Program-made: the position numbers and the translations under genes
Notes under the pieces: generated by a model
The model's input: only the letters and a program-made list of their open reading frames with translations
What the model was told of the DNA's origin: nothing
The model's database searches: none
Shown: positions 1-64,000 of the stretch, piece by piece
Numbering within the stretch: position 1 is the first letter of the stretch
How the letters are laid out: the number at the start of each line of letters is the position of its first letter
IMG/VR virus record: IMGVR_UViG_3300046167_000798
Length of the DNA stretch: 64,000 nt
Reading direction: 5' to 3' (one strand)
From: a virus
Taxonomy: Duplodnaviria > Caudoviricetes

Positions 1-1211
1 ATTCCTTTTCTTAAATTAAGAACATATTCTGTTAAAGATTTTAAGAATGGTTGCCATAAAGAATCATCTTTGGTTATTTTATCTAACCAATCTATTTTGC
101 TTATTATATTATCGTATTCGATTGGAAATTTCACAACTGATTTATTATATTTTTTAAGTTGTGAATCGTAAAAATCAATTGTTTCTTTATAATATGGTAT
201 AAATGGTTTTCCAGCTAATATATGAGATATTGATTTTTCAGTCATATATTCTTTACCAGGTATCCATGATTTAAAATTACTTTTATAAACTCCACTTGGG
301 CAATATTCGTAAATAATAGATACTTCAGATATACCGAACATTTTCCACATATTTTCATTCATATTATTTGAATTCCATTCACCACCCCAATCGTGAATAC
401 CATATCCTCTTTTTTGGATAAAATTTTCTTTTGGTATTTTTGAAATTAACTCTTTTCTAAAATTAGAATCATCTTTATCAATTTGACCAGAATCTCCGAA
501 TGAAGAATGAGTTATTGTTATATTTGGGTTATTTAATTCTAAAACTTTTTTTGCTAAATCTTCTTTATTACCATACAATCTTCTAATTGGAACATTTATT
601 TTATATTTGTAATCGTTTTTGTATTTTAAATAATCGTGGAAAAAATAATAATCTCTTATACCCAATGTGTTTGGATATATAAAAGACCAAACAGTATTTG
701 TAAAAACAAAATTATGATTATCTACATTCTTAACTGCAGTATCTGTTTCATCTACAAAAATCTGTATTTTTGGATTTATTCTTTTTTTCCAATTTTTTTC
801 TCTATATGAATCAGAACCTTCCCAATCAATAAACATATAACCTAGTCGATGTCCTAAATTTTTTGAATGATTATTTAAGTTATCAATATTTTCTCCATCT
901 AACCATTCAAGATTATGATTATATCCTCTATCAAATGTATATCCTAATTGTAAACAACTAATACTATAATCAAATAAATGATATCCATCTAATTTTTCCC
1001 ATAACTCATCATGACAAAAAATAATTTCTATTTCATTATTTTTATAAACAGCGTTTAATCTTATGATTTCTTTCAAGTTTACATTTTTATTAAAACGATT
1101 TTCTTGATTATAAAGAAAAATATCATTAGGGTCTATATCTACACCATGGCAGAAATACCAAAATAATTCATAAGTATAATGATGATGTATGTATATTTTA
1201 AACTTCTCCAT
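1..1211 (-). CDS. Hypothetical protein with GT10 (alpha-1,3-fucosyltransferase)-like motif; 3' end runs off the window
   Basis: Not in the ORF track. ATG at 1211 overlaps the polymerase end; the frame is open wherever checked (MEKFKIYIHHHYTYELFWYF...EYMTEKSISHILAGKPFIP...YVLNLRKG). EYMTEK...PFI resembles the GT10 Y-x-TEK...P-I motif. Confidence 0.6.
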   Translation of the reverse strand, partial: MEKFKIYIHHHYTYELFWYFCHGVDIDPNDIFLYNQENRFNKNVNLKEIIRLNAVYKNNEIEIIFCHDELWEKLDGYHLFDYSISCLQLGYTFDRGYNHNLEWLDGENIDNLNNHSKNLGHRLGYMFIDWEGSDSYREKNWKKRINPKIQIFVDETDTAVKNVDNHNFVFTNTVWSFIYPNTLGIRDYYFFHDYLKYKNDYKYKINVPIRRLYGNKEDLAKKVLELNNPNITITHSSFGDSGQIDKDDSNFRKELISKIPKENFIQKRGYGIHDWGGEWNSNNMNENMWKMFGISEVSIIYEYCPSGVYKSNFKSWIPGKEYMTEKSISHILAGKPFIPYYKETIDFYDSQLKKYNKSVVKFPIEYDNIISKIDWLDKITKDDSLWQPFLKSLTEYVLNLRKG

Positions 1212-2466
1212 AATTTTTACCCCAATCTGCTTTGACAGGAAATCCATAACTTTCGAGAACGGATTTAATCTTTTTAATAGTTTCAACCTCAGAATCATCA
1301 AACTCGAATAAGAATGAATCATATGTGTATAATATAGGTAGAGGTAACCCTTTTTCTTTTAGTTTATTCAGTACCTCAATATTGAACTCAGTTTCCGTCG
1401 CTTGGAGAATATAATTAAAGAACTTTTGAGAATTAGGTTTTTCAATCCACTCTAAAGGTATTTTTCTTCCTTTTGGAGTTTGTAGATAACCATTCCTCAC
1501 TGCTTCATTTTGCATCTTAGAAATAAACTTATCTACTTTATCAAAGAATGGTATCTTTCTATCTTCATCGGATACTCCCCCATATAGGATTCTAAACGTT
1601 CTTCCTTTGGATTCCCCATAATCACAACCATATTGGTCTGCTAACCATTGGTGAACCGAAGTATCGGGTAAATCGTATTTAATCAACTTACCAATAATTC
1701 TAACATGATACGCATCGTAATCGAATTGTAAGAAGAGAGAATCTTCGGGTGGAATAAAGGATGCTCTTGAACCATCTTTTTTGTTAAGAGCAGAGAAGTT
1801 TACACCACCATGTCTATTCGAAGGTCTTGATGTAATCGTGTATGGATTGTACTCGGTATAAACAACATCTCCTTGTGGATGTAATTTAATGTGTTTTGAA
1901 TTATCGGGCCATCTATCAAAAAATTTTTCCCTATCGACATTTATCCCACTTCGTTCTAAATCTGAAAGGATTGGAATCATCGTATCATCAACCCAATTGT
2001 TTGTATCTTTTATATCCCATTCACCAACAATACCTCGTAGTACCTCACTCCACTTCATTATAGAGATACTCTTACCCAAGTCATCTCTTATACCCAAACG
2101 ATAGTAAAAGTTCGTTAAACCCTCTAATTTCGATTGTATATCATATAATTGGAATTTCTCAAAGAATAAAGAAGTTTGCACATCTTTTAGATTATTTACC
2201 TTAATATTGGTTTGTAAGAAACCTTTTTTATCCCAAATCCACTTTGTTTGATTCGAGGTTGATAAATCTATTTCTAACTTTTCACAATCATTATGGTTGA
2301 ATGGAAGAATAAAGTCATCTTTTGGAAATCGGACATACAAAAATGACAACCCATTAGTCATAGGATGTCTATCCAAATCTTCCCAAATCGGAATAATCTT
2401 AGATTCTTCGTTATTCCAATATTCGAGAAACTGGTCTTTCTCTTTATTAGTTTCTACTATAATCAT
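1198..2466 (-). CDS. polA: Short family-A DNA polymerase
   Basis: Motif A (QFDYDAYHVRII), motif B (SKGRTFRILYGG, K-x3-F-x3-YG) and motif C (LYTYDSFLFE). 422 aa with no recognisable 5'-3' exonuclease. Confidence 0.85.
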   Translation of the reverse strand: MIIVETNKEKDQFLEYWNNEESKIIPIWEDLDRHPMTNGLSFLYVRFPKDDFILPFNHNDCEKLEIDLSTSNQTKWIWDKKGFLQTNIKVNNLKDVQTSLFFEKFQLYDIQSKLEGLTNFYYRLGIRDDLGKSISIMKWSEVLRGIVGEWDIKDTNNWVDDTMIPILSDLERSGINVDREKFFDRWPDNSKHIKLHPQGDVVYTEYNPYTITSRPSNRHGGVNFSALNKKDGSRASFIPPEDSLFLQFDYDAYHVRIIGKLIKYDLPDTSVHQWLADQYGCDYGESKGRTFRILYGGVSDEDRKIPFFDKVDKFISKMQNEAVRNGYLQTPKGRKIPLEWIEKPNSQKFFNYILQATETEFNIEVLNKLKEKGLPLPILYTYDSFLFEFDDSEVETIKKIKSVLESYGFPVKADWGKNYGEV

Positions 2467-2469
2467 ATG

Positions 2470-2598
2470 TTAATCCATCCATTTTCCATGGGTTCGTAGA
2501 TGCCAAAATCTATGTTTTAGTACTTCTAATACTAATTGAAAGAAAGTATCTGTTTCATAGATACCCGCTCTTGTTATAAGTTTAAACTTTGGTTTCAT
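2470..2598 (-). CDS. Small hypothetical protein (42 aa)
   Basis: MKPKFKLITRAGIYETDTFFQLVLEVLKHRFWHLRTHGKWMD; ATGA overlap with the upstream ORF; below the track cutoff. Confidence 0.6.
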   Translation of the reverse strand: MKPKFKLITRAGIYETDTFFQLVLEVLKHRFWHLRTHGKWMD

Positions 2599-2729
2599 CT
2601 TACTCCTGCATTATGTTCTAATAGGATTAGTTCTGCAGTTTCTTCATCTACATAACCACTTCCATCGATATCGATTAAGTGTCCTACATAATACATTCCA
2701 TCTTGTTGTGTTAAATCTGTTTTATTCAT
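2595..2729 (-). CDS. Small hypothetical protein (44 aa)
   Basis: MNKTDLTQQDGMYYVGHLIDIDGSGYVDEETAELILLEHNAGVR; lies directly downstream of a host-type promoter. Confidence 0.6.
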   Translation of the reverse strand: MNKTDLTQQDGMYYVGHLIDIDGSGYVDEETAELILLEHNAGVR

Positions 2730-2736
2730 AATGGTA

Positions 2737-2768
2737 CTAATATACAAAATTTATTTTTAATATCCAAG
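2737..2768 (-). promoter_or_regulatory. Bacteroidota sigma70-type promoter (TTG-N20-TAnnTT)
   Basis: Minus strand reads CTTG-gatattaaaaataaattttg-TATATTAG with a 20-nt spacer; near-duplicate of the 3431-3462 element. Confidence 0.5.
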
Positions 2769-3110
2769 AAATTTTTCATTTATTTTTTTTACATACCCTT
2801 TTTCAACAGCATAATCCCATTCCTCATTTAACCAATAGTTTTCTACTCGTTCTACTTCTGTTAAACAATCTTCCCATAATTCACCAAGTGTGTAACTATC
2901 TCCATACTTAATACCACCACAAAGAACCATTAGTTCGTTTAGGGTATCGAAATCATCTAGTTCTTCTGCCAAATTGATTTGAAATGTAATTTCTTTTTTC
3001 ATTATATCAGCAACCTTATCATTATGGTCATACATTTCTTTTGACCAGGGTTTTGTAATTTGAATATCTTTATTCAAAACATCTGAATATACTTCTTTTA
3101 TTATTTTCAT
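2757..3110 (-). CDS. Hypothetical protein (117 aa)
   Basis: Clean ORF in the co-oriented run; no motif recognised. Confidence 0.7.
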   Translation of the reverse strand: MKIIKEVYSDVLNKDIQITKPWSKEMYDHNDKVADIMKKEITFQINLAEELDDFDTLNELMVLCGGIKYGDSYTLGELWEDCLTEVERVENYWLNEEWDYAVEKGYVKKINEKFLGY

Positions 3111-3114
3111 GTTT

Positions 3115-3393
3115 TTAAAGTTTAATTATGTTTAATGAAGGATTAAATACTGTTTTATATCCCTTAGTATAAGATGATATGATAGTATCTATAAAATCTT
3201 TTAGAAGATAAGTTCCATCGGAAGAACCAAATCCTTGGTCTTCATCCCAATCGTTAGTCCATTCTTCAGCTATCTCAACTGAAGTATCAACCAATTCAGA
3301 GAATTGAACTTGTTCGTCATTAATCATTTTTGTGAAAGAATCGATACCAAGGGCTCTTGATACGATATGTTGAGGATGTACTAAGTAATTCAT
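3115..3393 (-). CDS. Hypothetical protein (92 aa)
   Basis: Clean ORF downstream of a promoter-like element; A-rich leader without SD. Confidence 0.7.
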   Translation of the reverse strand: MNYLVHPQHIVSRALGIDSFTKMINDEQVQFSELVDTSVEIAEEWTNDWDEDQGFGSSDGTYLLKDFIDTIISSYTKGYKTVFNPSLNIIKL

Positions 3394-3430
3394 TTATTTA
3401 AGTTTTAACTGTTATTAATTATTTACATAG

Positions 3431-3462
3431 TAAATATACGAAAAATAAATGATATATCCAAG
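3431..3462 (-). promoter_or_regulatory. Bacteroidota sigma70-type promoter (TTG-N20-TAnnTTT)
   Basis: Minus strand reads CTTG-gatatatcatttatttttcg-TATATTTA, matching the -33 TTG / -7 TAnnTTTG consensus with a 20-nt spacer. Confidence 0.55.
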
Positions 3463-3466
3463 CTTT

Positions 3467-4435
3467 TTATAAGAAATTTTCTGCTTCTTTTATATTAGTT
3501 TCCCACCAATCTCTATTTTCTAACACTATTTTTGCTATTTCGAAGTTTTTTTCTATTTTTTCTTTATTTAAATCATAAAGTAGTGAAATATCATCTATTG
3601 AGTATCTATTATAATAATCAATACAATTAGAAAATTTATTTATTTTTATAGGTAAAGAAGAATGATAATTATCACCATCACCATATCCAAATTCATCATT
3701 CCAAACATAAAAACCCATTTTCTTTAATTCTTTGATATAGTTTTTACCCCCATATACAATAGGCATAGTTTTTGTAAGAAATGCAAATAATGTTTTATCT
3801 GATAGTTGGTTTTGTATTTCAGATTCTTGATACGTTTCCACCACGAAAGATACATATGATTTTAAATACTCCGATATTAGTTCAGTTATAGTTGGAAAGT
3901 TATTTACTAACTTTAATACTTCTTCTGTCTCTTCTATTTCACTATGAACCCAATTTGCATATCTACATACACCTTCAAATTCTTTTATTTTACTAAAAAT
4001 TCTAGTTCTTATCTCATTGGATTTTCTTACAGATATAATCCCCTTTACAGATTTACTAAAATTAGTATATAGAGATTTATCAAACCAGTTAATATTTTCA
4101 GAATCCCAATTAATTTTACTTTTATGTTTACTACCTTGCCAAAAATATAAATTAGAAAGTGGATGCATGAAAAGATAGTTTTCGGTGGTTGTTGATGATG
4201 ATATTAACACCTCCTTTTTACTCTCATCTATAATATCACAAATTTTGTATAATGCATTGGTATTTTTAAAAACTTCATTGTATATTACTATACTAAATTT
4301 ATCGTATCTTTCTATAAATTTATCTAATAAACCACTTTTATTAATTTCACTTTCAGATGGTGAACATAATATTGGATTAGATTCAATAAAATTCTTTTCG
4401 TATTTTAATCTATCTTGTAATGTCAAAATTACCAA
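3467..4435 (-). CDS. Hypothetical protein with GT10-like motif
   Basis: YVSFVVETYQESEIQNQLSDKTLFAFLTKTMPIVYGG resembles GT10 F-x-L-x-FEN...Y-x-TEK...A...PIxxG. TTG start overlaps the upstream stop. Confidence 0.55.
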   Translation of the reverse strand: MVILTLQDRLKYEKNFIESNPILCSPSESEINKSGLLDKFIERYDKFSIVIYNEVFKNTNALYKICDIIDESKKEVLISSSTTTENYLFMHPLSNLYFWQGSKHKSKINWDSENINWFDKSLYTNFSKSVKGIISVRKSNEIRTRIFSKIKEFEGVCRYANWVHSEIEETEEVLKLVNNFPTITELISEYLKSYVSFVVETYQESEIQNQLSDKTLFAFLTKTMPIVYGGKNYIKELKKMGFYVWNDEFGYGDGDNYHSSLPIKINKFSNCIDYYNRYSIDDISLLYDLNKEKIEKNFEIAKIVLENRDWWETNIKEAENFL

Positions 4436-5196
4436 TATTTGTTTTGTAATGAATAAATATCAATAGGTTCTCTCTTCATATGTCCACCCTTTTTAAATTC
4501 AATTCCTTTTAACGAATATCCTGCTAAAAAACTTCTTCTAAATCTATTTGAGTAATTTGGTTCTGAACCGTGTATTGTATGTGAATGTAATAAAACTACA
4601 TTACCCTTTTTAGTAGTACCTTCTACTTTTTTGAAATTATGTCCTTCAGGCATTACACAAGGTTTACCTCTTTCATTAGACCAATTTTTAGGATTTGTTT
4701 TTACCCTTTCTTCATCTATTTCAATTGGTAATAAACCTAATCTATGTGTACCTTCATAGTTCCATACTGCACCATTTTCTTTATCGTGATTATCTAGTGC
4801 AACAGTAATGTTTAAATATTCATTATGTTTACATCCTGTATAAAATGCATTTTGATGCATATCTCTACCTAATTGACCTGGTGGTTTAAAGTAACACCAA
4901 GTTTGTGTTCCATTTATTTTACCATTTAGTAAAAATTCTGTTGCTTCTATAATTTTAGGATGAGAAAATATTTTTTCAAATTTTTCTGATAATTTGTGTG
5001 GATACATAAATGGGTCATATTCTCCCCATTCACTACCATCTTCTTTTGTTGTTTCTTGTCTTTGCTTACGAAGTTTTTCTAATTCTTCATTCAATTCATC
5101 ACATTCCTCTTCACTAAGTAATTCTATTGTAGAAAATCCTTTGTATCTCCAATCAAAAAGTAATTGTTGTTTTTCTTCTTCTGTAAGATAATTCAT
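4429..5196 (-). CDS. Phytanoyl-CoA dioxygenase (PhyH) family 2OG-Fe(II) oxygenase
   Basis: YFKPPG..MHQNAFY, ITVALD..DKENGAVW..EGTH, and distal HGSEPNYSNRFRRS. The usual HxD motif is HQN here. Confidence 0.85.
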   Translation of the reverse strand: MNYLTEEEKQQLLFDWRYKGFSTIELLSEEECDELNEELEKLRKQRQETTKEDGSEWGEYDPFMYPHKLSEKFEKIFSHPKIIEATEFLLNGKINGTQTWCYFKPPGQLGRDMHQNAFYTGCKHNEYLNITVALDNHDKENGAVWNYEGTHRLGLLPIEIDEERVKTNPKNWSNERGKPCVMPEGHNFKKVEGTTKKGNVVLLHSHTIHGSEPNYSNRFRRSFLAGYSLKGIEFKKGGHMKREPIDIYSLQNKYW

Positions 5197-5227
5197 GTAA
5201 CCTAATTTAGTTGTATATCTATATATA

Positions 5228-5623
5228 TTAACTTTTGTAAAATTGTAATAAATTTGGTAAATATAATTTTAGGTTGGGAATTTTTTTAGATTGTAAATTT
5301 ATAGATATTCTATTTGATTCAGAGACAGATTTATCAACAATACTCCCATCTTCATCATATACTGTTTCTTTAGGTCCAACTATTCTCCATCTAACTGCAG
5401 ATGCTATAAAAAATGGATTATTATTATAACTTGAATATGATGATGAAGATATTTCATATATGGGCGAATTTGTATCATTCGATTTTTGTACAAAATATCT
5501 AGTAATAAATCCTCGATTATAATCACTTTCATTTAATTTAGGAAAATGAGTCTTTACATCTAACTTAGAAAATTTTTGTTTAAAACCAGTTAGGTTATCA
5601 TATTTATCTATCATATTACTCAT
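5228..5623 (-). CDS. Hypothetical protein after the baseplate genes
   Basis: Likely start at 5623 (TAATG overlap, MSNMIDKYD) rather than 5665. Confidence 0.65.
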   Translation of the reverse strand: MSNMIDKYDNLTGFKQKFSKLDVKTHFPKLNESDYNRGFITRYFVQKSNDTNSPIYEISSSSYSSYNNNPFFIASAVRWRIVGPKETVYDEDGSIVDKSVSESNRISINLQSKKIPNLKLYLPNLLQFYKS

Positions 5624-7971
5624 TATCCAAAGTTCCTCATTGTACCTTCTACGGTTGTTCTCCATAGACCATCAGTTAATTCATGTCCTACTTTTGTTAC
5701 TTGAAAAGCATTTTTAGCATATCTTTTTGGTATATCATTAATTCTAAATAACTGTCCTGTTACTATTCCAGTAATACCAAGTGTTGTAAAACCAAATTTT
5801 ATTGGTACAAGAACATTAGTTGATGATTTATTATCAGATTTTCCTAAAAACAACCTTCTTAATGCAAGTGAATCATTCCATGCTCCTACAAAAAGTATAT
5901 CTTCTATTGATGCATTTGCATTGTTAAAGACATTGTACCAAGCACCTTCTGCTGCATCGTAATCATCATCTCTTCCTTTAACACTAGGTAGAACAGTAGC
6001 CTTTGACATAAATAGTTCATAGTTTGCTTTTCTAATTTCATCTTCAGAATCTTCATCAACCTCACCACCATCATCATCAGCTTTTTGTTCTTCTTTGATT
6101 TGAAATGAATCTAATATAGATAATACTCTATCTGGTTTTTTAGCAAATAAGGCAGAATTGGCCACAGTAACATCAGTATCACCCGATTCTTGAGTATTTA
6201 CCTCCGCCGCACTTCGTTGACCTGTTATCATGTTCTGCATTGCAGCTGGTATTGATAAATCAAAATTTGATTGTAAAAATGGAGTATTTGGGCCTGATGA
6301 ATCAAATTTTGCACATTTATCAAAAATTGTTGCATCTGGTTTACATAAAGTTAAATCATGTACTGCTAAATGAAAATTACCCTCATTACCTTTTCTTGTA
6401 TCTGGAACTTCATTTATTTCAAATTGCCAAAATCCACTTACACCATTTGATAATCCATTTAATATTTCGTAATATAAATCTTTATTAACATAATTTGTTC
6501 TTCCAAGTACCTCAAGAAAGAATTCAAAATTTATAAATAAATCTTTTAAATATCCATAAGTATGTGCTTCAAATTCTTGTGTTACCACACCATCTGGCCA
6601 TTTATATTCATTTAAAGGTTTTATTTGTGGAAATGCATAATCTTCTGCATTAGTAATCCCCCCAGCAAATATGGAATTTCTCCATTGATTTAAGTTTGCT
6701 GTTTTCTTTGGAGTTCCACTAGCATTAAAGTAACTGTCAATTGGTTCACTTGATGTTAATGAACTTACTAAATTAAATTCAGGAGTATTTGTATTTGGAA
6801 TGAGTAATTTACCACCATCAATAGAAAACATAAATTTATGTGCTCTACATAATGTATAATCAATACATATTTCATAAGAATATGATTTAACCTCACAATT
6901 CTTAACTTGCTTGGGTTTCATATTTGTTTGATATGTAGATAATATTTTAAATGCAAGTTCTAATCTAATATATGAATGATTAGCTACAAGAGGAATTCCT
7001 TCAGGTATCTTTGCACTAGAATCATCTTCATTAGTTTCAACATCAGTATCAGTTAAATCTTCTATTAATGATTTTCTAATTTCATCATCCATATTGATAA
7101 AGTTACCATCATCCGACCATGGATTACCTCGTGTATCTGTCCCACTTTCATATAATACCTTTATTGGTTCAATTTGTTTTTGTTGTGGTAACCTATTATA
7201 CATCTGCATAAAAAGAGCCTTTCCAACAAGCCCATCTTCACTTTCATTTTCTATTGTTGTTTCTTTAAAACTTTTTCCACTTTTTCCATCAACTTTACCC
7301 CCAACTGCTCCTTTATTTGATTGAATATATGCTGGTATCTCACCAATAGTAGTTAATTCAACTGATAAATTATAAATTTCTCCCTCTTCATAAGTAAGTC
7401 CACCTTGTGTTATGAATCCTAAAAATCCACCATATTCATAATTAGAATCAACTATTTTTTTCTTATTATGTTGAAACGAATTAAACTTGGCCATATTACA
7501 AGGGCTTAAATCAATTTTCTGATTAACTGATGCATCGGTATTCCATCCCCACTCTACTAAAACAGTATATCCTGGTTCAATAAAATATTCTGAAAGTTTA
7601 TCTGCTTGGTTTAATGTAAAACATTTAATATTAAATTTTGCTTTTTTTGTTAAACCCCCTGCTCCAAATTCTATTGTTAATCCCTCAATTATAGGTGAAG
7701 GTCTTCCTTTTCTATCAGTTACATCTACTGATATTGATTTACCAGCAAATGTTTGTCCTATCCTTCCACTATCATTATTTTTATTAAATCCATATCTGTC
7801 ATTAAATGAATCTGATGGTGGAAGTGATTCCATAACAAATCCTTCATCATTTGCTGCGGAAGCTACACGAATCCATGATGTCATTCCACTAGCTACATCA
7901 TTTTTTCCAGCTCTGGATGTCATTTTACTTGCTACTGCATCTTCTATATTTGCTAATAATGGAAATAACAT
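5623..7971 (-). CDS. Putative baseplate hub protein (782 aa)
   Basis: Position after the LysM-like tail gene; PGYTVLVEWGW motif and beta-rich C-terminus (FQVTKVGHELTDGLWRTTVEG) typical of hub folds. Confidence 0.45.
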   Translation of the reverse strand: MLFPLLANIEDAVASKMTSRAGKNDVASGMTSWIRVASAANDEGFVMESLPPSDSFNDRYGFNKNNDSGRIGQTFAGKSISVDVTDRKGRPSPIIEGLTIEFGAGGLTKKAKFNIKCFTLNQADKLSEYFIEPGYTVLVEWGWNTDASVNQKIDLSPCNMAKFNSFQHNKKKIVDSNYEYGGFLGFITQGGLTYEEGEIYNLSVELTTIGEIPAYIQSNKGAVGGKVDGKSGKSFKETTIENESEDGLVGKALFMQMYNRLPQQKQIEPIKVLYESGTDTRGNPWSDDGNFINMDDEIRKSLIEDLTDTDVETNEDDSSAKIPEGIPLVANHSYIRLELAFKILSTYQTNMKPKQVKNCEVKSYSYEICIDYTLCRAHKFMFSIDGGKLLIPNTNTPEFNLVSSLTSSEPIDSYFNASGTPKKTANLNQWRNSIFAGGITNAEDYAFPQIKPLNEYKWPDGVVTQEFEAHTYGYLKDLFINFEFFLEVLGRTNYVNKDLYYEILNGLSNGVSGFWQFEINEVPDTRKGNEGNFHLAVHDLTLCKPDATIFDKCAKFDSSGPNTPFLQSNFDLSIPAAMQNMITGQRSAAEVNTQESGDTDVTVANSALFAKKPDRVLSILDSFQIKEEQKADDDGGEVDEDSEDEIRKANYELFMSKATVLPSVKGRDDDYDAAEGAWYNVFNNANASIEDILFVGAWNDSLALRRLFLGKSDNKSSTNVLVPIKFGFTTLGITGIVTGQLFRINDIPKRYAKNAFQVTKVGHELTDGLWRTTVEGTMRNFG

Positions 7972-7975
7972 ATTT

Positions 7976-8269
7976 TTATTTATTAAAATCGTTTATAATT
8001 TTTCTAAAATCTTTTGGTATTCTAAGAATAGTACCATCTTCAAAAGCAAGTGAAGAATCATGTATTTTATTTGCAGATGCAATTATCCACCACAAAGATG
8101 AATCACCAAGAAACTGATATGCAAGTGTATCTATCCTATCTCCTGTTTGAGTTACAATATATAGGTCACTATCTTGTAAAGGTATAGTAGGGTATATTTT
8201 AGATTTATATACCTCTCTACCATCTTTCAGTTTTTTACTTTTATTATTTGTATATCTACTATTTGCCAT
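7976..8269 (-). CDS. LysM-like baseplate protein (T4 gp53 / P2 gpX-like)
   Basis: YIVTQTGDRIDTLAYQFLGDSSLWWIIASAN...GTILRIP. Confidence 0.8.
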   Translation of the reverse strand: MANSRYTNNKSKKLKDGREVYKSKIYPTIPLQDSDLYIVTQTGDRIDTLAYQFLGDSSLWWIIASANKIHDSSLAFEDGTILRIPKDFRKIINDFNK

Positions 8270-8272
8270 CTA

Positions 8273-10876
8273 TTATATACCTGCTTTTAATTCTTTTAAT
8301 TTTGTCTGTTTATCAGCTTTTCTCTTTTCATCTCGTTCTTTAATCTTTTTTAGATTCTCATCACGATTTGCTTTTTTAGTTTCATTTCTCTTCTTTTCTC
8401 TGTCTTCTCTAGCTTTTCTTTGAGTTTCTTCTTTTTCGTATTTCGCATCTTCTTCAGCTACTGCTTTTTTGTAAACTTCTTGTTGAGTTCCAATAGGGTC
8501 ATCTACATTTTGTTTTACCCAAATTCTATATTCTTGTTTACCAATAATTTGTCTACCCATAGTTGGACTGAAAATATCTGTTTGATAAACAACGAACTCC
8601 TTTTTAACTTCCTGTCCTTTTAAAGTACCAATTTGAGTAAAATAGAAACAAGGATTACCATCAATATTTGAAATTTTCTCTACACTATTTTCATCAAAAT
8701 TAGATGCAGCAATTCTTTCAGTTGCCCAATCATCTACACCCTTAGATTTTAGTTTTTCTTTCTTTTTTTCTAATTCTGTTCTAGTTTGTGATTGTTCACT
8801 TTTAAAAGTTGATGTTCCATTATCTGATTCTTTTGGTGTTTCTGAAGAACCTTTAGGTGATAATGATTTTGGTTTTTTATTTATACCATCATTACTTTTT
8901 GCTTGTTCTTCTTCAGTTTGTGGAATACCTTCGTTGTTAACATTAACACTAGGACTTGATTCTGTATTAGATTGTGCTCCTCCACCTATATTATCAGTAC
9001 CACCACCTGTTTGAGGGTCTGATTCGAAACTACTTTTTCTTTTTTCGTTTATAGATTTTGTTGCTTCATCACTTCTTCCATAATTATAAAGTACATTTTC
9101 ATCACCAGCAGATTCAATTAACTTAATTGTTAATGCAACATCAACAAGTTTTGGTAAATAAAGTCCATTTTGTGCAATTTCCCAAGTTCCATTATCAGGT
9201 ATATTATATGTTAATGATTCTATAAACCCTTGTTTATTATTATACATACTACCTAATCTAAACTGAATAATAGGTGGTGTTACATATTTTCTACTATCCA
9301 CCTCTCCACCAATTGTTGGATAACATTGTTTAGTTACAATTGATATCTTTTCCCACATTGCAGCCAATTCTAATTCATTATAACAGAACAGTTGTAATGT
9401 AAAAGTACAATTTCTTTCAACACCTTGGTAGGTATAAAAACTATATGGATTACCATAAAATTTATTGCCACTCCAAGAAGGTGTAACATTTTCAGATATA
9501 CCAGTTAAAGAAGCTCTGAAGTGTACAGAATTACCACCCAATGGTCTTATCCAAAATGGAATTAAATCAGAATTTTCTAAATCTTCTTTAGAATTACCTT
9601 CACCAGATATACCATTTGAATTTAATTTATCACTTCCTTTTGTAATACCATATAAAGAATCCATATTAGCACTAGGTTCATTAGAACCAGCTTTTTTGGG
9701 ATATCTCAAATCTATATCATATGGATTTTTAGAATATTGAGGTAATCTAAAAAATGATGTTCCTCTATCTGTTGAGTTTTGTGGTAATGTAGTTAAATCT
9801 ATTCTAGTAAATTCCCCACTTTGGTCATCATCTGTTGCCTCATCTCTAACTATACTTGAATATTTATTTTCTTTTGAGTATTCTATATTTGGAGTAGTAT
9901 CTTCTCCTAATTTTTTATTTTTTTCTTGACTTTTTGCTGTTTTTTTAGCTAAATCATCTTCTGTTTCTGCAGATGGTATTTCTAAATCAGTTTCTTCACT
10001 ATCTTCTGTTAGGTAAGTTTCTACATATTTTGTGTAAGGAGCATCTGAACGATATTCTCTATCACTATCTAATGAACTATTACTATTAGAAATACTTTCA
10101 CCTATTGTTTTTTTCTTAAATAAACCTTCTTTTGTTTTACTAGTTAGTTCAGATACTTTTTCTGTACCTTGTGATTGAATCTTACTAGGGTCAGCTTCAT
10201 TATTTTTTGCATTTCTTATTGAAGTTGAATATGATTGTTGTGAACTATATGGAAAAGCAGAATCTTCACTAGTTCCACCACCTAATATATTTTCTCCAAT
10301 AGATTGTGATTTACCTAAAAGAACATCTCTTGCTTTATCCTTAACTAAAGAAATACCTTGTCCTAATAAATTTCTACCAATTGTTTGAAAATTACCACCA
10401 CCACTATTTTTTAAAAACTTACCAAGTTCAGTTCCTGCTGCATCTTTTCGTATTTTTCCAAGTGTAATCATGGTATCAGGTTCTGCACCTTTTTGTAAAT
10501 CACCATGATTATCTACAAAAGTTGGAATAGCCGAAGTAGGTATTCCTAATTTTGAGTTAAATTTATCTCTTACATCACTTAGTGAGTTTAAACTTCCTCC
10601 TGTTAATGCTGCTATACCTTTTCCGATTAATCCACCATCTCCTCCTTCACCACCAGTAGAATCTTTCATCTTATCAAGTGTAGGGGTACTTCTTATTGCA
10701 ATACGAGTTGCTTCATTACCATATATTAAAGGATTGTTTATTTCAACTGCAGATTTGATTCTAATACCACTTGTTTCTTGTTCGACAAGAGTTTCTGTAT
10801 CAGATTTTAAAGAGGTATAGTTAGTACCAAAAATCCAACTTGATTGTCCTTCGTATATTTCTTTTAATGTTGGCAT
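8273..10876 (-). CDS. Baseplate/tail-tube initiator-like protein with long low-complexity flanks
   Basis: Central FRASLTGISENVTPSWSGNKFYGNPYSFYTYQGVERNCTFTL...PPIIQFRLG domain; lies between the tape measure and LysM genes; charged helical C-terminus. Confidence 0.6.
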   Translation of the reverse strand: MPTLKEIYEGQSSWIFGTNYTSLKSDTETLVEQETSGIRIKSAVEINNPLIYGNEATRIAIRSTPTLDKMKDSTGGEGGDGGLIGKGIAALTGGSLNSLSDVRDKFNSKLGIPTSAIPTFVDNHGDLQKGAEPDTMITLGKIRKDAAGTELGKFLKNSGGGNFQTIGRNLLGQGISLVKDKARDVLLGKSQSIGENILGGGTSEDSAFPYSSQQSYSTSIRNAKNNEADPSKIQSQGTEKVSELTSKTKEGLFKKKTIGESISNSNSSLDSDREYRSDAPYTKYVETYLTEDSEETDLEIPSAETEDDLAKKTAKSQEKNKKLGEDTTPNIEYSKENKYSSIVRDEATDDDQSGEFTRIDLTTLPQNSTDRGTSFFRLPQYSKNPYDIDLRYPKKAGSNEPSANMDSLYGITKGSDKLNSNGISGEGNSKEDLENSDLIPFWIRPLGGNSVHFRASLTGISENVTPSWSGNKFYGNPYSFYTYQGVERNCTFTLQLFCYNELELAAMWEKISIVTKQCYPTIGGEVDSRKYVTPPIIQFRLGSMYNNKQGFIESLTYNIPDNGTWEIAQNGLYLPKLVDVALTIKLIESAGDENVLYNYGRSDEATKSINEKRKSSFESDPQTGGGTDNIGGGAQSNTESSPSVNVNNEGIPQTEEEQAKSNDGINKKPKSLSPKGSSETPKESDNGTSTFKSEQSQTRTELEKKKEKLKSKGVDDWATERIAASNFDENSVEKISNIDGNPCFYFTQIGTLKGQEVKKEFVVYQTDIFSPTMGRQIIGKQEYRIWVKQNVDDPIGTQQEVYKKAVAEEDAKYEKEETQRKAREDREKKRNETKKANRDENLKKIKERDEKRKADKQTKLKELKAGI

Positions 10877-10882
10877 ATATTA

Positions 10883-13449
10883 TTATCCTGTGTTAGAAGC
10901 TCCGTATGCAGAGTTACTCATTTTACTTTCTGATTTTTTACCTATTAAATCAGTTACAATAGTTCCATCTATATAAACATCAAAACTTTTCTTTTCTATT
11001 GCCGATACAACTCCTTGTAATCCAGCAGTTATTTGTTCACTTATAATACTTAGTGATTCATTTTCAACAGATGATACTTCGGATGAACTATTATCACCTC
11101 CACCACCAAATGCACTAAATAACATTCCTAATCCTGCTCCAGCAACTCCTAATCCTAATAGAGTTGGTAACGCCGCAATACCAGCAACTCCCAATAATCC
11201 AAGTGAAACAGCTAATGCAGCAAATGCCGCAGATAACATAAATATTCCACCTACCATCGATATTAGACCAGTTAGATGTGGCCCAATTACAGTAAGTGTT
11301 TGTAATCCACTTGCTAATTGATTTAATCCAAATCCTAATGCCGCAACGGCCGCACCGATTAAGAACATTCCAGCGGCGGCGGTTAATATTACTGCCGCTT
11401 GAGGTCCACTAAATAATAACCCCAATCCAAACATCGCCGCAGTTAGTAGTACCATACCACCTATTGCCATTCCTATTTCTTTTAATCCAACATTAGAAAA
11501 TTCTTGTAATGCCTTTCCAAGTATAAAGAGTGAACCTGCAATTAAAACCATTGCTGCCGCACCTTTAACTACATCGGTCATTTTTATTCCTTTCATGGCT
11601 CCTGTTAATTTACTAACACCACCACCTGCTTTTCCACCAGCATCTGGTGTAACTGAATCGGTTATTTTTGGAGTATCTCCAACACCTTTCATTGCTCCAG
11701 CTTTTAACTTACCAAATAAATTACCTGTTTTTTGGCCAATTGGAGAATCTTTTATTTTAGTTCCAAGAGATGAAGCCAATCCTCCTAACTTAGCACCAGC
11801 TCCTCCAAATAGTTTTGAAACACCAGAAGCAGCCATCATTGTTAGGTTTTTAAGTACCTTTGCAGAGTTTTTAACCATACCACCCATGTTTATACCCATA
11901 TCCTTTAAGAAAGGAGATGCTTGTCCTGCAGCGATTGCAAATCCACCTAATCCTTTTAATGATTTACCAAGTGGTCCTGATGCAAATGCTGATAAACTTT
12001 GTGACCAAGTTTCAAATGTTGATAATTGCATTGTACCATCATCATTTAACTTATCCATGTTTTTAGCCATTTTGGAAAGTTCTTCTACTGATAATCCTAA
12101 TGCTTCAGGCAGCAGCTCGTTTCTCAATAACATTCATTTTTTCAAATGCAACTTGTCCACCAAGTTGTTTTATTGTTTCCTTAACTGATGCTCCAATTTT
12201 TCCTTGGAAAGCAAGTCCTCTTGCTCTCGTTAGATTTATATTTCTACCTAATATAGCTGATAGTTCTAATTCTTTTGTAATTGATGATTCAAAATCAAGT
12301 AACCCATCTGTTACTTTACCAAGTGTACTCATCGATACACCAAGTTTTGCCGCTTGAACTGCTGATTTAGCTAATTCTTTTGTTGCCGATTGCACCATAT
12401 GAAGCAAATAATTCTGCATTCTGAGCAATATCTTCCATTGCCTGTGATGGTATAACTCCTTGTTGTTTAGCAAAATCTTTTGTCTGTTGTGCTAAATCTT
12501 GAGCCTGTTTTGCGGTTAAGTTACCAGACCTTGCTAAAATACCTGTAAGTTTTGCAGCTGATTCTCCACTAATACCCATGTTAACGGCCATTAGATTCGT
12601 ATTCAGTTGTGTTCTAAAAGAAGTTCCCTCTACACCCGCAAATTCATTTGCAAGTGTTTTTGATACTGCCGCCGCATCATCAAATACAAGACCAAGTGCA
12701 GTTGTTTGAACTGTGGCCATTCCCAAGAATCCACCAAACTCTCTAACATTCTTACCAATAGCCTCTGCTGCATATCCAGCTCCTATTAAAGCTCCACCCA
12801 ATACTCCACCTACTGTTTTTGAAAGTAATGATGCAGTTTCAAGGATTCCTCCAATAGTATCCTTCATTCCTTCATATACAGCCATTTGTTTATTTAGTAA
12901 ACCTTGTTGTTTTTCTGTTAAACTAGATAGATTTTTTGCTTTATCAAATTTTTCCTTTTCTATATCCAATTGAGCCTGTGCATCAGCACCAAGGCCTTTC
13001 ATACCTTTCATGATATCTTGAATCTTCTGTTCTATTACTGCTTTTGATACTTCATCTTCTGCAGATAATCCTAGTAATTCATCGTTAAGTGAACGAATAG
13101 AACTAAGTTTATCTCTAGTACTTGAATTCATACTATCAGATTTAGACATCAATTTTATTCTATCTCTTTCTAATCCTACAAATGATGCTTGAATACCAGA
13201 TAGACCTTTTAGTTTCTGTTCCTCTTGCATTAAGGTAGATATTCTATCTGATTGGTTTTTCTTTGCTTCGGTTATTTCACCATTTATTTCTTTTAATTTA
13301 GAAACAATATCGTTATACTGTTTATTTGATTTTTTAAACTCAGCTGCTAATGCGGCGTTACCCTTTGTCTCTTGTTCTAAGAGGGATAAGGCTTCTTTTT
13401 TAAGTGTATTACCTTCTTTAAGTAAATTATTTAGCTGTTGTTGAGTCAT
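10883..13449 (-). CDS. Tape measure protein (about 854 aa after removing two single-base insertions)
   Basis: Three track ORFs (12367-13449, 12105-12473, 10883-12133) join if one base is removed at 12390-91 and one at 12108-09. Ala/Gly/Leu-rich helical sequence directly after the chaperone. Confidence 0.8.
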
Positions 13450-13461
13450 CTATTAAAAGTC

Positions 13462-13668
13462 CTATTGTAAATCTTTTAACATCTTTTCTAATTCTTTAGA
13501 TGCTTTTTCTATTTGAGACATTTTTTGTACTACCTTTGGTGGTACTTTTTTGTTTTTCTTTGCAGCCTTAATTGCACTATTAGTTGCATTCTTTTTTAAT
13601 CCATCGAAAAATGCATCTGTGAATTTCTTTGTAGCCGAAAATAATCCTTCTTTTAATTCTTTTGCCAT
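13462..13668 (-). CDS. Small basic protein preceding the tape measure
   Basis: AGGAG 8 nt before the ATG and a late-promoter motif upstream. Confidence 0.75.
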   Translation of the reverse strand: MAKELKEGLFSATKKFTDAFFDGLKKNATNSAIKAAKKNKKVPPKVVQKMSQIEKASKELEKMLKDLQ

Positions 13669-13698
13669 ATGAGTTTCTCCTATATAGTTTTATACTAA

Positions 13699-13707
13699 TA
13701 TAAATAT
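13699..13707 (-). promoter_or_regulatory. Late-promoter motif ATA[T/C]TTATA (representative copy)
   Basis: The same 9-mer occurs at 14731, 14803, 15342, 17789, 18143, 19508, 32655, 32709, 35535, 36202, 46308, 49378, 49742, 56992, 59202 and 62170, mostly 19-44 nt upstream of start codons. Confidence 0.7.
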
Positions 13708-13712
13708 AGGGT

Positions 13713-13742
13713 AAAAAAAAAGTGAGGAATTATTTCCTCACT
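13713..13742 (-). terminator. Rho-independent terminator
   Basis: AGTGAGGAA-ataa-TTCCTCACT followed by a T run on the minus strand. Confidence 0.85.
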
Positions 13743-13969
13743 CTTACATTTGGTCCTTTAGCACCACCTTGTTTAGTGGCCTTATCGTGTTCCTGTTTTT
13801 CTTTTTTCTTGGCATCTACTAATTTCTTAAAGTAGAAGTTTCTCCAATGAATTGGCATCGAATATACTTCTGACCAAGTAAATCCATTACCATAGTTAAC
13901 CATTTCCCAAATTTGGTTATGTAGTTGTATCGAGTAGTTACTCGGAAGGGTAAAAAAACCCAACCCCAA
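13730..13969 (-). CDS. Frameshift extension of the tail assembly chaperone (GT-like product)
   Basis: No convincing own start; overlaps the chaperone 3' end across a T7 run. FTWSEVYSMPIHWRNFY motif. Confidence 0.7.
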   Translation of the reverse strand: MGLGFFTLPSNYSIQLHNQIWEMVNYGNGFTWSEVYSMPIHWRNFYFKKLVDAKKKEKQEHDKATKQGGAKGPNVRVRK

Positions 13970-14708
13970 AGGGGATATCTAGGGCCTCCTCTTCTCCTGT
14001 TATGTCAGAGGTGAAATGGAATGTCAAATCCAAATCAGGTGAGATATCTCTTACATAGTTTCTCAAAGCTCTCGAATCACGAGCTAAAAGATTGTTTTTA
14101 ACCCAATTGTTGATAAAACCTCTATCGGTATTACCATCAACCTCTTGAATCATATATCTTAATCTTGTTGATACTTCTTGTGAAATAGGCTCACTTCCTT
14201 TTTTCTGAAGTCTTTGTATTGCCTGTATCTCTGCATTTATATCTCCCTCATCTTTATGAGTTAATAATTTAAATACAATCTTTTTCTTTGAAATTGGTAA
14301 TTCAAAGTCATATCTATTATCACCATTTAATTTAGAACTATCTACTTCTTTAATTTGTATTTTAGAAAGGTCTATTTGTACTTCTTGTGGTTCTCCACTA
14401 GAAGGGTCTATTACTTCTGCTTTGTATTCTGGTCCATATCCTAAGATACGAGTTGCTAAAAGGATTGCATTTTTATCACCGATGAATATATCACCAATAT
14501 CCAAACCTTCTTCTACTACCACAGATTCAAAGAGTTTATCGAGAACCACCCCCTTCCTTATCAAATTTTGTGAAGCAAGTATATCCTCTTCTTTAGCGGT
14601 CATATACTTTATCTCAACAGTACCCTTTGATAACGGGTGTCCTTCGGTGTACATTTTACCACCTGAAGGTAAATCTACTATTTCAGTAGGGAAATCAAAT
14701 TTTGCCAT
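13938..14708 (-). CDS. Tail/baseplate assembly chaperone
   Basis: FPTEIVDLPSGG..Y, IKYMTAKEEDIL, C-terminal FFYP; sits between the tube and tape measure genes. Confidence 0.75.
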   Translation of the reverse strand: MAKFDFPTEIVDLPSGGKMYTEGHPLSKGTVEIKYMTAKEEDILASQNLIRKGVVLDKLFESVVVEEGLDIGDIFIGDKNAILLATRILGYGPEYKAEVIDPSSGEPQEVQIDLSKIQIKEVDSSKLNGDNRYDFELPISKKKIVFKLLTHKDEGDINAEIQAIQRLQKKGSEPISQEVSTRLRYMIQEVDGNTDRGFINNWVKNNLLARDSRALRNYVRDISPDLDLTFHFTSDITGEEEALDIPFGVGFFYPSE

Positions 14709-14769
14709 AACGTTAGTTTATTTATTTGTATATAAATATATAATATTTAGAAATTTAAAAATTAAGCAC

Positions 14770-14798
14770 AAAAAAAGTTCTCACTAAGAGAACTTTTT
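14770..14798 (-). terminator. Rho-independent terminator after the tail tube gene
   Basis: AAAAAGTTCTC-ttagt-GAGAACTTTTT plus T tail. Confidence 0.8.
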
Positions 14799-14823
14799 CC
14801 TTTATAAATATGTTGAATATGTA

Positions 14824-15315
14824 TTAGAATTCTAAAACTGCGTAATCATAAGATAGTGTTAAAGTAATTTCAGCAGGGTCAGAGGCATTTGACCAATCTA
14901 AATCATTAAACACTGCATTGTTGATAAATGCACCTTTCATAGTCCATTGTTCAATTTTATCACCAACTGGTCCTAACATATAACATTGGATATCTTTCTT
15001 ATAGAAATCTGCATATCCATCTCTACCTGTTAAAGATTCATGTGATAATCTTACCCATTCCATTACTGCTTGAGCTCCTGAAGGAACGATAGGGTCATAT
15101 AGAGTAATCTCTACATCTTGCCATTCACCTTTTCCTTTAAGTTTTCTTTTAACGTTAATGTGGTCTAGTGTAACAGTTTCAAATTGAATTGAAGGTCTGT
15201 TTGCTGTTTTTATAAGATATGAAGGGATACCATCGATTTCCATGATGAATCTATTCTTCATCTTCGGTTCGAAGTTGGTATAAAACATATCGTTAAATTC
15301 TAATACTTCTGCCAT
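14824..15315 (-). CDS. gp19: Tail tube protein (T4 gp19-like)
   Basis: FEPKMKNRFIMEIDGIPSYLIKTANRP...YDPIVPSGAQAVMEW...ITLTLSYDYA; directly follows the sheath gene. Confidence 0.92.
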   Translation of the reverse strand: MAEVLEFNDMFYTNFEPKMKNRFIMEIDGIPSYLIKTANRPSIQFETVTLDHINVKRKLKGKGEWQDVEITLYDPIVPSGAQAVMEWVRLSHESLTGRDGYADFYKKDIQCYMLGPVGDKIEQWTMKGAFINNAVFNDLDWSNASDPAEITLTLSYDYAVLEF

Positions 15316-15373
15316 TTTGTTTTCTCCTAATTATATTCTACTATAAATATAGTTCTTTTTTATTTTTAATTAA

Positions 15374-17745
15374 TTATGCCGAGAATGATGCCCCTGTCGG
15401 TAAGATGTTGAAGTCTAACACGATGAATTCAGCAGTTTTTGTTGGTTGTAAGAAAATCTGTCCAGCCAATATATTTCTGTCAATTACATCTGGTGTGTTA
15501 TTACTCTCATCCATCACCACTCTAAATGCATACAATCCTTGTCTTTGTTGTATTCCTTCTAAATAAGGATTCACAGTATTTAAGAATCTACCTCTCGTTT
15601 GAGAAGTGTTTTGTTCGAATACTAAGTATCTTGAAGTTGAAGCAATATACTTCTTAACTTTAATCATTAATCTTCTTACGTTGATTCTATCAAGTGCAGA
15701 TGCCTTATCTTGTAAAGTTTTTTGTCCGAATGCTACGATACCTTCTCCTGGGAACTGAGCAATTGGATTAACTTTTCCTTCATATAGTGTATCTCTCTCT
15801 GAATGTGTTAATCTGTTTAATACAGATACCGCACCTACGATACCACCTCTATTTAAACCAGCTGGTGCAAACCACTCAGCAGCAACCGCATCGTTGGCCG
15901 CATATATACCTGGCATCAATACTGATGGTGGTATAGTTGTTAGTTTATTAGTTCTTGAATCTATTGTCTTAACCCATGGGTAGTAAGAACCTACATAGTT
16001 AGAATCTATATTACTTGCCTGTGATGTAGCATCTGATATAGTATCTCCTCCATCAGTAATATCACCGATAAAGAATGCATCTTCTCTTGCTTCTACCATA
16101 TCAACTACTTTATCAAATACATAAGAATGTAATCTTCTTACTACACCTGGTGCAGATACTAAGTTAATATCGAAATCATCTGGATTAGATACTGAGTTGA
16201 TTGCCTTTACATAAGCAACTGAACCACTTGCAGTTGAAGTAGATAAGTTAAATCCTTGTGAGTTTCCAGCACCCCAATCAGAATCACCATATTTAGCTGA
16301 TTTGATATTTGGAGAGACTACCATCGAATCCACTTTGGAATCCTACGATAAATTGTCTTTTGTTAATAGTTGTTGCAGTATCTGATGTAGATAATGTATA
16401 TCCAAAGTTCTTAGTTGAAATAACACCATCCTACGATTGCAGTAAATGCCGCATCGAATGAGAAAGCAGTATTACCACCACTAGTTGCCGAAGCAGGTAT
16501 TGGAGATAAGTAACTGTTGTTATCAATTTTTACTACTGCAGTTTCTAAATCAATACCACTATATTGTATATTCTTAGAACCATTGTTATCTCCCGAACCA
16601 GTTGAAAATATAACTGATGGTATCATAGCTTCTGTTCCATTAGAACCAACATAAATTGGATTAACGTATGCTGCATGTCCAAATGGTGCAGCAACTATTG
16701 GGAATGAACCTTCATCAGAACATTCTACTCTAATAAATTTAGAGTTATTTTGATAATCACCACTCATGTTCATTTTACCAACTGAATCGATAGAAACGTT
16801 CATATCACCAATTCTTTTCTTAATATAGTTTGGTGATGCAGGGTCTAGGTTTACATTATTCCATGTTTCAAGAATAATTGGTCTTTTATGTGTATCAGAG
16901 TATCCTCTTACTACAACTGAGAATGTTGAATAATCAGTAGAGTTAGTAGAACCAGCTGCTTTTACATTAAAGAAACCTATTTTGTATTCTTTGTTGTAAT
17001 TAGTACCATCACCTAAAGTATGGAACTTAATTAAATTATGTCTTTCACCAGAAATCAACTGTGATTGTATCCATGGAGTTGAGGCATGTTGAATATCTTG
17101 TGTGAAATCTTGTGTTGCCAATTCTATTGATTTTACTTGAGAACCACTTTGTGATAAATACGATGTATGGTCAACAGCCGCTTTTTCAAAGTACTTGTGA
17201 GCATATGCTTTTTTAGAACCTCTAGCAGATTCTCCAAATACATCAGATATATCGTTTCCTGCACTTGGTAGTACAGATGAGGATACTGATGTTCCTATTT
17301 CTGAACCACTAATAAGGAAAGCTGATGCTGATGGTTGTGAATCAATGATATTGGAAGCTGTTGCAAATCCAACAGTTTGAGAACCTTGATGTGTTGCGTT
17401 TAAAACACCGATTAATCTTCTTCCACCTTGTGCGGTAGAACCACTTACTTCAATTCCTAAAGGTTTAACTTGTGAATAACCACCTTGATGACCAACACGA
17501 ACAATAGTTACTGTTCCTGCTTCTCTTAGGTAGTTTTGTACGGTATATCCTGTATAGTAATCTCCATTAGGTACACCAAATATTTCTTCGAATTCTGATT
17601 GTGTATTAACAACGGTTGGTACGAAAGCAGGTCCTTTATGGAAAGGTCCAATTATTGCTGCTCCAATTTCACCAATCCCTTGTGATAAGAAAGAAAGGTC
17701 ATTTTCTCTCGTAAATACACCAGGTGATACAATTTTTTCTGCCAT
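15374..17745 (-). CDS. gp18: Tail sheath protein (T4 gp18-like; about 789 aa after removing two insertions)
   Basis: MAEKIVSPGVFTRENDLS N-terminus; RQFIVGFQSGFDG; WFAPAGLNRG, NPIAQFPGEGIVAFGQKTL, LDRINVRRL. Single-base insertions at 16430-31 and 16319. Confidence 0.93.
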
Positions 17746-17823
17746 TTTATTTACTCCTTGTTATGTTTTTTGTATATGAATACTCTTATATAAGTATTAA
17801 TAACTTTATTGAAAATATATTTT

Positions 17824-18108
17824 TTACTTAGTTTCTTTATTTTCAGAAACCGGTACGAATGTGTTTGATGATGGGTCATAGTTACCATCTCCATACTTTC
17901 CATTCAATTCTGAGAACATATCTTTCTCATTTTGTACTAAAGCTGAATGTTTATTTAACAATTCATTTTCTAAATTTTCAATTTCTTCTACTCTTCTTCG
18001 TTTTTCAACTTGTAATTGTCCTAATTGAACAAATAGATTAGAAACATCTTGTCTTAATGAATTGATTTTTCCAACTTCTTCTTCTGTAAACTTAATTTCT
18101 TTTGCCAT
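17824..18108 (-). CDS. Small coiled-coil hypothetical protein
   Basis: Clean ORF with a late-promoter motif at 18143. Confidence 0.75.
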   Translation of the reverse strand: MAKEIKFTEEEVGKINSLRQDVSNLFVQLGQLQVEKRRRVEEIENLENELLNKHSALVQNEKDMFSELNGKYGDGNYDPSSNTFVPVSENKETK

Positions 18109-18176
18109 TTTTAAAATATTTTGTTAACTTTTACTTTGTATATATAAATATATAGTTTTTTTCAAAACGATAAAAA

Positions 18177-19487
18177 TTATCTACTAATAGTCAAGGTACC
18201 TGAGTAGTTTCCATTCAATCCATGGTCAATTGACCTTACTCTGGCATAGAATGTTCCACTTCCTAAAGCAGTTACAACATTTAATGTAGTTGAAGTATAT
18301 TCATCTTCATCAATTATAGGTGATGAGAAATCTGAATTATTATCAACTTGTAATCTATATCCTGTTATACCACTTACAGCATCCCATGTAATATTATGGT
18401 TTTGACCATTAACTTCAGTATAAGCTAAATTAGCTGGGGCTGATGGGGCTGATAAATCACTATGTGAGTTTCCTCCTTTATTGTGTGTTACATAGTCATT
18501 TATTAAATAGGTATCATGTGATTCTACATCAATAGTAACAATCTCAACAGTATCTTCGATAACTTCAATTGATGATATATTAGTTTCAACCAATTCTCCA
18601 TCGATTCTTTTTACTAATTTATCGTTTTCAGTAATATCTTTTATTTGTTTAAATTTGAACAACCCATCATAATTATCTTTAACTAACATTGGGTGTTCCG
18701 ATGTTGCCTTTATATCACCATCATTTATATTATAGTATTTTTCTGCAAATGAGAATATAACATTTGTAACTTCAACTTCTTCTTCAACTTCTCCCTTTTC
18801 TTCACTTGACCAATTAAAAAAGTTACCCTCATCTTCACTTAAATCATTAAATGAATATCCTTGAAGTTTTAATCCTTCACTAACATCTCCTGCTTCTATC
18901 TTTGAACCATCAATTAAAGTAACTGGTGTATCAACTAAAATACAAAGTGCAGTAGAGTTACCATCATATGTATCTACTGAATAAACAGTTTTATCTACAG
19001 CTGTATTATATCGTGTAGCGTGGTGATTGAATCCATCTGCAAATGTTGCTGATAATGTATGTGAATGATTACTCATTAATGATGTTTGTCCTGAACTATA
19101 TTGTGGATTCATAGTACCAACTGTTATAACTGCAGTTGCATCTTGATTAGCACCTACTGATAAAAATCCTTCATCATCACCATCTGAATCAAATGCTGGT
19201 GTAACTCCCCAAGTGAAGTTTTGATATCTATTTCCGATATAAGAATCGAAATTAGCTCCTCTTTCAACAAATCCTAGTTCATAAGTTTCATTAGTACCTT
19301 CTACGGCGTATTGATATCCTCCTAAAGATGCACTTACTGCATCTATACCAAATGAAGATAATGTAATATTATCACCAGCTGATGGTGAACCTTTTATACT
19401 ACCTAATGATACATTTGAATTTTGTACATCACCTGTAGCTCCCGCCAAATTATTTAAACTGAGTGTTTCTCCTGCTGAAATTGCCAT
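18177..19487 (-). CDS. Virion-type protein with a Hint (BIL/intein-like) domain and C-terminal FN3 domain
   Basis: Hint domain 18944-18480: CILVDTPVTLIDGS (block A), KATSEHP (TxxH), VTIDVESHDTYLINDYVTHN followed by Lys. FN3: PSAPANL..ITWDAV..YRLQV..FYARVRS. Confidence 0.85.
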   Translation of the reverse strand: MAISAGETLSLNNLAGATGDVQNSNVSLGSIKGSPSAGDNITLSSFGIDAVSASLGGYQYAVEGTNETYELGFVERGANFDSYIGNRYQNFTWGVTPAFDSDGDDEGFLSVGANQDATAVITVGTMNPQYSSGQTSLMSNHSHTLSATFADGFNHHATRYNTAVDKTVYSVDTYDGNSTALCILVDTPVTLIDGSKIEAGDVSEGLKLQGYSFNDLSEDEGNFFNWSSEEKGEVEEEVEVTNVIFSFAEKYYNINDGDIKATSEHPMLVKDNYDGLFKFKQIKDITENDKLVKRIDGELVETNISSIEVIEDTVEIVTIDVESHDTYLINDYVTHNKGGNSHSDLSAPSAPANLAYTEVNGQNHNITWDAVSGITGYRLQVDNNSDFSSPIIDEDEYTSTTLNVVTALGSGTFYARVRSIDHGLNGNYSGTLTISR

Positions 19488-19499
19488 ATATACTTTTCC

Positions 19500-20495
19500 C
19501 TATATATTATAAATATCGAGTAATTTGTTTATCCACTCTTCTTTATTAGTATAATTATTAATCATAAATTGTTTTAATGATTTAAACCATTTATTTTTTT
19601 CAGAGTATGGGGTTTCGATTAACCTCTTATAAATATCATTAAATTCTTTTTTAGATGAAGCTCTATAAGGATAATTTAAATCCTTACACCAACTTCCATG
19701 TAAAATAGGTAACTTACCTCTATCTATTGCCTCGAATATAGAATATCCAAATGGTTCACTCGTAAAAGAAGAATGAGATATTCCCCAATCCATATTGTAA
19801 AAAGTATCTTTAAATTTAGAATTGTAATGATATATTTTTGATTTTGAGTAATCATATTTACCAAACCCCTTCCATATTGTTTTAAAATGAAATGAATTTG
19901 TAAATATAAAAGATTTTAATCCATCTAAGTAATGTGGATTCTTTCTTCCCTCACACCTTGAAGCAAATCCTATATTATTAGAATCACTTAAATCTAAATT
20001 ATTTTTAAATTCATAAAAGTTTGGTATATTTACATTTTTTGTTAAAATATCATAAACACCAACCCATATATTATATTTTGAACTCTTATTAACTTTTTGT
20101 TCCCATTGTGAATTTATAAATGGATGCCATCCAAAATAAGCATCAGTACCAACTTGGGATTTAATAATATGGTCTACTGAATTATGTAAAACATTTGAAT
20201 GTATTTTATCTAAGTTTTCTTCTATTACTTTCATTGGGGTATAATGACCATGTAATATATTTATTCTTCTTGCTCCTTTACATAGTTCCTCAAACTTTTC
20301 TATATCATCTCCATGCCAATAAGCTTCGATAGGAAATTCATAATCTTCATGTCCTGTTGGTTTATTTCTATGTAAAAGAAGAATTGGTTTTACATTTAAT
20401 TTAGGTACAACTAACTCCATCCATAGATTTACCCAAGTATCAGTTCCAGCATTTACCCAAGGACCACCACCGGTTGTATAATATACATCATACAT
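19500..20495 (-). CDS. GT-B glycosyltransferase (GT4-like)
   Basis: GFASRCEGRKNP and SEPFGYSIFEAIDRGKLPIL (E-x-FG-x3-E motif). Confidence 0.8.
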   Translation of the reverse strand: MYDVYYTTGGGPWVNAGTDTWVNLWMELVVPKLNVKPILLLHRNKPTGHEDYEFPIEAYWHGDDIEKFEELCKGARRINILHGHYTPMKVIEENLDKIHSNVLHNSVDHIIKSQVGTDAYFGWHPFINSQWEQKVNKSSKYNIWVGVYDILTKNVNIPNFYEFKNNLDLSDSNNIGFASRCEGRKNPHYLDGLKSFIFTNSFHFKTIWKGFGKYDYSKSKIYHYNSKFKDTFYNMDWGISHSSFTSEPFGYSIFEAIDRGKLPILHGSWCKDLNYPYRASSKKEFNDIYKRLIETPYSEKNKWFKSLKQFMINNYTNKEEWINKLLDIYNI

Positions 20496-20498
20496 ATT

Positions 20499-22193
20499 TT
20501 ATTTTTTTACGATTATAATTCCAGCAAAATTATGATTAAAAACAACTGTTACTCTATTTACAGAGTTTGTTGTTATTGATTGAGGAAATTCTTGTTGTGA
20601 AGTTGAAGTATTCCAACATTGTACTATTGGATACTGTTCACCCAAGTTGTGGTCTACTGCATATGAAGATGCTCCACTAACTGTTTCTTTGTGAGTTGTT
20701 AAATTTGTTATTTGTGCTGAACCACTTATAAGACCTGTACCATTAAATGATGAACCACTAATATTACCTACTGCTTGAATATTGTTATTAAATATTGCAG
20801 TACCAGCTTCAGACATATCCAAAGTTAATGCATTTATGGTTGAACCACCATCTTGTCCTCTAAATACAATATCTTTATTGTTGGTTTCGGATTTTATAAT
20901 AAAATCAGAACTATCTCTTTTAAATCTACCGAAAGAAGTTCCACCATCTTTTAATATGATATCTGTACCATCTGCATCTAAAATGATATCACCACCTGCA
21001 TCAATTGTGAAATCACTACTTTCTGTAATTGTAGAACCACTATGAACTCCATCTGCATTTAATTTAGTTTTAACAAGTGCATCTGTATATCCAACTTTAC
21101 TTGTATTAGCAGTTATTGCATTTGCTTGTGAAGTTGTAATAGTTGTTGGAGTATTTGTATGATTATTATAATTTAAGTAATATGCTGCATTTTGACCATC
21201 TAGTAAGTTTGAATCATCAGCTGCAACTCCTTGTACAATATGACCTCCTTTTGCAACTACTACTCTACCACTTTCAGCTGATGCAAATGTTACTGTTACT
21301 GTATTTACATTTGTTGTTACAATTGAATTTGGGATGAAGTAAGAATCATCATCACCATATACTGTTACAATTACATTTTTAGTATTAAAGTTGTGTGTTA
21401 CTACTTTAGAAGTTGCATTTGTGAAAGTATCGGATACTGTTGCAACTTCTGCAATAGATGAAGAAACATTAGTTAATCCACTACCATCACCTACAAATGA
21501 ACCACTAAATGAACCACTTACGGTCATTCCACTTAATATACTACCACTTAATACTGCTTCAGTATTTAATTTAGATTTTACTCTTGCATCTGTATAATAA
21601 AGGTTTGTATTCTCTGATAATTGTGAAGTATTAAATCCACTAAGTGATATTTGTGAAGAACCACTAACAGTTCCACTTGGTAAGTTTGTTACTATATTAG
21701 ATGTAGTAATTACTTCTGATTCAGAACCTAATTTTCCTACTTTCCAATAATCATTTGTTGAATCCCATAATAAAGAACCACTTACAGTTGAAGAACCAGT
21801 TGCATCTTTTATTAAGATACCTCCTGTTGTTTGAGAACCACCATAGTTAAGTTCTAAAATGTTATCTCCTATGTTAACAGTAGTTGAATCAATTGTAGTT
21901 GTAGTTCCCTCTACTGAAAGGTTTCCTACTATCGTTATGTTGTTTGAAAATGTTTTGTTACCTGCAATGGTTTCATTACCTGTGAGGTTAACATATCTTG
22001 AATCTAGTGAGGTTGTGTAAAAGTGGTAAGTATCTTCTGTGGCTATTTCTTTAATGGAAGGAGTTCCATTATCTTTTTCAAAGTAAATCTTTCCATCGTA
22101 TGTGTTTATTGCCAACTCACCTAACTCTAAATTAGATGTAGTAGGTTTTCTTCCTTCAACCGATGTTCTTTTTAGCTTAACTAATTGTGCCAT
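20499..22193 (-). CDS. Tail fibre protein with Mtd-N-like N-terminal anchor
   Basis: MAQLVKLKRTSVEGRKPTTSNLELGELAINTYDGKIYF; two [VT]HN[LF]..V modules; SGS-rich. Confidence 0.75.
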   Translation of the reverse strand: MAQLVKLKRTSVEGRKPTTSNLELGELAINTYDGKIYFEKDNGTPSIKEIATEDTYHFYTTSLDSRYVNLTGNETIAGNKTFSNNITIVGNLSVEGTTTTIDSTTVNIGDNILELNYGGSQTTGGILIKDATGSSTVSGSLLWDSTNDYWKVGKLGSESEVITTSNIVTNLPSGTVSGSSQISLSGFNTSQLSENTNLYYTDARVKSKLNTEAVLSGSILSGMTVSGSFSGSFVGDGSGLTNVSSSIAEVATVSDTFTNATSKVVTHNFNTKNVIVTVYGDDDSYFIPNSIVTTNVNTVTVTFASAESGRVVVAKGGHIVQGVAADDSNLLDGQNAAYYLNYNNHTNTPTTITTSQANAITANTSKVGYTDALVKTKLNADGVHSGSTITESSDFTIDAGGDIILDADGTDIILKDGGTSFGRFKRDSSDFIIKSETNNKDIVFRGQDGGSTINALTLDMSEAGTAIFNNNIQAVGNISGSSFNGTGLISGSAQITNLTTHKETVSGASSYAVDHNLGEQYPIVQCWNTSTSQQEFPQSITTNSVNRVTVVFNHNFAGIIIVKK

Positions 22194-22313
22194 ATATATG
22201 ACTTACCTTTTTTATATAATTATCTACCCTAAATAATATACTATCTTTATATAAAGATATATATATACTATTTAATTTTTTAAAAATTTGAATCGTTAAA
22301 TGAACTCTCTTAT

Positions 22314-25300
22314 TTAAGAAAGTTTACTTTTCAATTCGTCAATCTGTTTTTGTTGGTCTTTAACTGCTTCGATAAGTAATCCAGTAAGTTTTGCATAATC
22401 CACACCCTTGAATCCATTATCTCTATCAGTTACCAACTGTGGTAAAACCTTCTCAACATCTTGTGCAATTACACCAACATTTGGTAATGATTGTTGTACT
22501 TCATCTGCATTATCATTCCAATCCCAAGTAACACCTTTAAGTGATTGTACTTTTTCGATTGGGTTTTCGATATTTTGAATGTTATCTTTTAATCTTTCAT
22601 CAGAAGAAGCATATGCCACAACATCTCCACCTACTTGTAATGCTTTTGCAATACCCACACCACCATCTACGATTAGTGCTCCAGTCGTTTTACTTGCTGC
22701 CTCTGTTGTTTTATTTATATTAACTGCTTCATTGAATGATTTAGCACCTGTAAATGTTTGTGTTCCACTTAAGTGTGCAGTATCTGAATCTAAATTAGCT
22801 GATGGTAACACACCTGTTACATCATTTGCTAAATCAATTTGATTTCTTGTAATTACTTGTCCACTTATTGTTATATAATCAGGTGTACCAGTTAAACTTA
22901 CATTAGTTGAGTTATCAGTTCCTGCTGCATCTACACCTAGATTACCTCTTGCAGTTGAAGCATCTGCTAAATCAGATAAGTTACTTGATTTAGCTAATTT
23001 AGTACCAACAGTTGTAGTTAATGCAGTTAATGCATCTTCATCATCTGATAAAGAAGCTGATAGTTCACCTAAAGTATCTAGTGTTGAACCAGCCGTACCA
23101 ATTAACTCTGTAAGTTCTGCTTGTACATAAGCAGTTGTTGCAATTTTTGTTGAATCATCATTTGCAGAAGGTGTTGGTGCTGCAGTTGTTCCAGTAAATG
23201 TAGGTGATGCGAACATCGTACTTTTACTTTCGTTTGTTACATTTCCTAATCCTAAATCAGTAGGTGTAAGGTCTCTTGTACTAACTGTTCCATTTGCATC
23301 TGTAACGTGTCCTTCTCCATTAGTTGTAATGTTAATATCTAAATCAGATATTACAGTAGCCCCACTTAATGCTGTTGTATCAATACTAAAGTCATCGCCA
23401 TCAAAAGTTGGGTGAGAATAAACTGTATTTGTATCAGTTGCAGTTATTGTTATATTATCTGCATCTGTATGAGTTAGAGTAATATTAGAACCTGCAACAA
23501 ATTTTATATCATCTGTTCCACTTCCAGCTCCACCAGTTGTATTTCTTAAAATAATATCATTACTACTATCTACAAAAGATAATGTTGTAGTATTTTGAGT
23601 ATTATCGTTAGCTGTCATATCAGTAACAACTAAATCAATAGTTCCATCACCATCTTGGTAAGTAGCTGCAATTCTTGTTTCAGTATTACCACTAAACATT
23701 CCACCTACGATATCTTGAACTTGTTCTGTTGTTAATTGTGTATTATCATTTGGAGTAGTTACAGAACCACCTAATGAAATAGCCGAACCATTAATTGTTA
23801 TACTTGAGTTTGATAATTTAGCATTTGCGATTGAACCAGCAAGTTGTGAACTAGTTACACCACTAATTTGTGATGAACCAGATACTACACCACTTGGTAG
23901 TGATGATAATACGTTTGCTGCATCTGTTACATCAGCATTTTCTTCAATATTATCTAATTTAGATTTTAAAGTATTTGTAAAATCATTTGCTGTTTGAGAT
24001 GCAACTACGAAATCAATATCATTAGTACCATCTTGATAAGTTACTGTTATACCTGTTTCAGTACCACCTAACATTCCACCTACTATATCTTGAACTTGTT
24101 CTGTTGATAATTGAGTGTTATCGTTTGGAGTTGTTACTGAACCTCCTAGTGAGACAGCCTGAACCATTAATTGTAATTGATGAATTTGCTAAATCATCAT
24201 TTTGTATTGTTCCTAATGTTATTGCCTGTCCACTAATTCCTAAATAATCATGTGAGGTTGTTACAAGTGTTACATCTGTTGAATTATCTGTTCCTGCTGC
24301 ATCTACACCAAGTGCTGTTCTTGCTGCACCTGCTGAAGTTGCTCCTGTACCACCACTTCCGATTGGTACTGTTCCACCAGTTATTTCTTGTCCACTTAAT
24401 GATAAGTAATTTGTATTTCCTAAAGTTACATCTGTTGAGTTATCAGTTCCAGCTGCATCTACACCTAAGTTAGTTCTTGCAGTTCCAGCATTTGCTAAAT
24501 CAGATAAGTTTGAAGATTTAGCCAATTTAGTACCAACAGTTGTAGTTAATGCAGTTAATGCATCTTCATCATCCGATAAAGAAGCAGAAAGTTCTCCAAG
24601 TGTATCTAATGTTGAACCAGCAGTACCTACTAATTCTGTAAGTTCCCCTTGTACATAAGCAGTTGTTGCTATTTTTGTTGAACTATCGTTTGCCGAAGGT
24701 GTTGGTGCCGCGGTTGTTCCAGTAAATGTAGGAGAAGTAAACATTGTTGATTTACTCTCATTTGTTACATTACCCAAACCAACATCACCTTTAGTAGTTG
24801 CCTGTGCTCTTAAGTTTGCATAAGTTCCACTTTGTGAGAAAGCAGCAACATCAGAAATATCTGATGAAGATATGGATAAGAACGATTTTACATCTGAAGC
24901 CGAACCACTAACAACTTCTTCTGCAGTTAATTTTGTTTTTACAAGTGCATCTGTATATCCAACTTTACTTGAGTTAGCACTAATTGCTGATGCCTGAGCC
25001 CCACTAATAGTTGTAGTATCACCTGCAAGTGCAGTTGTTGAACTTGTACCTAGTTGTAGAGTTGTTACCGAACCACCTAGTGAAACAGCCGAACCATCTA
25101 TTGTTATACTTGAATTTGATAATTTACTATTTGCTATTGAACCAGCTAATTGAGTATTTGTAATCGTACCACTTAAATTACTTGTTAAATATCCTGTTGA
25201 ATCTGCCAAATCAAATGCTGGTGTTGCATCTGAACCACCTAGTGATACCGAAACTCCACCGAATGATACCGATGAGTTTGATAATTTAGAATTCGCTATT

Positions 25301-27099
25301 GAACCAGCAAGTTGTGAATTAGTTATTCCACTAATTTGTGATGAACCACTTACTACACCATCAGCTACTGTAAATGTTATTGTTTCATCTGAACTTTGGT
25401 TAAGTGTTATTGCACCACCTCCATCTAATCCATTTCCTGCAGTAAATGTGATTGTATTATTATTAACATCACTTGCTAATGCATTTACCTGGTCTGAACC
25501 AGATACTACACCACTTGGAAGAATTGCAGTTACATTACCTGCAGTTACAGTACCTATTGTTACTATTGAATTATCACCAGCATATGTTCCACCAGCAACA
25601 GTTGCCAATGTTGAATTAAATGCTTGTACATCTGAGCCGATTGCAACTCCTAAGTTTGTTCTTGCAGTTGATGCATTTGCTAAATCAGATAAATTACTTG
25701 ATTTTGCTAATTTTGTTCCTACTGTTGTTACTAAACTTGCAAGTGAACCAGAATCTTCAGATAATGAAGCAGAAAGTTCTCCTAGTGTATCTAGTGTTGA
25801 ACCAGCAGTACCTACTAAATCAGTAAGTTCTTGTTGTACATAAGCAGTTGTTGCAATTCTAGTAGAATTATTATTTACTCCTTGTGTTGGTGCAGTTGGA
25901 TTACCAGTAAGTGCTGGTGAACTGAACATTGTTGTTTTTGATTCATTTGTTACATTACCTAAACCAACATCTCCTGCCGTAGTTCCTTGTGCTCTTAAGT
26001 TTGCATAAGTTCCACTTTGTGAGAACGCTGCAACATCAGTAATATCAGCAGATGTAATTGAACCACTTAATACTTCTTCTGCATCTAATTTTGTTTTTAC
26101 TCGTGTATCAGTATAGTATAAGTTTGTATTTTCAGATAATTGTGAAGTATTAAATCCACTTAAAGATATTTGTTCTGAACCTGATACTATTCCACTACCA
26201 TTTGTTATTGTTGCTAATGCAAGTGAACCACCTAATGAAACTGCGTTACCTGCAATACTAATTGATGAATTAGAAAGTTTTGAATTTCCAATTGAACCAG
26301 CTAATTTACTTGATGCAATTGAACCTGCTAATTGTGTGTTTGTAATCGTACCACTTAAATTACTTGTTAAATATCCAGTTGCATCTGCCAAATCAAATGC
26401 TGGTGTTGCATCTGAAGCTCCTAAAGCTACACTTACACCACCAAATGATACTGAACTATTACTAAGTTTAGAATTTGCAATTGAACCAGCTAATTGTGTG
26501 TTAGTTACACCACTTATTTGTGCTGAACTAGATATTACTTCTTGATTATCTAATTGTTGTTTAACATCAGCTACCCAACCAGTAGTTTGGTCTGCACTAA
26601 TTTGTCCCGAACCAGATACAATACCTGTTCCGAAATAATTTATTTTTGAAGATGCAATTGCTGCAGATGCATTTACATCAGCATTTACAATTGCTCCCGC
26701 CGTAATAGAAACAGTACCGCCAGCAGCGATTCCTATATCACCACTAACATTCCCATATATACTATCTTCTAAATTTGAAAAAGTTACTTTTTTCTCTGTT
26801 CCATTATCACTTATAAGGAAATTATCTCCTTGTGCAACTGAAGCTCCTCCAAGTGCACTTAGTGAATCTATATTAAAAGCAGTTGCCGCAACACCTGTAA
26901 GATTAGAACCATCCCCTACGAATGAACCAGTAAATGAACCAGAAAAATCTGCAGAAGGTTTTGCTCCTGTCGGATTACCTCCTGAGTTCTGTTCAACTGT
27001 TGTAAGTCCACCTGCAGAATCTAATTCTAATACTACTCTTGTTCCATCGGTTCTTGGGAATATTAATGAACCGGTTATTTCGGGATTGTGTATTTTCAT
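22314..27099 (-). CDS. Long tail fibre with C-terminal S74 intramolecular chaperone (about 1594 aa after removing one insertion)
   Basis: Track ORFs 24118-27099 and 22314-24167 join at 24158-59; the repaired NGSAVSLGGSVTTPND matches an internal repeat. C-terminus SDERLKDNI..GVIAQDVE..VDYAKLTGLLIEAVK. Confidence 0.85.
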
Positions 27100-27135
27100 T
27101 GTATATTTTTCCTTTTCAAATTTATTTTAATTTTA

Positions 27136-27786
27136 TTATACAGTGCCACCATCAATTGATGATATCACCACCGCATTAGCAGTTCCACTAACATCTCCAC
27201 CCATTGTTATTTGAGCGGATGATGAGAAAACTCCTTCTGCATTTAATTTTGTTTTTATTTGTCCTGATAGTCCATCAATACTTGCGGCTGATATTGAACC
27301 ACTTATTAAATGTCCACCTTGTGCAACAACTATATAACCACTTGTTGCTGTTGAAAATGTTACAGTTGCACTATTATTATTATCTAATTTTATAGATTCT
27401 GGTATAAGCTGAAAGTTAGTAGAGTCATATACTTGTATGATTGGACTTTCTGTAGCTAGATTATGGTCTACTGTTACAGAGGTTTGATTTGTAAAGTTAG
27501 CTTTGGTTGTAGCAACTTGTGCTACTGTTATATTTGTAAGTTGTGAACCATCACCTTGAAATGCTGAAGCAGATATTGAACCACTTGCTCTTAATGAACC
27601 GGTTAAAATTCCTTGATGGTCGAGAGTAACAAACTGTTTTATACTATCTCCAACCGCAGAACCCGATTTTCTTAGGAATACTGTTCCATCGTTTACATTT
27701 AATGCTAATTCACCAACTGCTAAATTGGATGTAGTTGGTTTACTTCCTGCTGTTAGACTTCTCTTGAGTTTTACTATCTGAGCCAT
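27136..27786 (-). CDS. Short fibre/adaptor protein with Mtd-N-like anchor
   Basis: MAQIVKLKRSLTAGSKPTTSNLAVGELALNVNDG; ends IDGGTV. Confidence 0.75.
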   Translation of the reverse strand: MAQIVKLKRSLTAGSKPTTSNLAVGELALNVNDGTVFLRKSGSAVGDSIKQFVTLDHQGILTGSLRASGSISASAFQGDGSQLTNITVAQVATTKANFTNQTSVTVDHNLATESPIIQVYDSTNFQLIPESIKLDNNNSATVTFSTATSGYIVVAQGGHLISGSISAASIDGLSGQIKTKLNAEGVFSSSAQITMGGDVSGTANAVVISSIDGGTV

Positions 27787-30700
27787 TTATTTTGATTCCT
27801 TAATAATTTTTTTTAGTTCTATTACTTCTTTATTTAAATCTTTTATTCCTTCTATAAGTAATGGGATTATTTTATCGTATTTTACAGATTTAAATCCACT
27901 CTCTTTTGTATGAACCAATTCCGGTAAGATTTTTTCAATTTCTTGAGCTATTACACCATAATCCTTACCTTTATAAGTATCTTGTTTTTCTTCATTCCAA
28001 TCAAAAGTATTACCAGAAATCTCATTTATTTTCTCTAATGGATTTTGAATAGGTTGGATATTATTTTTTAATCTTTCATCTGAAGAAGCATAAGCCACAA
28101 TATCATCACTTGCTTTTATAGTACCAGTTACATGAATATCATCTGAAATTTGGAATCTTGAATTTGCATGATTCCATGTAATTGATTCATTTGCTCCTGC
28201 TATTTCAATACCAGCACCATCAGCAGCTGCTGAATCAGCTGAACCACTTGCAACTGTTATTACTTTATCTTCAATTCTTAATTCTGTTACTTGTAGTTCA
28301 GTTGCTGAACCTTGTACTACTAAACTTCCATTTATTTGAACATCACCTGTAAAATCACCATCTGCAAACGTAACATTATTTGTTGTTGCAAGATTTTGGT
28401 TAATTGTATCTAGGTTTGCCTTATTAGAATGAGTGTGTGTATCTGATTCTAAAGAATCTAAACGAGAATCTAATGAAGTTGAAACGGCAGTTCCTGCAAA
28501 TAAACTATTGATTTGAGATGAACCACTAACAACACTATCACCATTTATTTCTAAATAAACTGAATTTAAATTAGAAGTTAATTGAGTAGAACCACTAATT
28601 ACACCACTTGGAAGAATTGCAGTTACATTACCTGCAGTTACAGTTCCTAATGTTGTAATGTTTCCTTGTGTAAAGTGTTCGTTTGAATTATATCCAGTTA
28701 CCGAAGAGAGTGTAATTTGAGATGAACCACTAACTACTGTTTCTTCATTTAATTTTGCTTTTACAAGTGCATCTGTATATCCAACTTTACCTGTGTTGGT
28801 TGAAATTGCAGATGCTTGACCACCTGTTATAGTTGTTGGTTGATTTTGTATTGAATTATAATCAATTTGAGCAGATGAGGAAACTACACTATCTCCTTCT
28901 ACTTTTAAGAATCCTAATGAATCAATTTGTGCAGATGAAGAAACTAATCCACTTCCATTTGTAATTTGAGCAGAACCACTAAGTACTCCCTCTGTATTTA
29001 ATTTTGCTTTTACAAGAGCATCTGTATATCCAACTTTACTTGAGTTAGTTCCAACATTAGTTTCTAATGTATCTAAATCAACTGCTTGTGTAATAGATAT
29101 AAATGCCAATTTATTAGATTGACCAGATGAAATTGTTGTTGGTTGATTTTGTATTGAATTATAATCAATTTGAGCAGATGAGGAAACTACACTATCCCCA
29201 TTAGTATTTAAGTATCTTGAATCAAATACAGATGTTAATTGTGAAGAACCACTAATTACACCTTCAGTATTTAATTTTGTTTTTACTTTAGTATCTGAAT
29301 ATTGATTTATAGAAGAATAGTTTGTTGTTTGAGATACATCAACTTGTGATGAACCACTAACTACACTATCTCCATCTTTTTCTAAAAATAAGTTATAATT
29401 TTGAATTTGTGCAGAAGAAGATACAACACCATCTCCTAGTGTATCTAAGAAATCTGCCGATAATTGTGCAGAAGATGAAAATACACCCTCAGCATTTAAT
29501 TTAGTTTTTACACCACCAGTAAAGTGAGCCGAACCTGTACTAACAGCAATGTGAATATTACCTTGTACACCTTTTGCTCCACCAACTTCAGTACCAGTTG
29601 GTAAATGAATAAGACCGGTTGTTGCATCTGAGAATACAGATGATGGGTTAACTTCTGTGATATCACCAGCACCTGCTGAAATTAATGCATCATTTACTGC
29701 TTTTGTGGTTGGTATTGAGTTAGGGTCATCTGCAATAGAAGCAGAAACATTAAAGAATGCTGAAGTTCCTAAAACTCTTTTTCCAATCTGTCCTGCAGAA
29801 CCACTAAATAATGCAGTTTGTTGACCTATAGCCAGAGTACCTAAATTTGTTAAAGTTACTCCTTGGAATGTAGGTGAATCTCCTGTTTGTAATCCGGTAT
29901 CTACATCTTGATTAACTCCATTAATTTGTGCTCTTACTGTACCTTGTGATGGGGAACTGAATACAGAACCACTAACCAATCCACTTGGTAAAATAGCACT
30001 TATATCTCCACTTGTTACAGTTCCTACTGTTGTAATATTTCCTTGTGTAAAGTGTTCGTTTGAATTATATCCGGTTACTGAAGTTAATGAAACTTGTGAA
30101 GAACCACTAATTACACCTTCATCGTTTATTTTTTCTTTTATACCATTAGTAAAATGAACAGAACCAGTATCTAATGTAATACTTCTATTTGTATCAATAG
30201 TACCACCACCACTTAAACCTTTACCACTTCCAACTGATATAGATGAGTGGTCAATATGTTCACTTGTTACAAAACCAGTTGTATCATCGTGAGATATTTG
30301 AGCAGATGATGAAATTACATCATCTCCATTAGTATTTAAGTATCTTGAATCAAATGTACTTGTTAATTGACCAGAACCACTAATTACACCTTCAGTATTT
30401 AATTTTGTTTTTACTTTTGTATCTGTATAATATTCATTTGAACCTTCTGATAAATCAGATGTTGAAAATCCACTTAATGATACTTGAGCAGAACCACTAA
30501 ATAAAGTTGGTTTGTTTAATACATTAGAATATTCTACTGAACTTGCTTGTATATTACCTACTACTCTTGAACCATCTAAGTTACCTGTCGTATTAGCAAG
30601 GGTAATTTGAGCAGATGAGGAAACTACATTATCTCCATCTATTTCTAAATATCTTAAATCTAAATCACCAGTTAATTGAGCTGAAGATGAAATTACTCCA

Positions 30701-32628
30701 TCTCCATTGGTGTTTAAGTATCTTGTATCGAATGTAGATGTTAATTGTGAAGAACCACTAATTACACCTTCATCGTTTATTTTATTTTTTACTCTAACAT
30801 CAGTATAGTAAAGATTACTACCTTCAGTTACTTGGTCTGTATCAATACCTGTTAGTAATCCACCTTCTCCTTTGAATCCTACTGATGAACTTACTTGAGC
30901 ATCAAATACGAATTGAGATGTATTGTGGTCCCATTGTAATGATTTATTAGCACCATCAATCTCTATACCTGCACCATCAGCAGCTGCCGAATCAACTGAA
31001 CCACTTGCAACAGTAATAAGTTTATCTTCGATTCTTAATTCAGTAGAAGATATTTCTGTTGCTGAACCTAAAACTGTAAAATCTCCTGTAATTGTAACAT
31101 CTCCTGTAAATGAACCAGTATTAAATGTTACGTTTGATGTTGATGATAGATTCTGATTTATAGTATCTAATTGTGCTTTATTAGAATGAGTATGTATATC
31201 TGATTCTAAAGAATCTAAACGTGCATCTAAAGATGTTGAAACAGAAGTTCCTACAAATAGTGAATTTACTTGAGTTGAACCACTAACTACATTATCACCA
31301 TTTATTTCTAAGAATTTATTATATCCACTAATCTGAGCAGATGATGAAACAACGTTATCACCATTAATTTCTAAAAATACATTATCTAATTGACCCGAAC
31401 CTGATATAACTCCATCGGAGTTCATTTTTGATTTTACATTTGAATCAAAATTGGTTATTGTATTAGCATTTACCTGTACAGATGAACTAAATACATTATC
31501 ACCATTGGTATTTAAATACCTTGTATCAAATTCAGTTGTTAGTTGAGAAGAACCACTAAGTACTCCCTCGGTATTTAATTTATTTTTTACTCTAGTATCT
31601 GTATAATATAGATTTGTATTTTCTGATAAATTTGCAGTTGTTGCAGTTCCTAAGAACGAACCACTATGTACATTTTCATCATTTAATTTTGTTTTTACAT
31701 TTGAATCAAAATTGGTTATTGTATTAGCATTTACCTGTACAGATGAACTAAATACATTATCACCATCTTTTTCTAAGAATTTGTTATATCCACTAATTTG
31801 AGCAGATGATGAAACAACGTTATCACCATCTTTTTCTAAGAATTTATCATATGCACTTATTTGAGCAGATGATGAAACAATGTTACTTCCATGTAAAATT
31901 TGAGATGAACCACTAATTACATTTTCTGCATTTAATTTATCTTTTACATTACTATCAAAGTTTGTAATTGTATTTGCATTTACTTGTGCAGATGAACTAA
32001 ATACATTATCACCATTTACCTTTAAGAATCCAAGTGAATCAATTTGTGCGGATGAAGATACTACTGAATCTCCATTTATTTCTAAAAATTTGTTATATCC
32101 ACTAATCTGAGCAGATGAAGATACTACTGAATCTCCGTTTATTTCTAAAAATGTGTTATATCCACTAATTTGAGCCGATGAACTAACTACATTATCACCA
32201 TTTATTTCTAAGAAAGAATTATATCCACTAATTTGAGCAGATGAAGAAATAATGTTACTTCCTGGCAGTGAATTAACATATAAATTTCTATATTTTTTAG
32301 AAAGTGTACCTAAGTCATGTGTATTATCAGCATCAGGTATAAGAGAACCACTAAGTTCTGCATTAATAGTAATATTATCATTTGCAATCTCATCACCTAA
32401 TATAATATTACCTTTTATTGTTAAATCATTTGCAACATGAATATATGATGCAGATACAGTTCCACTTATACTTACAGTATTTACTGTATTTGAACCTGAT
32501 TTTAAAAGAATATGAGAGTTTGAGCCATCTCCAACCACCAAAGTATTTAAACTTGAGTGATAGAAAAGCTCTGATTGTTGAAGTGAGGGAATGGATGTTC
32601 CTCTTCTTAGTTTTAATATAGCTGCCAT
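27787..32628 (-). CDS. Long repetitive tail fibre (1613 aa) with S74 chaperone
   Basis: MAAILKLRRG N-terminus; many FLEINGDNVVSSSAQI repeats; C-terminus SDERLKNNI..YGVIAQEIE..VKYDKIIPLLIEGIK. Confidence 0.85.
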   Translation of the reverse strand: MAAILKLRRGTSIPSLQQSELFYHSSLNTLVVGDGSNSHILLKSGSNTVNTVSISGTVSASYIHVANDLTIKGNIILGDEIANDNITINAELSGSLIPDADNTHDLGTLSKKYRNLYVNSLPGSNIISSSAQISGYNSFLEINGDNVVSSSAQISGYNTFLEINGDSVVSSSAQISGYNKFLEINGDSVVSSSAQIDSLGFLKVNGDNVFSSSAQVNANTITNFDSNVKDKLNAENVISGSSQILHGSNIVSSSAQISAYDKFLEKDGDNVVSSSAQISGYNKFLEKDGDNVFSSSVQVNANTITNFDSNVKTKLNDENVHSGSFLGTATTANLSENTNLYYTDTRVKNKLNTEGVLSGSSQLTTEFDTRYLNTNGDNVFSSSVQVNANTITNFDSNVKSKMNSDGVISGSGQLDNVFLEINGDNVVSSSAQISGYNKFLEINGDNVVSGSTQVNSLFVGTSVSTSLDARLDSLESDIHTHSNKAQLDTINQNLSSTSNVTFNTGSFTGDVTITGDFTVLGSATEISSTELRIEDKLITVASGSVDSAAADGAGIEIDGANKSLQWDHNTSQFVFDAQVSSSVGFKGEGGLLTGIDTDQVTEGSNLYYTDVRVKNKINDEGVISGSSQLTSTFDTRYLNTNGDGVISSSAQLTGDLDLRYLEIDGDNVVSSSAQITLANTTGNLDGSRVVGNIQASSVEYSNVLNKPTLFSGSAQVSLSGFSTSDLSEGSNEYYTDTKVKTKLNTEGVISGSGQLTSTFDSRYLNTNGDDVISSSAQISHDDTTGFVTSEHIDHSSISVGSGKGLSGGGTIDTNRSITLDTGSVHFTNGIKEKINDEGVISGSSQVSLTSVTGYNSNEHFTQGNITTVGTVTSGDISAILPSGLVSGSVFSSPSQGTVRAQINGVNQDVDTGLQTGDSPTFQGVTLTNLGTLAIGQQTALFSGSAGQIGKRVLGTSAFFNVSASIADDPNSIPTTKAVNDALISAGAGDITEVNPSSVFSDATTGLIHLPTGTEVGGAKGVQGNIHIAVSTGSAHFTGGVKTKLNAEGVFSSSAQLSADFLDTLGDGVVSSSAQIQNYNLFLEKDGDSVVSGSSQVDVSQTTNYSSINQYSDTKVKTKLNTEGVISGSSQLTSVFDSRYLNTNGDSVVSSSAQIDYNSIQNQPTTISSGQSNKLAFISITQAVDLDTLETNVGTNSSKVGYTDALVKAKLNTEGVLSGSAQITNGSGLVSSSAQIDSLGFLKVEGDSVVSSSAQIDYNSIQNQPTTITGGQASAISTNTGKVGYTDALVKAKLNEETVVSGSSQITLSSVTGYNSNEHFTQGNITTLGTVTAGNVTAILPSGVISGSTQLTSNLNSVYLEINGDSVVSGSSQINSLFAGTAVSTSLDSRLDSLESDTHTHSNKANLDTINQNLATTNNVTFADGDFTGDVQINGSLVVQGSATELQVTELRIEDKVITVASGSADSAAADGAGIEIAGANESITWNHANSRFQISDDIHVTGTIKASDDIVAYASSDERLKNNIQPIQNPLEKINEISGNTFDWNEEKQDTYKGKDYGVIAQEIEKILPELVHTKESGFKSVKYDKIIPLLIEGIKDLNKEVIELKKIIKESK
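31720..32260 (-). repeat. Imperfect 63-bp (21-aa) tandem repeat array
   Basis: YNxFLEINGD[NS]VVSSSAQISG repeated many times, e.g. plus-strand ttatatccactaat(t/c)tgagc units. Confidence 0.85.
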
Positions 32629-32735
32629 CTAAATTTTATTTCCCATTTATTTTATATAAATATACCTTAATGTAGGTTTTGGGTTGCAACATAATACAAC
32701 TCCACCTATATAAGTATAAAATCTCCAAAAACTAT

Positions 32736-32770
32736 AAAAAAAATCCCCCAACTCAAAGAAGGGGGATTTT
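32736..32770 (-). terminator. Rho-independent terminator
   Basis: AATCCCCC-loop-GGGGGATT followed by a T run on the minus strand. Confidence 0.75.
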
Positions 32771-32791
32771 AAATTTATTTAGTATATTCTA

Positions 32792-35407
32792 TTAGAATGT
32801 ACCTCCATCAATTTCGTTACTTGCAACGAATGATGAACCATTCCATTGAATTACATCACCTGCCGTAGAAGGTGTAACTGATTCAAGAGATTTGTTTGAA
32901 TCATAGTAAACGAATGAATTAGCAGTTGCTGAATTAACTCTTAATTCCGCAGTTCCACTTATTGTTACGTTTGTTCCATCATCAGTAATCAATGAATCAA
33001 CTAATAATCCACTAGCATTAGATTTAAGTACTGTGTTAGAAGTAGGAGTTGCATTTAATAAAGCAATTTCCTTTTCACCTCCAAGTGCACCAGCCATCCA
33101 ATGGTCTTCAGATGCATCCCATAGTAAAGAACCACTAACTGTAGCTCCACCAACAGCATCAGATACTAAGATACCTGCATCACCACTAGCTCCACCATAG
33201 TTAAGTTCTAAAACTCTATCACCGATATTAACAGTAGTTGAATCAATTGTTGTAGTTGTACCTTCAACAGTTAAATCACCAGTTACTCTTACATTACCAG
33301 TAAGTGTTGGGTTAGTTACGATACCAACTTGTATTTGATTATTAGTTACTGCAGTTTCGATTTCGTTTGCAGTACCAACAACCGCTAAGGTATCTACACC
33401 AACGTTTACTACATCAGTACTTGAACCATCACCAACTGTTAATCCTAATGAACCAGATGTTAAACCTGAACCATCAAAATCAATTTTTGAGTGATTAATT
33501 GCTGCTGAAGCATTAATGTGAGTATTTGTAATACCACCACTCTTAACACTTACTGTTCTAGCGGCAGAACCATTAAAGGTTGTTCCACTATTTAAAGCAA
33601 TTGTTGAATCATCAACTGTTAAGTTATTTAAGTTACCACCAAGAGTTACACCTGATATAGTTTTGTTTGAACCTAAAGCCGAACCATCAATTTGACCCGA
33701 ACCAGATACGATACCAGTTGCATCACTATTAATTTTAGAGAAAGCAATTGCCGCATTTGAAGCAATAGATGCATTTACAACCGCATTTGCAGCCAATTCA
33801 TCAGCTCCAACCGCATCATCAGCTAACATCGAGTTAACTACTTTTTGAGCTCCGATTGCAGAAACACCACTTGAATTTACAGTTACATCACCTGTCATGT
33901 CAGTTAATTGACCTGAACCTGATACTACTGAATCTCCATTTGTGTTTAAGAAATTACCAGATAATTGTGCAGAAGATGAAAATACACCTTCAGCATTTAA
34001 TTTAGTTTTTACACCACCAGTAAATGTTGAAGAAGCAGTTGCTAATTCAATATTATCTGCATTTGCAACAATACCATTGTTTGCAGATACTACATTTATT
34101 GTTCTAGTTGCCGCAATTGTACCACCACCAGTTAAACCAGTTCCAGCAGTTACACTTACTGAAGTATGGTCAATGTGGTCATTTGCATCGTAATCAGATA
34201 AACCACTTAAAGCGATTTGACCTGAAGCTGATACGATACCTTGTCCTTTAGCCAATAATATATCATATTCCGAACCAGATGCTCCAGCAATCCATTTATC
34301 ATTTGTAGCATCCCATAGTAAAGAACCTGATACTTGATTTGGAGCAGTTACATCTCCAATCATTAAACCACCATTTGCAGCTCCTGTACCATTAAGTTCA
34401 ATGATATTATCACCGATATTAACAGTTGTAGAAGATACACTTGTTGTAGTTCCTTGTACAGTAAAGTTACCTGTTACAGTTACATTACCACTAAGAGTTG
34501 GGTTAGTTACGATACCGATAGCAACTTGGTTATCAGTTACAGTTGTTTCAATTTCGTTTGCAGTACCTGCGAAAGTTAAAGTATCAACTCCAACTTGAGC
34601 AACATCAGTACCAGTTCCACCAGCAATTGATAAACCTAATGAACCAGATGTTAAACCTGAACCATCGAAATCAATTTTAGTATGGTCAAGTGCACCATTT
34701 GCAGTATTTGTATTTGAAACTACTACTTGAGATGAACCAGATACGATACCAGTTGCATCACTATTAATTTTTGAAAATGCAATTGCCGCATTTGAAGCAA
34801 CAGATGCATTTACTACTGCATTTGAAGCTAATTCATCAGCTCCAACTGCATCATCAGCTAACATTGAGTTAACTACTTTTTGTGCTCCTATCGCAGAAAC
34901 TCCTGAAGAGTTTACAGTTATATCACCTGTCATATCAGTTAACTGACCTGAACCAGATATTACACTATCTCCATTGATTTCTAAGAATGTTGAAGTTAAT
35001 TGTGCAGATGAAGAAATTACTCCATCTCCATTGTTCTTCAAAAATCCTAAACCATCGATTTGAGCAGAAGATGAAACAATTCCTGTTCCATTTGTACTTG
35101 CCGTTGCTTTTACTTCAGTATTTCCACCTTTACCTAAAATGTAAAGTTTTTCTTCTGAAGTATTATAAAACGGAATACCATCAATTGAGTGTCCATAAGA
35201 ACCCCCAGTTAAATTAGGTGTTGATGAACCTGATAATATCTTGTTTGATGGGGTTACGGTAGAACCATCGATTCCTACCATTAAGATTCCATCATTTACT
35301 GCAGATATTCCGGAAGAACCAGTAATAACGAGTAATTCACCCGCTCTTTTAGTTGCACCAGATACGGATTCAAGGCCACCACGTCTGTGTTTAATAATTT
35401 GTGCCAT
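32792..35407 (-). CDS. Tail fibre protein with large internal duplication
   Basis: MAQIIKHRRG N-terminus; two copies of QLTDMTGD.TVNSSGVSAIGAQKVVNSMLADDAVGADEL and of KIDFDGSGLTSGSLGL...GIVTNPTL; ends IDGGTF. Confidence 0.8.
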   Translation of the reverse strand: MAQIIKHRRGGLESVSGATKRAGELLVITGSSGISAVNDGILMVGIDGSTVTPSNKILSGSSTPNLTGGSYGHSIDGIPFYNTSEEKLYILGKGGNTEVKATASTNGTGIVSSSAQIDGLGFLKNNGDGVISSSAQLTSTFLEINGDSVISGSGQLTDMTGDITVNSSGVSAIGAQKVVNSMLADDAVGADELASNAVVNASVASNAAIAFSKINSDATGIVSGSSQVVVSNTNTANGALDHTKIDFDGSGLTSGSLGLSIAGGTGTDVAQVGVDTLTFAGTANEIETTVTDNQVAIGIVTNPTLSGNVTVTGNFTVQGTTTSVSSTTVNIGDNIIELNGTGAANGGLMIGDVTAPNQVSGSLLWDATNDKWIAGASGSEYDILLAKGQGIVSASGQIALSGLSDYDANDHIDHTSVSVTAGTGLTGGGTIAATRTINVVSANNGIVANADNIELATASSTFTGGVKTKLNAEGVFSSSAQLSGNFLNTNGDSVVSGSGQLTDMTGDVTVNSSGVSAIGAQKVVNSMLADDAVGADELAANAVVNASIASNAAIAFSKINSDATGIVSGSGQIDGSALGSNKTISGVTLGGNLNNLTVDDSTIALNSGTTFNGSAARTVSVKSGGITNTHINASAAINHSKIDFDGSGLTSGSLGLTVGDGSSTDVVNVGVDTLAVVGTANEIETAVTNNQIQVGIVTNPTLTGNVRVTGDLTVEGTTTTIDSTTVNIGDRVLELNYGGASGDAGILVSDAVGGATVSGSLLWDASEDHWMAGALGGEKEIALLNATPTSNTVLKSNASGLLVDSLITDDGTNVTISGTAELRVNSATANSFVYYDSNKSLESVTPSTAGDVIQWNGSSFVASNEIDGGTF

Positions 35408-35573
35408 TTTAATTTTTTTCCTTTGTTTTGTTAATTAAATTTGTTTTGTTAACTATAACCTTTATTTTTTTTAAATCAACAGGACATATGCCGTATTGGT
35501 CAATTAAATTCTGATTCCTATGTAGGAATACGATTATAAATATGAAAAGTTAGAAGAAAAGTTTTAGATTCTG

Positions 35574-36167
35574 TTATATATTTCCACCATCGATAGTTGT
35601 CTTCTGAACACCACCTACAAAATGTGCCGAACCTGTATTTAAATTAATTCCTGAAGAGCTTAAATTAATTCCACTTCCAGCCACTAATTCAAGTACAACG
35701 TTACCACTCGATGCACCACCTGTAATACCTTGGTCTGATGTGAAAACTGCAGTGATATCACCACCTCCACCTCCTCCTCCACCACCGGAGCCAGTTAATG
35801 CAGATAAATCAATTGATTGAGATATTCTTGTAGAACCATCTATATTTTGACCAAATAATGTTAAAGTATGAGTTCCATCAAATGAGGCAGATACAAATGA
35901 ACCACTATCAAAAGAAAATTGGGAAAATGATACTGTATCAGTAAAAGAGAATGGTGGATTTGCAAGAGATACATTTGCTGTATATAAAGAAGCACTATCA
36001 GATAAATAGATAATCTGTCCATCCGAAAAATAATTCGGTGAAGTAGCTTGAGCATCTGCTGAAGTATATATCTTAAAGGCACCTTTGATTCTTTCAACTT
36101 CTGCTAATATTATATTACCAGCTTTTGCCGAATCATTTAAACCTACTTGTCCTGGAAAAAACGGCAT
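35574..36167 (-). CDS. Gly-rich structural protein
   Basis: AGGAG SD and late-promoter motif; poly-Gly linker; ends IDGGNI. Confidence 0.7.
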   Translation of the reverse strand: MPFFPGQVGLNDSAKAGNIILAEVERIKGAFKIYTSADAQATSPNYFSDGQIIYLSDSASLYTANVSLANPPFSFTDTVSFSQFSFDSGSFVSASFDGTHTLTLFGQNIDGSTRISQSIDLSALTGSGGGGGGGGGDITAVFTSDQGITGGASSGNVVLELVAGSGINLSSSGINLNTGSAHFVGGVQKTTIDGGNI

Positions 36168-36222
36168 TAGTTATTCTCCTTTTTATTTGTTAAACTCATT
36201 ATATAAATATACATTTTCATCA

Positions 36223-39200
36223 TTATGCCCCTCCACTTCCACTTGATGGATTTAATCCTAGATTGAAGTTTGTTGAACTTGCAAGTTGGCCAGTTGCACC
36301 TACTATAAACCATTTAGTAAATCCAAGATGTGATGTTCCTAATGTTATTTGATTAATTTCTGATGTTTCAACTGTACTTGTACCATCAACTGTTGTTCCA
36401 TCTGTTCCTACTTCTAATACATATTCTCCTGCAGTTGAACCCCCAAAACCATTTGCTGTACTTGTTGGAAACCCAGTCATTGATGAACCACTTGGCATTA
36501 AAATTGCAAAGTGTTTCGATGAATTTCTAGTTATTACACCACTAGTACCCATGGCTCTTAATACATCGTGTACATTATCACCAGTACCTTCTGCTAATTT
36601 ATTTGAAGTAATTGTACTCCCATATGAATATGTAAATGAACTATCTCCAAGTACATCTCCATTTATAACTTTATCTACAAATCCAATTCCACTATATGGT
36701 GTTGCTACCGGTGGAGTTGAACTATCTTCTGATTGAATACCCAAAGCAGTATTATATGTTGCATTGTCAAATCCTACATCATAAACATATATTTTACCAT
36801 TATTTGCTGATGCATCAACTGTGATTGTTTCACCAGTTAATGTTACCGATTCATCATAATTATCAGTTACAGTAATATTGATTGTATAAGTTCCAGCCGC
36901 CAATGAAGCTTTTGGTTGTATTTCAAATGGAGATGATGTTCCACTAACATCAAATTGACTTCCATGTGTTCCACCAAGTGTAATTGTAAATGGTGAATTA
37001 GATTCTGTATCTGTTACTACCAACGCACCTGCATCAGAACCACTTGTTGCATTATCACTTTCATAATTTGATGAAGATGTAAATGATGCTACTGGTGATG
37101 AGTTACCAAATACTGTTGCAGTTACTACTCCACTTCCTATATTATCATATTGGTCTCTAAATGTGATTGTACTTTGGAATGTATCTGTACTTTGAGTAAC
37201 AGAACCACTTAAATTTACATTAAGAGTTAAATTACCACTATTATCTACTGCAATAGATGACATTGATGATGTATATGATTGTACAACAGGTGAACCATGT
37301 GATGGAGAATATGAAACACTTAGTTGAGCAGCATTTCCTTGATTAAATCCTGTTTGGTCTCTAAATACATCTCCACTTTCTGCAGATTCTATAATATAAA
37401 TTGCAGTATCTCCACCAAGAGAACCAGTAGATGATTGTGCTATTGTAAATGTGTTACTTACAGTCGTTGTACTAAATCCATGAACATCTTGTATTGATGC
37501 AGTATAAGGATACGTTCCAGCTGGTACTGAAGTATTATTCACTAACAATTTCATACTTGGAGTTGAGATTGATGGAGTAAAATAAGTTGAATTAAATCCA
37601 CTAAATGATAATCCACTATTTGGAATTGAATCACTTTCAGTATCACTAACTACTAAGTTAAGTATTTGTGCCGAACCAGTTGCTTGGTTTGTATTCAAGT
37701 TAGAAGTTGAAGTTGAACTTACAGTTGGTGCGTTGTTTTGAGCAATGTTGACTGTAATTGAATCACTACCATTATTTCCATATTGGTCATTCCAAGATAT
37801 TGTAGATGTAATTGTTTCTCCATTTGTATTTCCACTACCACTAATATTTCCACCAGCTTTCAATTTACCATTTGATGAATCAATTGCAATTAATGCATTT
37901 GATGAAGCAAAGTTTGTAGCTGATTGTGAACCATAGTTTGGTGAGTAAGAAACACTTACTTCTCCTTGTGTTCCTGTTCTACCATTTGAATTAGTAAATA
38001 TGAAATCATTATTAAGTGCTGATTCAATAATATAGAAAGTACCATTTTCACTCATTGAACCTAAATTAGCAGATGCAATAGTTACAGTTCTATCATATTC
38101 AGATACTTGATATCCATCTGAAACACTAACTTTATATGTATATGAACCTCCTGCTAAATCTTGTTTAGTTTTTAATTGTACCGAAGATGTGTTTGAATTT
38201 TGTGGTACAACATCAATCTTACTTGCATCAGTTCCACTTAGTGAAATACTATAAGGTACATCTGCTTCTGTATCAGTAATTGTGAAACTTTCTACTAAAC
38301 TTCCACTAACCATTTGGTTTTCATTATAGATACTTGTATTTTGTGTAAATGAAGCAGATGGATGATTATTTGCAAATACATTAACTGTTACATTTCCACT
38401 TCCAGCATTACCATATTGGTCTTGGAATCCAATTGTAGATACAATAGTATCTCCACTACCAGTAGATGAACCACTAATATGAGATGCCAATGATAATTGT
38501 CCATTTGTATTAATTGCAATTGCTGAATTTGATGAAGTCCAAGATGAACCTTGTACTGCTTGTGAACCATAGTTTGGTGAGTACGATACTGTCATTTGTG
38601 ATTGATTACCTGCACCAAATCCACTTGCATCTCTAATTGCTTCTCCACTTTTTCCTGATTCTATGATATAAGAAGTTGTATCTCCTCCAAGTGTACCATT
38701 ATCAGCAGCTGCGATGGTAAGTGTTCTACCTGTATAATCTGATGATTCACTATAAGAATCAGTAACTCTTAGATTATAGTTTAAAGTACCAGCAGATAAA
38801 TCTTCATTTGCTCGTATATAAAGAGAGGATGATGTTCCATTTGTATAATTGATATTAAGTTTGGATGCATCAGTACCGGATAGTGAAGCTGAGTAAGGAG
38901 TATCACCCTCTGTATCTGTTATTGTAACTAAAACTAAATTAGAATTAGTTACTGCTAAATTTGCATTTAGATTAGATGTTTGATTTGTAAATGAAGCACT
39001 TGGGAAATGATTAGGTAAAATTACTACACTTAAACTATCAGTAGTTGTTGTACCGAAAGTATTTGTAAATGTAATTGTTGAATCTAATGATTGTCCACTT
39101 TGTTTAGCCGAACCACTTACATGAAATCCTAATGATAAATTACCACTTGAATTTATTGAAATTTCTGAATTAGATGATGCCCAAGTACCACTTTGATTTG

Positions 39201-42200
39201 AATTATAATCTGCAGTAGTTGAACCATAGTTTGTTGTTTTTATAGTTGTACCATTTTCTTCAGATTCTTTGATATAAGGCCCTGCTGACCAGTTATCTGA
39301 AAGTGTTGCTGGTGTATCATCTATAATATTGATAGTTGCAACAGATGCAGATGAAATTTGTGCATTATAATTATCTCTTACTTGTACTCTATATTGATAA
39401 GAGTTTATTAAATCAGAATTTATTACAACACCAGTTTTTCTTGTTACATTACCACTCGAATCCATTTGGAAAGGATTTTCATGTGGGTCTGTTAATTGTG
39501 AAGTACCACCATATGAACCACTTGTTACTTCTGAACCATCTAATAATAATTTATGTAAATCAAATGTTACGAAAGATATACTATCTCCTTCACTATCAGT
39601 TGCCGATATAGAGCCAACTGATGCTCCATTTGATGAATTTTCGTTTATTGAACCTACAACTTGTGAATTTACAACTGGTACTAAGTTATCAGTTACATTT
39701 ACTGTAATTGGTAAGATAGTTCTTGAATCAGAATCTTGTCCATTTACATAATGTTCATCCGAAGCAGTTATACTAAAGTTGTAAGTTGTTTTTGTTCGTA
39801 ATCTAACGAACTTGTATTTTGTCTAATATCAACATAAGTTGAATATTTTGTTACATCGAAATGATTACCATCAATCGATGAAGAAGTGATAGTGATTGAA
39901 TCACTTTCTACATCAGTAAAGAAAACTCTTTTTACTAAAGTATCATTTGCAGAACTTTCATTTAAGTTTGCAGTTACCGAAGTAATAACATTTCCACTTA
40001 CCGAATTTTCTCTAAATTTAGGAGCTTCGTTTGGAGTTACAATTATATAAATATCCTTTGTAACAGTTGTATTAAAAGTATCTGTTGCAGTTACTTCAAC
40101 CTTATGTCCATGTGCACCACTAACCGAATCAGTATTGAAAGATGCAGAAGTTGGTAAAGAATTTAATGTCATTACACCATTTGATGCAACTCTTACTAAA
40201 TCATCACTATATGCTGATGATGTTCCGAATGTTAATGATTGTCCTTCAGGGTCTGTTCCTGTTACTGTTACAATCGTTGAACCATTTGTAGTGTATTCTG
40301 AAATTGTTTGATTACCAGTTGTTATACTTGGTGCACTATTTGGATAAAATATTGCATTTAAGAAATCTGTTACTGAACCACTTGTACCAGGATTAAATGA
40401 TGATGTAAAGAATGCTGGTAATTTATCTTGTGATATTACTCTATTTCCATCGAAATCAGTTGAACCTCCACTTGAACTAATAATATAGTTTCCACTACCA
40501 GAATTTATTGTAATATTTGTACCTGGTAATATTGAACCACTTAAAACAGTTGTTCCATCTAAAGTTCTAAGAACACTTCCACTAATTACTCCTGTTCCAT
40601 CTAAAGTTCTTAATACAGAACCACTAATTACTCCACTACCATCTAAAGTTCTAAGTACACTTCCACTAATTACTCCACTACCATCTAAAGTTCTAAGTAC
40701 ACTTCCACTAACTACGCCGGTTCCATCTAAAGTTCTTAATACTGAACCACTTATAATATTACTACCATCAGTAATTTGAGTTGAACCACTAACTAATCCA
40801 CTTGGTACATTTGTTAGTTGAGTAAAATCACTCGTTCCACCACCACTACCAAATCCACTTGAAGCGGCTGATGCTGAAATATATGCATCTGTAATTATTG
40901 AAGTTATTTGTGCTGAACCACTAATTACTCCCGCAGGTAAACCTGCCGTTATATCGTTTGAAATTACCCAATATCCATCATAGTAAACATAAAGATTACC
41001 ATCATTGGATTTCCACCATAAATCACCTTCTGAAGGCGAGCTTGGTGCCGAATCTGAAACAGTTACACTTGCTCCACCACCACTAGCCGAAGAAGATATT
41101 TCAAAATTATTTCCAACTTGATTTATTGTAATACTTGTTCCTGCTACCAATGAGCCACTAAATACACCTGTTCCATCAAGTGTTCTTAATACCGAACCAC
41201 TTATAATTCCACTACCATCAGTAATTTGTGATGAACCACTAATTACACCACCTGGTAATAAAGTTGTAATAGAACCACTTAAAACATTATCTGTATTAAG
41301 TTTTGATTTTATTGTTGTATCGATAGATGATGTAAATGATTCTAATGCAGCATCTCTTTGTCTACTTGAAGTATAGTGATTTGCAAATGCAGTATCGTTT
41401 GTTGTATCAGTTGAGTTAACTAAATCTACAATTTCTACGAATTGGTCATAATCTGCATTAGCACCACTTAGTATATTATCTATTCTTGATTTCTCTGTGA
41501 GGATTCTTGAATCTACTGAAGAACTATATGAACCACTAACCAATCCACTAGGAAGTTGTGATACCAATGAACCACTTAAGATTCCTGTTCCATCAAATGT
41601 TCTAATGACAGAACCACTAACTACTCCTGTTCCATCCAAAGTTCTTAATACAGAACCACTTACAACACCAGTACCATCAAATGTTCTAATAACAGAACCA
41701 CTAACTACACCATCACCACTTGCATTAATATATCGTGTATCAAACTCAGTAGTTAATTGTGCCGATGAAGAAATTGTTCCTGCTGGTACTGAACCTCCAC
41801 TACCTGTTGGTATGGTTACAGTATTTCCATCTGATATTGTAAGTTGGTCTCCACTAATAGAAAGTGATTGAGTATCCGAACCTGTATTATCAGTTGCGTT
41901 TTCTAAAGTATCTAATCTTGTATCTACTGAAGATGAGAATGAAGTGAATGTTGAACCACTAATAATACCTTTAGGAAGTTGGTTAATAATTGAACCACTT
42001 AAAATTCCGCTTCCATCAGTTATTTGTACAGATGAAGAAACCAAACCACTTGGTTTACCACTTAATCCACTAAAAGTTATTTGAGATGAACCACTAACAG
42101 TTCCACTTGGTAAATAAGTTAGTATTGAACCACTTATAACACCACTACCATCCAAAGTTCTAAGAACACTTCCACTAACTACACCACTACCATCAAATGT

Positions 42201-42698
42201 TCTAATAACAGAACCACTTACAACACCAGTTCCATCCAAAGTTCTTAATACAGAACCACTTACTAATCCATTTGGAATATTTTGTAAGTTTGTGTTCCAA
42301 TCAGCACCACTACCACTTGCAGAAATACCTACAATTCTTGAATCTACCGATGAACTAAATGATGTAAAAGTAGAACCACTAATTAAGCCGGTTGGAATAC
42401 CACTTAATTCGTTCCATGATGAAGCTCCACTACCACCAGTTGAACTAATTGTAATTTGGTTTGAAGAAGATGCAATAGTAACATTTGAACCACCTTTAAA
42501 AATAGGAGTACCTGTAATGTTTGAGTAAGGTATGTTAGTTAATCCACTACCATTACCAATAAAAGAACCACTAAAAGAACCACTTACACCACTTGCAGCT
42601 GAAAGATTAACCGAACCTGCATTTACAGCGAAATCTCCTGTAATTACCGAAGCAGTAACTACACCTTGTATCTGTTTACTTTGAATTAATGTTGCCAT
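36223..42698 (-). CDS. Giant cadherin-like/Ig-repeat virion adhesin (about 2158 aa after restoring one base)
   Basis: Track ORFs 39768-42698 and 36223-39465 join if the T5 run at 39789-93 is T6 (LDYEQKTTYNFSITASD). Repeated N.AP...D.E.D modules. Confidence 0.8.
40550..40760 (-). repeat. 42-bp (14-aa) tandem repeat VLRTLDG[TS]GV[IV]SGS
   Basis: Five consecutive units; further clusters near 41160-41210, 41580-41710 and 42110-42260. Confidence 0.9.
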
Positions 42699-43063
42699 TA
42701 TCTACTCACTATCTTTCCTTTTACTGAAAAATCTGTATTCACTATACTTGGTGGGTCTAGTGTTATATTTTCAGTAAAATTAATTACTATATTTGTTCCA
42801 TTATCAGTAACCGTATAAGTGTCAGCTGGTTTTTTTATTCCTTGTAAATATACATCCACATATTCTGATAATTTATCAACTTCAATATCTTGAAATACGA
42901 ATTTCTTATTAGATAATGTAAGTGTAAATAAATCTCCACTTAAATTAATAGAATCTGGTACATGAGTAAAGATTGTTGTATCATTTATCACTTCTTGTAC
43001 TAAAGCCTTAAATCTATCTCTATCGTTAAAAGGAGTTATTATATTTGGTTTACTTTTACTCAT
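42698..43063 (-). CDS. Hypothetical structural protein
   Basis: Clean ORF overlapping its neighbours; DVYLQG beta-rich motif. Confidence 0.65.
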   Translation of the reverse strand: MSKSKPNIITPFNDRDRFKALVQEVINDTTIFTHVPDSINLSGDLFTLTLSNKKFVFQDIEVDKLSEYVDVYLQGIKKPADTYTVTDNGTNIVINFTENITLDPPSIVNTDFSVKGKIVSR

Positions 43064-43389
43064 ACCGTATCTAAATCTCCTTCTAATTTTATATCATCAC
43101 TTGCAATTACATTATAAGGGAAATTACTTTTGAAAAATTTAACAAAAAATGTATTTCCACTATGTTCGGTAATGTAATCCTTTTCTAAAATATATTGACC
43201 GTTTATAAATATATCAAATCTAGCGTGTTCCTTACGAAATGGACGTAAAAATAATTTTAAATCCTTCATCTTTACATTATCAAGTTTCCATATATAATAT
43301 GTTGGATGTGTCAAATCATGTGCAACCAACTTATACTCATCTGGTTCATGTACTTGTGCCAATATTTTTGCTAAATCCTTTATTGCCAT
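43060..43389 (-). CDS. Hypothetical structural protein
   Basis: Clean ORF; FDIFINGQYI motif, similar to one in the upstream gene. Confidence 0.65.
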   Translation of the reverse strand: MAIKDLAKILAQVHEPDEYKLVAHDLTHPTYYIWKLDNVKMKDLKLFLRPFRKEHARFDIFINGQYILEKDYITEHSGNTFFVKFFKSNFPYNVIASDDIKLEGDLDTV

Positions 43390-43390
43390 T

Positions 43391-44551
43391 TTATTTCTCT
43401 ATAAATTTACCAGTTACACCAAATTCATCTGTATTTTCCAAAATATAACCCAAATCAGTTTGAGTTGATTGTAAATCATCTGGATACGAACCACCAACCG
43501 AAAGTGAACCTGTTGAAAAATTAAACTCTATTTCACTATTACCATAAGAACCGGTATATGAATATTTATGATGTGGTATGAATACTCCATTTATATATAC
43601 CCTAAACCAATCATTAGTATCAAATACACCATTTAATTCTGGTGGTAATTTTGGTAATTCTACATTTGATAATTTAAATGTATCAGCATCTACAAAAGTT
43701 GCTTGTTGCGAACCACGAATTGACATAAAATCAATTATATCTGAATATTCATTGTATAATCTCTTTTCTACTGTTGAGTTTGTTACACCACCTTGATTTA
43801 ATCCTGTTAAATCAGTTTCAGTACCCCAAACTACTTTTTTAGGAGATATGGATTTCTTGTGTGTACTTTGATTATCAAATTGTTCAGGTAAAAGGTAAGC
43901 ATTTACTACCATAGTAAAGTTTGTTCTAACAATTCGTTGAGAACCTTCACTTATTTCTGTTGTATTATCAAATGAATCTATTTTTGTTCTAAATTTGAAT
44001 CCACCCTTATCTCCCCAATATTCATCTGTTGCATATTGGAAGGCTTCAACAATTTTATTCATATGTTCAGTAAAATCTGTCCAAATTATTACCTCATATG
44101 TTATACTAACATAATCAGGTATAATAATATCAAATAATTCAACTGGTTTTTGTGTTCCAGTCATTGCAGAGAACTTATCGTACTTATGTTTTTTAGAATA
44201 TCGTGATATTGATGGATATGAAACGTGCCTATTCATTGTATTTGATAGAGTATCGTTTCTTTCGATTGAGTTTCTCTTAAACATTACCAAAGGAATTTGT
44301 AATACACCCTTTTTATCTCGTAAAAATCCATCTTTTTGTACAGATTTCCATCTTTCAGGATTTCCATACACAACTGGTATCTTTTGTTTCTCTTGGAATA
44401 TCTCAACAGTAGGCAATACAGTATCAATCATATGTTCTGCGATTGCTAAATCAACATCATATAATTTTACACCCTTACCTTTTTCAATACTTTCTTTTTT
44501 GTATTGAAGAGCTCTATTTGGTTTTATATTTTTTAATGGGTCAATTGCCAT
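43391..44551 (-). CDS. gp15: Tail completion / sheath stabiliser (T4 gp15-like) with C-terminal extension
   Basis: IPVVYGNPERWK, PDYVSITYEVIIWT..EHMNKIVEAF; follows the neck genes. Confidence 0.7.
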   Translation of the reverse strand: MAIDPLKNIKPNRALQYKKESIEKGKGVKLYDVDLAIAEHMIDTVLPTVEIFQEKQKIPVVYGNPERWKSVQKDGFLRDKKGVLQIPLVMFKRNSIERNDTLSNTMNRHVSYPSISRYSKKHKYDKFSAMTGTQKPVELFDIIIPDYVSITYEVIIWTDFTEHMNKIVEAFQYATDEYWGDKGGFKFRTKIDSFDNTTEISEGSQRIVRTNFTMVVNAYLLPEQFDNQSTHKKSISPKKVVWGTETDLTGLNQGGVTNSTVEKRLYNEYSDIIDFMSIRGSQQATFVDADTFKLSNVELPKLPPELNGVFDTNDWFRVYINGVFIPHHKYSYTGSYGNSEIEFNFSTGSLSVGGSYPDDLQSTQTDLGYILENTDEFGVTGKFIEK

Positions 44552-45114
44552 TAGTGATATATCCTTTCATCTATTTGAATTTGACTTCTTCTTACCATAA
44601 ATCCAACACCAATCAATGTATTACTAGAATCTTCGAAAGTATTTGTATTTTTATCGTAAATTTGTGGCTGACCTCCAATTAATTGATTTTCTCGTATGTT
44701 ATCCATTTCATAATAGATACCATCAAACAATATTACATCACCAATCTCAGGAAAACCAACTGTTGTGTTTTGAATTGCTTCTGTTGGTATTAATGTACCA
44801 TTTACATCTCTAATTTTAGGAACTGAGTGTGATGTTTCTCGTAATCTCTGAATATTAAACCTAAATTCAACTGCTTGTTGTTTATCTGCACCGAATCCTT
44901 CGTAAACTACATTCATTGGTTCTCTATCTACAATTGCCATAAGAGTAGAAGGTGCTCTCCATACTTTACCAAGAGATTCACCATATAAATTAGTTTTAGT
45001 TTCACCCACAGATACCTTGAACAAGGTTACTGCTTGTTCTACAACATAATCAACTACCTCTTCTGAGATAGTTTTTATGAAATCCAAATCTTTTGAGTTA
45101 AAAAACTTTGGCAT
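44551..45114 (-). CDS. gp14: Head completion/neck protein (T4 gp14-like)
   Basis: TNLYGES, FPEIGDVILFDGIYYEMDN; lies between the gp13-like and gp15-like genes. Confidence 0.7.
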   Translation of the reverse strand: MPKFFNSKDLDFIKTISEEVVDYVVEQAVTLFKVSVGETKTNLYGESLGKVWRAPSTLMAIVDREPMNVVYEGFGADKQQAVEFRFNIQRLRETSHSVPKIRDVNGTLIPTEAIQNTTVGFPEIGDVILFDGIYYEMDNIRENQLIGGQPQIYDKNTNTFEDSSNTLIGVGFMVRRSQIQIDERIYH

Positions 45115-45118
45115 AACG

Positions 45119-46273
45119 TTATCCTATATAAATTGCTAATGGAACTTTGTTAATGATTGTTTGTTGTTGGTCAACCATTGCAGCTTCATTTTCCATTCTT
45201 ACTTTTTTACTTACTTCATTTAAATTTTCTCTTAGTTGTTCAATAAGAGTATCTTTTTCACTTTGTGCTTCCGCTCTTAATGATGCCCCATCTAAAGAAA
45301 CCTCAGAACCTGGTATTGGAACAGTAGAATATTTTTCTCTAACTGCACCTAACATCTCTTTTGCTAAAGCAAGTGTATATTTTCTAATCCATTGTTTACC
45401 AACATCATTGATTTTAATGTATTGTGCAAAGTTGTATCCTATATTTGAGTAATCTGATACTACATTTGGAAGTACAATACTACTTGCATCTCTAACATCC
45501 TTTACTACTTGATATTCAAAGTGAAGTTTGTAGTTTGAGGTTGGTTTTGGTAAAATTGTTATTTTATTGTTTACTATATTGAATGAATGTGCAGATTTTC
45601 TCATTTGGTCATTGAATTCAATCTGTTGAATCCTTAACATATCCTCATAAATTGGCATCATTATAAATTGTGCCGCTGGTGAGAATGAACCAAATCCAAA
45701 TTCATCAACTAAGTTAAGTGTTCCTTGTCCACTTACCGAATAAGGGTCAAAGAATCTGTTAATTGCTGGAGTTGTTTCGTAATATACCTTAGTAATATCT
45801 ATTCTTTCATTACTTTCAGATACTTTACCCCATAAGATCTTGTAAATCATATTGTTGTGAACCAGTATTTATATCAATTGAACCTCTTTTAATATCTGCT
45901 CTACCACCGACATTTGCAAGATTACCATATGATTCTGCTATTGTTACTATGTTATTTAGTTCTGAACCTTGTACTGATTGTCCAGTATAATCAGAACCAG
46001 TTGGTTGTCCTTCTAACGAACCGAGATTATTTCTTATATTAAACTGATTTACTTGTGCAGAATATTCCGATACTGATTCTTCAAAAACTGCGAAGAAGTT
46101 TTCTCCTTGTAGTTCTATATCAATAATAGGATATCCTAACCTTTTTGCACACCACGATGCCTACCCTTGGTGCAATCTAATTGAAATGATGTATCATCAT
46201 CATAGATACCAAATGGTGTAGAGGAACCTGATGAAAAATCAGCTGAACCTGTCCAAATTCTTGCTTGAGACAT
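45119..46273 (-). CDS. gp13: Neck protein (T4 gp13-like; about 383 aa after removing three insertions)
   Basis: ATG at 46273 with AAGGAG SD; WCAKRLGYPIIDIEL; WIRKYTLALAKEMLG. Insertions near 46174, 46160 and 45835. Confidence 0.8.
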
Positions 46274-46344
46274 ATTATTTTCTCCTTAACTTATACAATT
46301 ATACTATTATAAATATAAAATATTTGAAAAGGAAGTGTATAAAC

Positions 46345-46375
46345 AAAAAAAGAGGGAACATTTCTGTTCCCTCTT
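46345..46375 (-). terminator. Rho-independent terminator after the major capsid gene
   Basis: AAGAGGGAACA-gaaa-TGTTCCCTCTT plus T tail; a second GU-rich hairpin just upstream (about 46384-46403). Confidence 0.88.
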
Positions 46376-46426
46376 AATTCTATCATCACTATTGTAATGA
46401 CTTACTACTAAAATTTAATTAACCGA

Positions 46427-48011
46427 TTATAGGTTTAAATCTTTAACGTAGATTTTACCATAGAATTCAGGTCTAACCATTTTCTTAGCGTATCTTGTCA
46501 TAACTCCTCTTCTTGGAGTGAAGTTAGTCGGGTCATACACTAGAGGTGTCATGATTAATGGTACATACGGTGCATAAACAGCTCCAGTTTCAAGGAAATT
46601 ACTTCCTTTAAATCCTAACAAGATTTCGTTTGAAGTCATGTAAGGGTTTTTGTAAACTGTATATCTGTTTGCAATAGAACCAACAGTAGTTACACCAGCT
46701 GCGAAAGATGAAGCATCTTTATCAGCAGATACACTAAATCCTGGGATAGATTCTAAAATAGTACATACATCAGGAGAAGCAACTACGAAGTTAGCTCCAC
46801 CTCTTAAAGTCAATTGGTGAATCTTGTTCGATACTTTGTTAAGTTTCGCACCAAGAGTCTGGAACCAAGAGTTCTTAGTATAAGCAGCAGCGTTTCCACC
46901 AGCTATCCATGAAGAACCATCGTACTCTTCACCTAAAGTTACTGACCAGTATTCAGTAGTTAAAGCATTAGCTTTTAACATATCAAGGATTTCAAGGTCA
47001 ATCTCTAGTGAGATGTACTCTGATAACATTGAAGTTAATTCAGCTTCAGCATCGATACTGTGGTAAGCATTTAAATCTTGAGCCAATTCAGGAGTCCATA
47101 CAGCCTTAAGTTTTCTTGTCTTAGCAACGATTGCTTCAGACTTCAACTCTAGGTCTACTTCTGGAATACCGATATCACTTGCAGGTTCTTGTGGAGAACT
47201 ATCTTCGAAGTCTCCTCTGTTTGCAGCGATTGGTTGTTGTGAATACTTTTACTGAATCTAAAGTTGTTGGGTTATTAGCACCATCAGCTTTTACGAAAAA
47301 GTAAAGGTTAGATGAATCAGCGTATGAGTGTGCAGAATACTGAGCAGCAATAACTGTATCAGCAACTACGAATGAACGTACACCATCAACATCAGGTCTA
47401 GTAAGTGTTGATTTAGCAACTCCTACTTTTGCAATTTGTCCAGCAGCGATAGAAGCTGAAAGACTTGAATCAAATCCAACATCAGACCATGATGCAGATG
47501 CGAATGATGCTACTGCAGCATTTGCTTCTGTTACGTCATTTACTGAATATCCGAATCTACCATCTCCGTAAAGACCGTTTACAGCAGAATCAGTTGAACC
47601 TAGGTCATTTCCTGTACCACCAAATAGTGATTTTCCACTAAATGCTGGGTTACCTGCTTGTGCAGTACCATACTTAAAGTCTAAGTAAAAAATTAGACCA
47701 GAAGGTAAGTTCATTGGTTGAACACTAACGAATTCTTTCGATGCGATTTCACCGAAGATTCTTCTTACTAGAGGAAGGGCTACACCACTCCACTCTTCGT
47801 TACCACCACCTGTACCGGTTGCAGTAGCTTCATCAAGCAATTGTTTTGCTTGGTTTTCTAACAATACAGATACCTGTGATTGTTCTCTCTCTCCTAAACC
47901 TTCAAGAAGTCCAGTTTGTTCCCATTTTCCTTTAAGTTCTCTTGTCTCAGCAAGCATTACTTGTTGTGGGTTCTTTCCTTCCATCAATTTAGATAAATCA
48001 AAATTTGCCAT
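46427..48011 (-). CDS. gp23: Major capsid protein (T4 gp23-like; about 527 aa after removing one insertion)
   Basis: ALPLVRRIF, FVSVQPMNLPSGLIFYLDF, AKTRKLKAVWTPELAQDLNAYH, YAPYVPL, PRRGVMTRY. Extra base in the T run at 47247-50. Confidence 0.95.
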
Positions 48012-48041
48012 TTTTATTTTTCCTTTTTTTTTGGGTTAAAA

Positions 48042-49226
48042 TTAGTTAATATTAGCAAGTTTCTTGAATCTATCAGCCATCGTATTAGTTGATTCAGCTA
48101 TTACTTCTTTCGAAGGAGCAGTTGATGCAACTGGTTTAGATGCGAATGATTCAGTAATTTTCTTACTAACTTTTTGTTTTTTTGAAGTTCCATTAATCTT
48201 AAACGATTCAGCTAAAGTGCTAAATACAAGTTTAACTTCTCTTACATTACCTGTTCTGTCTAATGTCTCAACAACTTTCATTTTTTGGTCATTGTTTAAG
48301 TCATATGAACGGAATAATTTGTTTGTATAAAGTAATTTTGCATTAAGCAAGTTTACTTCATTGATTGTAGTTTTAAGTTCCTTGATTGTACTCATTGCTT
48401 CTTTTAATTCAGCTTGAGCTTCTTCAAGTTCATTAGTTTCTTCTACAACTTCTTCAGAAACTTCTTCATCTGATTCTTCTTCTTCTCCGTATCCCATTTC
48501 TTTTAGGATTTCGTCTAAGTCGATTTCTTCATCATCAGATTCTTCTGATACTTCTTCTTCTTCAGAGTGGTCTTCATCACCTTCTTCAGAAATTTCTTCT
48601 TCTTCAGATTCTTCACCTTCATTGTGGTGTTCATCTTCGTGAGATTCGATTTCATCAGATGCGATATCAGCAACTTCTTCCTCTTCTTCATCATCAAGTT
48701 CTTCTTCAAGTTCTTTAATGATAGCTTCAAGGTCAAGTTCATCTTCTTCTTCTTCTTCTGCTACTTCTTCTTTAGATTCTTCAGAGTGAGTTTCATCAAC
48801 TTCCTCATCAGATTCTTCTTCTTCAGCAACAACTTCAGATTCTTCAGATACTTCTTCTTCAGATACTTTTTCTTCTTCAGCTTCTTCAGCAACAACTTCA
48901 GTTTCTTCAGATACTTCTTCTGTTTCTTCAGATACAGTTTCAGTTGATTCTTCAACTTCTTCTTTATCTTCTTCTTCAGTTACAGTTTCTTCGGATACTT
49001 CTTCTGTAGCTTCTTCAACTGTTTCAGTTTCTTCTACTACTTCGTTTTCTTCAATTTCTTCTGAATCTTCACCTTCTTCAATTTCTTGTTGAAGTTTCTG
49101 AGATAGAATAGATTGTAAACGAGGTGTAAAAGCTTCCTCAAGAGCTATCTTAGCATTTGCAATTGCAGTTTCTCTAACGGCTTTTGCATCAGCGATAGCT
49201 TCTTTTAACAAATTTGAGTTTGCCAT
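48042..49226 (-). CDS. Prohead core scaffold protein (gp22-like), extremely acidic
   Basis: LLKEAIADAKAVRETAIANAK; about 250 aa Glu-rich; EVNLLNAKLLYTNKLF; immediately precedes the MCP. Confidence 0.85.
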   Translation of the reverse strand: MANSNLLKEAIADAKAVRETAIANAKIALEEAFTPRLQSILSQKLQQEIEEGEDSEEIEENEVVEETETVEEATEEVSEETVTEEEDKEEVEESTETVSEETEEVSEETEVVAEEAEEEKVSEEEVSEESEVVAEEEESDEEVDETHSEESKEEVAEEEEEDELDLEAIIKELEEELDDEEEEEVADIASDEIESHEDEHHNEGEESEEEEISEEGDEDHSEEEEVSEESDDEEIDLDEILKEMGYGEEEESDEEVSEEVVEETNELEEAQAELKEAMSTIKELKTTINEVNLLNAKLLYTNKLFRSYDLNNDQKMKVVETLDRTGNVREVKLVFSTLAESFKINGTSKKQKVSKKITESFASKPVASTAPSKEVIAESTNTMADRFKKLANIN

Positions 49227-49405
49227 AATAATATACCTTTCGATTATGTGTTTGTGAAAATATTAAGGGATTTTCAATGGAAAATTAATAAATCGGTTTT
49301 TCGGTCACCCTACATAAGAACTCGTGGGTATTCATAAACCTTTAAGTATGAACCTACATTCGGTAGGTTATTCAGTATATAAATATACAATCTATAACAA
49401 AAACG

Positions 49406-49711
49406 TTATTTTCTTGTATTTTTATTTTTATCTTCTTTTTTTTGATTCTTTGGTTTTTTCTTCTTTTTAGTGTAAAACCTTATTGAAGTATCACCATCAT
49501 CTATCTTACCAAGTATGGTTTCCTTCTGTTGTTCTCTAATAGCTTGTTGTTTTTGTTTTCTACGAACTGTTGTGGGTTTTGTGTAGTATCGTCTTTCTCT
49601 CAGTTCTAAAAGATGTCCTGAATCAATTGTTCTTCTTTTTAATTTTTTTAATGCTCTGTTAATATCTCCTTTGATAACTTTAACAGAAACGATTGCATTT
49701 TTTTTACTCAT
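49406..49711 (-). CDS. rpsU: Phage-encoded ribosomal protein bS21 with basic C-terminal extension
   Basis: VKVIKGDINRALKKLKRR...ELRERRYYTKPTTVRRK matches the bS21 pattern (IxxALxRFKR, R..F.KP...R). Confidence 0.88.
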   Translation of the reverse strand: MSKKNAIVSVKVIKGDINRALKKLKRRTIDSGHLLELRERRYYTKPTTVRRKQKQQAIREQQKETILGKIDDGDTSIRFYTKKKKKPKNQKKEDKNKNTRK

Positions 49712-49764
49712 TCTCCTTAATTTATGTGTAACGTTATTTTATATAAGTATATACGTTTGAAGTT

Positions 49765-50109
49765 TTAAGAACCTTTACCTGTTCCTGATTTTCTTCCTTT
49801 GGTATGTGTAGAAACATTGATAGGTTTCTTACCCTGTCCTGCAGATGATTTACCACCTCTATTAGATTTATTTTGTGCTGCTCTTTTTCTACGAGTTGCA
49901 GATTCTTTTTCTTTTTTACTCATAGTTTTGGCTTTAGCGGCAGGAACACATTTAGCATATCCTTTTTTCTTACCACTTGTACCACATGGAGGATGTTTAC
50001 CACTTTTATCTTTTTTACCGATGTTAACCCACTTGGATTTAAACCAGTTTCTCAAATCTTCATTTGTGGTTTCTTCAAATATCTCGTCTATGATATCTTG
50101 TAATCTCAT
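49765..50109 (-). CDS. Basic predicted head-internal protein
   Basis: MRLQDIIDEIFEETTNE leader; DLRNWFKSKWVNI..HPPCG..YAKCVPA domain seen in T4-like phages. Confidence 0.7.
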   Translation of the reverse strand: MRLQDIIDEIFEETTNEDLRNWFKSKWVNIGKKDKSGKHPPCGTSGKKKGYAKCVPAAKAKTMSKKEKESATRRKRAAQNKSNRGGKSSAGQGKKPINVSTHTKGRKSGTGKGS

Positions 50110-51536
50110 TATTTACCTAATTGGAATAATTTTTCTTCTGCAGCTGCATTAGTTCTGTAATCGTAATGTTTTGGATTTACTCCAAAATCTTTTAGGGATT
50201 TTTCTAACCAAATTCTATACTTTCTTTTACCATACTTTTTTTCCATGGTATCAAGTACATCGTAAAATATCTTTTCAAATTTAACTTTTTTTACTAAATC
50301 TTTGATTTGTTTTTTATCTTCTACCATTGGATTATATCCTTGTGGTACACCATCATCCTTACCTTCAGCGAATTTCATTAATCCTCTTACTCTTTTTATT
50401 AATGTACCTGCAGGAATTCCATAGGTATCACTCATTACATCTTGAGTAAACTTGTTTGATAGGAAGTTAGATAATTCTTTTTTAGTTGCAATACCACTCT
50501 TAAAATCATCTCTAGCAATTCTATCTAATTCTTTAGCATCTATCTTACCTTTGAAGTATGCAGTAAGTGCATCTGCTTTGTAGTTGTATTTACCTTCGTT
50601 TACTGATTCATTTACATCATACATCTTACTGTTTCTACCAACAGATATAAGAGTTAAACCTTTATGTTTCTTACTTAACTTAGCAAATTCTTTTTGTGCT
50701 TTGTTGATATCTCCATCACCTGGTCTTTTACCACCATCTTGGTAATAAACTTTATCGTAATCTTGTTTCCTTTTATCAAACTTATCTACTATTACTAATA
50801 TTTCGTTTACTGATTCTCTTGTTAGTTTATATCCTTGTTTTGCAAGTGTTCCAACAAAATCACTTAAATCTTTTTTGTTCTTGAAGATTTTTATATCAAA
50901 GAAATCACTACCATCTTTGTGTTTCTTTTTTCCATCGTGATAAGATATTGTGTATTTTGCTTTACCAATACCATCTTGTCTTTTGAATCTTTTCTTACCT
51001 TCGTTCTTCTTACCCTTTTCCTCATATCCATTTGCGAATGCTGCTTTTCTTTGAGCATCTGATGAGAATCCTTCGTTCTTAGAAATTAATTCATCTACAT
51101 CTTTATGAACATCTTTGTAGTTGTTAAATTTTTGTTTACGAATAGCACTATAAATTGCTAATGAGTATTTTTGTGAGTTGTTGTGAATTTTACTTTTAAT
51201 AAAGTTACCAGATTTTTCAGCTGATTTAGAATCTTTCATTTCAACATCATTTACTGCAGTTGAAAATATTTTAAAAGCTTCAAAATGATTCTTCTTGTTA
51301 TAATCCATTACCATATCTTCGATAAAAGATAATGAAGATTTCATATTCTCTTTGTTTTGTTTGAAAACTTTGGTTGCCATAGGGTCACCTTTTTTCAAGA
51401 ATCGTACAAACTCTTCTTGTTTTTTCTTGACCTGACTCTTTTCATCAAAGTAATCTTTCTTTCTAAAAAGATTGAATACTTTTTCAAATTCTTTATTAGG
51501 GGATTTGAATCTTTCGTTGATTAACATTTTTTCCAT
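50109..51536 (-). CDS. Multi-module predicted head-internal polyprotein
   Basis: Modules separated by ESVNE/KNE/AE sites; may be fused to the upstream ORF. Confidence 0.65.
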   Translation of the reverse strand: MEKMLINERFKSPNKEFEKVFNLFRKKDYFDEKSQVKKKQEEFVRFLKKGDPMATKVFKQNKENMKSSLSFIEDMVMDYNKKNHFEAFKIFSTAVNDVEMKDSKSAEKSGNFIKSKIHNNSQKYSLAIYSAIRKQKFNNYKDVHKDVDELISKNEGFSSDAQRKAAFANGYEEKGKKNEGKKRFKRQDGIGKAKYTISYHDGKKKHKDGSDFFDIKIFKNKKDLSDFVGTLAKQGYKLTRESVNEILVIVDKFDKRKQDYDKVYYQDGGKRPGDGDINKAQKEFAKLSKKHKGLTLISVGRNSKMYDVNESVNEGKYNYKADALTAYFKGKIDAKELDRIARDDFKSGIATKKELSNFLSNKFTQDVMSDTYGIPAGTLIKRVRGLMKFAEGKDDGVPQGYNPMVEDKKQIKDLVKKVKFEKIFYDVLDTMEKKYGKRKYRIWLEKSLKDFGVNPKHYDYRTNAAAEEKLFQLGK

Positions 51537-52478
51537 CCTCCACCAGCTGCTTTATACTTTTTCGGCTGCCCAACCATTAGCGTATGCTGATGGGTAAACA
51601 TCAAATTTTTGTTTTGCTTGAGATTTATAAGAACTCCACTTAGATGGGTTAGTAGGACAATTTTTCTCCATTAGAGTTTCAACCTTTTGACCGAACTCAT
51701 ATAATGCAGTTTCTTGTTCGTTTAAATCTTTTACTTCTTTTATTGTAGTAGTGATAGAACCATCATCGTTTCTCATTGATACTGCTACAGGTTCTTCGTT
51801 TAAAGATTCGTTACATCCTCCTTCGGTTGTTCCATTACATCCACATCCACAATCTTCTTTGGATTCTAAAATACTATCCAATTTTTTACTAACATGAATT
51901 TCTATTCCTTTAGGTTTACTTGATATAATATATTCTTTAGATGTTTCGAACATACTATACCCATTTACTTTAAATTTAGATTTCCTTATAAAAGGACCAA
52001 TTTGTTTTAATAATGAATCGGCAAAAATTTCAGAAGGAGCATCTTCATTTATTGATAATTCTTTAGATTCGTTCATTCCTAAACGTTCTTTCATTTGTTC
52101 TTCTGATATCTCACCAATCTTATAGTATCTTGAAAGGATGTGTCCCATATCTTCATATAATCCACCCATTCTTTGGTCAAGTGCCTTAGCTTCAGAAGCA
52201 ACTTTATCGAATTGTTTACCCAACTTATCCAATTCACTCATGTTTCTTTTAATCGTGTGTTTATCAAACCAATCATCACCTTCGTGAATTGCTAATGTTC
52301 TAGCTGCTTCTGTAATACCACCAAGTGTTTCTGCCACTTGAGTAATATCAGATTTTCTATCCATTGATTCTTGATATTTGTTGTAAGTAGAAACGATTTC
52401 TAAGAAGTGTTTTTTAACTTCTAAAGAAAGAGGTCTCTTTTCTTCTGATTCGTTCATTAGTTGGGTTAATTTAATCAT
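51523..52478 (-). CDS. Predicted head-internal protein
   Basis: MIKLTQLMNE leader and AAGGAG SD. Removing one base at 51563 restores FDVYPSAYANGWAAKKYKAAGGGWK. Confidence 0.7.
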
Positions 52479-52488
52479 TGTACTCTCC

Positions 52489-53652
52489 TTAAAATAATTT
52501 TTTTAATTTTTTATCACCATAAACATCGGCGAAATACCATTTCTTATCTTTCATATTGTATAAATATATGTATTCTGCTCCACCACTTCTATCTGCAGTA
52601 TCTACATATTTACTAAAATCTTTCATATCACCTTTAGTTGGTTTCCCATTTTTGTAATATTCAATTTCTTTATCATCAAAGATTCCTCTTGCTCCACCCA
52701 TCTTGATTAGTTTAAGAACATCTTTATCACTTTTCATGTGATGTTTTAAACCTGGTTTCATATTTGATGGATATCCATCGTAGTGAACGTATGCAGAAAC
52801 AATCTTACCATTTCTACCAATTACACCAACTTGAGAACGAGTTCCTTCATTGATTATTGATTCTGGTAATAAATCTCTTAGATTTGTAGAGGTATTCTCT
52901 AAACTCATTTTCTTATCAAATAAATCTTTTAAATCTGCCCTTACATCAGCACTTCTAACAAAATCTGAACCAGAATCTTCAATATCATCTACAAACATTT
53001 TTGCAGTTTCTAAATCTCTTCCTTTAAGATATGGGAATATATCTGATTCTGCATAATCTCTCATTTCATCGCCATCTAAATCACCAATATTATTTTGAAC
53101 ATCATCTATCTGTGCATCAGAGTATTCATCTCTTACAGGTTCATCTTTCTTAGGTTCTTCTCCTTTAGGTTCTTCTTTTGGAGAATCTAAAGTCATTTTC
53201 TTATCAAATAAATCTTTTAAATCTTTTCTTAAATCAGCACTTCTATCAAAATCATCCCCTGCCGCATCAATATCATCTACATACATTTTTGCAAGTTCCA
53301 AATCTCTTCCTTTAAGATATGGGAATATATCTGATTCTGCATAATCTTGTATTTCATCACCAGGCATATCATCAATATTATTTTGAACATCTTCTATCTG
53401 TGCATCGGTTTGGTCATCCCTTACAGGTTCATCTTTCTTAGGTTCATCTTTCTTAGGTTTATCAAAGATGTTTACTTTAGGAGTATCTTTTTTATCATCA
53501 CCATCTTCTGAATCTTTTATTTTAGAATGAGTTCCAGCCTTTACAGCAGCATCTCTTGCATCTTTTGTTTTGAATACAGCAGTTTCTCCACTCTTTTTAG
53601 ATGTAGCAGTAAACGTTTCTTCTTCTTTTAATAAATCAGTTAATTTAATCAT
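52489..53652 (-). CDS. Predicted head-internal polyprotein: leader, duplicated acidic domain, GTRS/HYDGYP domain
   Basis: MIKLTDLLKE leader; two ~80-aa copies; IINE-GTRSQV..YVHYDGYP. Confidence 0.75.
   Translation of the reverse strand: MIKLTDLLKEEETFTATSKKSGETAVFKTKDARDAAVKAGTHSKIKDSEDGDDKKDTPKVNIFDKPKKDEPKKDEPVRDDQTDAQIEDVQNNIDDMPGDEIQDYAESDIFPYLKGRDLELAKMYVDDIDAAGDDFDRSADLRKDLKDLFDKKMTLDSPKEEPKGEEPKKDEPVRDEYSDAQIDDVQNNIGDLDGDEMRDYAESDIFPYLKGRDLETAKMFVDDIEDSGSDFVRSADVRADLKDLFDKKMSLENTSTNLRDLLPESIINEGTRSQVGVIGRNGKIVSAYVHYDGYPSNMKPGLKHHMKSDKDVLKLIKMGGARGIFDDKEIEYYKNGKPTKGDMKDFSKYVDTADRSGGAEYIYLYNMKDKKWYFADVYGDKKLKKLF
52903..53450 (-). repeat. Direct duplication of about 250 bp
   Basis: EPVRD..DAQI.DVQNNI.D..GDE..DYAESDIFPYLKGRDLE.AKM.VDDI...KKM occurs twice. 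Confidence 0.9.
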
Positions 53653-53837
53653 AATTTCTTTGTCTCCTTTTTGAGTGTATATAAATCAAGTTTACCATCT
53701 TCTGTTAACTTAACATCATAATTTGTTTTTCTTATATCATTGTGACCGCCTTTAAATGGAACACTTGCAACGTTTCTTGTTACTGTTCCTAATTTAATTT
53801 TATTATCACCTAAGTATTTTTTTATATCAAATGCCAT
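53649..53837 (-). CDS. Small hypothetical protein
   Basis: MAFDIKKYL start; overlaps the next gene by ATGA. Confidence 0.7.
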   Translation of the reverse strand: MAFDIKKYLGDNKIKLGTVTRNVASVPFKGGHNDIRKTNYDVKLTEDGKLDLYTLKKETKKL

Positions 53838-53840
53838 AAT

Positions 53841-54434
53841 TTAGTTTAATTCTGTTATAATTTCTCTCATCAAATCTTGTGATTTACACCACTCGTTACA
53901 AACTTCACCTTGTTTAATAAGTTGTTTGTTAACAGATTCATTCATCGGAGTCATAAATGCTCCATGTGTTGATGGATTAGAAACAAAATCCCAACCAATC
54001 AATTCAAAATCTTCACCTACTTGTACTTTACCACCAGATAGAGGTTCTACTGAACCCATACCTCTTGATGATATACCTAAAAGGATTCCTGCTTTAAGTA
54101 GTTCTTTTAAGATGTTACCAGATGGGGTCGGTAAAATCTCAACTGTTCCTACTAAATCATCATTATCCCAATGTATCTCTCTTACGTTATGAGATACGTT
54201 CTTTAGATTGATTACAGAAGAATCTGGATGGTCTAATTCACCAAGTGCTCTTCTTTCTTTAATAAGTGTTTCGTATTTTTTTGCTTCTCTCATCAAAATT
54301 TCTTTAGGATATATCCTTCCATTTTGATTTTCAGCACCTGCTCTTTGTAAAATACCCTTAACGATAGTTCTTCCACTCTCGTCCTCGTTTACTCTACCTT
54401 CGAATAGGTTTGTTTCTATTAATAAATTTGCCAT
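53841..54434 (-). CDS. gp21: Prohead core protease (T4 gp21-like)
   Basis: GILQRAGAENQNGRIYP, ALGELDHP, NVSHNV, LGISSRGMGS, DFVSNPSTHGA. Start at 54434 (TAATG). Confidence 0.93.
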   Translation of the reverse strand: MANLLIETNLFEGRVNEDESGRTIVKGILQRAGAENQNGRIYPKEILMREAKKYETLIKERRALGELDHPDSSVINLKNVSHNVREIHWDNDDLVGTVEILPTPSGNILKELLKAGILLGISSRGMGSVEPLSGGKVQVGEDFELIGWDFVSNPSTHGAFMTPMNESVNKQLIKQGEVCNEWCKSQDLMREIITELN

Positions 54435-54622
54435 TATGCTCCCCAACTTTTACGTTTTTTAAACAAATCAAAAAAGATTGCCGATACCTCTTGTCTGATG
54501 ATTTTTCTAATTTCATCTCTATCAGACTCATTGAGTTCCTCAGTAACTAAAAAATGGTTTACACCAAATTTAGCATTTGAGATTTCCTCATTGATGATAT
54601 CGAACAATTCACTTTTCTTCAT
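54434..54622 (-). CDS. Small prohead-region protein
   Basis: IINEE/LNES sites; IRQEVSAIFFDLFKKR motif; translationally coupled to the protease gene. Confidence 0.7.
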   Translation of the reverse strand: MKKSELFDIINEEISNAKFGVNHFLVTEELNESDRDEIRKIIRQEVSAIFFDLFKKRKSWGA

Positions 54623-54623
54623 C

Positions 54624-55058
54624 TTATTTTATCTTACCACTTCTTTCGAGTTCTTTTGCTGCACCGATTACATAACCCAATGCAGTTTTAAGGTCTCTAT
54701 TCATATATTTAGCAATCTTTTTGACTGCCATCATTACAATTCTTTTTTCTTCAGTAGAGTATCCTTCGTTTACCGACTCATCTTTTTTTTTTCCGTCTTT
54801 TTTCTCTATTGCCTTTTGAAGTGCCGGTGGTAATTTTTTCTGAGCATCTGTTAATTCAGAAACTTGTTCTTTTTTTGCTCCTCTACCTTTCCAAGTTTTT
54901 TCAATCTTGTTAAAGAATGCCTTCTTTTCTTCATCAGACATAGAAGGAATAGATTTACCTGCTTTTTCTAAGGCTCTTTTGAAAAATTCTTGATATTCAG
55001 ATTCTTCAATCATAGCTTCTCTAACTATGTTTTTTAAATGTTCTCTTGTTATTTTCAT
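54624..55058 (-). CDS. Predicted head-internal protein
   Basis: EYQEFFKRALEKAG..EEKKAFFNKI motif; ESVNE site; AGGAG SD. Confidence 0.7.
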   Translation of the reverse strand: MKITREHLKNIVREAMIEESEYQEFFKRALEKAGKSIPSMSDEEKKAFFNKIEKTWKGRGAKKEQVSELTDAQKKLPPALQKAIEKKDGKKKDESVNEGYSTEEKRIVMMAVKKIAKYMNRDLKTALGYVIGAAKELERSGKIK

Positions 55059-56101
55059 TTTTCTATCTCCTGTATAGTTCGAGCGATATTTATCAATCTC
55101 TCCTTTATCTTATAAATATGTTTATTTGTTCTTTTCCAATACTGATTGGAATCTAACTCATTCATTGTTTTAATTTTATTATACCAATTAAAAAACTTTT
55201 GAGTTTCTGCTAACTGATATTTTAATTCCTTTAAACCCATTGCCATCTTTTTATGAGGATGCATTGTTTCATCGTTTTTTAATTCTAACCAACGATTAAC
55301 TGGTCTCTTTACTTTAGCTTCGTTTATCGATTCTTTTAATCGATTCATTTTTTTATCAGTTACGAAATATGCAGAACCACCACCTGGAATTCCTTTTTCC
55401 ATATCTTGTAATCTCTTTACTTCTTTTTCAGCATCTTTAAATGTTCTGAATTCTTTTGGTGGTAATTTTTTATCTCTTTTTAAATCATATCCACCAACTA
55501 AAGATTTACCTCTTCCTCTACCTTTATTACGAGTAATATAGTATTTTGCTTCGTTTACTGATTCGTTAACTTTCTTTACGTGCTGAACAATCTTCTTAGC
55601 AAATGCAGGAGAAGTGATTTTAGCTATCTGAATAATAGTTTCTCTTCCATTAGGTCTGATACTCTTTACACTACCTCCACCTTTCATATCAGGAAACTTA
55701 CCATCCATTGAGTACCCATAATCTTTTATTGCAATAAGGTTACTACCTTTATCAAACATAAATTTGTAAGAACTTATTCTTGAACTATAAGAAATTCGTA
55801 TAGTTACTTCAAATTCACCTTCTTTATTTTTTTTATCAGAACCGATAACCATTCCGAATGATTCACCAGTTTTGTTGTTTCTACCTTTGATAGAAGCTTC
55901 ATCCATTTTACCAACTATTTTCATACCAAATTGAGTTGAAATCTTTTTCTTACGTTTTTTATCTTTAGCACCACCATCAGAAAATGCACCAGGTACATTA
56001 TACCCAGCTACATTGCCTGTTGCAGTTGCCTCATCCAATTCTTTTTCAACTTCTTGGATAAGTTCTTCTAAAAATTTATTAAGATTTTGTTCTATTGACA
56101 T
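55055..56101 (-). CDS. Predicted head-internal polyprotein
   Basis: LDE-ATATGNVAGYNVPGAF; modules bounded by MDE, ESVNE and ESINE. Confidence 0.7.
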   Translation of the reverse strand: MSIEQNLNKFLEELIQEVEKELDEATATGNVAGYNVPGAFSDGGAKDKKRKKKISTQFGMKIVGKMDEASIKGRNNKTGESFGMVIGSDKKNKEGEFEVTIRISYSSRISSYKFMFDKGSNLIAIKDYGYSMDGKFPDMKGGGSVKSIRPNGRETIIQIAKITSPAFAKKIVQHVKKVNESVNEAKYYITRNKGRGRGKSLVGGYDLKRDKKLPPKEFRTFKDAEKEVKRLQDMEKGIPGGGSAYFVTDKKMNRLKESINEAKVKRPVNRWLELKNDETMHPHKKMAMGLKELKYQLAETQKFFNWYNKIKTMNELDSNQYWKRTNKHIYKIKERLINIARTIQEIEK

Positions 56102-56951
56102 TTTTTATCTCCTTAACCAATTCATAAGACATCATTAAAGCCGAAACTTGGTCATCGGTAACTTTTTTACCAATTTTCTGTTTTTTCAAAACATTAATAG
56201 TTTCTTTCAACTTTATTTTTGTAATCTTATCTTTCATACTCTTATACATTGAATGTAATTCAGTAATAGTTTTGATTAATTCTGATTCAAAATATTCGTT
56301 GAACTTGGATGTGTTAGTAACATTATTAATATACTCTCTTAACAATCCTTTTTGTGATTTATCTAAAGTAGTATATTTTTTATTAAAAGTTTCAACAAGA
56401 ATCTTGTATGTCAATAACCTGAGGTCTTTCTCTTGTTTTCTATATTCTTCTACTAATTTATCTTGTTTAAGAACTTTAGAATCTTGGGAAATAGATGAAA
56501 TGTGCTCTACAATAGTAATTTTCGAATCGAATATATCCTTGACATCAAGAATATCATTCTTTTTACCTTCAAAAAGTTTATGAATTGAAGCTAAAATTTT
56601 ATAGTTTGTTACCGGGGAAGATAAAAAATTATTAATTTCAAAATTTTCTTTGATTGATTTTACAAGATTATATTTTTCTCGTTGAAGTTTTTTATAATTA
56701 ATTCTAGTATGTGCTTCTAATATAGCATCAATAAATTTTTCTGCTTTAGATTCACTATTATACTTTTCATTTATTAAAAGGTTAAATAATCTAAGTTCCT
56801 TAGACATTTCAGTACCTTTACCGTAGAATTCTCTGATTATTTCTTTTGACTTTTCTTCACTACCATTTAGTATTTCAACAGTAATCTGCCTTGTTAAAAG
56901 TTCAAAAAGGAAACCAGTATTCTTAAATTTTGAATGTTTTATTTTTTTCAT
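56079..56951 (-). CDS. Conserved prohead-region protein
   Basis: MKKIKHSKFKNTGFLFELLTRQIT; directly after the portal gene; late-promoter motif at 56992. Confidence 0.75.
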   Translation of the reverse strand: MKKIKHSKFKNTGFLFELLTRQITVEILNGSEEKSKEIIREFYGKGTEMSKELRLFNLLINEKYNSESKAEKFIDAILEAHTRINYKKLQREKYNLVKSIKENFEINNFLSSPVTNYKILASIHKLFEGKKNDILDVKDIFDSKITIVEHISSISQDSKVLKQDKLVEEYRKQEKDLRLLTYKILVETFNKKYTTLDKSQKGLLREYINNVTNTSKFNEYFESELIKTITELHSMYKSMKDKITKIKLKETINVLKKQKIGKKVTDDQVSALMMSYELVKEIKNVNRTKS

Positions 56952-57027
56952 CTTATTTTTTTCCTATTATGATATAGTAAAATTTCCCTACTATAAATAT
57001 AAATTTATAAAGTTAACAGAAATTTCT

Positions 57028-58752
57028 CTACTCTTCAAGTATATTATCTTCATCTAACATACCTTTAATCTCATTTAAATATTTACGTTTTGATGCTATA
57101 CCTGATATCATTTTTATTGCTTTTTCTTCAGAAGTTCTTGAACGTTTTTTGTTTTTTTCCTTCTTTCCCAAAGGGTCTCTACCTAATGGATGTTTATCTT
57201 TCCCATAAGTACCACCTTCACGAGGCCTTCCACCCTTATTTTTTATTTCTTGTTTCAATGCTTCTATTGATTCTTCAATATCATCAGGTTCTTCATCTTC
57301 CATTGCAGGGTCATTACCCTCATCTTCAATAGAACGGAATCTAAATCTATCTTTTAAATCATCTAACATCATTACTCTTTGTTCATCAGATTCTCCTTCA
57401 GATAATTTAAATATATTTTCATATACCCAATCTTTAGATAACATATTTAATCCTTGAATATCTTGAGCCAATCTAATTTTTTCACTCCACAAGTTTACTT
57501 TCTCTTGTTCATAAATTGTAGATGGATTTACTAATTGTAATTCAAAGTTAGTCATTTCTGAATCTGTTATCCCTTGTGCATATAAATGAACAATGGCAAT
57601 TTTAGATAATTCTGAAATTACTGTTCTTTGGATTCTTTCAATTGTTCTTGCAAATCTTACATCTTCAGCAGCAAGTGTTGCTTTACCATTTACATTTTCT
57701 TCATATCCTAAATAAGCTCTTGGAATTTTTAATGCTGCAAATAATTTATTTTTTAAGTAATCAATATCTTCAATAGTTGCATACTCTAATCCTGAAAGAT
57801 TATCGATTTGTGTACCACTATCACCACCACGAACAGGAAGATAGAAATCTTCTGTTAGGTTTTGCATATTATACTTTAAGTTGTAATCACCAGTATTTCT
57901 ATCGATGAAAGGAACTTTCTTCATCTTGTTGATGATTCTCTGCATATAGTTATCCACTTCTGTTGGTGGGATGTTACCAATATCAATTTTGAAAACTCTT
58001 TTTTCAGGTGCTCTCATGATTCTATGGATTAACATAGCATCTTCCATTAGAGATAATTGTTTCCACAATCTTCGTCCATTCTCAATCATAGATTTACCAT
58101 ATGGTAACCAGTTAGTATCTGCTAACAACCTAAAGTGAGCGATTTCAAAGTTTTCGTATTCTTCTTTTCCATTCGGGTCTTCAGTAATTTTAAACTTTAC
58201 TGAATTTGGATTTGATGGGTCTGTTCTTTCTAATCTTTCTGTATTATAAACTGAATGAGGAGTAACATTTACGATACCTTTTCCTTCTGCAACTTCTAAA
58301 CCTAAAAAGAAATCTCCATACTTACACATATTTCTAGTCCATGGCCATAAGTTGAATTCTATATTAAGAACATCATAAAATAAGTTTACTAATATATCTT
58401 GAACTCGTTCATTATCAGAATGAATCATAAGAGTATCACCAAATTCGTTCTTTAGTGTTGATTCATCTGCATATATATCAAGAGCCGATGCAAGTATTGG
58501 GTCGTTATCCATCGCATCGTAATCTCTAAAAACTTCTCTACGAACTTGTTGGTATGCCATTGATTGAGCACCACCTGCTTGTTCAAAGAAACTTTTTTGT
58601 AGTTTCGTATATCTATCTCTTAGAGAAGATAAATTTGTTTGTTGTCTTTCATCGGTATCAACAACTTTTCTCTTACCATCTTTGTCAACAGTAACAACTG
58701 CTTGAGCTCTGAAGAGTTTCGTTAATCTACCAAAAAATGAAGTATCTGCCAT
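57028..58752 (-). CDS. gp20: Portal protein (T4 gp20-like)
   Basis: YDAMDNDPILASALDIYADE, LMEDAMLIHRIMRAPEKRVFKIDIGN, EDFYLPVRGG, LFAALKIP, EDVRFARTIERIQ. Confidence 0.95.
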   Translation of the reverse strand: MADTSFFGRLTKLFRAQAVVTVDKDGKRKVVDTDERQQTNLSSLRDRYTKLQKSFFEQAGGAQSMAYQQVRREVFRDYDAMDNDPILASALDIYADESTLKNEFGDTLMIHSDNERVQDILVNLFYDVLNIEFNLWPWTRNMCKYGDFFLGLEVAEGKGIVNVTPHSVYNTERLERTDPSNPNSVKFKITEDPNGKEEYENFEIAHFRLLADTNWLPYGKSMIENGRRLWKQLSLMEDAMLIHRIMRAPEKRVFKIDIGNIPPTEVDNYMQRIINKMKKVPFIDRNTGDYNLKYNMQNLTEDFYLPVRGGDSGTQIDNLSGLEYATIEDIDYLKNKLFAALKIPRAYLGYEENVNGKATLAAEDVRFARTIERIQRTVISELSKIAIVHLYAQGITDSEMTNFELQLVNPSTIYEQEKVNLWSEKIRLAQDIQGLNMLSKDWVYENIFKLSEGESDEQRVMMLDDLKDRFRFRSIEDEGNDPAMEDEEPDDIEESIEALKQEIKNKGGRPREGGTYGKDKHPLGRDPLGKKEKNKKRSRTSEEKAIKMISGIASKRKYLNEIKGMLDEDNILEE

Positions 58753-58793
58753 TTTGTTCCTAATTTAAATTATAACCTTTATTTGTTTTTGTT

Positions 58794-59183
58794 TTACCAT
58801 TTTCTACAAGACCAATACCTTGCTTTGTGTCTTGGTCCTGGTGAATCACAATTATGTCTAGCTCTAAATGCTTTTCTTGCATCTGGATTATTCTTTCGAA
58901 TAGACATTGTTTTTTCTCCTGATTTCTTTGCTGAACTTCCTCCATGTCCAAAGTTAACTTTTACAACGTTACCTTGTGGGTTTTTGACATATACCTTAAA
59001 TTTTTTAACATCACCTTGCATTGGTTTTCCAAGTTTAACTGTTCTACCTTGATACTCAGCTTCATTCATATCAGATTTGTATTCTTTCATGAACTCACAG
59101 AATTCTTTTATATCGTGATAATTTTCCACAGTATATTCTTCTGTGTATATTTCTTCGTTAAGTAAATTTTTTAATGATATCAT
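58794..59183 (-). CDS. Basic predicted head-internal protein
   Basis: MISLKNLLNE leader; AEYQGRTVKLGKP..KKFKVYV..VKVNFG..RARHNC..ARYWSC motif; AAGGAG SD. Confidence 0.75.
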   Translation of the reverse strand: MISLKNLLNEEIYTEEYTVENYHDIKEFCEFMKEYKSDMNEAEYQGRTVKLGKPMQGDVKKFKVYVKNPQGNVVKVNFGHGGSSAKKSGEKTMSIRKNNPDARKAFRARHNCDSPGPRHKARYWSCRKW

Positions 59184-59214
59184 AGTTATTTCTCCTTATA
59201 TTATAAATATACAA

Positions 59215-60807
59215 TTATTTAATTAACCAAGTTAGGTCTTCATTACTATCTCCAACTCTCATTTTCCAAGGGTCATCTTCCATTGAAGAGTTACCTCCAA
59301 ATCCCATTCCACTAATATCTAAAGAGTGTGCTCCAATACCACCTAATGCTTGTTTTGTTAAATCAATTCCTTCTTGTCTTAATCTTAATGCAGTATCTCT
59401 AACCCATAATCCGATTGATAATGACATTGTTAAATCATCATTATAACCTCTCATAGCTTCAGCTCTGTTTCCACTCCATATAAATGTAAATAATTCATCT
59501 ATTGTTCTTTGTGAACGAATCGTTACTGATTTTTCTCTAATATATTGTTCCAACTTTGATATAATCAAAGGTCGTGTTTTGGAAGTTGTACTAAATCCTG
59601 CCGTTAATCCTCTATCTTGTGCTCTATATTTGTTTGTTAATTGATTTTCTACATCTACATACTTTAAATCCTTACTCATGTAGAAAAGATTCCCATATCC
59701 TCTATCAATTACTTGTTGTATTACTGCCCAACCAATATTTGCGTTCTCAATAACAAGTAATGCATTATTATATTCAGTTGAAAGTGATACAAGGAAGTTT
59801 CCAAAATCTTTTGTATCTAATTTACCTTTATATTCGGCAACTTGAGATGATTCTTCTATATCAATAACATGACATGCAGAATAATCCGAGGAATCTCCAC
59901 GAGCAACATCCGCTACAACCATATAAGCTTTATTATAGTTTGGATATTCCCATTTCCAAAGGTTTCCATCGAATCCTGTTTTCTCCATTGGTTCTTGTAC
60001 ATAAGATTCTTTATAAAACAAAAGGAGTTGTGGGTCTATCACAGTATCACCAGAAGAAACAAAATCACAATCACATTCTTGTGCCGCTCCTTTTGGTCCT
60101 AATAGTACCTCTTGTTCATCTCTCCAATTTTGGTCTCTTTCAGGATGAACACTCCAATGTAATCTAATTGAGTTAAATGTATTTGTTTGTTCTTCAGAAC
60201 CAACCCAAGTTTTGTGAAAGAAATTTCCGACACCATTTGGTGTTGAAAGGATAATCGCATTACCACCAGTCGATAGTGTTGATTGTGCTGATACCCAAAT
60301 ATCTTCAATCTTATCAATAAATGCCGCCTCATCAAATACTAATAGGGATAGTGCTTCAGAACGACCAGCATCTCCAGCGGCTGATGTTGCTTTTATCTGA
60401 GAACCATTCGAGTATCTCAGAGATAACTTATTATCCTCTACTGTTGTTTGTTTTAACCACGATGGTAAGTACTGATTCATTACACGAACCTTCGTTACAA
60501 GGTTCTTAGCAACCTCTTGTTTAGTTGCAATTACTAATACATTAAAATCTTGATTGAATAACATTTTCCAAAGTGAAAATCCCGCAGTTAAGGTAGAGAT
60601 ACCTGTTTGTCGAGATTTAAGGATAATATTGTATCTGTGTTCTGCAAATTGGTCTAATGTTCTTTCTTGAAATTGATATAAATGAAAAGGTATCTTACCA
60701 CGCACAGGATGTTGAATCATACAATATTTTTTCATAAAGTAGATTGGGTCTCCAGCACATTTCTGATACTCAAGTTTTATAATATCTTTTAAAGATTGTT
60801 TAGCCAT
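59215..60807 (-). CDS. gp17: Terminase large subunit (T4 gp17-like)
   Basis: Walker A LKSRQTGIST, Walker B LLVFDEAAF, STPNG, nuclease VADVARG and DDLTMS. Confidence 0.95.
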   Translation of the reverse strand: MAKQSLKDIIKLEYQKCAGDPIYFMKKYCMIQHPVRGKIPFHLYQFQERTLDQFAEHRYNIILKSRQTGISTLTAGFSLWKMLFNQDFNVLVIATKQEVAKNLVTKVRVMNQYLPSWLKQTTVEDNKLSLRYSNGSQIKATSAAGDAGRSEALSLLVFDEAAFIDKIEDIWVSAQSTLSTGGNAIILSTPNGVGNFFHKTWVGSEEQTNTFNSIRLHWSVHPERDQNWRDEQEVLLGPKGAAQECDCDFVSSGDTVIDPQLLLFYKESYVQEPMEKTGFDGNLWKWEYPNYNKAYMVVADVARGDSSDYSACHVIDIEESSQVAEYKGKLDTKDFGNFLVSLSTEYNNALLVIENANIGWAVIQQVIDRGYGNLFYMSKDLKYVDVENQLTNKYRAQDRGLTAGFSTTSKTRPLIISKLEQYIREKSVTIRSQRTIDELFTFIWSGNRAEAMRGYNDDLTMSLSIGLWVRDTALRLRQEGIDLTKQALGGIGAHSLDISGMGFGGNSSMEDDPWKMRVGDSNEDLTWLIK

Positions 60808-60808
60808 T

Positions 60809-61498
60809 CTATTTTTTTCCTAGTTTCCAATACATAGAACCACCAACAAATGGTTTATACTCACCAAGTTGATTTGATATACCAATATTTAAACCGTAAA
60901 TATTTTGTTTTTTGTTTTTAAATAAAACATTACCACTAAGATTATTTAATCCATTGGTTTGGTCTATTCCTGTTCCGAATCCAATATAAAATTCATTTTT
61001 TGGTAACTCTTTTACTATTGTAGTATTATAAACTGTTGGAATTTTAAAGAACCAATCGATTTCTCTTGATTCAATTCTGTTTTGTGAAATAATATCGGTT
61101 AGAATACCAAATCCCAAATCTCCACTTGGTTTGTTACCTACTGAATCAGTAACTACATCAGGAAAATCATATGCAAGATTCAATGTATCTTTAACTGTTA
61201 CCTTTGAGAAGTAATCTTTAATAATTGCAAGTGAATCTACATCAACTGGTATCTCTACTTCTTTAATTACTTCTTTTGTAATATACTTCGGTACATACTT
61301 TGTTACTTTAACTTCTTTTTCTACATATATCGTATCAGTTTTTGATTCTAATAACTCATATTGTTCTCCATCTACTTCTACAAGAGTCTTATCTCCATAA
61401 TCTTCCCCACAACCTCTTAAAAATAAAATAATTCCTAATAAAAGAAGGATTACTACTTCCCTCCATCGTTTAATTAATAAACTAAATATAATGCTCAT
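60809..61498 (-). CDS. Membrane-anchored protein, possibly spanin-like lysis accessory
   Basis: N-terminal hydrophobic helix ending LRGC; DTIY..K.V repeats; beta-rich C-terminus. Confidence 0.45.
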   Translation of the reverse strand: MSIIFSLLIKRWREVVILLLLGIILFLRGCGEDYGDKTLVEVDGEQYELLESKTDTIYVEKEVKVTKYVPKYITKEVIKEVEIPVDVDSLAIIKDYFSKVTVKDTLNLAYDFPDVVTDSVGNKPSGDLGFGILTDIISQNRIESREIDWFFKIPTVYNTTIVKELPKNEFYIGFGTGIDQTNGLNNLSGNVLFKNKKQNIYGLNIGISNQLGEYKPFVGGSMYWKLGKK

Positions 61499-62143
61499 AA
61501 TTTTTTTCCTTTAACTTATCAAAAAGCTTCTTCTCTTTTGACTTCTAATTCTTTAATTTCGTTTTCCGCCGTAATCAATAAGTTCTTGTATCTCAGCTTT
61601 AACCTCATCAATAGATTTTGGTAACTTCCATTTTTCTGTTACCTTTCCATCTGAACCTATCATTTCATATTCTTCTTTAAGTTCATCTATTGATTGTTTA
61701 TATGATTCTAATTTTGTTTTACCATATACAATCATCTTTGTCCATACCTTATAATTTTGATATTCTAACCACAAACCAGCAGTTCGTATCTCATGTTCTT
61801 TATTAACAGTACATTCCATACAAAATCCACCACTTTGAATGAATTTTAAATCTTTATCTGTTTTCTTAATGGTTTTACACTCAGAATTCTTACAATTTGA
61901 CTTTTCTTGAAGATATTTTCTAATTTCTTGGAAAGCTTCCGAATTTTTACCTGTTTTTAGAACATATCCTTCTTTTTTCTCATATCTGTTATGCTTATCT
62001 TCCCAAACATCACCAACTTTACGAGATTCTTCTTTTTTTGTGTATCCAATGGTAGTATTTTTATCATACTCACCTGTTTCCACCATATCAACCAACTTTC
62101 TACGAGTTGGGTGCATATATTTCTTCTTGAATTCTTTACCCAT
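61486..62143 (-). CDS. Hypothetical Cys-motif protein upstream of the terminase
   Basis: CKNSEC and CMEC motifs. The true C-terminus (ENEIKELEVKREEAFDKLKEKNYEHYI) needs removal of single bases near 61567 and 61523. Confidence 0.65.
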
Positions 62144-62203
62144 TGTTATATATTAGGTTATAATTTATATATAAATATATCAAATTAAAGAAACCGATAA
62201 ATT

Positions 62204-64000
62204 TTAGAAGAAAATACCAAGTATTTGATTTACGGATGCAAATGTACCAGTAAGTTTAAAAGTATTTCCTTTATACAAGAACACGATACCTTCATTTGGT
62301 ACAATTTTTTTAGAACCACCAATAGAATTTAATCTACCAAGTTCCAATTTAAGTTTTTCTATCTTTTTTGGGTCACCCGATTTCTTAACATCTTTGATTG
62401 TTTTATCAATTCGTTTTTTCATATCACGAACTGCTGAATCAGGATTAACTGTAAGTGCTGATGAAGTAAATTCTAATACTTCTGCTCCAAGACCAAGGAA
62501 AATCTGTTCGAACTTCATTAAGTTCTTCTTACCAATCTTCTTTTGGTCATCTTTATCTGTTTTCTTAGCCCATTCTAATGTTTTTTCATCAGTAATGTTC
62601 TTTTTATCTAATCTAAATCCCTTATCCATAAACGCCCATCTCTTAACTAACCCCATTTTGGTTTTGTTATCGAGTGTTGATGGTGAATTTTTATCAACCC
62701 ATTGTTCCCACCATGCTTGGTGATAGTTCGCAACACCATCAGTATCCTTTAAACCAAATTCTTTTTGTAGTTTAGATATCTGTGATGAGTATTTACTTCT
62801 TTTCTTTGATAAATCGGTAGATTTGGGTAGTTTTACAACAGGTGGGCCTTTGATTGTATAACTATCTTGTACATCTTTGTTAACTTGTTTAATCATACCA
62901 GCCAATATTCTAGCCGCATCACCATTCTCTCCAATTGCAACACCTTCTTCATTAAATTCCATAGTACCATGGAACACAAGTAACGCCTGACCATAAGGAA
63001 TAACGTTTACTGATGTTGGATATATCACTTCAAGGTTCATAAAACACGCACCTTGTTTAAAAATCTTATCTCTTTGTTTATCGTTAAGTGATTTGATTGC
63101 ATTTGAGAGGTCTTTCATTGCATAATTGTAAGCATCACTCAATCCACCCCTACCTTGGAACTTATCTGATACCCCTTGTATATCCAAAGCATTCTCACCT
63201 CTGTTTTTTAGGTGTCCTTTGTTTCTGGCCGCTACCAATCTACCATCTCTCCATGAAATAGCTAGTGCTTGACCATCTGTTTTCTCTCTTGTGAACTCTA
63301 ATGTACCTTCGAGTGCTCTATTTACGATATCTTTAAGTTGTCCAAAGGTTAAATTGATATCAGTATCAAATGGGTGAGACATATGTCCATACGCACCACC
63401 TTCTTGGAGTAATTTAGATTCGTTTATGTTTTCTTTGATTAGTTGTTGTGGTGTTTTAGTGTTCGGTAAAAACATTTCAACTAACTTATTATCAATATCA
63501 CTTATTAATTGTTCTATTTCATTCATAAACTTTTCCTTTTCTTTATTTTTAATCCACAATCCTATTTCAGGTCCTTTGATATCAGATGGAGCATCCTTTC
63601 CACCAATAGATAAGTTAAAGTTTACAAACTTTTTCATATCTTTTCCAACCAACTTACCAAATTTAAGGATTTGGTCATCTGATAAAGATGTTTTTTGTTG
63701 TAGTTTCTTGAATACTACAATTTCTTCTGGTCTAAAGTGTTGTAGTGATACTAAAAATACAATATTATTTTTTTCGTCATTAGAATAAGTTAATTTGTTT
63801 AATTGTTTTCCTAATACCGAAGGTGAATTCTTTTTTAATAGTGATGCAATGAACAAAATATAATCATTATCCTTGATGTAAGGTTTAGATATTTTAAGAT
63901 TTGGGAATATTAGTGAAGTGAATCCAATCTTATCATTCAACTCCATATACTTTTTAGTATCTTTAGCCTGATTTGATTGATTTTATAACCTCATCTCTAA
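62204..64000 (-). CDS. Polyprotein: C-terminal part of a CCA-adding-enzyme-like domain plus an ATP-dependent RNA-ligase-like domain; 5' end outside the window
   Basis: RDEVIKSIKS(A)K..ELNDKIGFTSLIFP and LSIGGKD..GPEIG are CCA-like (one insertion at 63967-68). Ligase motifs EKTDG, ARNKG, NLEV, VFHG, EGIVF and FKLTG. Confidence 0.65.

Follow-up and report, generated by a model that had tools for sequence, protein, structure and literature searches.

The T4 prohead protease gp21 cuts after Glu in the motif L/I-X-E, converting core proteins into several fragments and taking targeting propeptides of 10–19 residues off the internal proteins (PMC9026906). These internal proteins (IPI, IPII, IPIII and Alt, with their CTS; PMC9026906) resemble the genes described here in their S77 protease, in a cut after Glu of L/I-X-E (predicted here), in short N-terminal leaders that end in this motif, and in combining small basic cargo with an acidic scaffold and a repertoire that varies among related phages. 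In T4 experiments, foreign proteins fused to the CTS were both packaged and delivered (PMC9026906). T4, however, makes one protein per gene and removes a single N-terminal piece, whereas here several unrelated modules share a single frame, separated by putative cut-site linkers that are fixed at the DNA level, and have conserved anchors at either end. No sequence match linked the T4 internal-protein families (IPI, IPII, IPIII and Alt, from Pfam and PHROG) to any ORF or to any of our 118 module representatives, and cleavage and injection, which are proven for T4, are predicted here.

Other described systems share single features with this locus. In the giant phages phiKZ, 201phi2-1 and SPN3US (PMC10052503, PMC5694885), a related prohead protease likewise recognises a motif of three residues and cuts after its Glu; processing affects many head proteins, in some cases at more than one place, and a large mass of ejection protein accompanies the DNA into the head. 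There, however, the repeated cuts break up long N-terminal propeptides, so that each gene gives one mature protein, and a uniform linker, a cassette architecture or shuffling has not been reported in the literature. Polyvalent proteins (Iyer et al. 2017, PMC5512222) likewise join disparate domains in one polypeptide that is predicted to be processed by proteases and to enter the host with the DNA in an arms-race setting. They carry recognisable enzymatic domains and often an embedded zincin-like peptidase that is predicted to process them, whereas the modules here are small orphans, and processing here would use a separate capsid maturation protease and a uniform linker with DNA-level identity. 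The Gag/Pol-type polyproteins of RNA viruses and retroviruses are also single products in which a virus-encoded protease recognises and cuts short consensus sites while particles assemble or afterwards, but they hold a fixed essential set in place of accessory, hypervariable, combinatorial content. Finally, PeSL cassettes place short conserved DNA words between unrelated sequences at the sites where closely related T4-type phages exchange material, and these promoter/terminator cassettes mediate modular gene shuffling (Arbiol et al. 2010, PMC2839356; Comeau et al. 2014, PMC4122927). PeSLs are intergenic and regulatory (early promoter plus stem-loop terminator) and move whole genes; the word described below is 15–16 nt long, lies in coding sequence, where it reads in frame as a putative protease site, and appears to move domains within and between ORFs.

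The analysed stretch of DNA (the window) comes from a marine T4-like phage and is 64 kb long, and its cargo ORFs, lettered A, B, C, F and G, all lie on the minus strand: A (50109–51536, 475 aa), B (51552–52478, 308 aa), C (52489–53652, 387 aa), F (54624–55058, 144 aa) and G (55055–56101, 348 aa). A first-pass annotation had outlined A, F and G correctly and placed the low coordinate of B at 51523, about 29 nt off; every cleavage-type site that it named in A, B, F and G was found in the translations. Between C and F lies the prohead protease gene (53841–54446, minus strand; T4 gp21 family, MEROPS/Pfam S77). Also on the minus strand are a very acidic scaffold protein in a gp22-like position (48042–49226, net charge −112, pI 4.1) and a gp23-like major capsid protein (46427–48011, the gene being split in the window). 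A Portal_T4 Pfam match (2.1e-68), the gene order and the capsid protein homology agree on a head module, in which the cargo genes sit near the gp67/gp68 and gp22 positions, with the portal and capsid genes on either side. Genes H, G, F and E share the genomic position of gp67/gp68; H, G and E had no Pfam or PHROG match. On balance, we favour reading G, F, C, B and A as cassette polyproteins, in which conserved anchors are combined with interchangeable small modules ending in E-S-V/I-N-E, and which would serve as cargo of the head.

Gene G, with sites at LDE24, MDE68, ESVNE184 and ESINE261, begins with a propeptide-like leader (residues 1–24, ending ELDE) and an N-terminal anchor (residues 25–68, 55898–56029) ending MDE. 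Two inserted modules follow (residues 69–184, 55550–55897, and residues 185–261, 55319–55549), which end in the linkers ESVNE (residues 180–184, 55550–55564, DNA GAATCAGTAAACGAA) and ESINE (residues 257–261, 55319–55333, DNA GAATCGATAAACGAA), before a C-terminal anchor (residues 262–348, 55058–55318) that starts AKVKRPVNRW. Orthologues of 149–887 aa keep both anchors constant around 0 to about 8 modules, and the shortest join MDE or ELNE straight to AKVKRPVNRW. Gene F consists of a conserved N-terminal anchor (residues 1–98) ending DESVNE (ESVNE98, 54765–54779) and a mobile module (residues 99–144, 54627–54764) that in other phages also occurs at the end of gene C; its orthologues span 63–345 aa. 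In gene C, a leader (residues 1–10, MIKLTDLLKE) precedes an acidic domain duplicated in tandem (residues 11–269), the site PESIINE and a module (residues 270–387, 52492–52845) that elsewhere is a free-standing phage protein. Residues 270–380 match phrog_1987 (5.8e-16) over profile positions 2–120 of 128, so that a cut after INE would restore the native start of the module; the nearest clusters include "T4-LIKE GC: 66" proteins, and at one related locus (L008) the gene C leader is fused directly onto a module of this type.

Gene B carries a leader (residues 1–10, MIKLTQLMNE), an anchor (residues 11–137, ending GMNE), a window-specific insert after SINE145 (residues 146–205, 51864–52043), a Cys-rich piece ending ESLNE228 (linker DNA 51795–51809) and a C-terminal part (residues 229–308); most orthologues match residues 1–140 and 203–307, without the insert. 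Gene A is the most subdivided: a leader (residues 1–8, INE8), an N-terminal module (residues 9–155, SKNE155), a peptide (residues 156–179, beginning GFSSDAQRKAAFANGY and ending KKNE179), three modules (residues 180–245, 50802–50999; residues 246–314, 50595–50801; residues 315–406, 50319–50594) and a C-terminal anchor (residues 407–475). The first two of these modules end in ESVNE245 (linker residues 241–245, 50802–50816, DNA GAATCAGTAAACGAA) and VNESVNE310/314 (linker residues 310–314, 50595–50609, DNA GAATCAGTAAACGAA), the third in PMVE (MVE406), with an additional site, FAE, at about residue 394. HMMER searches recovered 802 cluster representatives related to gene A, with match boundaries clustered near residues 150, 178, 245, 310 and 395–405, and its modules occupy many different positions in proteins of 91–946 aa. 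Each gene is defined by its anchors: the 10-residue leader M-I/K-K-L-x-x-L-L-N/K-E in B and C, a helical anchor at each end of G, an N-terminal anchor in F and a C-terminal one in A. The first-pass annotation had proposed a plug-in system open to any small domain; plug-in behaviour and module exchange are well supported, but the wording "any small domain" goes too far, since conserved anchor parts, which that annotation had overlooked, are needed in every gene as well.

Genes contain from 0 to about 8 inserted modules, mostly of 50–110 aa (median 76 aa), and the 118 module families include many that occur in several of the five genes. Comparison of 22 loci revealed 21 architectures (median Jaccard index of 0.07 for non-anchor modules), although the portal and protease were 77–97% identical. 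Modules move between genes: residues 69–184 of gene G are present in gene A of locus L020 at 95.7% nucleotide identity, with flanks at 85–88%, and two gene A modules are present in gene G of L008 in reversed order.

The points of exchange coincide with a conserved DNA word. In the window, the 15-mer GAATCAGTAAACGAA had seven matches with at most 2 mismatches, six of them at 50.1–56.1 kb, compared to 0.30 expected from shuffled sequences, and 0 of 100 shuffles reached seven. Of 98 distinct junction types, 68 carried the identical 15-mer, and its codon choice was strongly biased toward TCA (86%, background 38%), GTA (99%, background 47%) and AAC (83%, background 36%). Information content fell to background immediately outside the word, delimiting 15–16 nt, and the word remained fixed at silent positions while the modules had diverged to dS values of 0.3–1.2. 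Ends of blastn homology were concentrated at the sites, with 41% no more than 18 nt away from sites that account for 12% of gene length. At the 55550–55564 linker, homology to L020, L007, L004, L019, L018 and L006 begins or stops, and the linkers at 55319–55333, 50802–50816 and 50595–50609 were likewise supported by the breakpoint comparison. Hence the earlier proposal that a recurrent DNA linker seeds exchange is well supported by silent-site conservation and by breakpoints at linkers, and module boundaries in homologues, which that proposal expected at the linkers, do coincide with them, as judged from indels, from swapped modules and from the points where DNA homology breaks off.

When IMG/VR was scanned for the DNA word by itself, at least 120 stretches were returned, including 116 new loci. 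Among the matches listed for these loci, 185 of the 192 word copies fell in open frames of 100 or more codons and were read there as ESVNE, unlike the intergenic PeSL cassettes, and 65 of the 66 spacings between neighbouring copies were multiples of 3. Repeated 15-mers might in principle generate chimeric metagenome assemblies and a shuffling that is not biological, and most comparison sequences are indeed metagenome contigs. We regard such an artefact as extremely improbable: the same picture comes from hundreds of independent contigs, taken from different samples, the window itself has the architecture, and the junctions stay in frame, while the excess of matches over shuffles argues against chance. 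Moreover, assemblers normally work with k-mers longer than a 15-nt repeat. Silent-site conservation could also reflect copy-and-paste ancestry or an RNA- or translation-level constraint, and 15 nt of identity is short for homologous recombination, which counts against a role in exchange. Even so, a dual use of the linkers, as protease sites and as in-frame recombination seeds in head-loaded polyproteins, seems to us the probable reading.

At the peptide level, real ORFs of the window contain six copies of ES[VIL]NE, in genes A, B, F and G, and all six lie within 50.1–56.1 kb; one further copy is in a non-coding frame outside this interval. In a comparison set of 80 related marine IMG/VR loci, we counted 198 copies across 99,027 aa of cargo ORFs and none across 145,120 aa of core ORFs. 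The looser motif [VILM]xE showed no enrichment (30.9 per 1000 aa in cargo versus 32.5 in core), indicating that only the specific linker is statistically remarkable and that cut sites are not identifiable from their sequence by this motif. Junctions were also defined by module start, independently of the linker motif. Among the 42 distinct hexamers that precede the GKKRF/Y module, P1 was Glu in 41, as a Glu-specific site would predict, the remaining one being the initiator Met, and P3 was V/I/L/M in 37; P2, P4 and P5 were variable, with variants such as KDKKNE, DGNMRE, VKGIDE and KVTFEE. Junctions of the LVIVDKFDK module had Glu at P1 in 13 of 13 and V/I at P3 in 13 of 13. This near-invariance of P1 and the character of P3 even where the linker sequence differs, the fit to the published L/I-X-E rule (PMC9026906) and similar sites at the expected cuts of the capsid propeptide and the protease C-terminal tail indirectly support reading the linkers as gp21-type sites.

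The protease itself is a true S77/gp21 homologue by sequence comparison, matching Pfam Peptidase_S77 (PF03420) with 92.4 bits (cut-off 27, E = 3.4e-26, profile positions 45–196 of 198) and the T4 gp21 structure 5JBL (1.6e-15). In the alignment to 5JBL, an inactivated mutant, ELDHP and GISSRG stand opposite T4 gp21 segments. Its own tail reads PMNE/SVNK directly after the protease domain (the slash marks a candidate cut), with the counterparts LNE/G and LKE/S in phages immuto and Mel-JY01. The predicted capsid propeptide site, LLDE61/ATATG, placed by analogy with T4 gp23, is of the same sequence type as ELDE24/ATATG of gene G. Short leaders ending in L/I-X-E were retained in 44 of 45 orthologues of B, 36 of 49 of C and 50 of 53 of ORF 58794–59183 (MISLKNLLNE); some gene A orthologues are without any N-terminal leader, which we counted against the cargo reading. 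Domains strung like beads might instead work as one uncut protein, such as an internal or decorative protein of the head or a polyvalent protein that is injected, with ES[VI]NE serving as a flexible conserved spacer and recombination word; multi-domain polyvalent proteins of this sort are known (PMC5512222), and the DNA word is conserved beyond the need of the peptide, such that a DNA-level role alone could keep it. Typical spacers, however, are rich in Gly, Ser and Pro, whereas changed linkers here keep P1 Glu and an aliphatic P3, the signature of gp21 sites, and the same type of site recurs in leaders, at the expected capsid cut and after the protease domain, making uncleaved chains a poor prospect.

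The modules are basic (median pI 9.5, 75% above 8.5) and evolve under purifying selection (dN/dS 0.14–0.53). In the structural model, residues 179–245 of gene A fold on their own into a beta-beta-beta-alpha domain (mean pLDDT 79.9) with an SVNE tail below 50; the anchors are modelled as helical, and the whole gene G model was poor (mean pLDDT 51.5). The first-pass annotation had suggested injected early effectors such as anti-defence factors; searches of the 118 module representatives against Pfam and PADLOC gave no significant match and no recognisable function for any module. No Pfam hit surpassed E = 1e-6, the value of a low-complexity repeat family, and peptidase or other enzyme domains were absent, which sets the modules apart from the polyvalent-protein class. 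Our literature searches found no virion proteomics for any relative and no published description of such shuffled head-cargo polyproteins.

Cutting by itself does not imply delivery, since T4 core proteins gp22, gp67 and gp68 are cut and their fragments mostly leave the head (PMC9026906). By analogy, the modules could be disposable prohead-core or scaffold filler that sets core volume and shape, is cut so that the pieces exit before DNA packaging, and never reaches the host. The location of the genes, the helical anchors and a faint match of gene F to a head scaffolding PHROG (E = 0.0077) fit this possibility. Filler would nevertheless need neither some 118 distinct folded families under purifying selection nor a near-complete turnover of modules among phages with 90% identical heads, and other phages carry one of the modules as a gene of its own. 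Folded basic domains of 6–12 kDa are also nearer to T4 IPI–III (basic, 8–20 kDa, retained) than to the expelled gp22 and gp67 peptides, and we consider filler unlikely.

Under the head-cargo reading, the polyproteins would be made late, alongside the head genes, and join the prohead core through their anchors or leaders, aided by attraction of the basic modules to the acidic scaffold, which is likely their electrostatic partner. The protease would then cut after Glu of [V/I/L/M]-x-E to release domains of 6–12 kDa, which, in the manner of T4 internal proteins, may be kept beside the DNA and probably pass into the host together with it. With the linker DNA reduced to the single word GAATCAGTAAACGAA(G), a crossover between linkers, either intragenomic or between co-infecting phages, would keep the frame and remake the cut site, allowing modules to be freely gained, lost and moved. 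If this is true, these phages may possess a natural plug-in system by which proteins are loaded into the virus head.

The linker ES[VIL]NE occurred six times in the real ORFs of the window, always within 50.1–56.1 kb, where the cargo polyprotein genes A, B, C, F and G lie beside a gp21-type prohead protease. A search with the corresponding DNA word GAATCAGTAAACGAA, allowing up to two mismatches, returned seven matches against 0.30 expected, six of them being the ES[VIL]NE linkers. For comparison we assembled 80 IMG/VR contigs, apparently mostly marine, with a protease 84–99% identical to that of the window. In these loci the cargo ORFs (99,027 residues) contained 198 copies of the motif, whereas none occurred in the 145,120 residues making up portal, terminase, capsid, protease, scaffold, S21 and the head-region ORF H. 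A chance origin of the linkers was rejected on these cargo and core counts and on the expectation for the DNA word. The generic pattern [VILM]xE showed no enrichment in cargo ORFs and was discarded as a mark of cargo, so that the remarkable feature is the specific linker and not the density of possible gp21 sites. All protease sites listed by the first-pass annotation, which had read these ORFs as head-cargo polyproteins of small modules, were present in the window ORFs, and its ORF coordinates held except for B, which ends at 51552 and not at 51523.

The window is AT-rich (about 31% GC) and represents a portion of a large T4-related phage, with all genes of the stretch examined on the minus strand. 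In the direction of transcription, the large terminase (59215–60807) comes first, followed by a 129-aa ORF (58794–59183), the gp20-type portal (57028–58752; Pfam Portal_T4, 2.1e-68), H (56079–56951), G (55055–56101), F (54624–55058), the small head-region ORF E (54434–54622) and the prohead protease (53841–54446), which matched Peptidase_S77 at 3.4e-26 and the T4 gp21 structure 5JBL at 1.6e-15. Downstream lie a further head-region ORF, D (53649–53837), then C (52489–53652), B (51552–52478), A (50109–51536), a 114-aa ORF (49765–50109), a bS21-like gene (49406–49711), a very acidic scaffold protein (48042–49226; net charge −112) and the gp23-type major capsid protein (46427–48011), all on the minus strand. 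The phage-encoded ribosomal protein bS21, whose gene separates the cargo genes from that of the scaffold, has the same place in Microcystis phage Mel-JY01, which together with Flavobacterium phage immuto is the nearest named phage (portal identity about 50%). No GenBank phage matched the region by megablast, and the protease is absent from the nearest record, G001. The capsid gene is split near 47246 into two ORFs (47199–48011 and 46427–47146, minus strand) and carries one extra base relative to the intact gene of a related locus, L020 (AAAAGTATT against AAAA-TATT), which may reflect a genuine frameshift or else an error of sequencing or assembly.

Scanning IMG/VR with the 16-mer alone detected at least 120 stretches, from which 116 loci were newly fetched. 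Among the matches listed, 185 of 192 copies of the 15-mer in these loci read ESVNE within open frames of 100 codons or more, 65 of 66 spacings between neighbouring copies were multiples of three (mostly 159–450 nt), and 86 of the 116 loci carried homologues of the window's head genes, some copies being located in other long ORFs. The in-frame copies and spacings in newly fetched loci led us to reject an assembly artefact. On two related contigs the 15-mer also joined modules in other long ORFs, a 723-aa ORF of L092 (1522–3690, minus strand) and a 715-aa ORF of L141 (9172–11316, plus strand), the latter locus encoding a relative of the GKKRF module described below. No match to the window's head-module proteins was found in the L092 locus, indicating that the linker system there reaches beyond the genes studied here.

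To define junctions at the protein level without using the motif, we took the start of a recognisable module as the junction. Glu directly preceded the GKKRF/Y module in 41 of the 42 different hexamers found upstream of it, the exception having an initiator Met at this position, and P3 was V, I, L or M in 37 of the 42, with the other positions variable (KDKKNE, DGNMRE, VKGIDE, KVTFEE). At LVIVDKFDK module junctions, both P1 Glu and P3 V/I were found in 13 of 13 cases. As judged from sequence, this pattern is that of the published gp21 rule, cutting after Glu in L/I-X-E (PMC9026906). The same type of site was present at the expected propeptide cut of the capsid protein (LLDE|ATATG; VSE|A and ISE|A in relatives) and directly after the protease domain (PMNE|S; LNE|G and LKE|S in relatives). 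The N-terminal part of the capsid protein matched no PDB sequence, so the predicted propeptide site at LLDE|ATATG rests on analogy. Residues 270–387 of C matched the free-standing phage family phrog_1987 from profile position 2 (5.8e-16), and the predicted cut after PESIINE would thus restore the natural start of that protein; in another related locus, L008, a 10-residue leader is almost directly fused to the same module.

At the DNA level, 103 of 163 ES[VI]NE linkers carried an identical 15-mer, as did 68 of 98 junction types when each pair of flanking families was counted once. Codon choice in the linkers departed from background, with TCA used for 86% of Ser (background 38%), GTA for 99% of Val (47%) and AAC for 83% of Asn (36%), and the information content fell to background just outside the word except for G at +1. 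Synonymous divergence inside the modules was 0.3–1.2, and the silent sites of the linkers are therefore held or homogenised.

The cargo genes combine fixed and exchangeable parts. Alignment of 31 G orthologues, from a comparison of all those available, revealed a fixed N-terminal part, consisting of a leader ending ..ELDE and a stretch from ATATGNVAGY.. to ..GKMDE, and a fixed C-terminal part from AKVKRPVNRW.. to ..IQEIEK, with zero to about eight unrelated modules between them, each with a terminal ES[VI]NE. G orthologues varied from 149 to 887 aa, compared with portal and protease steady at 77–97% identity, and in the shortest forms the C anchor directly followed MDE or ELNE. Conserved anchors were located at the N terminus in F and at the C terminus in A; B consists of a leader, an N anchor and a C part, and C of a leader and an acidic domain, usually ending in a GTRS.. 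module. The sequence of G after LDE24 (ATATGNVAGY; 55958–56029, minus strand) resembles that of the capsid protein after predicted LDE61 (ATATGTGGG; about 47800–47830, minus strand), so that the two proteins would have similar mature N-termini; conservation of the TG-x-V-x-GY-x-TP-x-AF motif of G extends to phages immuto and Mel-JY01.

A 10-residue N-terminal leader, M-I/K-K/S-L-x-x-L/I-L/M-N/K-E, was common to B (52449–52478), C (53623–53652) and the 129-aa ORF (58794–59183), all on the minus strand, and was retained in 44 of 45, 36 of 49 and 50 of 53 orthologues, respectively; its length and end motif are reminiscent of the T4 capsid targeting sequence. C also holds a 288-nt tandem repeat (52898–53449, minus strand; 1.9 copies, 86% matches) corresponding to a duplicated acidic domain of about 96 aa, in place of which orthologues carry one, two or other acidic inserts. 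The B protein of the window ends in ..ANGWAAEKV (51552–51600, minus strand), and most orthologues run on as ..ANGWAAKKYKAAGGGWKKC, the C-terminus of the window copy being slightly truncated or altered.

The first-pass annotation had suggested that linker DNA could seed module exchange and had named a mismatch between module boundaries and linkers in homologues as grounds for refutation; on comparison, swaps and homology breakpoints fell on the linkers, and the idea was not refuted. Gene A of L020 contained residues 69–184 of G, with 95.7% nucleotide identity compared to 85–88% for the flanking orthologous DNA, and gene G of L008 contained two modules of the window's A in reversed order. Blastn alignments of the window with its closest relatives began or ended at linker words or at the MDE68 codon. 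Across all loci, 41% of 576 internal homology ends fell within 18 nt of [VILM][ND]E sites covering 12% of gene length, and strict linkers accounted for 21% of ends with 5% of the length; more clusters of ends lay at VSE in F, KKNE in A and ILE in B. HMMER match boundaries in gene A clustered near residues 150, 178, 245, 310 and 395–405, and its 180–245 module lay anywhere from position 2 to 788 in proteins of 91–946 aa. Identity over 15 nt is short for homologous recombination, and yet the sequence breakpoints and silent-site identity are hard to explain unless exchange occurs at, or copies, the word. The 114-aa ORF (49765–50109, minus strand) is a separate gene in the window, headed by a leader of its own (MRLQDIIDE..), and in L070 (10293–12284) and L072 (12562–14439) it forms an in-frame C-terminal extension of gene A, indicating that free genes and polyprotein modules interconvert.

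Cutting all cargo ORFs of the 80 loci after [VILM][ND]E and clustering the pieces yielded 810 segments in 118 families, 54 of these being singletons, with many families present in two to four of the five cargo genes. The 22 loci spanning portal to capsid displayed 21 different architectures, with a median Jaccard index of 0.07 for non-anchor modules. Representative modules were small and basic (median 76 aa, median pI 9.5, 75% above pI 8.5), pairwise dN/dS was 0.14–0.53 in 18 families, and 802 clusters at 50% identity matched gene A in a HMMER scan of 1.84 billion representatives. The main alternative, in which the pieces would be dispensable core protein lost from the head, appeared less likely in view of the number, selection and turnover of the modules. 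The 179–245 module of A was modelled from 30 aligned homologues as a compact three-strand-plus-helix domain (mean pLDDT 79.9) whose last four residues, SVNE, fell below 50; the AlphaFold model of whole G was poor (mean pLDDT 51.5), with all linkers in low-confidence stretches. Foldseek searches of the A model against PDB and BFVD yielded nothing at E ≤ 0.001 and hence no functional assignment. Pfam and PADLOC returned nothing significant for the 118 module representatives, PHROGs matched the ORFs only with unknown-function families (for C, B and two small ORFs), and in the ESM Atlas G 69–184 had no usable match and C 270–387 fell in unnamed viral clusters; none of these searches gave any module a recognisable function. 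Among short stand-alone copies of G modules, mostly contig-end or frameshifted fragments, no clean linker-free copy was found; one 132-aa ORF consisted of a leader, a single module and a trailing linker. The G module at residues 185–261 (55319–55549, minus strand; AKYYITRN..GRGRGKSLVGG) aligned weakly, at 29% identity, with the GKKRF family of A (50802–51002, minus strand), and the two may be distant paralogues.

Taken together, our analysis is probably best explained by dual-use linkers in head-loaded polyproteins. As a peptide, the linker would be cut by the capsid protease; as a fixed 15–16-nt DNA word for recombination, it would keep all crossovers in frame. Loading, cutting, retention and injection are all proposed by analogy with T4, where short leaders direct internal proteins to the core and are removed by gp21, basic internal proteins remain with the DNA before being ejected, and delivery extends to foreign proteins carrying a fused leader (PMC9026906). 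More tentatively, the dual-code linker together with anchors and leaders might constitute a natural self-diversifying display library, in which small proteins between linkers would be loaded, freed and injected before gene expression, providing the population with hundreds of ready-made, interchangeable effectors, for example mini-proteins for anti-defence or host takeover.

The proposed system would work like the T4 CTS/internal-protein system. Its DNA side is similar to PeSL-mediated shuffling (PMC4122927), except that exchange here is in frame and at domain scale, and in idea it is similar to polyvalent proteins (PMC5512222), from which it differs in having neither known domains nor an embedded peptidase. 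Literature searches on the motif and on polyproteins as phage cargo turned up no account of such a system, and those on Mel-JY01 found nothing; papers mentioning phage immuto, as judged from titles and abstracts, included no virion proteomics. Provided that the modules are excised and delivered, abundant marine phages would hold a large combinatorial pool of small injected proteins, comprising no fewer than 118 families in the 80 loci and, for gene A alone, 802 matching clusters, and such modules would be prime candidates for anti-defence or host-takeover factors acting before phage gene expression. The order anchor, linker, cargo, linker would also be a natural design rule for placing several proteins in one T4-type capsid, which is currently engineered by single CTS fusions, one by one. 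If confirmed, selection would here act on a single short sequence in two capacities, protease site and in-frame recombination signal, which is rare in nature, and this dual selection would provide a specific mechanism by which phages could evolve modularly at the domain level.

Follow-up and report, generated by a model that had tools for sequence, protein, structure and literature searches.

Known systems of phage RNA repair and capsid delivery

Phage RNA repair is known as an early, cytoplasmic function, and T4 Pnkp and Rnl1 are made as early cytoplasmic proteins. Their deployment against the anticodon nuclease PrrC is one close parallel to the locus described here, in that phage-encoded kinase and phosphoesterase activities heal a cut tRNA, which is then sealed by a lysine-adenylate ligase with motifs I–V, Rnl1 (gp63). 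A second parallel is provided by the capsid-targeted internal proteins of T4 and by Alt, an enzyme cargo delivered with the DNA; the T4 head protease gp21 cleaves after L/I-x-E and a 10-residue CTS is enough for packaging (PMC9026906). Polyvalent proteins, known from phages and conjugative elements, form a third; they are large, combine many shuffled effector domains, are encoded with virion genes, and are predicted to be delivered early into the host, with architectures that vary highly among close relatives (Iyer et al., 2017; PMC5512222). They are built around MuF, portal or metallopeptidase anchor domains and supposedly cut themselves, and the survey that described them reports no RNA ligase association (PMC5512222).

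The locus considered here lies at the end of a 64,000-nucleotide stretch (the window) of the IMG/VR record IMGVR_UViG_3300046167_000798. It is best explained as the 3'-terminal third of one late gene, ~1646 codons long, from an abundant marine T4-like myophage. The reading that we consider fairly probable overall is that this one late gene encodes a chain of separable RNA-repair enzymes with a C-terminal ligase, the chain being a candidate capsid cargo. Unlike in the T4 repair pathway, the enzymes are fused, include a CCA-adding enzyme, and are encoded beside head genes with leaders that resemble capsid-targeting sequences. With the T4 internal protein system the locus shares N-terminal leaders, ~10 residues long, that end in [LIV]-x-E, seams terminated by Glu and, in the same genome, a gene related to gp21; however, each T4 cargo is one small protein whereas chains of this kind have up to ~1900 residues and five to seven enzymes, the preferred seam motif here is (E)S-[VIL]-N-E, and processing and packaging are predicted. 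The shuffled architecture recalls polyvalent proteins, but in the repair chain a C-terminal ligase-like domain is the constant element and cutting by the head protease is proposed.

Gene structure and reading frame

The window ends in an ORF of 580 amino acids on the minus strand (62204–63946, stop codon 62204–62206); all features given below are likewise on the minus strand. Upstream of it, another reading frame (63963–64000) ends in RDEVIKSIKSG followed by TAA (63963–63965). In intact relatives this upstream frame belongs to the same ORF, where it encodes neck and body of the CCA-adding module, and it runs off the window. The gene is split by one extra G at 63967/63968, where the window has GG and relatives have G. 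Compared with locus L002 (gene P0002, 832 amino acids, 96% identical), this single minus-strand G is the sole difference in frame, and once it is removed the text reads RDEVIKSIKSAKDTKKYMELNDK. The extra base is missing from all seven IMG/VR relatives, which have one ORF of 1650–1651 codons in every contig that covers the gene in full, and from contigs of four seawater runs (four studies) that otherwise show no difference over 490–600 nt. Hence the frame is intact in nature and the single ORF of ~1646 codons is a real gene, which justifies the one-base repair at 63967 made in the first-pass annotation. Since none of the relatives or metagenome runs contains the extra base, the frameshift is probably an assembly error. 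The major capsid gene of the same record (near 47230) is likewise split by a frameshift, and the two split genes together suggest an error-prone record. A programmed frameshift was ruled out, the extra base being missing in every other source. At ~1646 amino acids the gene is far larger than could be seen from the window, and its upstream part was read from relatives alone.

The CCA-adding module

Residues 1–143 of the ORF (63518–63946), which end in FMNE, represent the body and tail domains of the class II type of CCA-adding enzyme and include the short stretches LSIGGKD (63593–63613) and GPEIG (63560–63574). The whole module was modeled from a relative 96% identical (pLDDT 91.6), in which window residues 1–143 equal model residues 214–356. 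This model matched 1miv_A with a Z score of 26.8 (rmsd 3.6, 327 residues aligned over model positions 5–356), so that the full head-neck-body-tail fold of class II CCA-adding enzymes, as in that of Geobacillus stearothermophilus (1miv), is predicted for the relative. Intact relatives match PF01743 (E 3e-30) and PF12627, and solved CCA-adding enzymes are matched down to E 1.5e-33. The nucleotidyltransferase head, to be looked for upstream according to the first-pass annotation, is found in intact relatives (P0002, P0271, and others) as the motifs GGAVRD...DFD, RRD, and EDPLR, outside the window; these correspond to the GGxVRD..DxD, RRD, and EDxxR motifs of the class. Fold, Pfam matches, and head motifs thus agree with the original assignment of the N-terminal piece. 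The phage version differs from described class II enzymes in being one module of a polyprotein, and some relatives hold two copies that are 71% identical.

The C-terminal ligase-like domain

Residues 183–580 (62207–63400), starting GGAYGHMSHPFD, form an RNA-ligase-like covalent nucleotidyltransferase domain as judged from motifs and model. The motifs all lie where the first-pass annotation placed them and follow in canonical order: motif I, EKTDG (residues 221–225, 63272–63286), with the predicted nucleotidyl-accepting Lys222 (63281–63283) that aligns with K99 of T4 Rnl1; motif Ia, ARNKG (63215–63229); motif III, MNLEV (63026–63040); motif IIIa, VFHG (62966–62977); motif IV, EGIVF (62279–62293); and motif V, FKLTG (62246–62260), 13 residues ahead of the C-terminus. 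In an alignment of 36 sequences with 39–77% identity to the query, the K, D, and G of motif I, R77 and N78 of motif Ia, F161 and H162 of motif IIIa, G389 of motif IV, and the K of motif V are invariant, and E142 and E388, the glutamates of motifs III and IV, persist in 90% or more of the set, which argues against chance as the source of the motifs. Across 138 cluster representatives the motifs are found in 118–135, with K.DG in 133. Classical ligases have K-x-K as motif V; here the motif contains one lysine, and throughout the family it reads (F/Y)-K-L-T-G, with an invariant first lysine and Thr in second position. The domain also has an unusual N-terminal motif, GGAYGHMxHPFD, and, between motifs IIIa and IV, a lysine-rich insert that is all-helical in the model (approximately residues 369–549, 62300–62842) and is specific to the family. 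Weak PDB sequence matches to ribosomal protein eS6 fall within this lysine-rich insert and were set aside as spurious.

The AF2 model of the domain (pLDDT 90.5) was compared with 48,161 chains, and the top eight were all RNA ligases, comprising TbREL1, NgrRnl, T4 Rnl1, Trl1, and T4 Rnl2, at Z scores of 8.7–7.5, which is the middling range of the tool, with only 180–211 residues aligned although the alignments span model positions 18–412. The next matches were DNA ligases and capping enzymes (Z 7.0–5.1). A Foldseek search of the PDB likewise returned T4 Rnl1, Rnl3, and Trl1 on top, at E values of only ~5e-3. Against T4 Rnl1, matched in the fold comparison at Z 8.3, hhalign placed K58 on K99 and E142 on E159 (E 0.089). 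Conserved motifs and structural neighbors thus bear out the early identification of a ligase-type C-terminal domain. T4 Rnl1 and Rnl2 carry an accessory domain appended C-terminally; in the phage protein the helical domain is instead inserted inside the nucleotidyltransferase domain, and no Rnl1/Rnl2-type C-terminal domain follows motif V.

Profile searches gave no family assignment for the window protein, which had no Pfam match at E ≤1, no match above the cut-off with the Rnl1 (PF09511) and Rnl2 (PF09414) profiles, and no match in PHROGs or NCBIfam. Among its relatives the commonest weak Pfam family was PF09414, RNA_ligase (3 of 36, best E 4.8e-4). A link to DUF6267 came solely from the ESM Atlas, through language-model features and predicted shape; the DUF6267 model (PF19782) had no match in the scan of the window protein, and its lack of a match in the records of three relatives at E values up to 10 says little, because control genomes gave none either. 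The family is large (1776 clusters at 50% identity), confined to viruses, and covered by no Pfam, PHROG, or NCBIfam model.

Taken on motifs and predicted structure, the domain is best explained as a branch of the covalent (lysyl-NMP) nucleotidyltransferases that is new and found only in viruses. The proposed reaction would begin with adenylylation of Lys222 in EKTDG; the AMP would then go to the 5'-phosphate end of an RNA, which would be joined to a 3'-OH, while the helical insert would probably hold the tRNA. If this is true, a structurally distinct branch would be added to the RNA ligases, with possible use as a reagent.

Module architecture

In relatives the ligase-like domain is fused to, or shares an operon with, a P-loop kinase, an HD phosphoesterase, CCA-adding enzymes, and a HIGH nucleotidyltransferase. 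One protein (P0151) combines in a single chain an NTase, DUF5661, an AAA_33 kinase, HD, CCA, and ligase, and a 189-kb contig encodes the same modules as separate, overlapping genes directly upstream of TerL and a T4-type portal. A cultured relative, Microcystis phage Mel-JY01, has the gene at 11243–13162 of PP395634.1. Relatives at least 90% identical in the C-terminal domain bear differing sets of N-terminal modules. In the phage studied here, the modules upstream of the CCA enzyme are a HIGH nucleotidyltransferase, a KOW-like module, a zinc ribbon, a basic module, and an HD domain; a kinase module is absent from its chain.

From its sequence, this module set looks like a heal-and-seal tRNA repair kit. 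The predicted order in the chain is HIGH nucleotidyltransferase, small modules, HD phosphoesterase, class II CCA-adding enzyme, and C-terminal ligase; the HD domain, together with the P-loop kinase in relatives, would heal the ends, the CCA enzyme would rebuild 3' ends, and the ligase would seal, such that the chain may restore tRNAs broken by anticodon or acceptor-end nucleases of the host. T4 Pnkp heals with a HAD-type phosphatase whereas the phage chain would use its HD domain; the CCA enzyme of Escherichia coli carries an HD domain at its C-terminus, while in the phage chain the HD domain lies upstream.

Leaders, seams, and the head protease

The CCA-adding and ligase-like modules are joined by a linker (residues 144–182, 63401–63517) that is disordered in its modeled part, with pLDDT below 50 at residues 165–185. 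It holds four of the five [LI]xE triplets of the 580-residue protein (LVE at 155–157, IKE at 170, INE at 174–176, and LQE at 180–182), which are candidate head-protease sites by sequence. A gp21-type head maturation protease, of the kind invoked in the first-pass annotation, is encoded by the same phage (53841–54446; phrog_207, E 3.9e-49).

The N-terminus of the window gene lies off the window; a full-length relative starts MNELSKFLVE, and the N-termini found in the family (MNELSKFLVE, MIRLGKILNE, MKTKYSIVE) resemble the leaders of head-module proteins; unfused genes start MKTKYSIVE, MKISKILE, and MIRLKKLLNE. Of 61 ORFs on the coding strand, 7 show the leader pattern, six of these in the head module, and none of 56 ORFs on the opposite strand shows it. 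An [LIVM]xE triplet ending at residues 6–16 is present in 97 of 136 representatives, compared with 24.8 after shuffling. The triplet [LIVMF]NE occurs 214 times in N-terminal parts (72.5 expected) and 19 times in head-core ORFs (2.5 expected), compared with 7 times in tail ORFs (6.3 expected). T4-CTS-like leaders and xNE/LxE seams are common to the family and the head-core ORFs. Inside the ligase domain [LI]xE falls to 0.48 of expectation, whereas [LI]xD, [LI]xK, and [LI]xQ stand at 1.06–1.37. All of these motif statistics use homologous sequences and their z-scores therefore overstate independence. The position just ahead of the ligase domain is Cys, Met, or Ala rather than Glu in about one-fifth of relatives (LLLMGG, LLLCGG), and hence is no universal Glu-specific cleavage site; in BLAST breakpoint mapping of the module seams, which was too fuzzy to decide the matter, only 4 of the 12 positions where HSP ends cluster coincided exactly with a Glu.

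The gene adjoins terminase and head genes, in keeping with the location in a head operon first proposed for it. The full-length gene is preceded by ATATTTATA, a motif that also stands ahead of structural genes, and late expression of the repair gene is suggested by sequence. A homolog of the first module, S-CREM2 gp154, was found in virions by mass spectrometry with three peptides (PMC10665884). This distant cyanophage homolog begins with the leader MKNFSSFLTE; it corresponds to a module other than the ligase, and a ligase-domain profile found no convincing ligase-like domain in S-CREM2 (E 0.0036), so the virion evidence bears on the first module only.

By the proposed route, a 10-residue N-terminal leader would bring the chain into the prohead core; the gp21-like protease would then cleave at the seams, behind Glu, and the enzymes released in this way would travel in the capsid into the next host; we lean slightly toward this sequence of targeting, cutting, and transport. 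The idea of a protease-cut linker and virion packaging put forward in the first-pass annotation has indirect support from the gp21-like gene, the leaders and seams, the [LI]xE depletion, and S-CREM2 gp154; cleavage and packaging of the window protein itself would go beyond these results. The more specific proposal, that marine T4-like phages place a CTS-tagged, complete tRNA repair kit in the prohead (HD domain and kinase for end healing, a CCA-adding enzyme, and an RNA ligase that would found a new family and bind tRNA through its internal helical insert), and that the kit is cut by the protease, and injected to counter tRNA-cleaving defenses, is one that we regard as tentative and lean mildly against; injection and action before phage gene expression would be its furthest steps.

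Alternative explanations

Known RNA repair normally relies on heal-and-seal enzymes that are fused, as in Trl1 and Pnkp, and the chain could accordingly be a cytoplasmic, uncleaved multi-enzyme repair protein comparable to fungal Trl1 or bacterial Pnkp/Hen1, neither packaged nor processed, which is made late and repairs tRNA damage triggered by late proteins. The heal-and-seal content of the chain fits this explanation, as do the relatives without Glu at the seam ahead of the ligase domain, but it leaves unexplained why a leader and an xNE enrichment at seams should be common to the family and the head-core ORFs, why depletion inside the ligase domain should be twofold and specific to [LI]xE, and why S-CREM2 gp154 should be detected in virions; we consider it unlikely, though deserving of weight. 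A candidate capsid cargo with separable enzymes is the reading we prefer.

More doubtful is the proposition that the C-terminal domain has the nucleotidyltransferase fold but no polynucleotide ligase function, acting instead on a protein, a small molecule, or a cap-like RNA end, or serving a non-catalytic role in assembly comparable to tail-fiber attachment by T4 gp63. The single-lysine motif V, the odd GGAYGHMxHPFD motif, the large helical insert, and the moderate likeness to solved ligases would all be compatible with it, as would the adjoining morphogenesis genes and the inclusion of tail-fiber attachment in the annotation of T4 Rnl1; however, the complete set of catalytic residues is conserved, its nearest structural neighbors are RNA ligases, ahead of DNA ligases and capping enzymes, and it recurs in company with kinase, HD, and CCA-adding modules, making this improbable. 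Least credible of all is a genuine frameshift in a split or decaying gene, with the 580-residue ORF translated alone from the ATG at 63946. The extra base is present in the window sequence as given and an in-frame ATG lies 17 nt past the stop, but the base occurs in no other source, including a near-identical contig that may come from the same population, a CCA enzyme cut within its body domain would be inactive, and the record carries a second frameshift, in the essential capsid gene.

Distribution and significance

No description of such a system was found in the literature on DUF6267, Mel-JY01, packaged RNA ligases, or packaged CCA enzymes. If the capsid-cargo reading is true, a repair kit that is made late, capsid-tagged, and delivered with the genome would represent a new kind of pre-emptive counter-defense, directed at nucleases that attack the anticodon or the acceptor end. 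The phage is common in seawater, the stretch having turned up in 20 runs from 19 studies, and the system may shape the outcome of phage–host encounters in the ocean.

Reading Frame of the Putative Repair Gene

In the window, an ORF of 580 aa runs on the minus strand from an ATG at 63946 to a stop at 62204–62206; upstream of it, an open frame enters from the window edge in another frame and ends on the same strand with ...RDEVIKSIKSG and a TAA at 63963–63965. JGI contig L002 encodes a related protein, P0002 (832 aa), that shares 96% identity with the window protein. Aligning the last 121 bases of the window with this contig revealed a sole difference: the window carries an additional G at 63967/8. 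Once this G is removed the text reads RDEVIKSIKSAKDTKKYMELNDK, exactly as in the one-base repair proposed by the first-pass annotation. The junction was found by pattern search in seven IMG/VR contigs, none of which has the extra base, and IMG/VR contigs holding the complete gene carry it as a single ORF of 1650–1651 codons. Contigs from four seawater metagenome runs (four studies) likewise have one base fewer at 63967/8 and are otherwise the same over 490–600 nt. Because the base is absent from relatives and runs, and because the major capsid gene of the same record is also split, we attribute the frameshift to an error in the window record or, at the most, to a rare variant. In the phage the gene forms a single long ORF, truncated here by the window edge.

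The major capsid protein (phrog_138; 46427–48011, minus strand) is divided between two ORFs, 47199–48011 and 46427–47146, with a frame switch near 47228–47245 (...KVFTTTN / PIAANRGDF...); since the gene is essential, the split is probably another one-base error of the record. Overlapping same-strand ORFs at 10883–13449 (416, 122, and 360 aa) and 3–2466 (440 and 422 aa), both sets on the minus strand, look like further frameshift-broken genes and would fit an error-prone assembly.

The Ligase-Like Domain

Residues 183–580 of the window protein have no match in Pfam, PHROG, or NCBIfam models or among PDB sequences. An exhaustive HMMER search gathered a family of 1776 cluster representatives in which the domain is nearly always C-terminal, in proteins of 400–1930 aa. 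In an alignment of 36 sequences (39–77% identity to the query), the invariant residues fall in five motifs, EKTDG (K, D, and G), ARNKG (R and N), VFHG (F and H), EGIVF (G), and FKLTG (K), and the glutamates of MNLEV and EGIVF are conserved in at least 90%; the catalytic motifs are present in 118–135 of 138 representatives. When the AlphaFold model of the domain (pLDDT 90.5, pTM 0.84) was searched against 48,161 chains, the top eight matches were all RNA ligases (Z 8.7–7.5, 180–211 residues aligned), namely TbREL1, Naegleria Rnl5, T4 Rnl1, fungal Trl1, and T4 Rnl2, with DNA ligases and capping enzymes ranking below them. Foldseek agreed, returning T4 Rnl1, Rnl3, and Trl1 at E ~5e-3. Profile alignment to T4 Rnl1 was not significant (E 0.089), yet it pairs the motif I lysine with K99 and the motif III glutamate with E159; the commonest weak Pfam match among relatives is PF09414 RNA_ligase. 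The domain very probably has a ligase fold, and RNA sealing is its likely function. Unlike known ligases, the family carries its own all-helical, lysine-rich insert of ~180 residues between motifs IIIa and IV, lacks any domain past motif V, has a single lysine in motif V, and opens with a conserved GGAYGHMxHPFD motif. The ESM Atlas ties it to clusters where DUF6267 is on a minority of members, and the DUF6267 Pfam model itself does not match the family. Judged from these sequence searches, the enzyme family at the core of the system is covered by no Pfam, PHROG, or NCBIfam model.

The CCA-Adding Module and Other Putative Repair Partners

In intact relatives, PF01743 (PolyA_pol head) and PF12627 lie directly upstream, with GGAVRD...DFD, RRD, and EDPLRKLRALRF present. 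Residues 40–395 of P0002 match solved CCA-adding enzymes by sequence (E 1.5e-33), and the AlphaFold model of this module (pLDDT 91.6) superposes over residues 5–356 on 1miv_A, the CCA-adding enzyme of Geobacillus stearothermophilus (Bacillus stearothermophilus in the PDB title; Z 26.8, rmsd 3.6, 327 residues aligned). Window residues 1–143 correspond to model residues 214–356, the body and tail that the first-pass annotation had recognized. The relative P0122 (1312 aa) has two complete CCA-adding modules, 71% identical, flanking an HD domain; these may divide CC-adding and A-adding labor.

In the related protein P0151 (1930 aa) the order is HIGH nucleotidyltransferase, DUF5661, AAA_33 P-loop kinase, HD, CCA-adding enzyme, and ligase-like domain. 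A 189-kb contig encodes NTase-DUF5661, CCA enzyme, kinase, HD, and ligase as separate overlapping genes, with TerL and a T4-type portal following directly downstream. These partners match the heal-and-seal logic of T4 Pnkp/Rnl1 (kinase, phosphoesterase, and ligase), to which the CCA enzyme of the phage family adds 3′-end rebuilding. By guilt by association, they suggest a role in RNA repair.

Proposed Packaging and Processing

The window phage encodes a gp21-type head protease (53841–54446). T4 gp21 cleaves after L/I-x-E, and a 10-residue N-terminal capsid-targeting sequence (CTS) is all that a protein needs for packaging into T4 heads (PMC9026906). A leader pattern of M, a few residues, a hydrophobic pair, x, and E by residue 8–12 occurs in 7 of the 61 coding-strand ORFs of the window versus none of 56 on the opposite strand; six of the seven are within the head module, between the capsid and terminase genes (for example MIKLTQLMNE, MIKLTDLLKE, and MISLKNLLNE). 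Members of the ligase-like family bear leaders of this type: the full-length relative begins MNELSKFLVE, and unfused genes begin MKTKYSIVE (CCA), MKISKILE (kinase), and MIRLKKLLNE (ligase). Among representatives of the family, [LIVM]xE ends at residues 6–16 in 97 of 136 (24.8 after shuffling), and [LIVMF]NE occurs 214 times in the N-terminal parts of 118 (72.5 expected), figures whose independence is overstated since the sequences are homologous. The seams between modules bear (E)S-[VIL]-N-E-like motifs, and in the window the head-core ORFs contain 19 [LIVMF]NE where 2.5 are expected, whereas the tail ORFs contain just 7 where 6.3 are expected.

Within the ligase domain [LI]xE stands at 0.48 of expectation, compared with 1.06–1.37 for [LI]xD, [LI]xK, [LI]xQ, and [LI]xN, figures that likewise draw on homologous sequences. 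Four of the five [LI]xE triplets of the window protein fall in its 39-residue linker, which is disordered where modeled. Such a distribution would be expected if selection acted against internal cuts.

Many small head-module ORFs (62–475 aa) at 49765–56951 and 58794–59183 (minus strand) have CTS-like leaders and repeated ESVNE/ESINE; they probably encode scaffold, core, or internal proteins that the gp21-like protease cleaves. One of this set, a 394-aa protein (48042–49226, minus strand), is 31% Glu.

The coding strand of the window holds 20 copies of the motif ATATTTATA and the other strand 3. The motif often sits 18–40 nt upstream of structural gene starts, and it also stands 22 nt ahead of the full-length gene. 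With sites such as 62170–62177, 59202–59209, 56992–56999, 36202–36209, and 32655–32662 on the coding (minus) strand, (T)ATATTTATA is a late-promoter candidate for this phage's clade; its reverse complement is the late box of T4, TATAAATA.

In the cyanophage S-CREM2, gp154 is homologous to the first module, the HIGH nucleotidyltransferase, and begins with the leader MKNFSSFLTE. Mass spectrometry detected gp154 in purified virions (PMC10665884), though this evidence is thin and bears on a different module, in a phage that has no clear ligase domain. The proposal of a packaged polyprotein is favored by gp154 together with the protease, leaders, seams, [LI]xE depletion, and promoter motif; against it, the position just before the ligase domain is Cys, Met, or Ala, not Glu, in one fifth of relatives. 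The BLAST breakpoints of the seams are fuzzy. On balance we lean slightly toward packaging and processing of the chain.

The Phage and Its Relatives

Phage tRNA repair (T4 Pnkp/Rnl1) and capsid-targeted cargo (T4 internal proteins, Alt) are already known. So are polyvalent virion proteins, a survey of which reports no RNA ligase association (PMC5512222). Literature searches returned no description of either the ligase-like family or a packaged repair kit. We therefore place the system as a variation on these known kinds, built around an unmodeled enzyme family.

The closest TerL proteins are those of Microcystis phage Mel-JY01 (56%) and Flavobacterium phages vB_FspM_immuto (54%). Upstream of the Mel-JY01 terminase, a few genes away, lies a 639-aa gene that combines NTase and ligase-like parts. 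The window stretch occurs in 20 runs (seawater or marine viral metagenomes) across 19 studies. Between the polyprotein gene and TerL lies a 229-aa ORF (60809–61498, minus strand) with a hydrophobic start followed by Cys (LFLRGCG), an N-terminus resembling a lipoprotein signal; another relative has, at the corresponding position (L012, 8308–8955), a gene with a TonB_C match.
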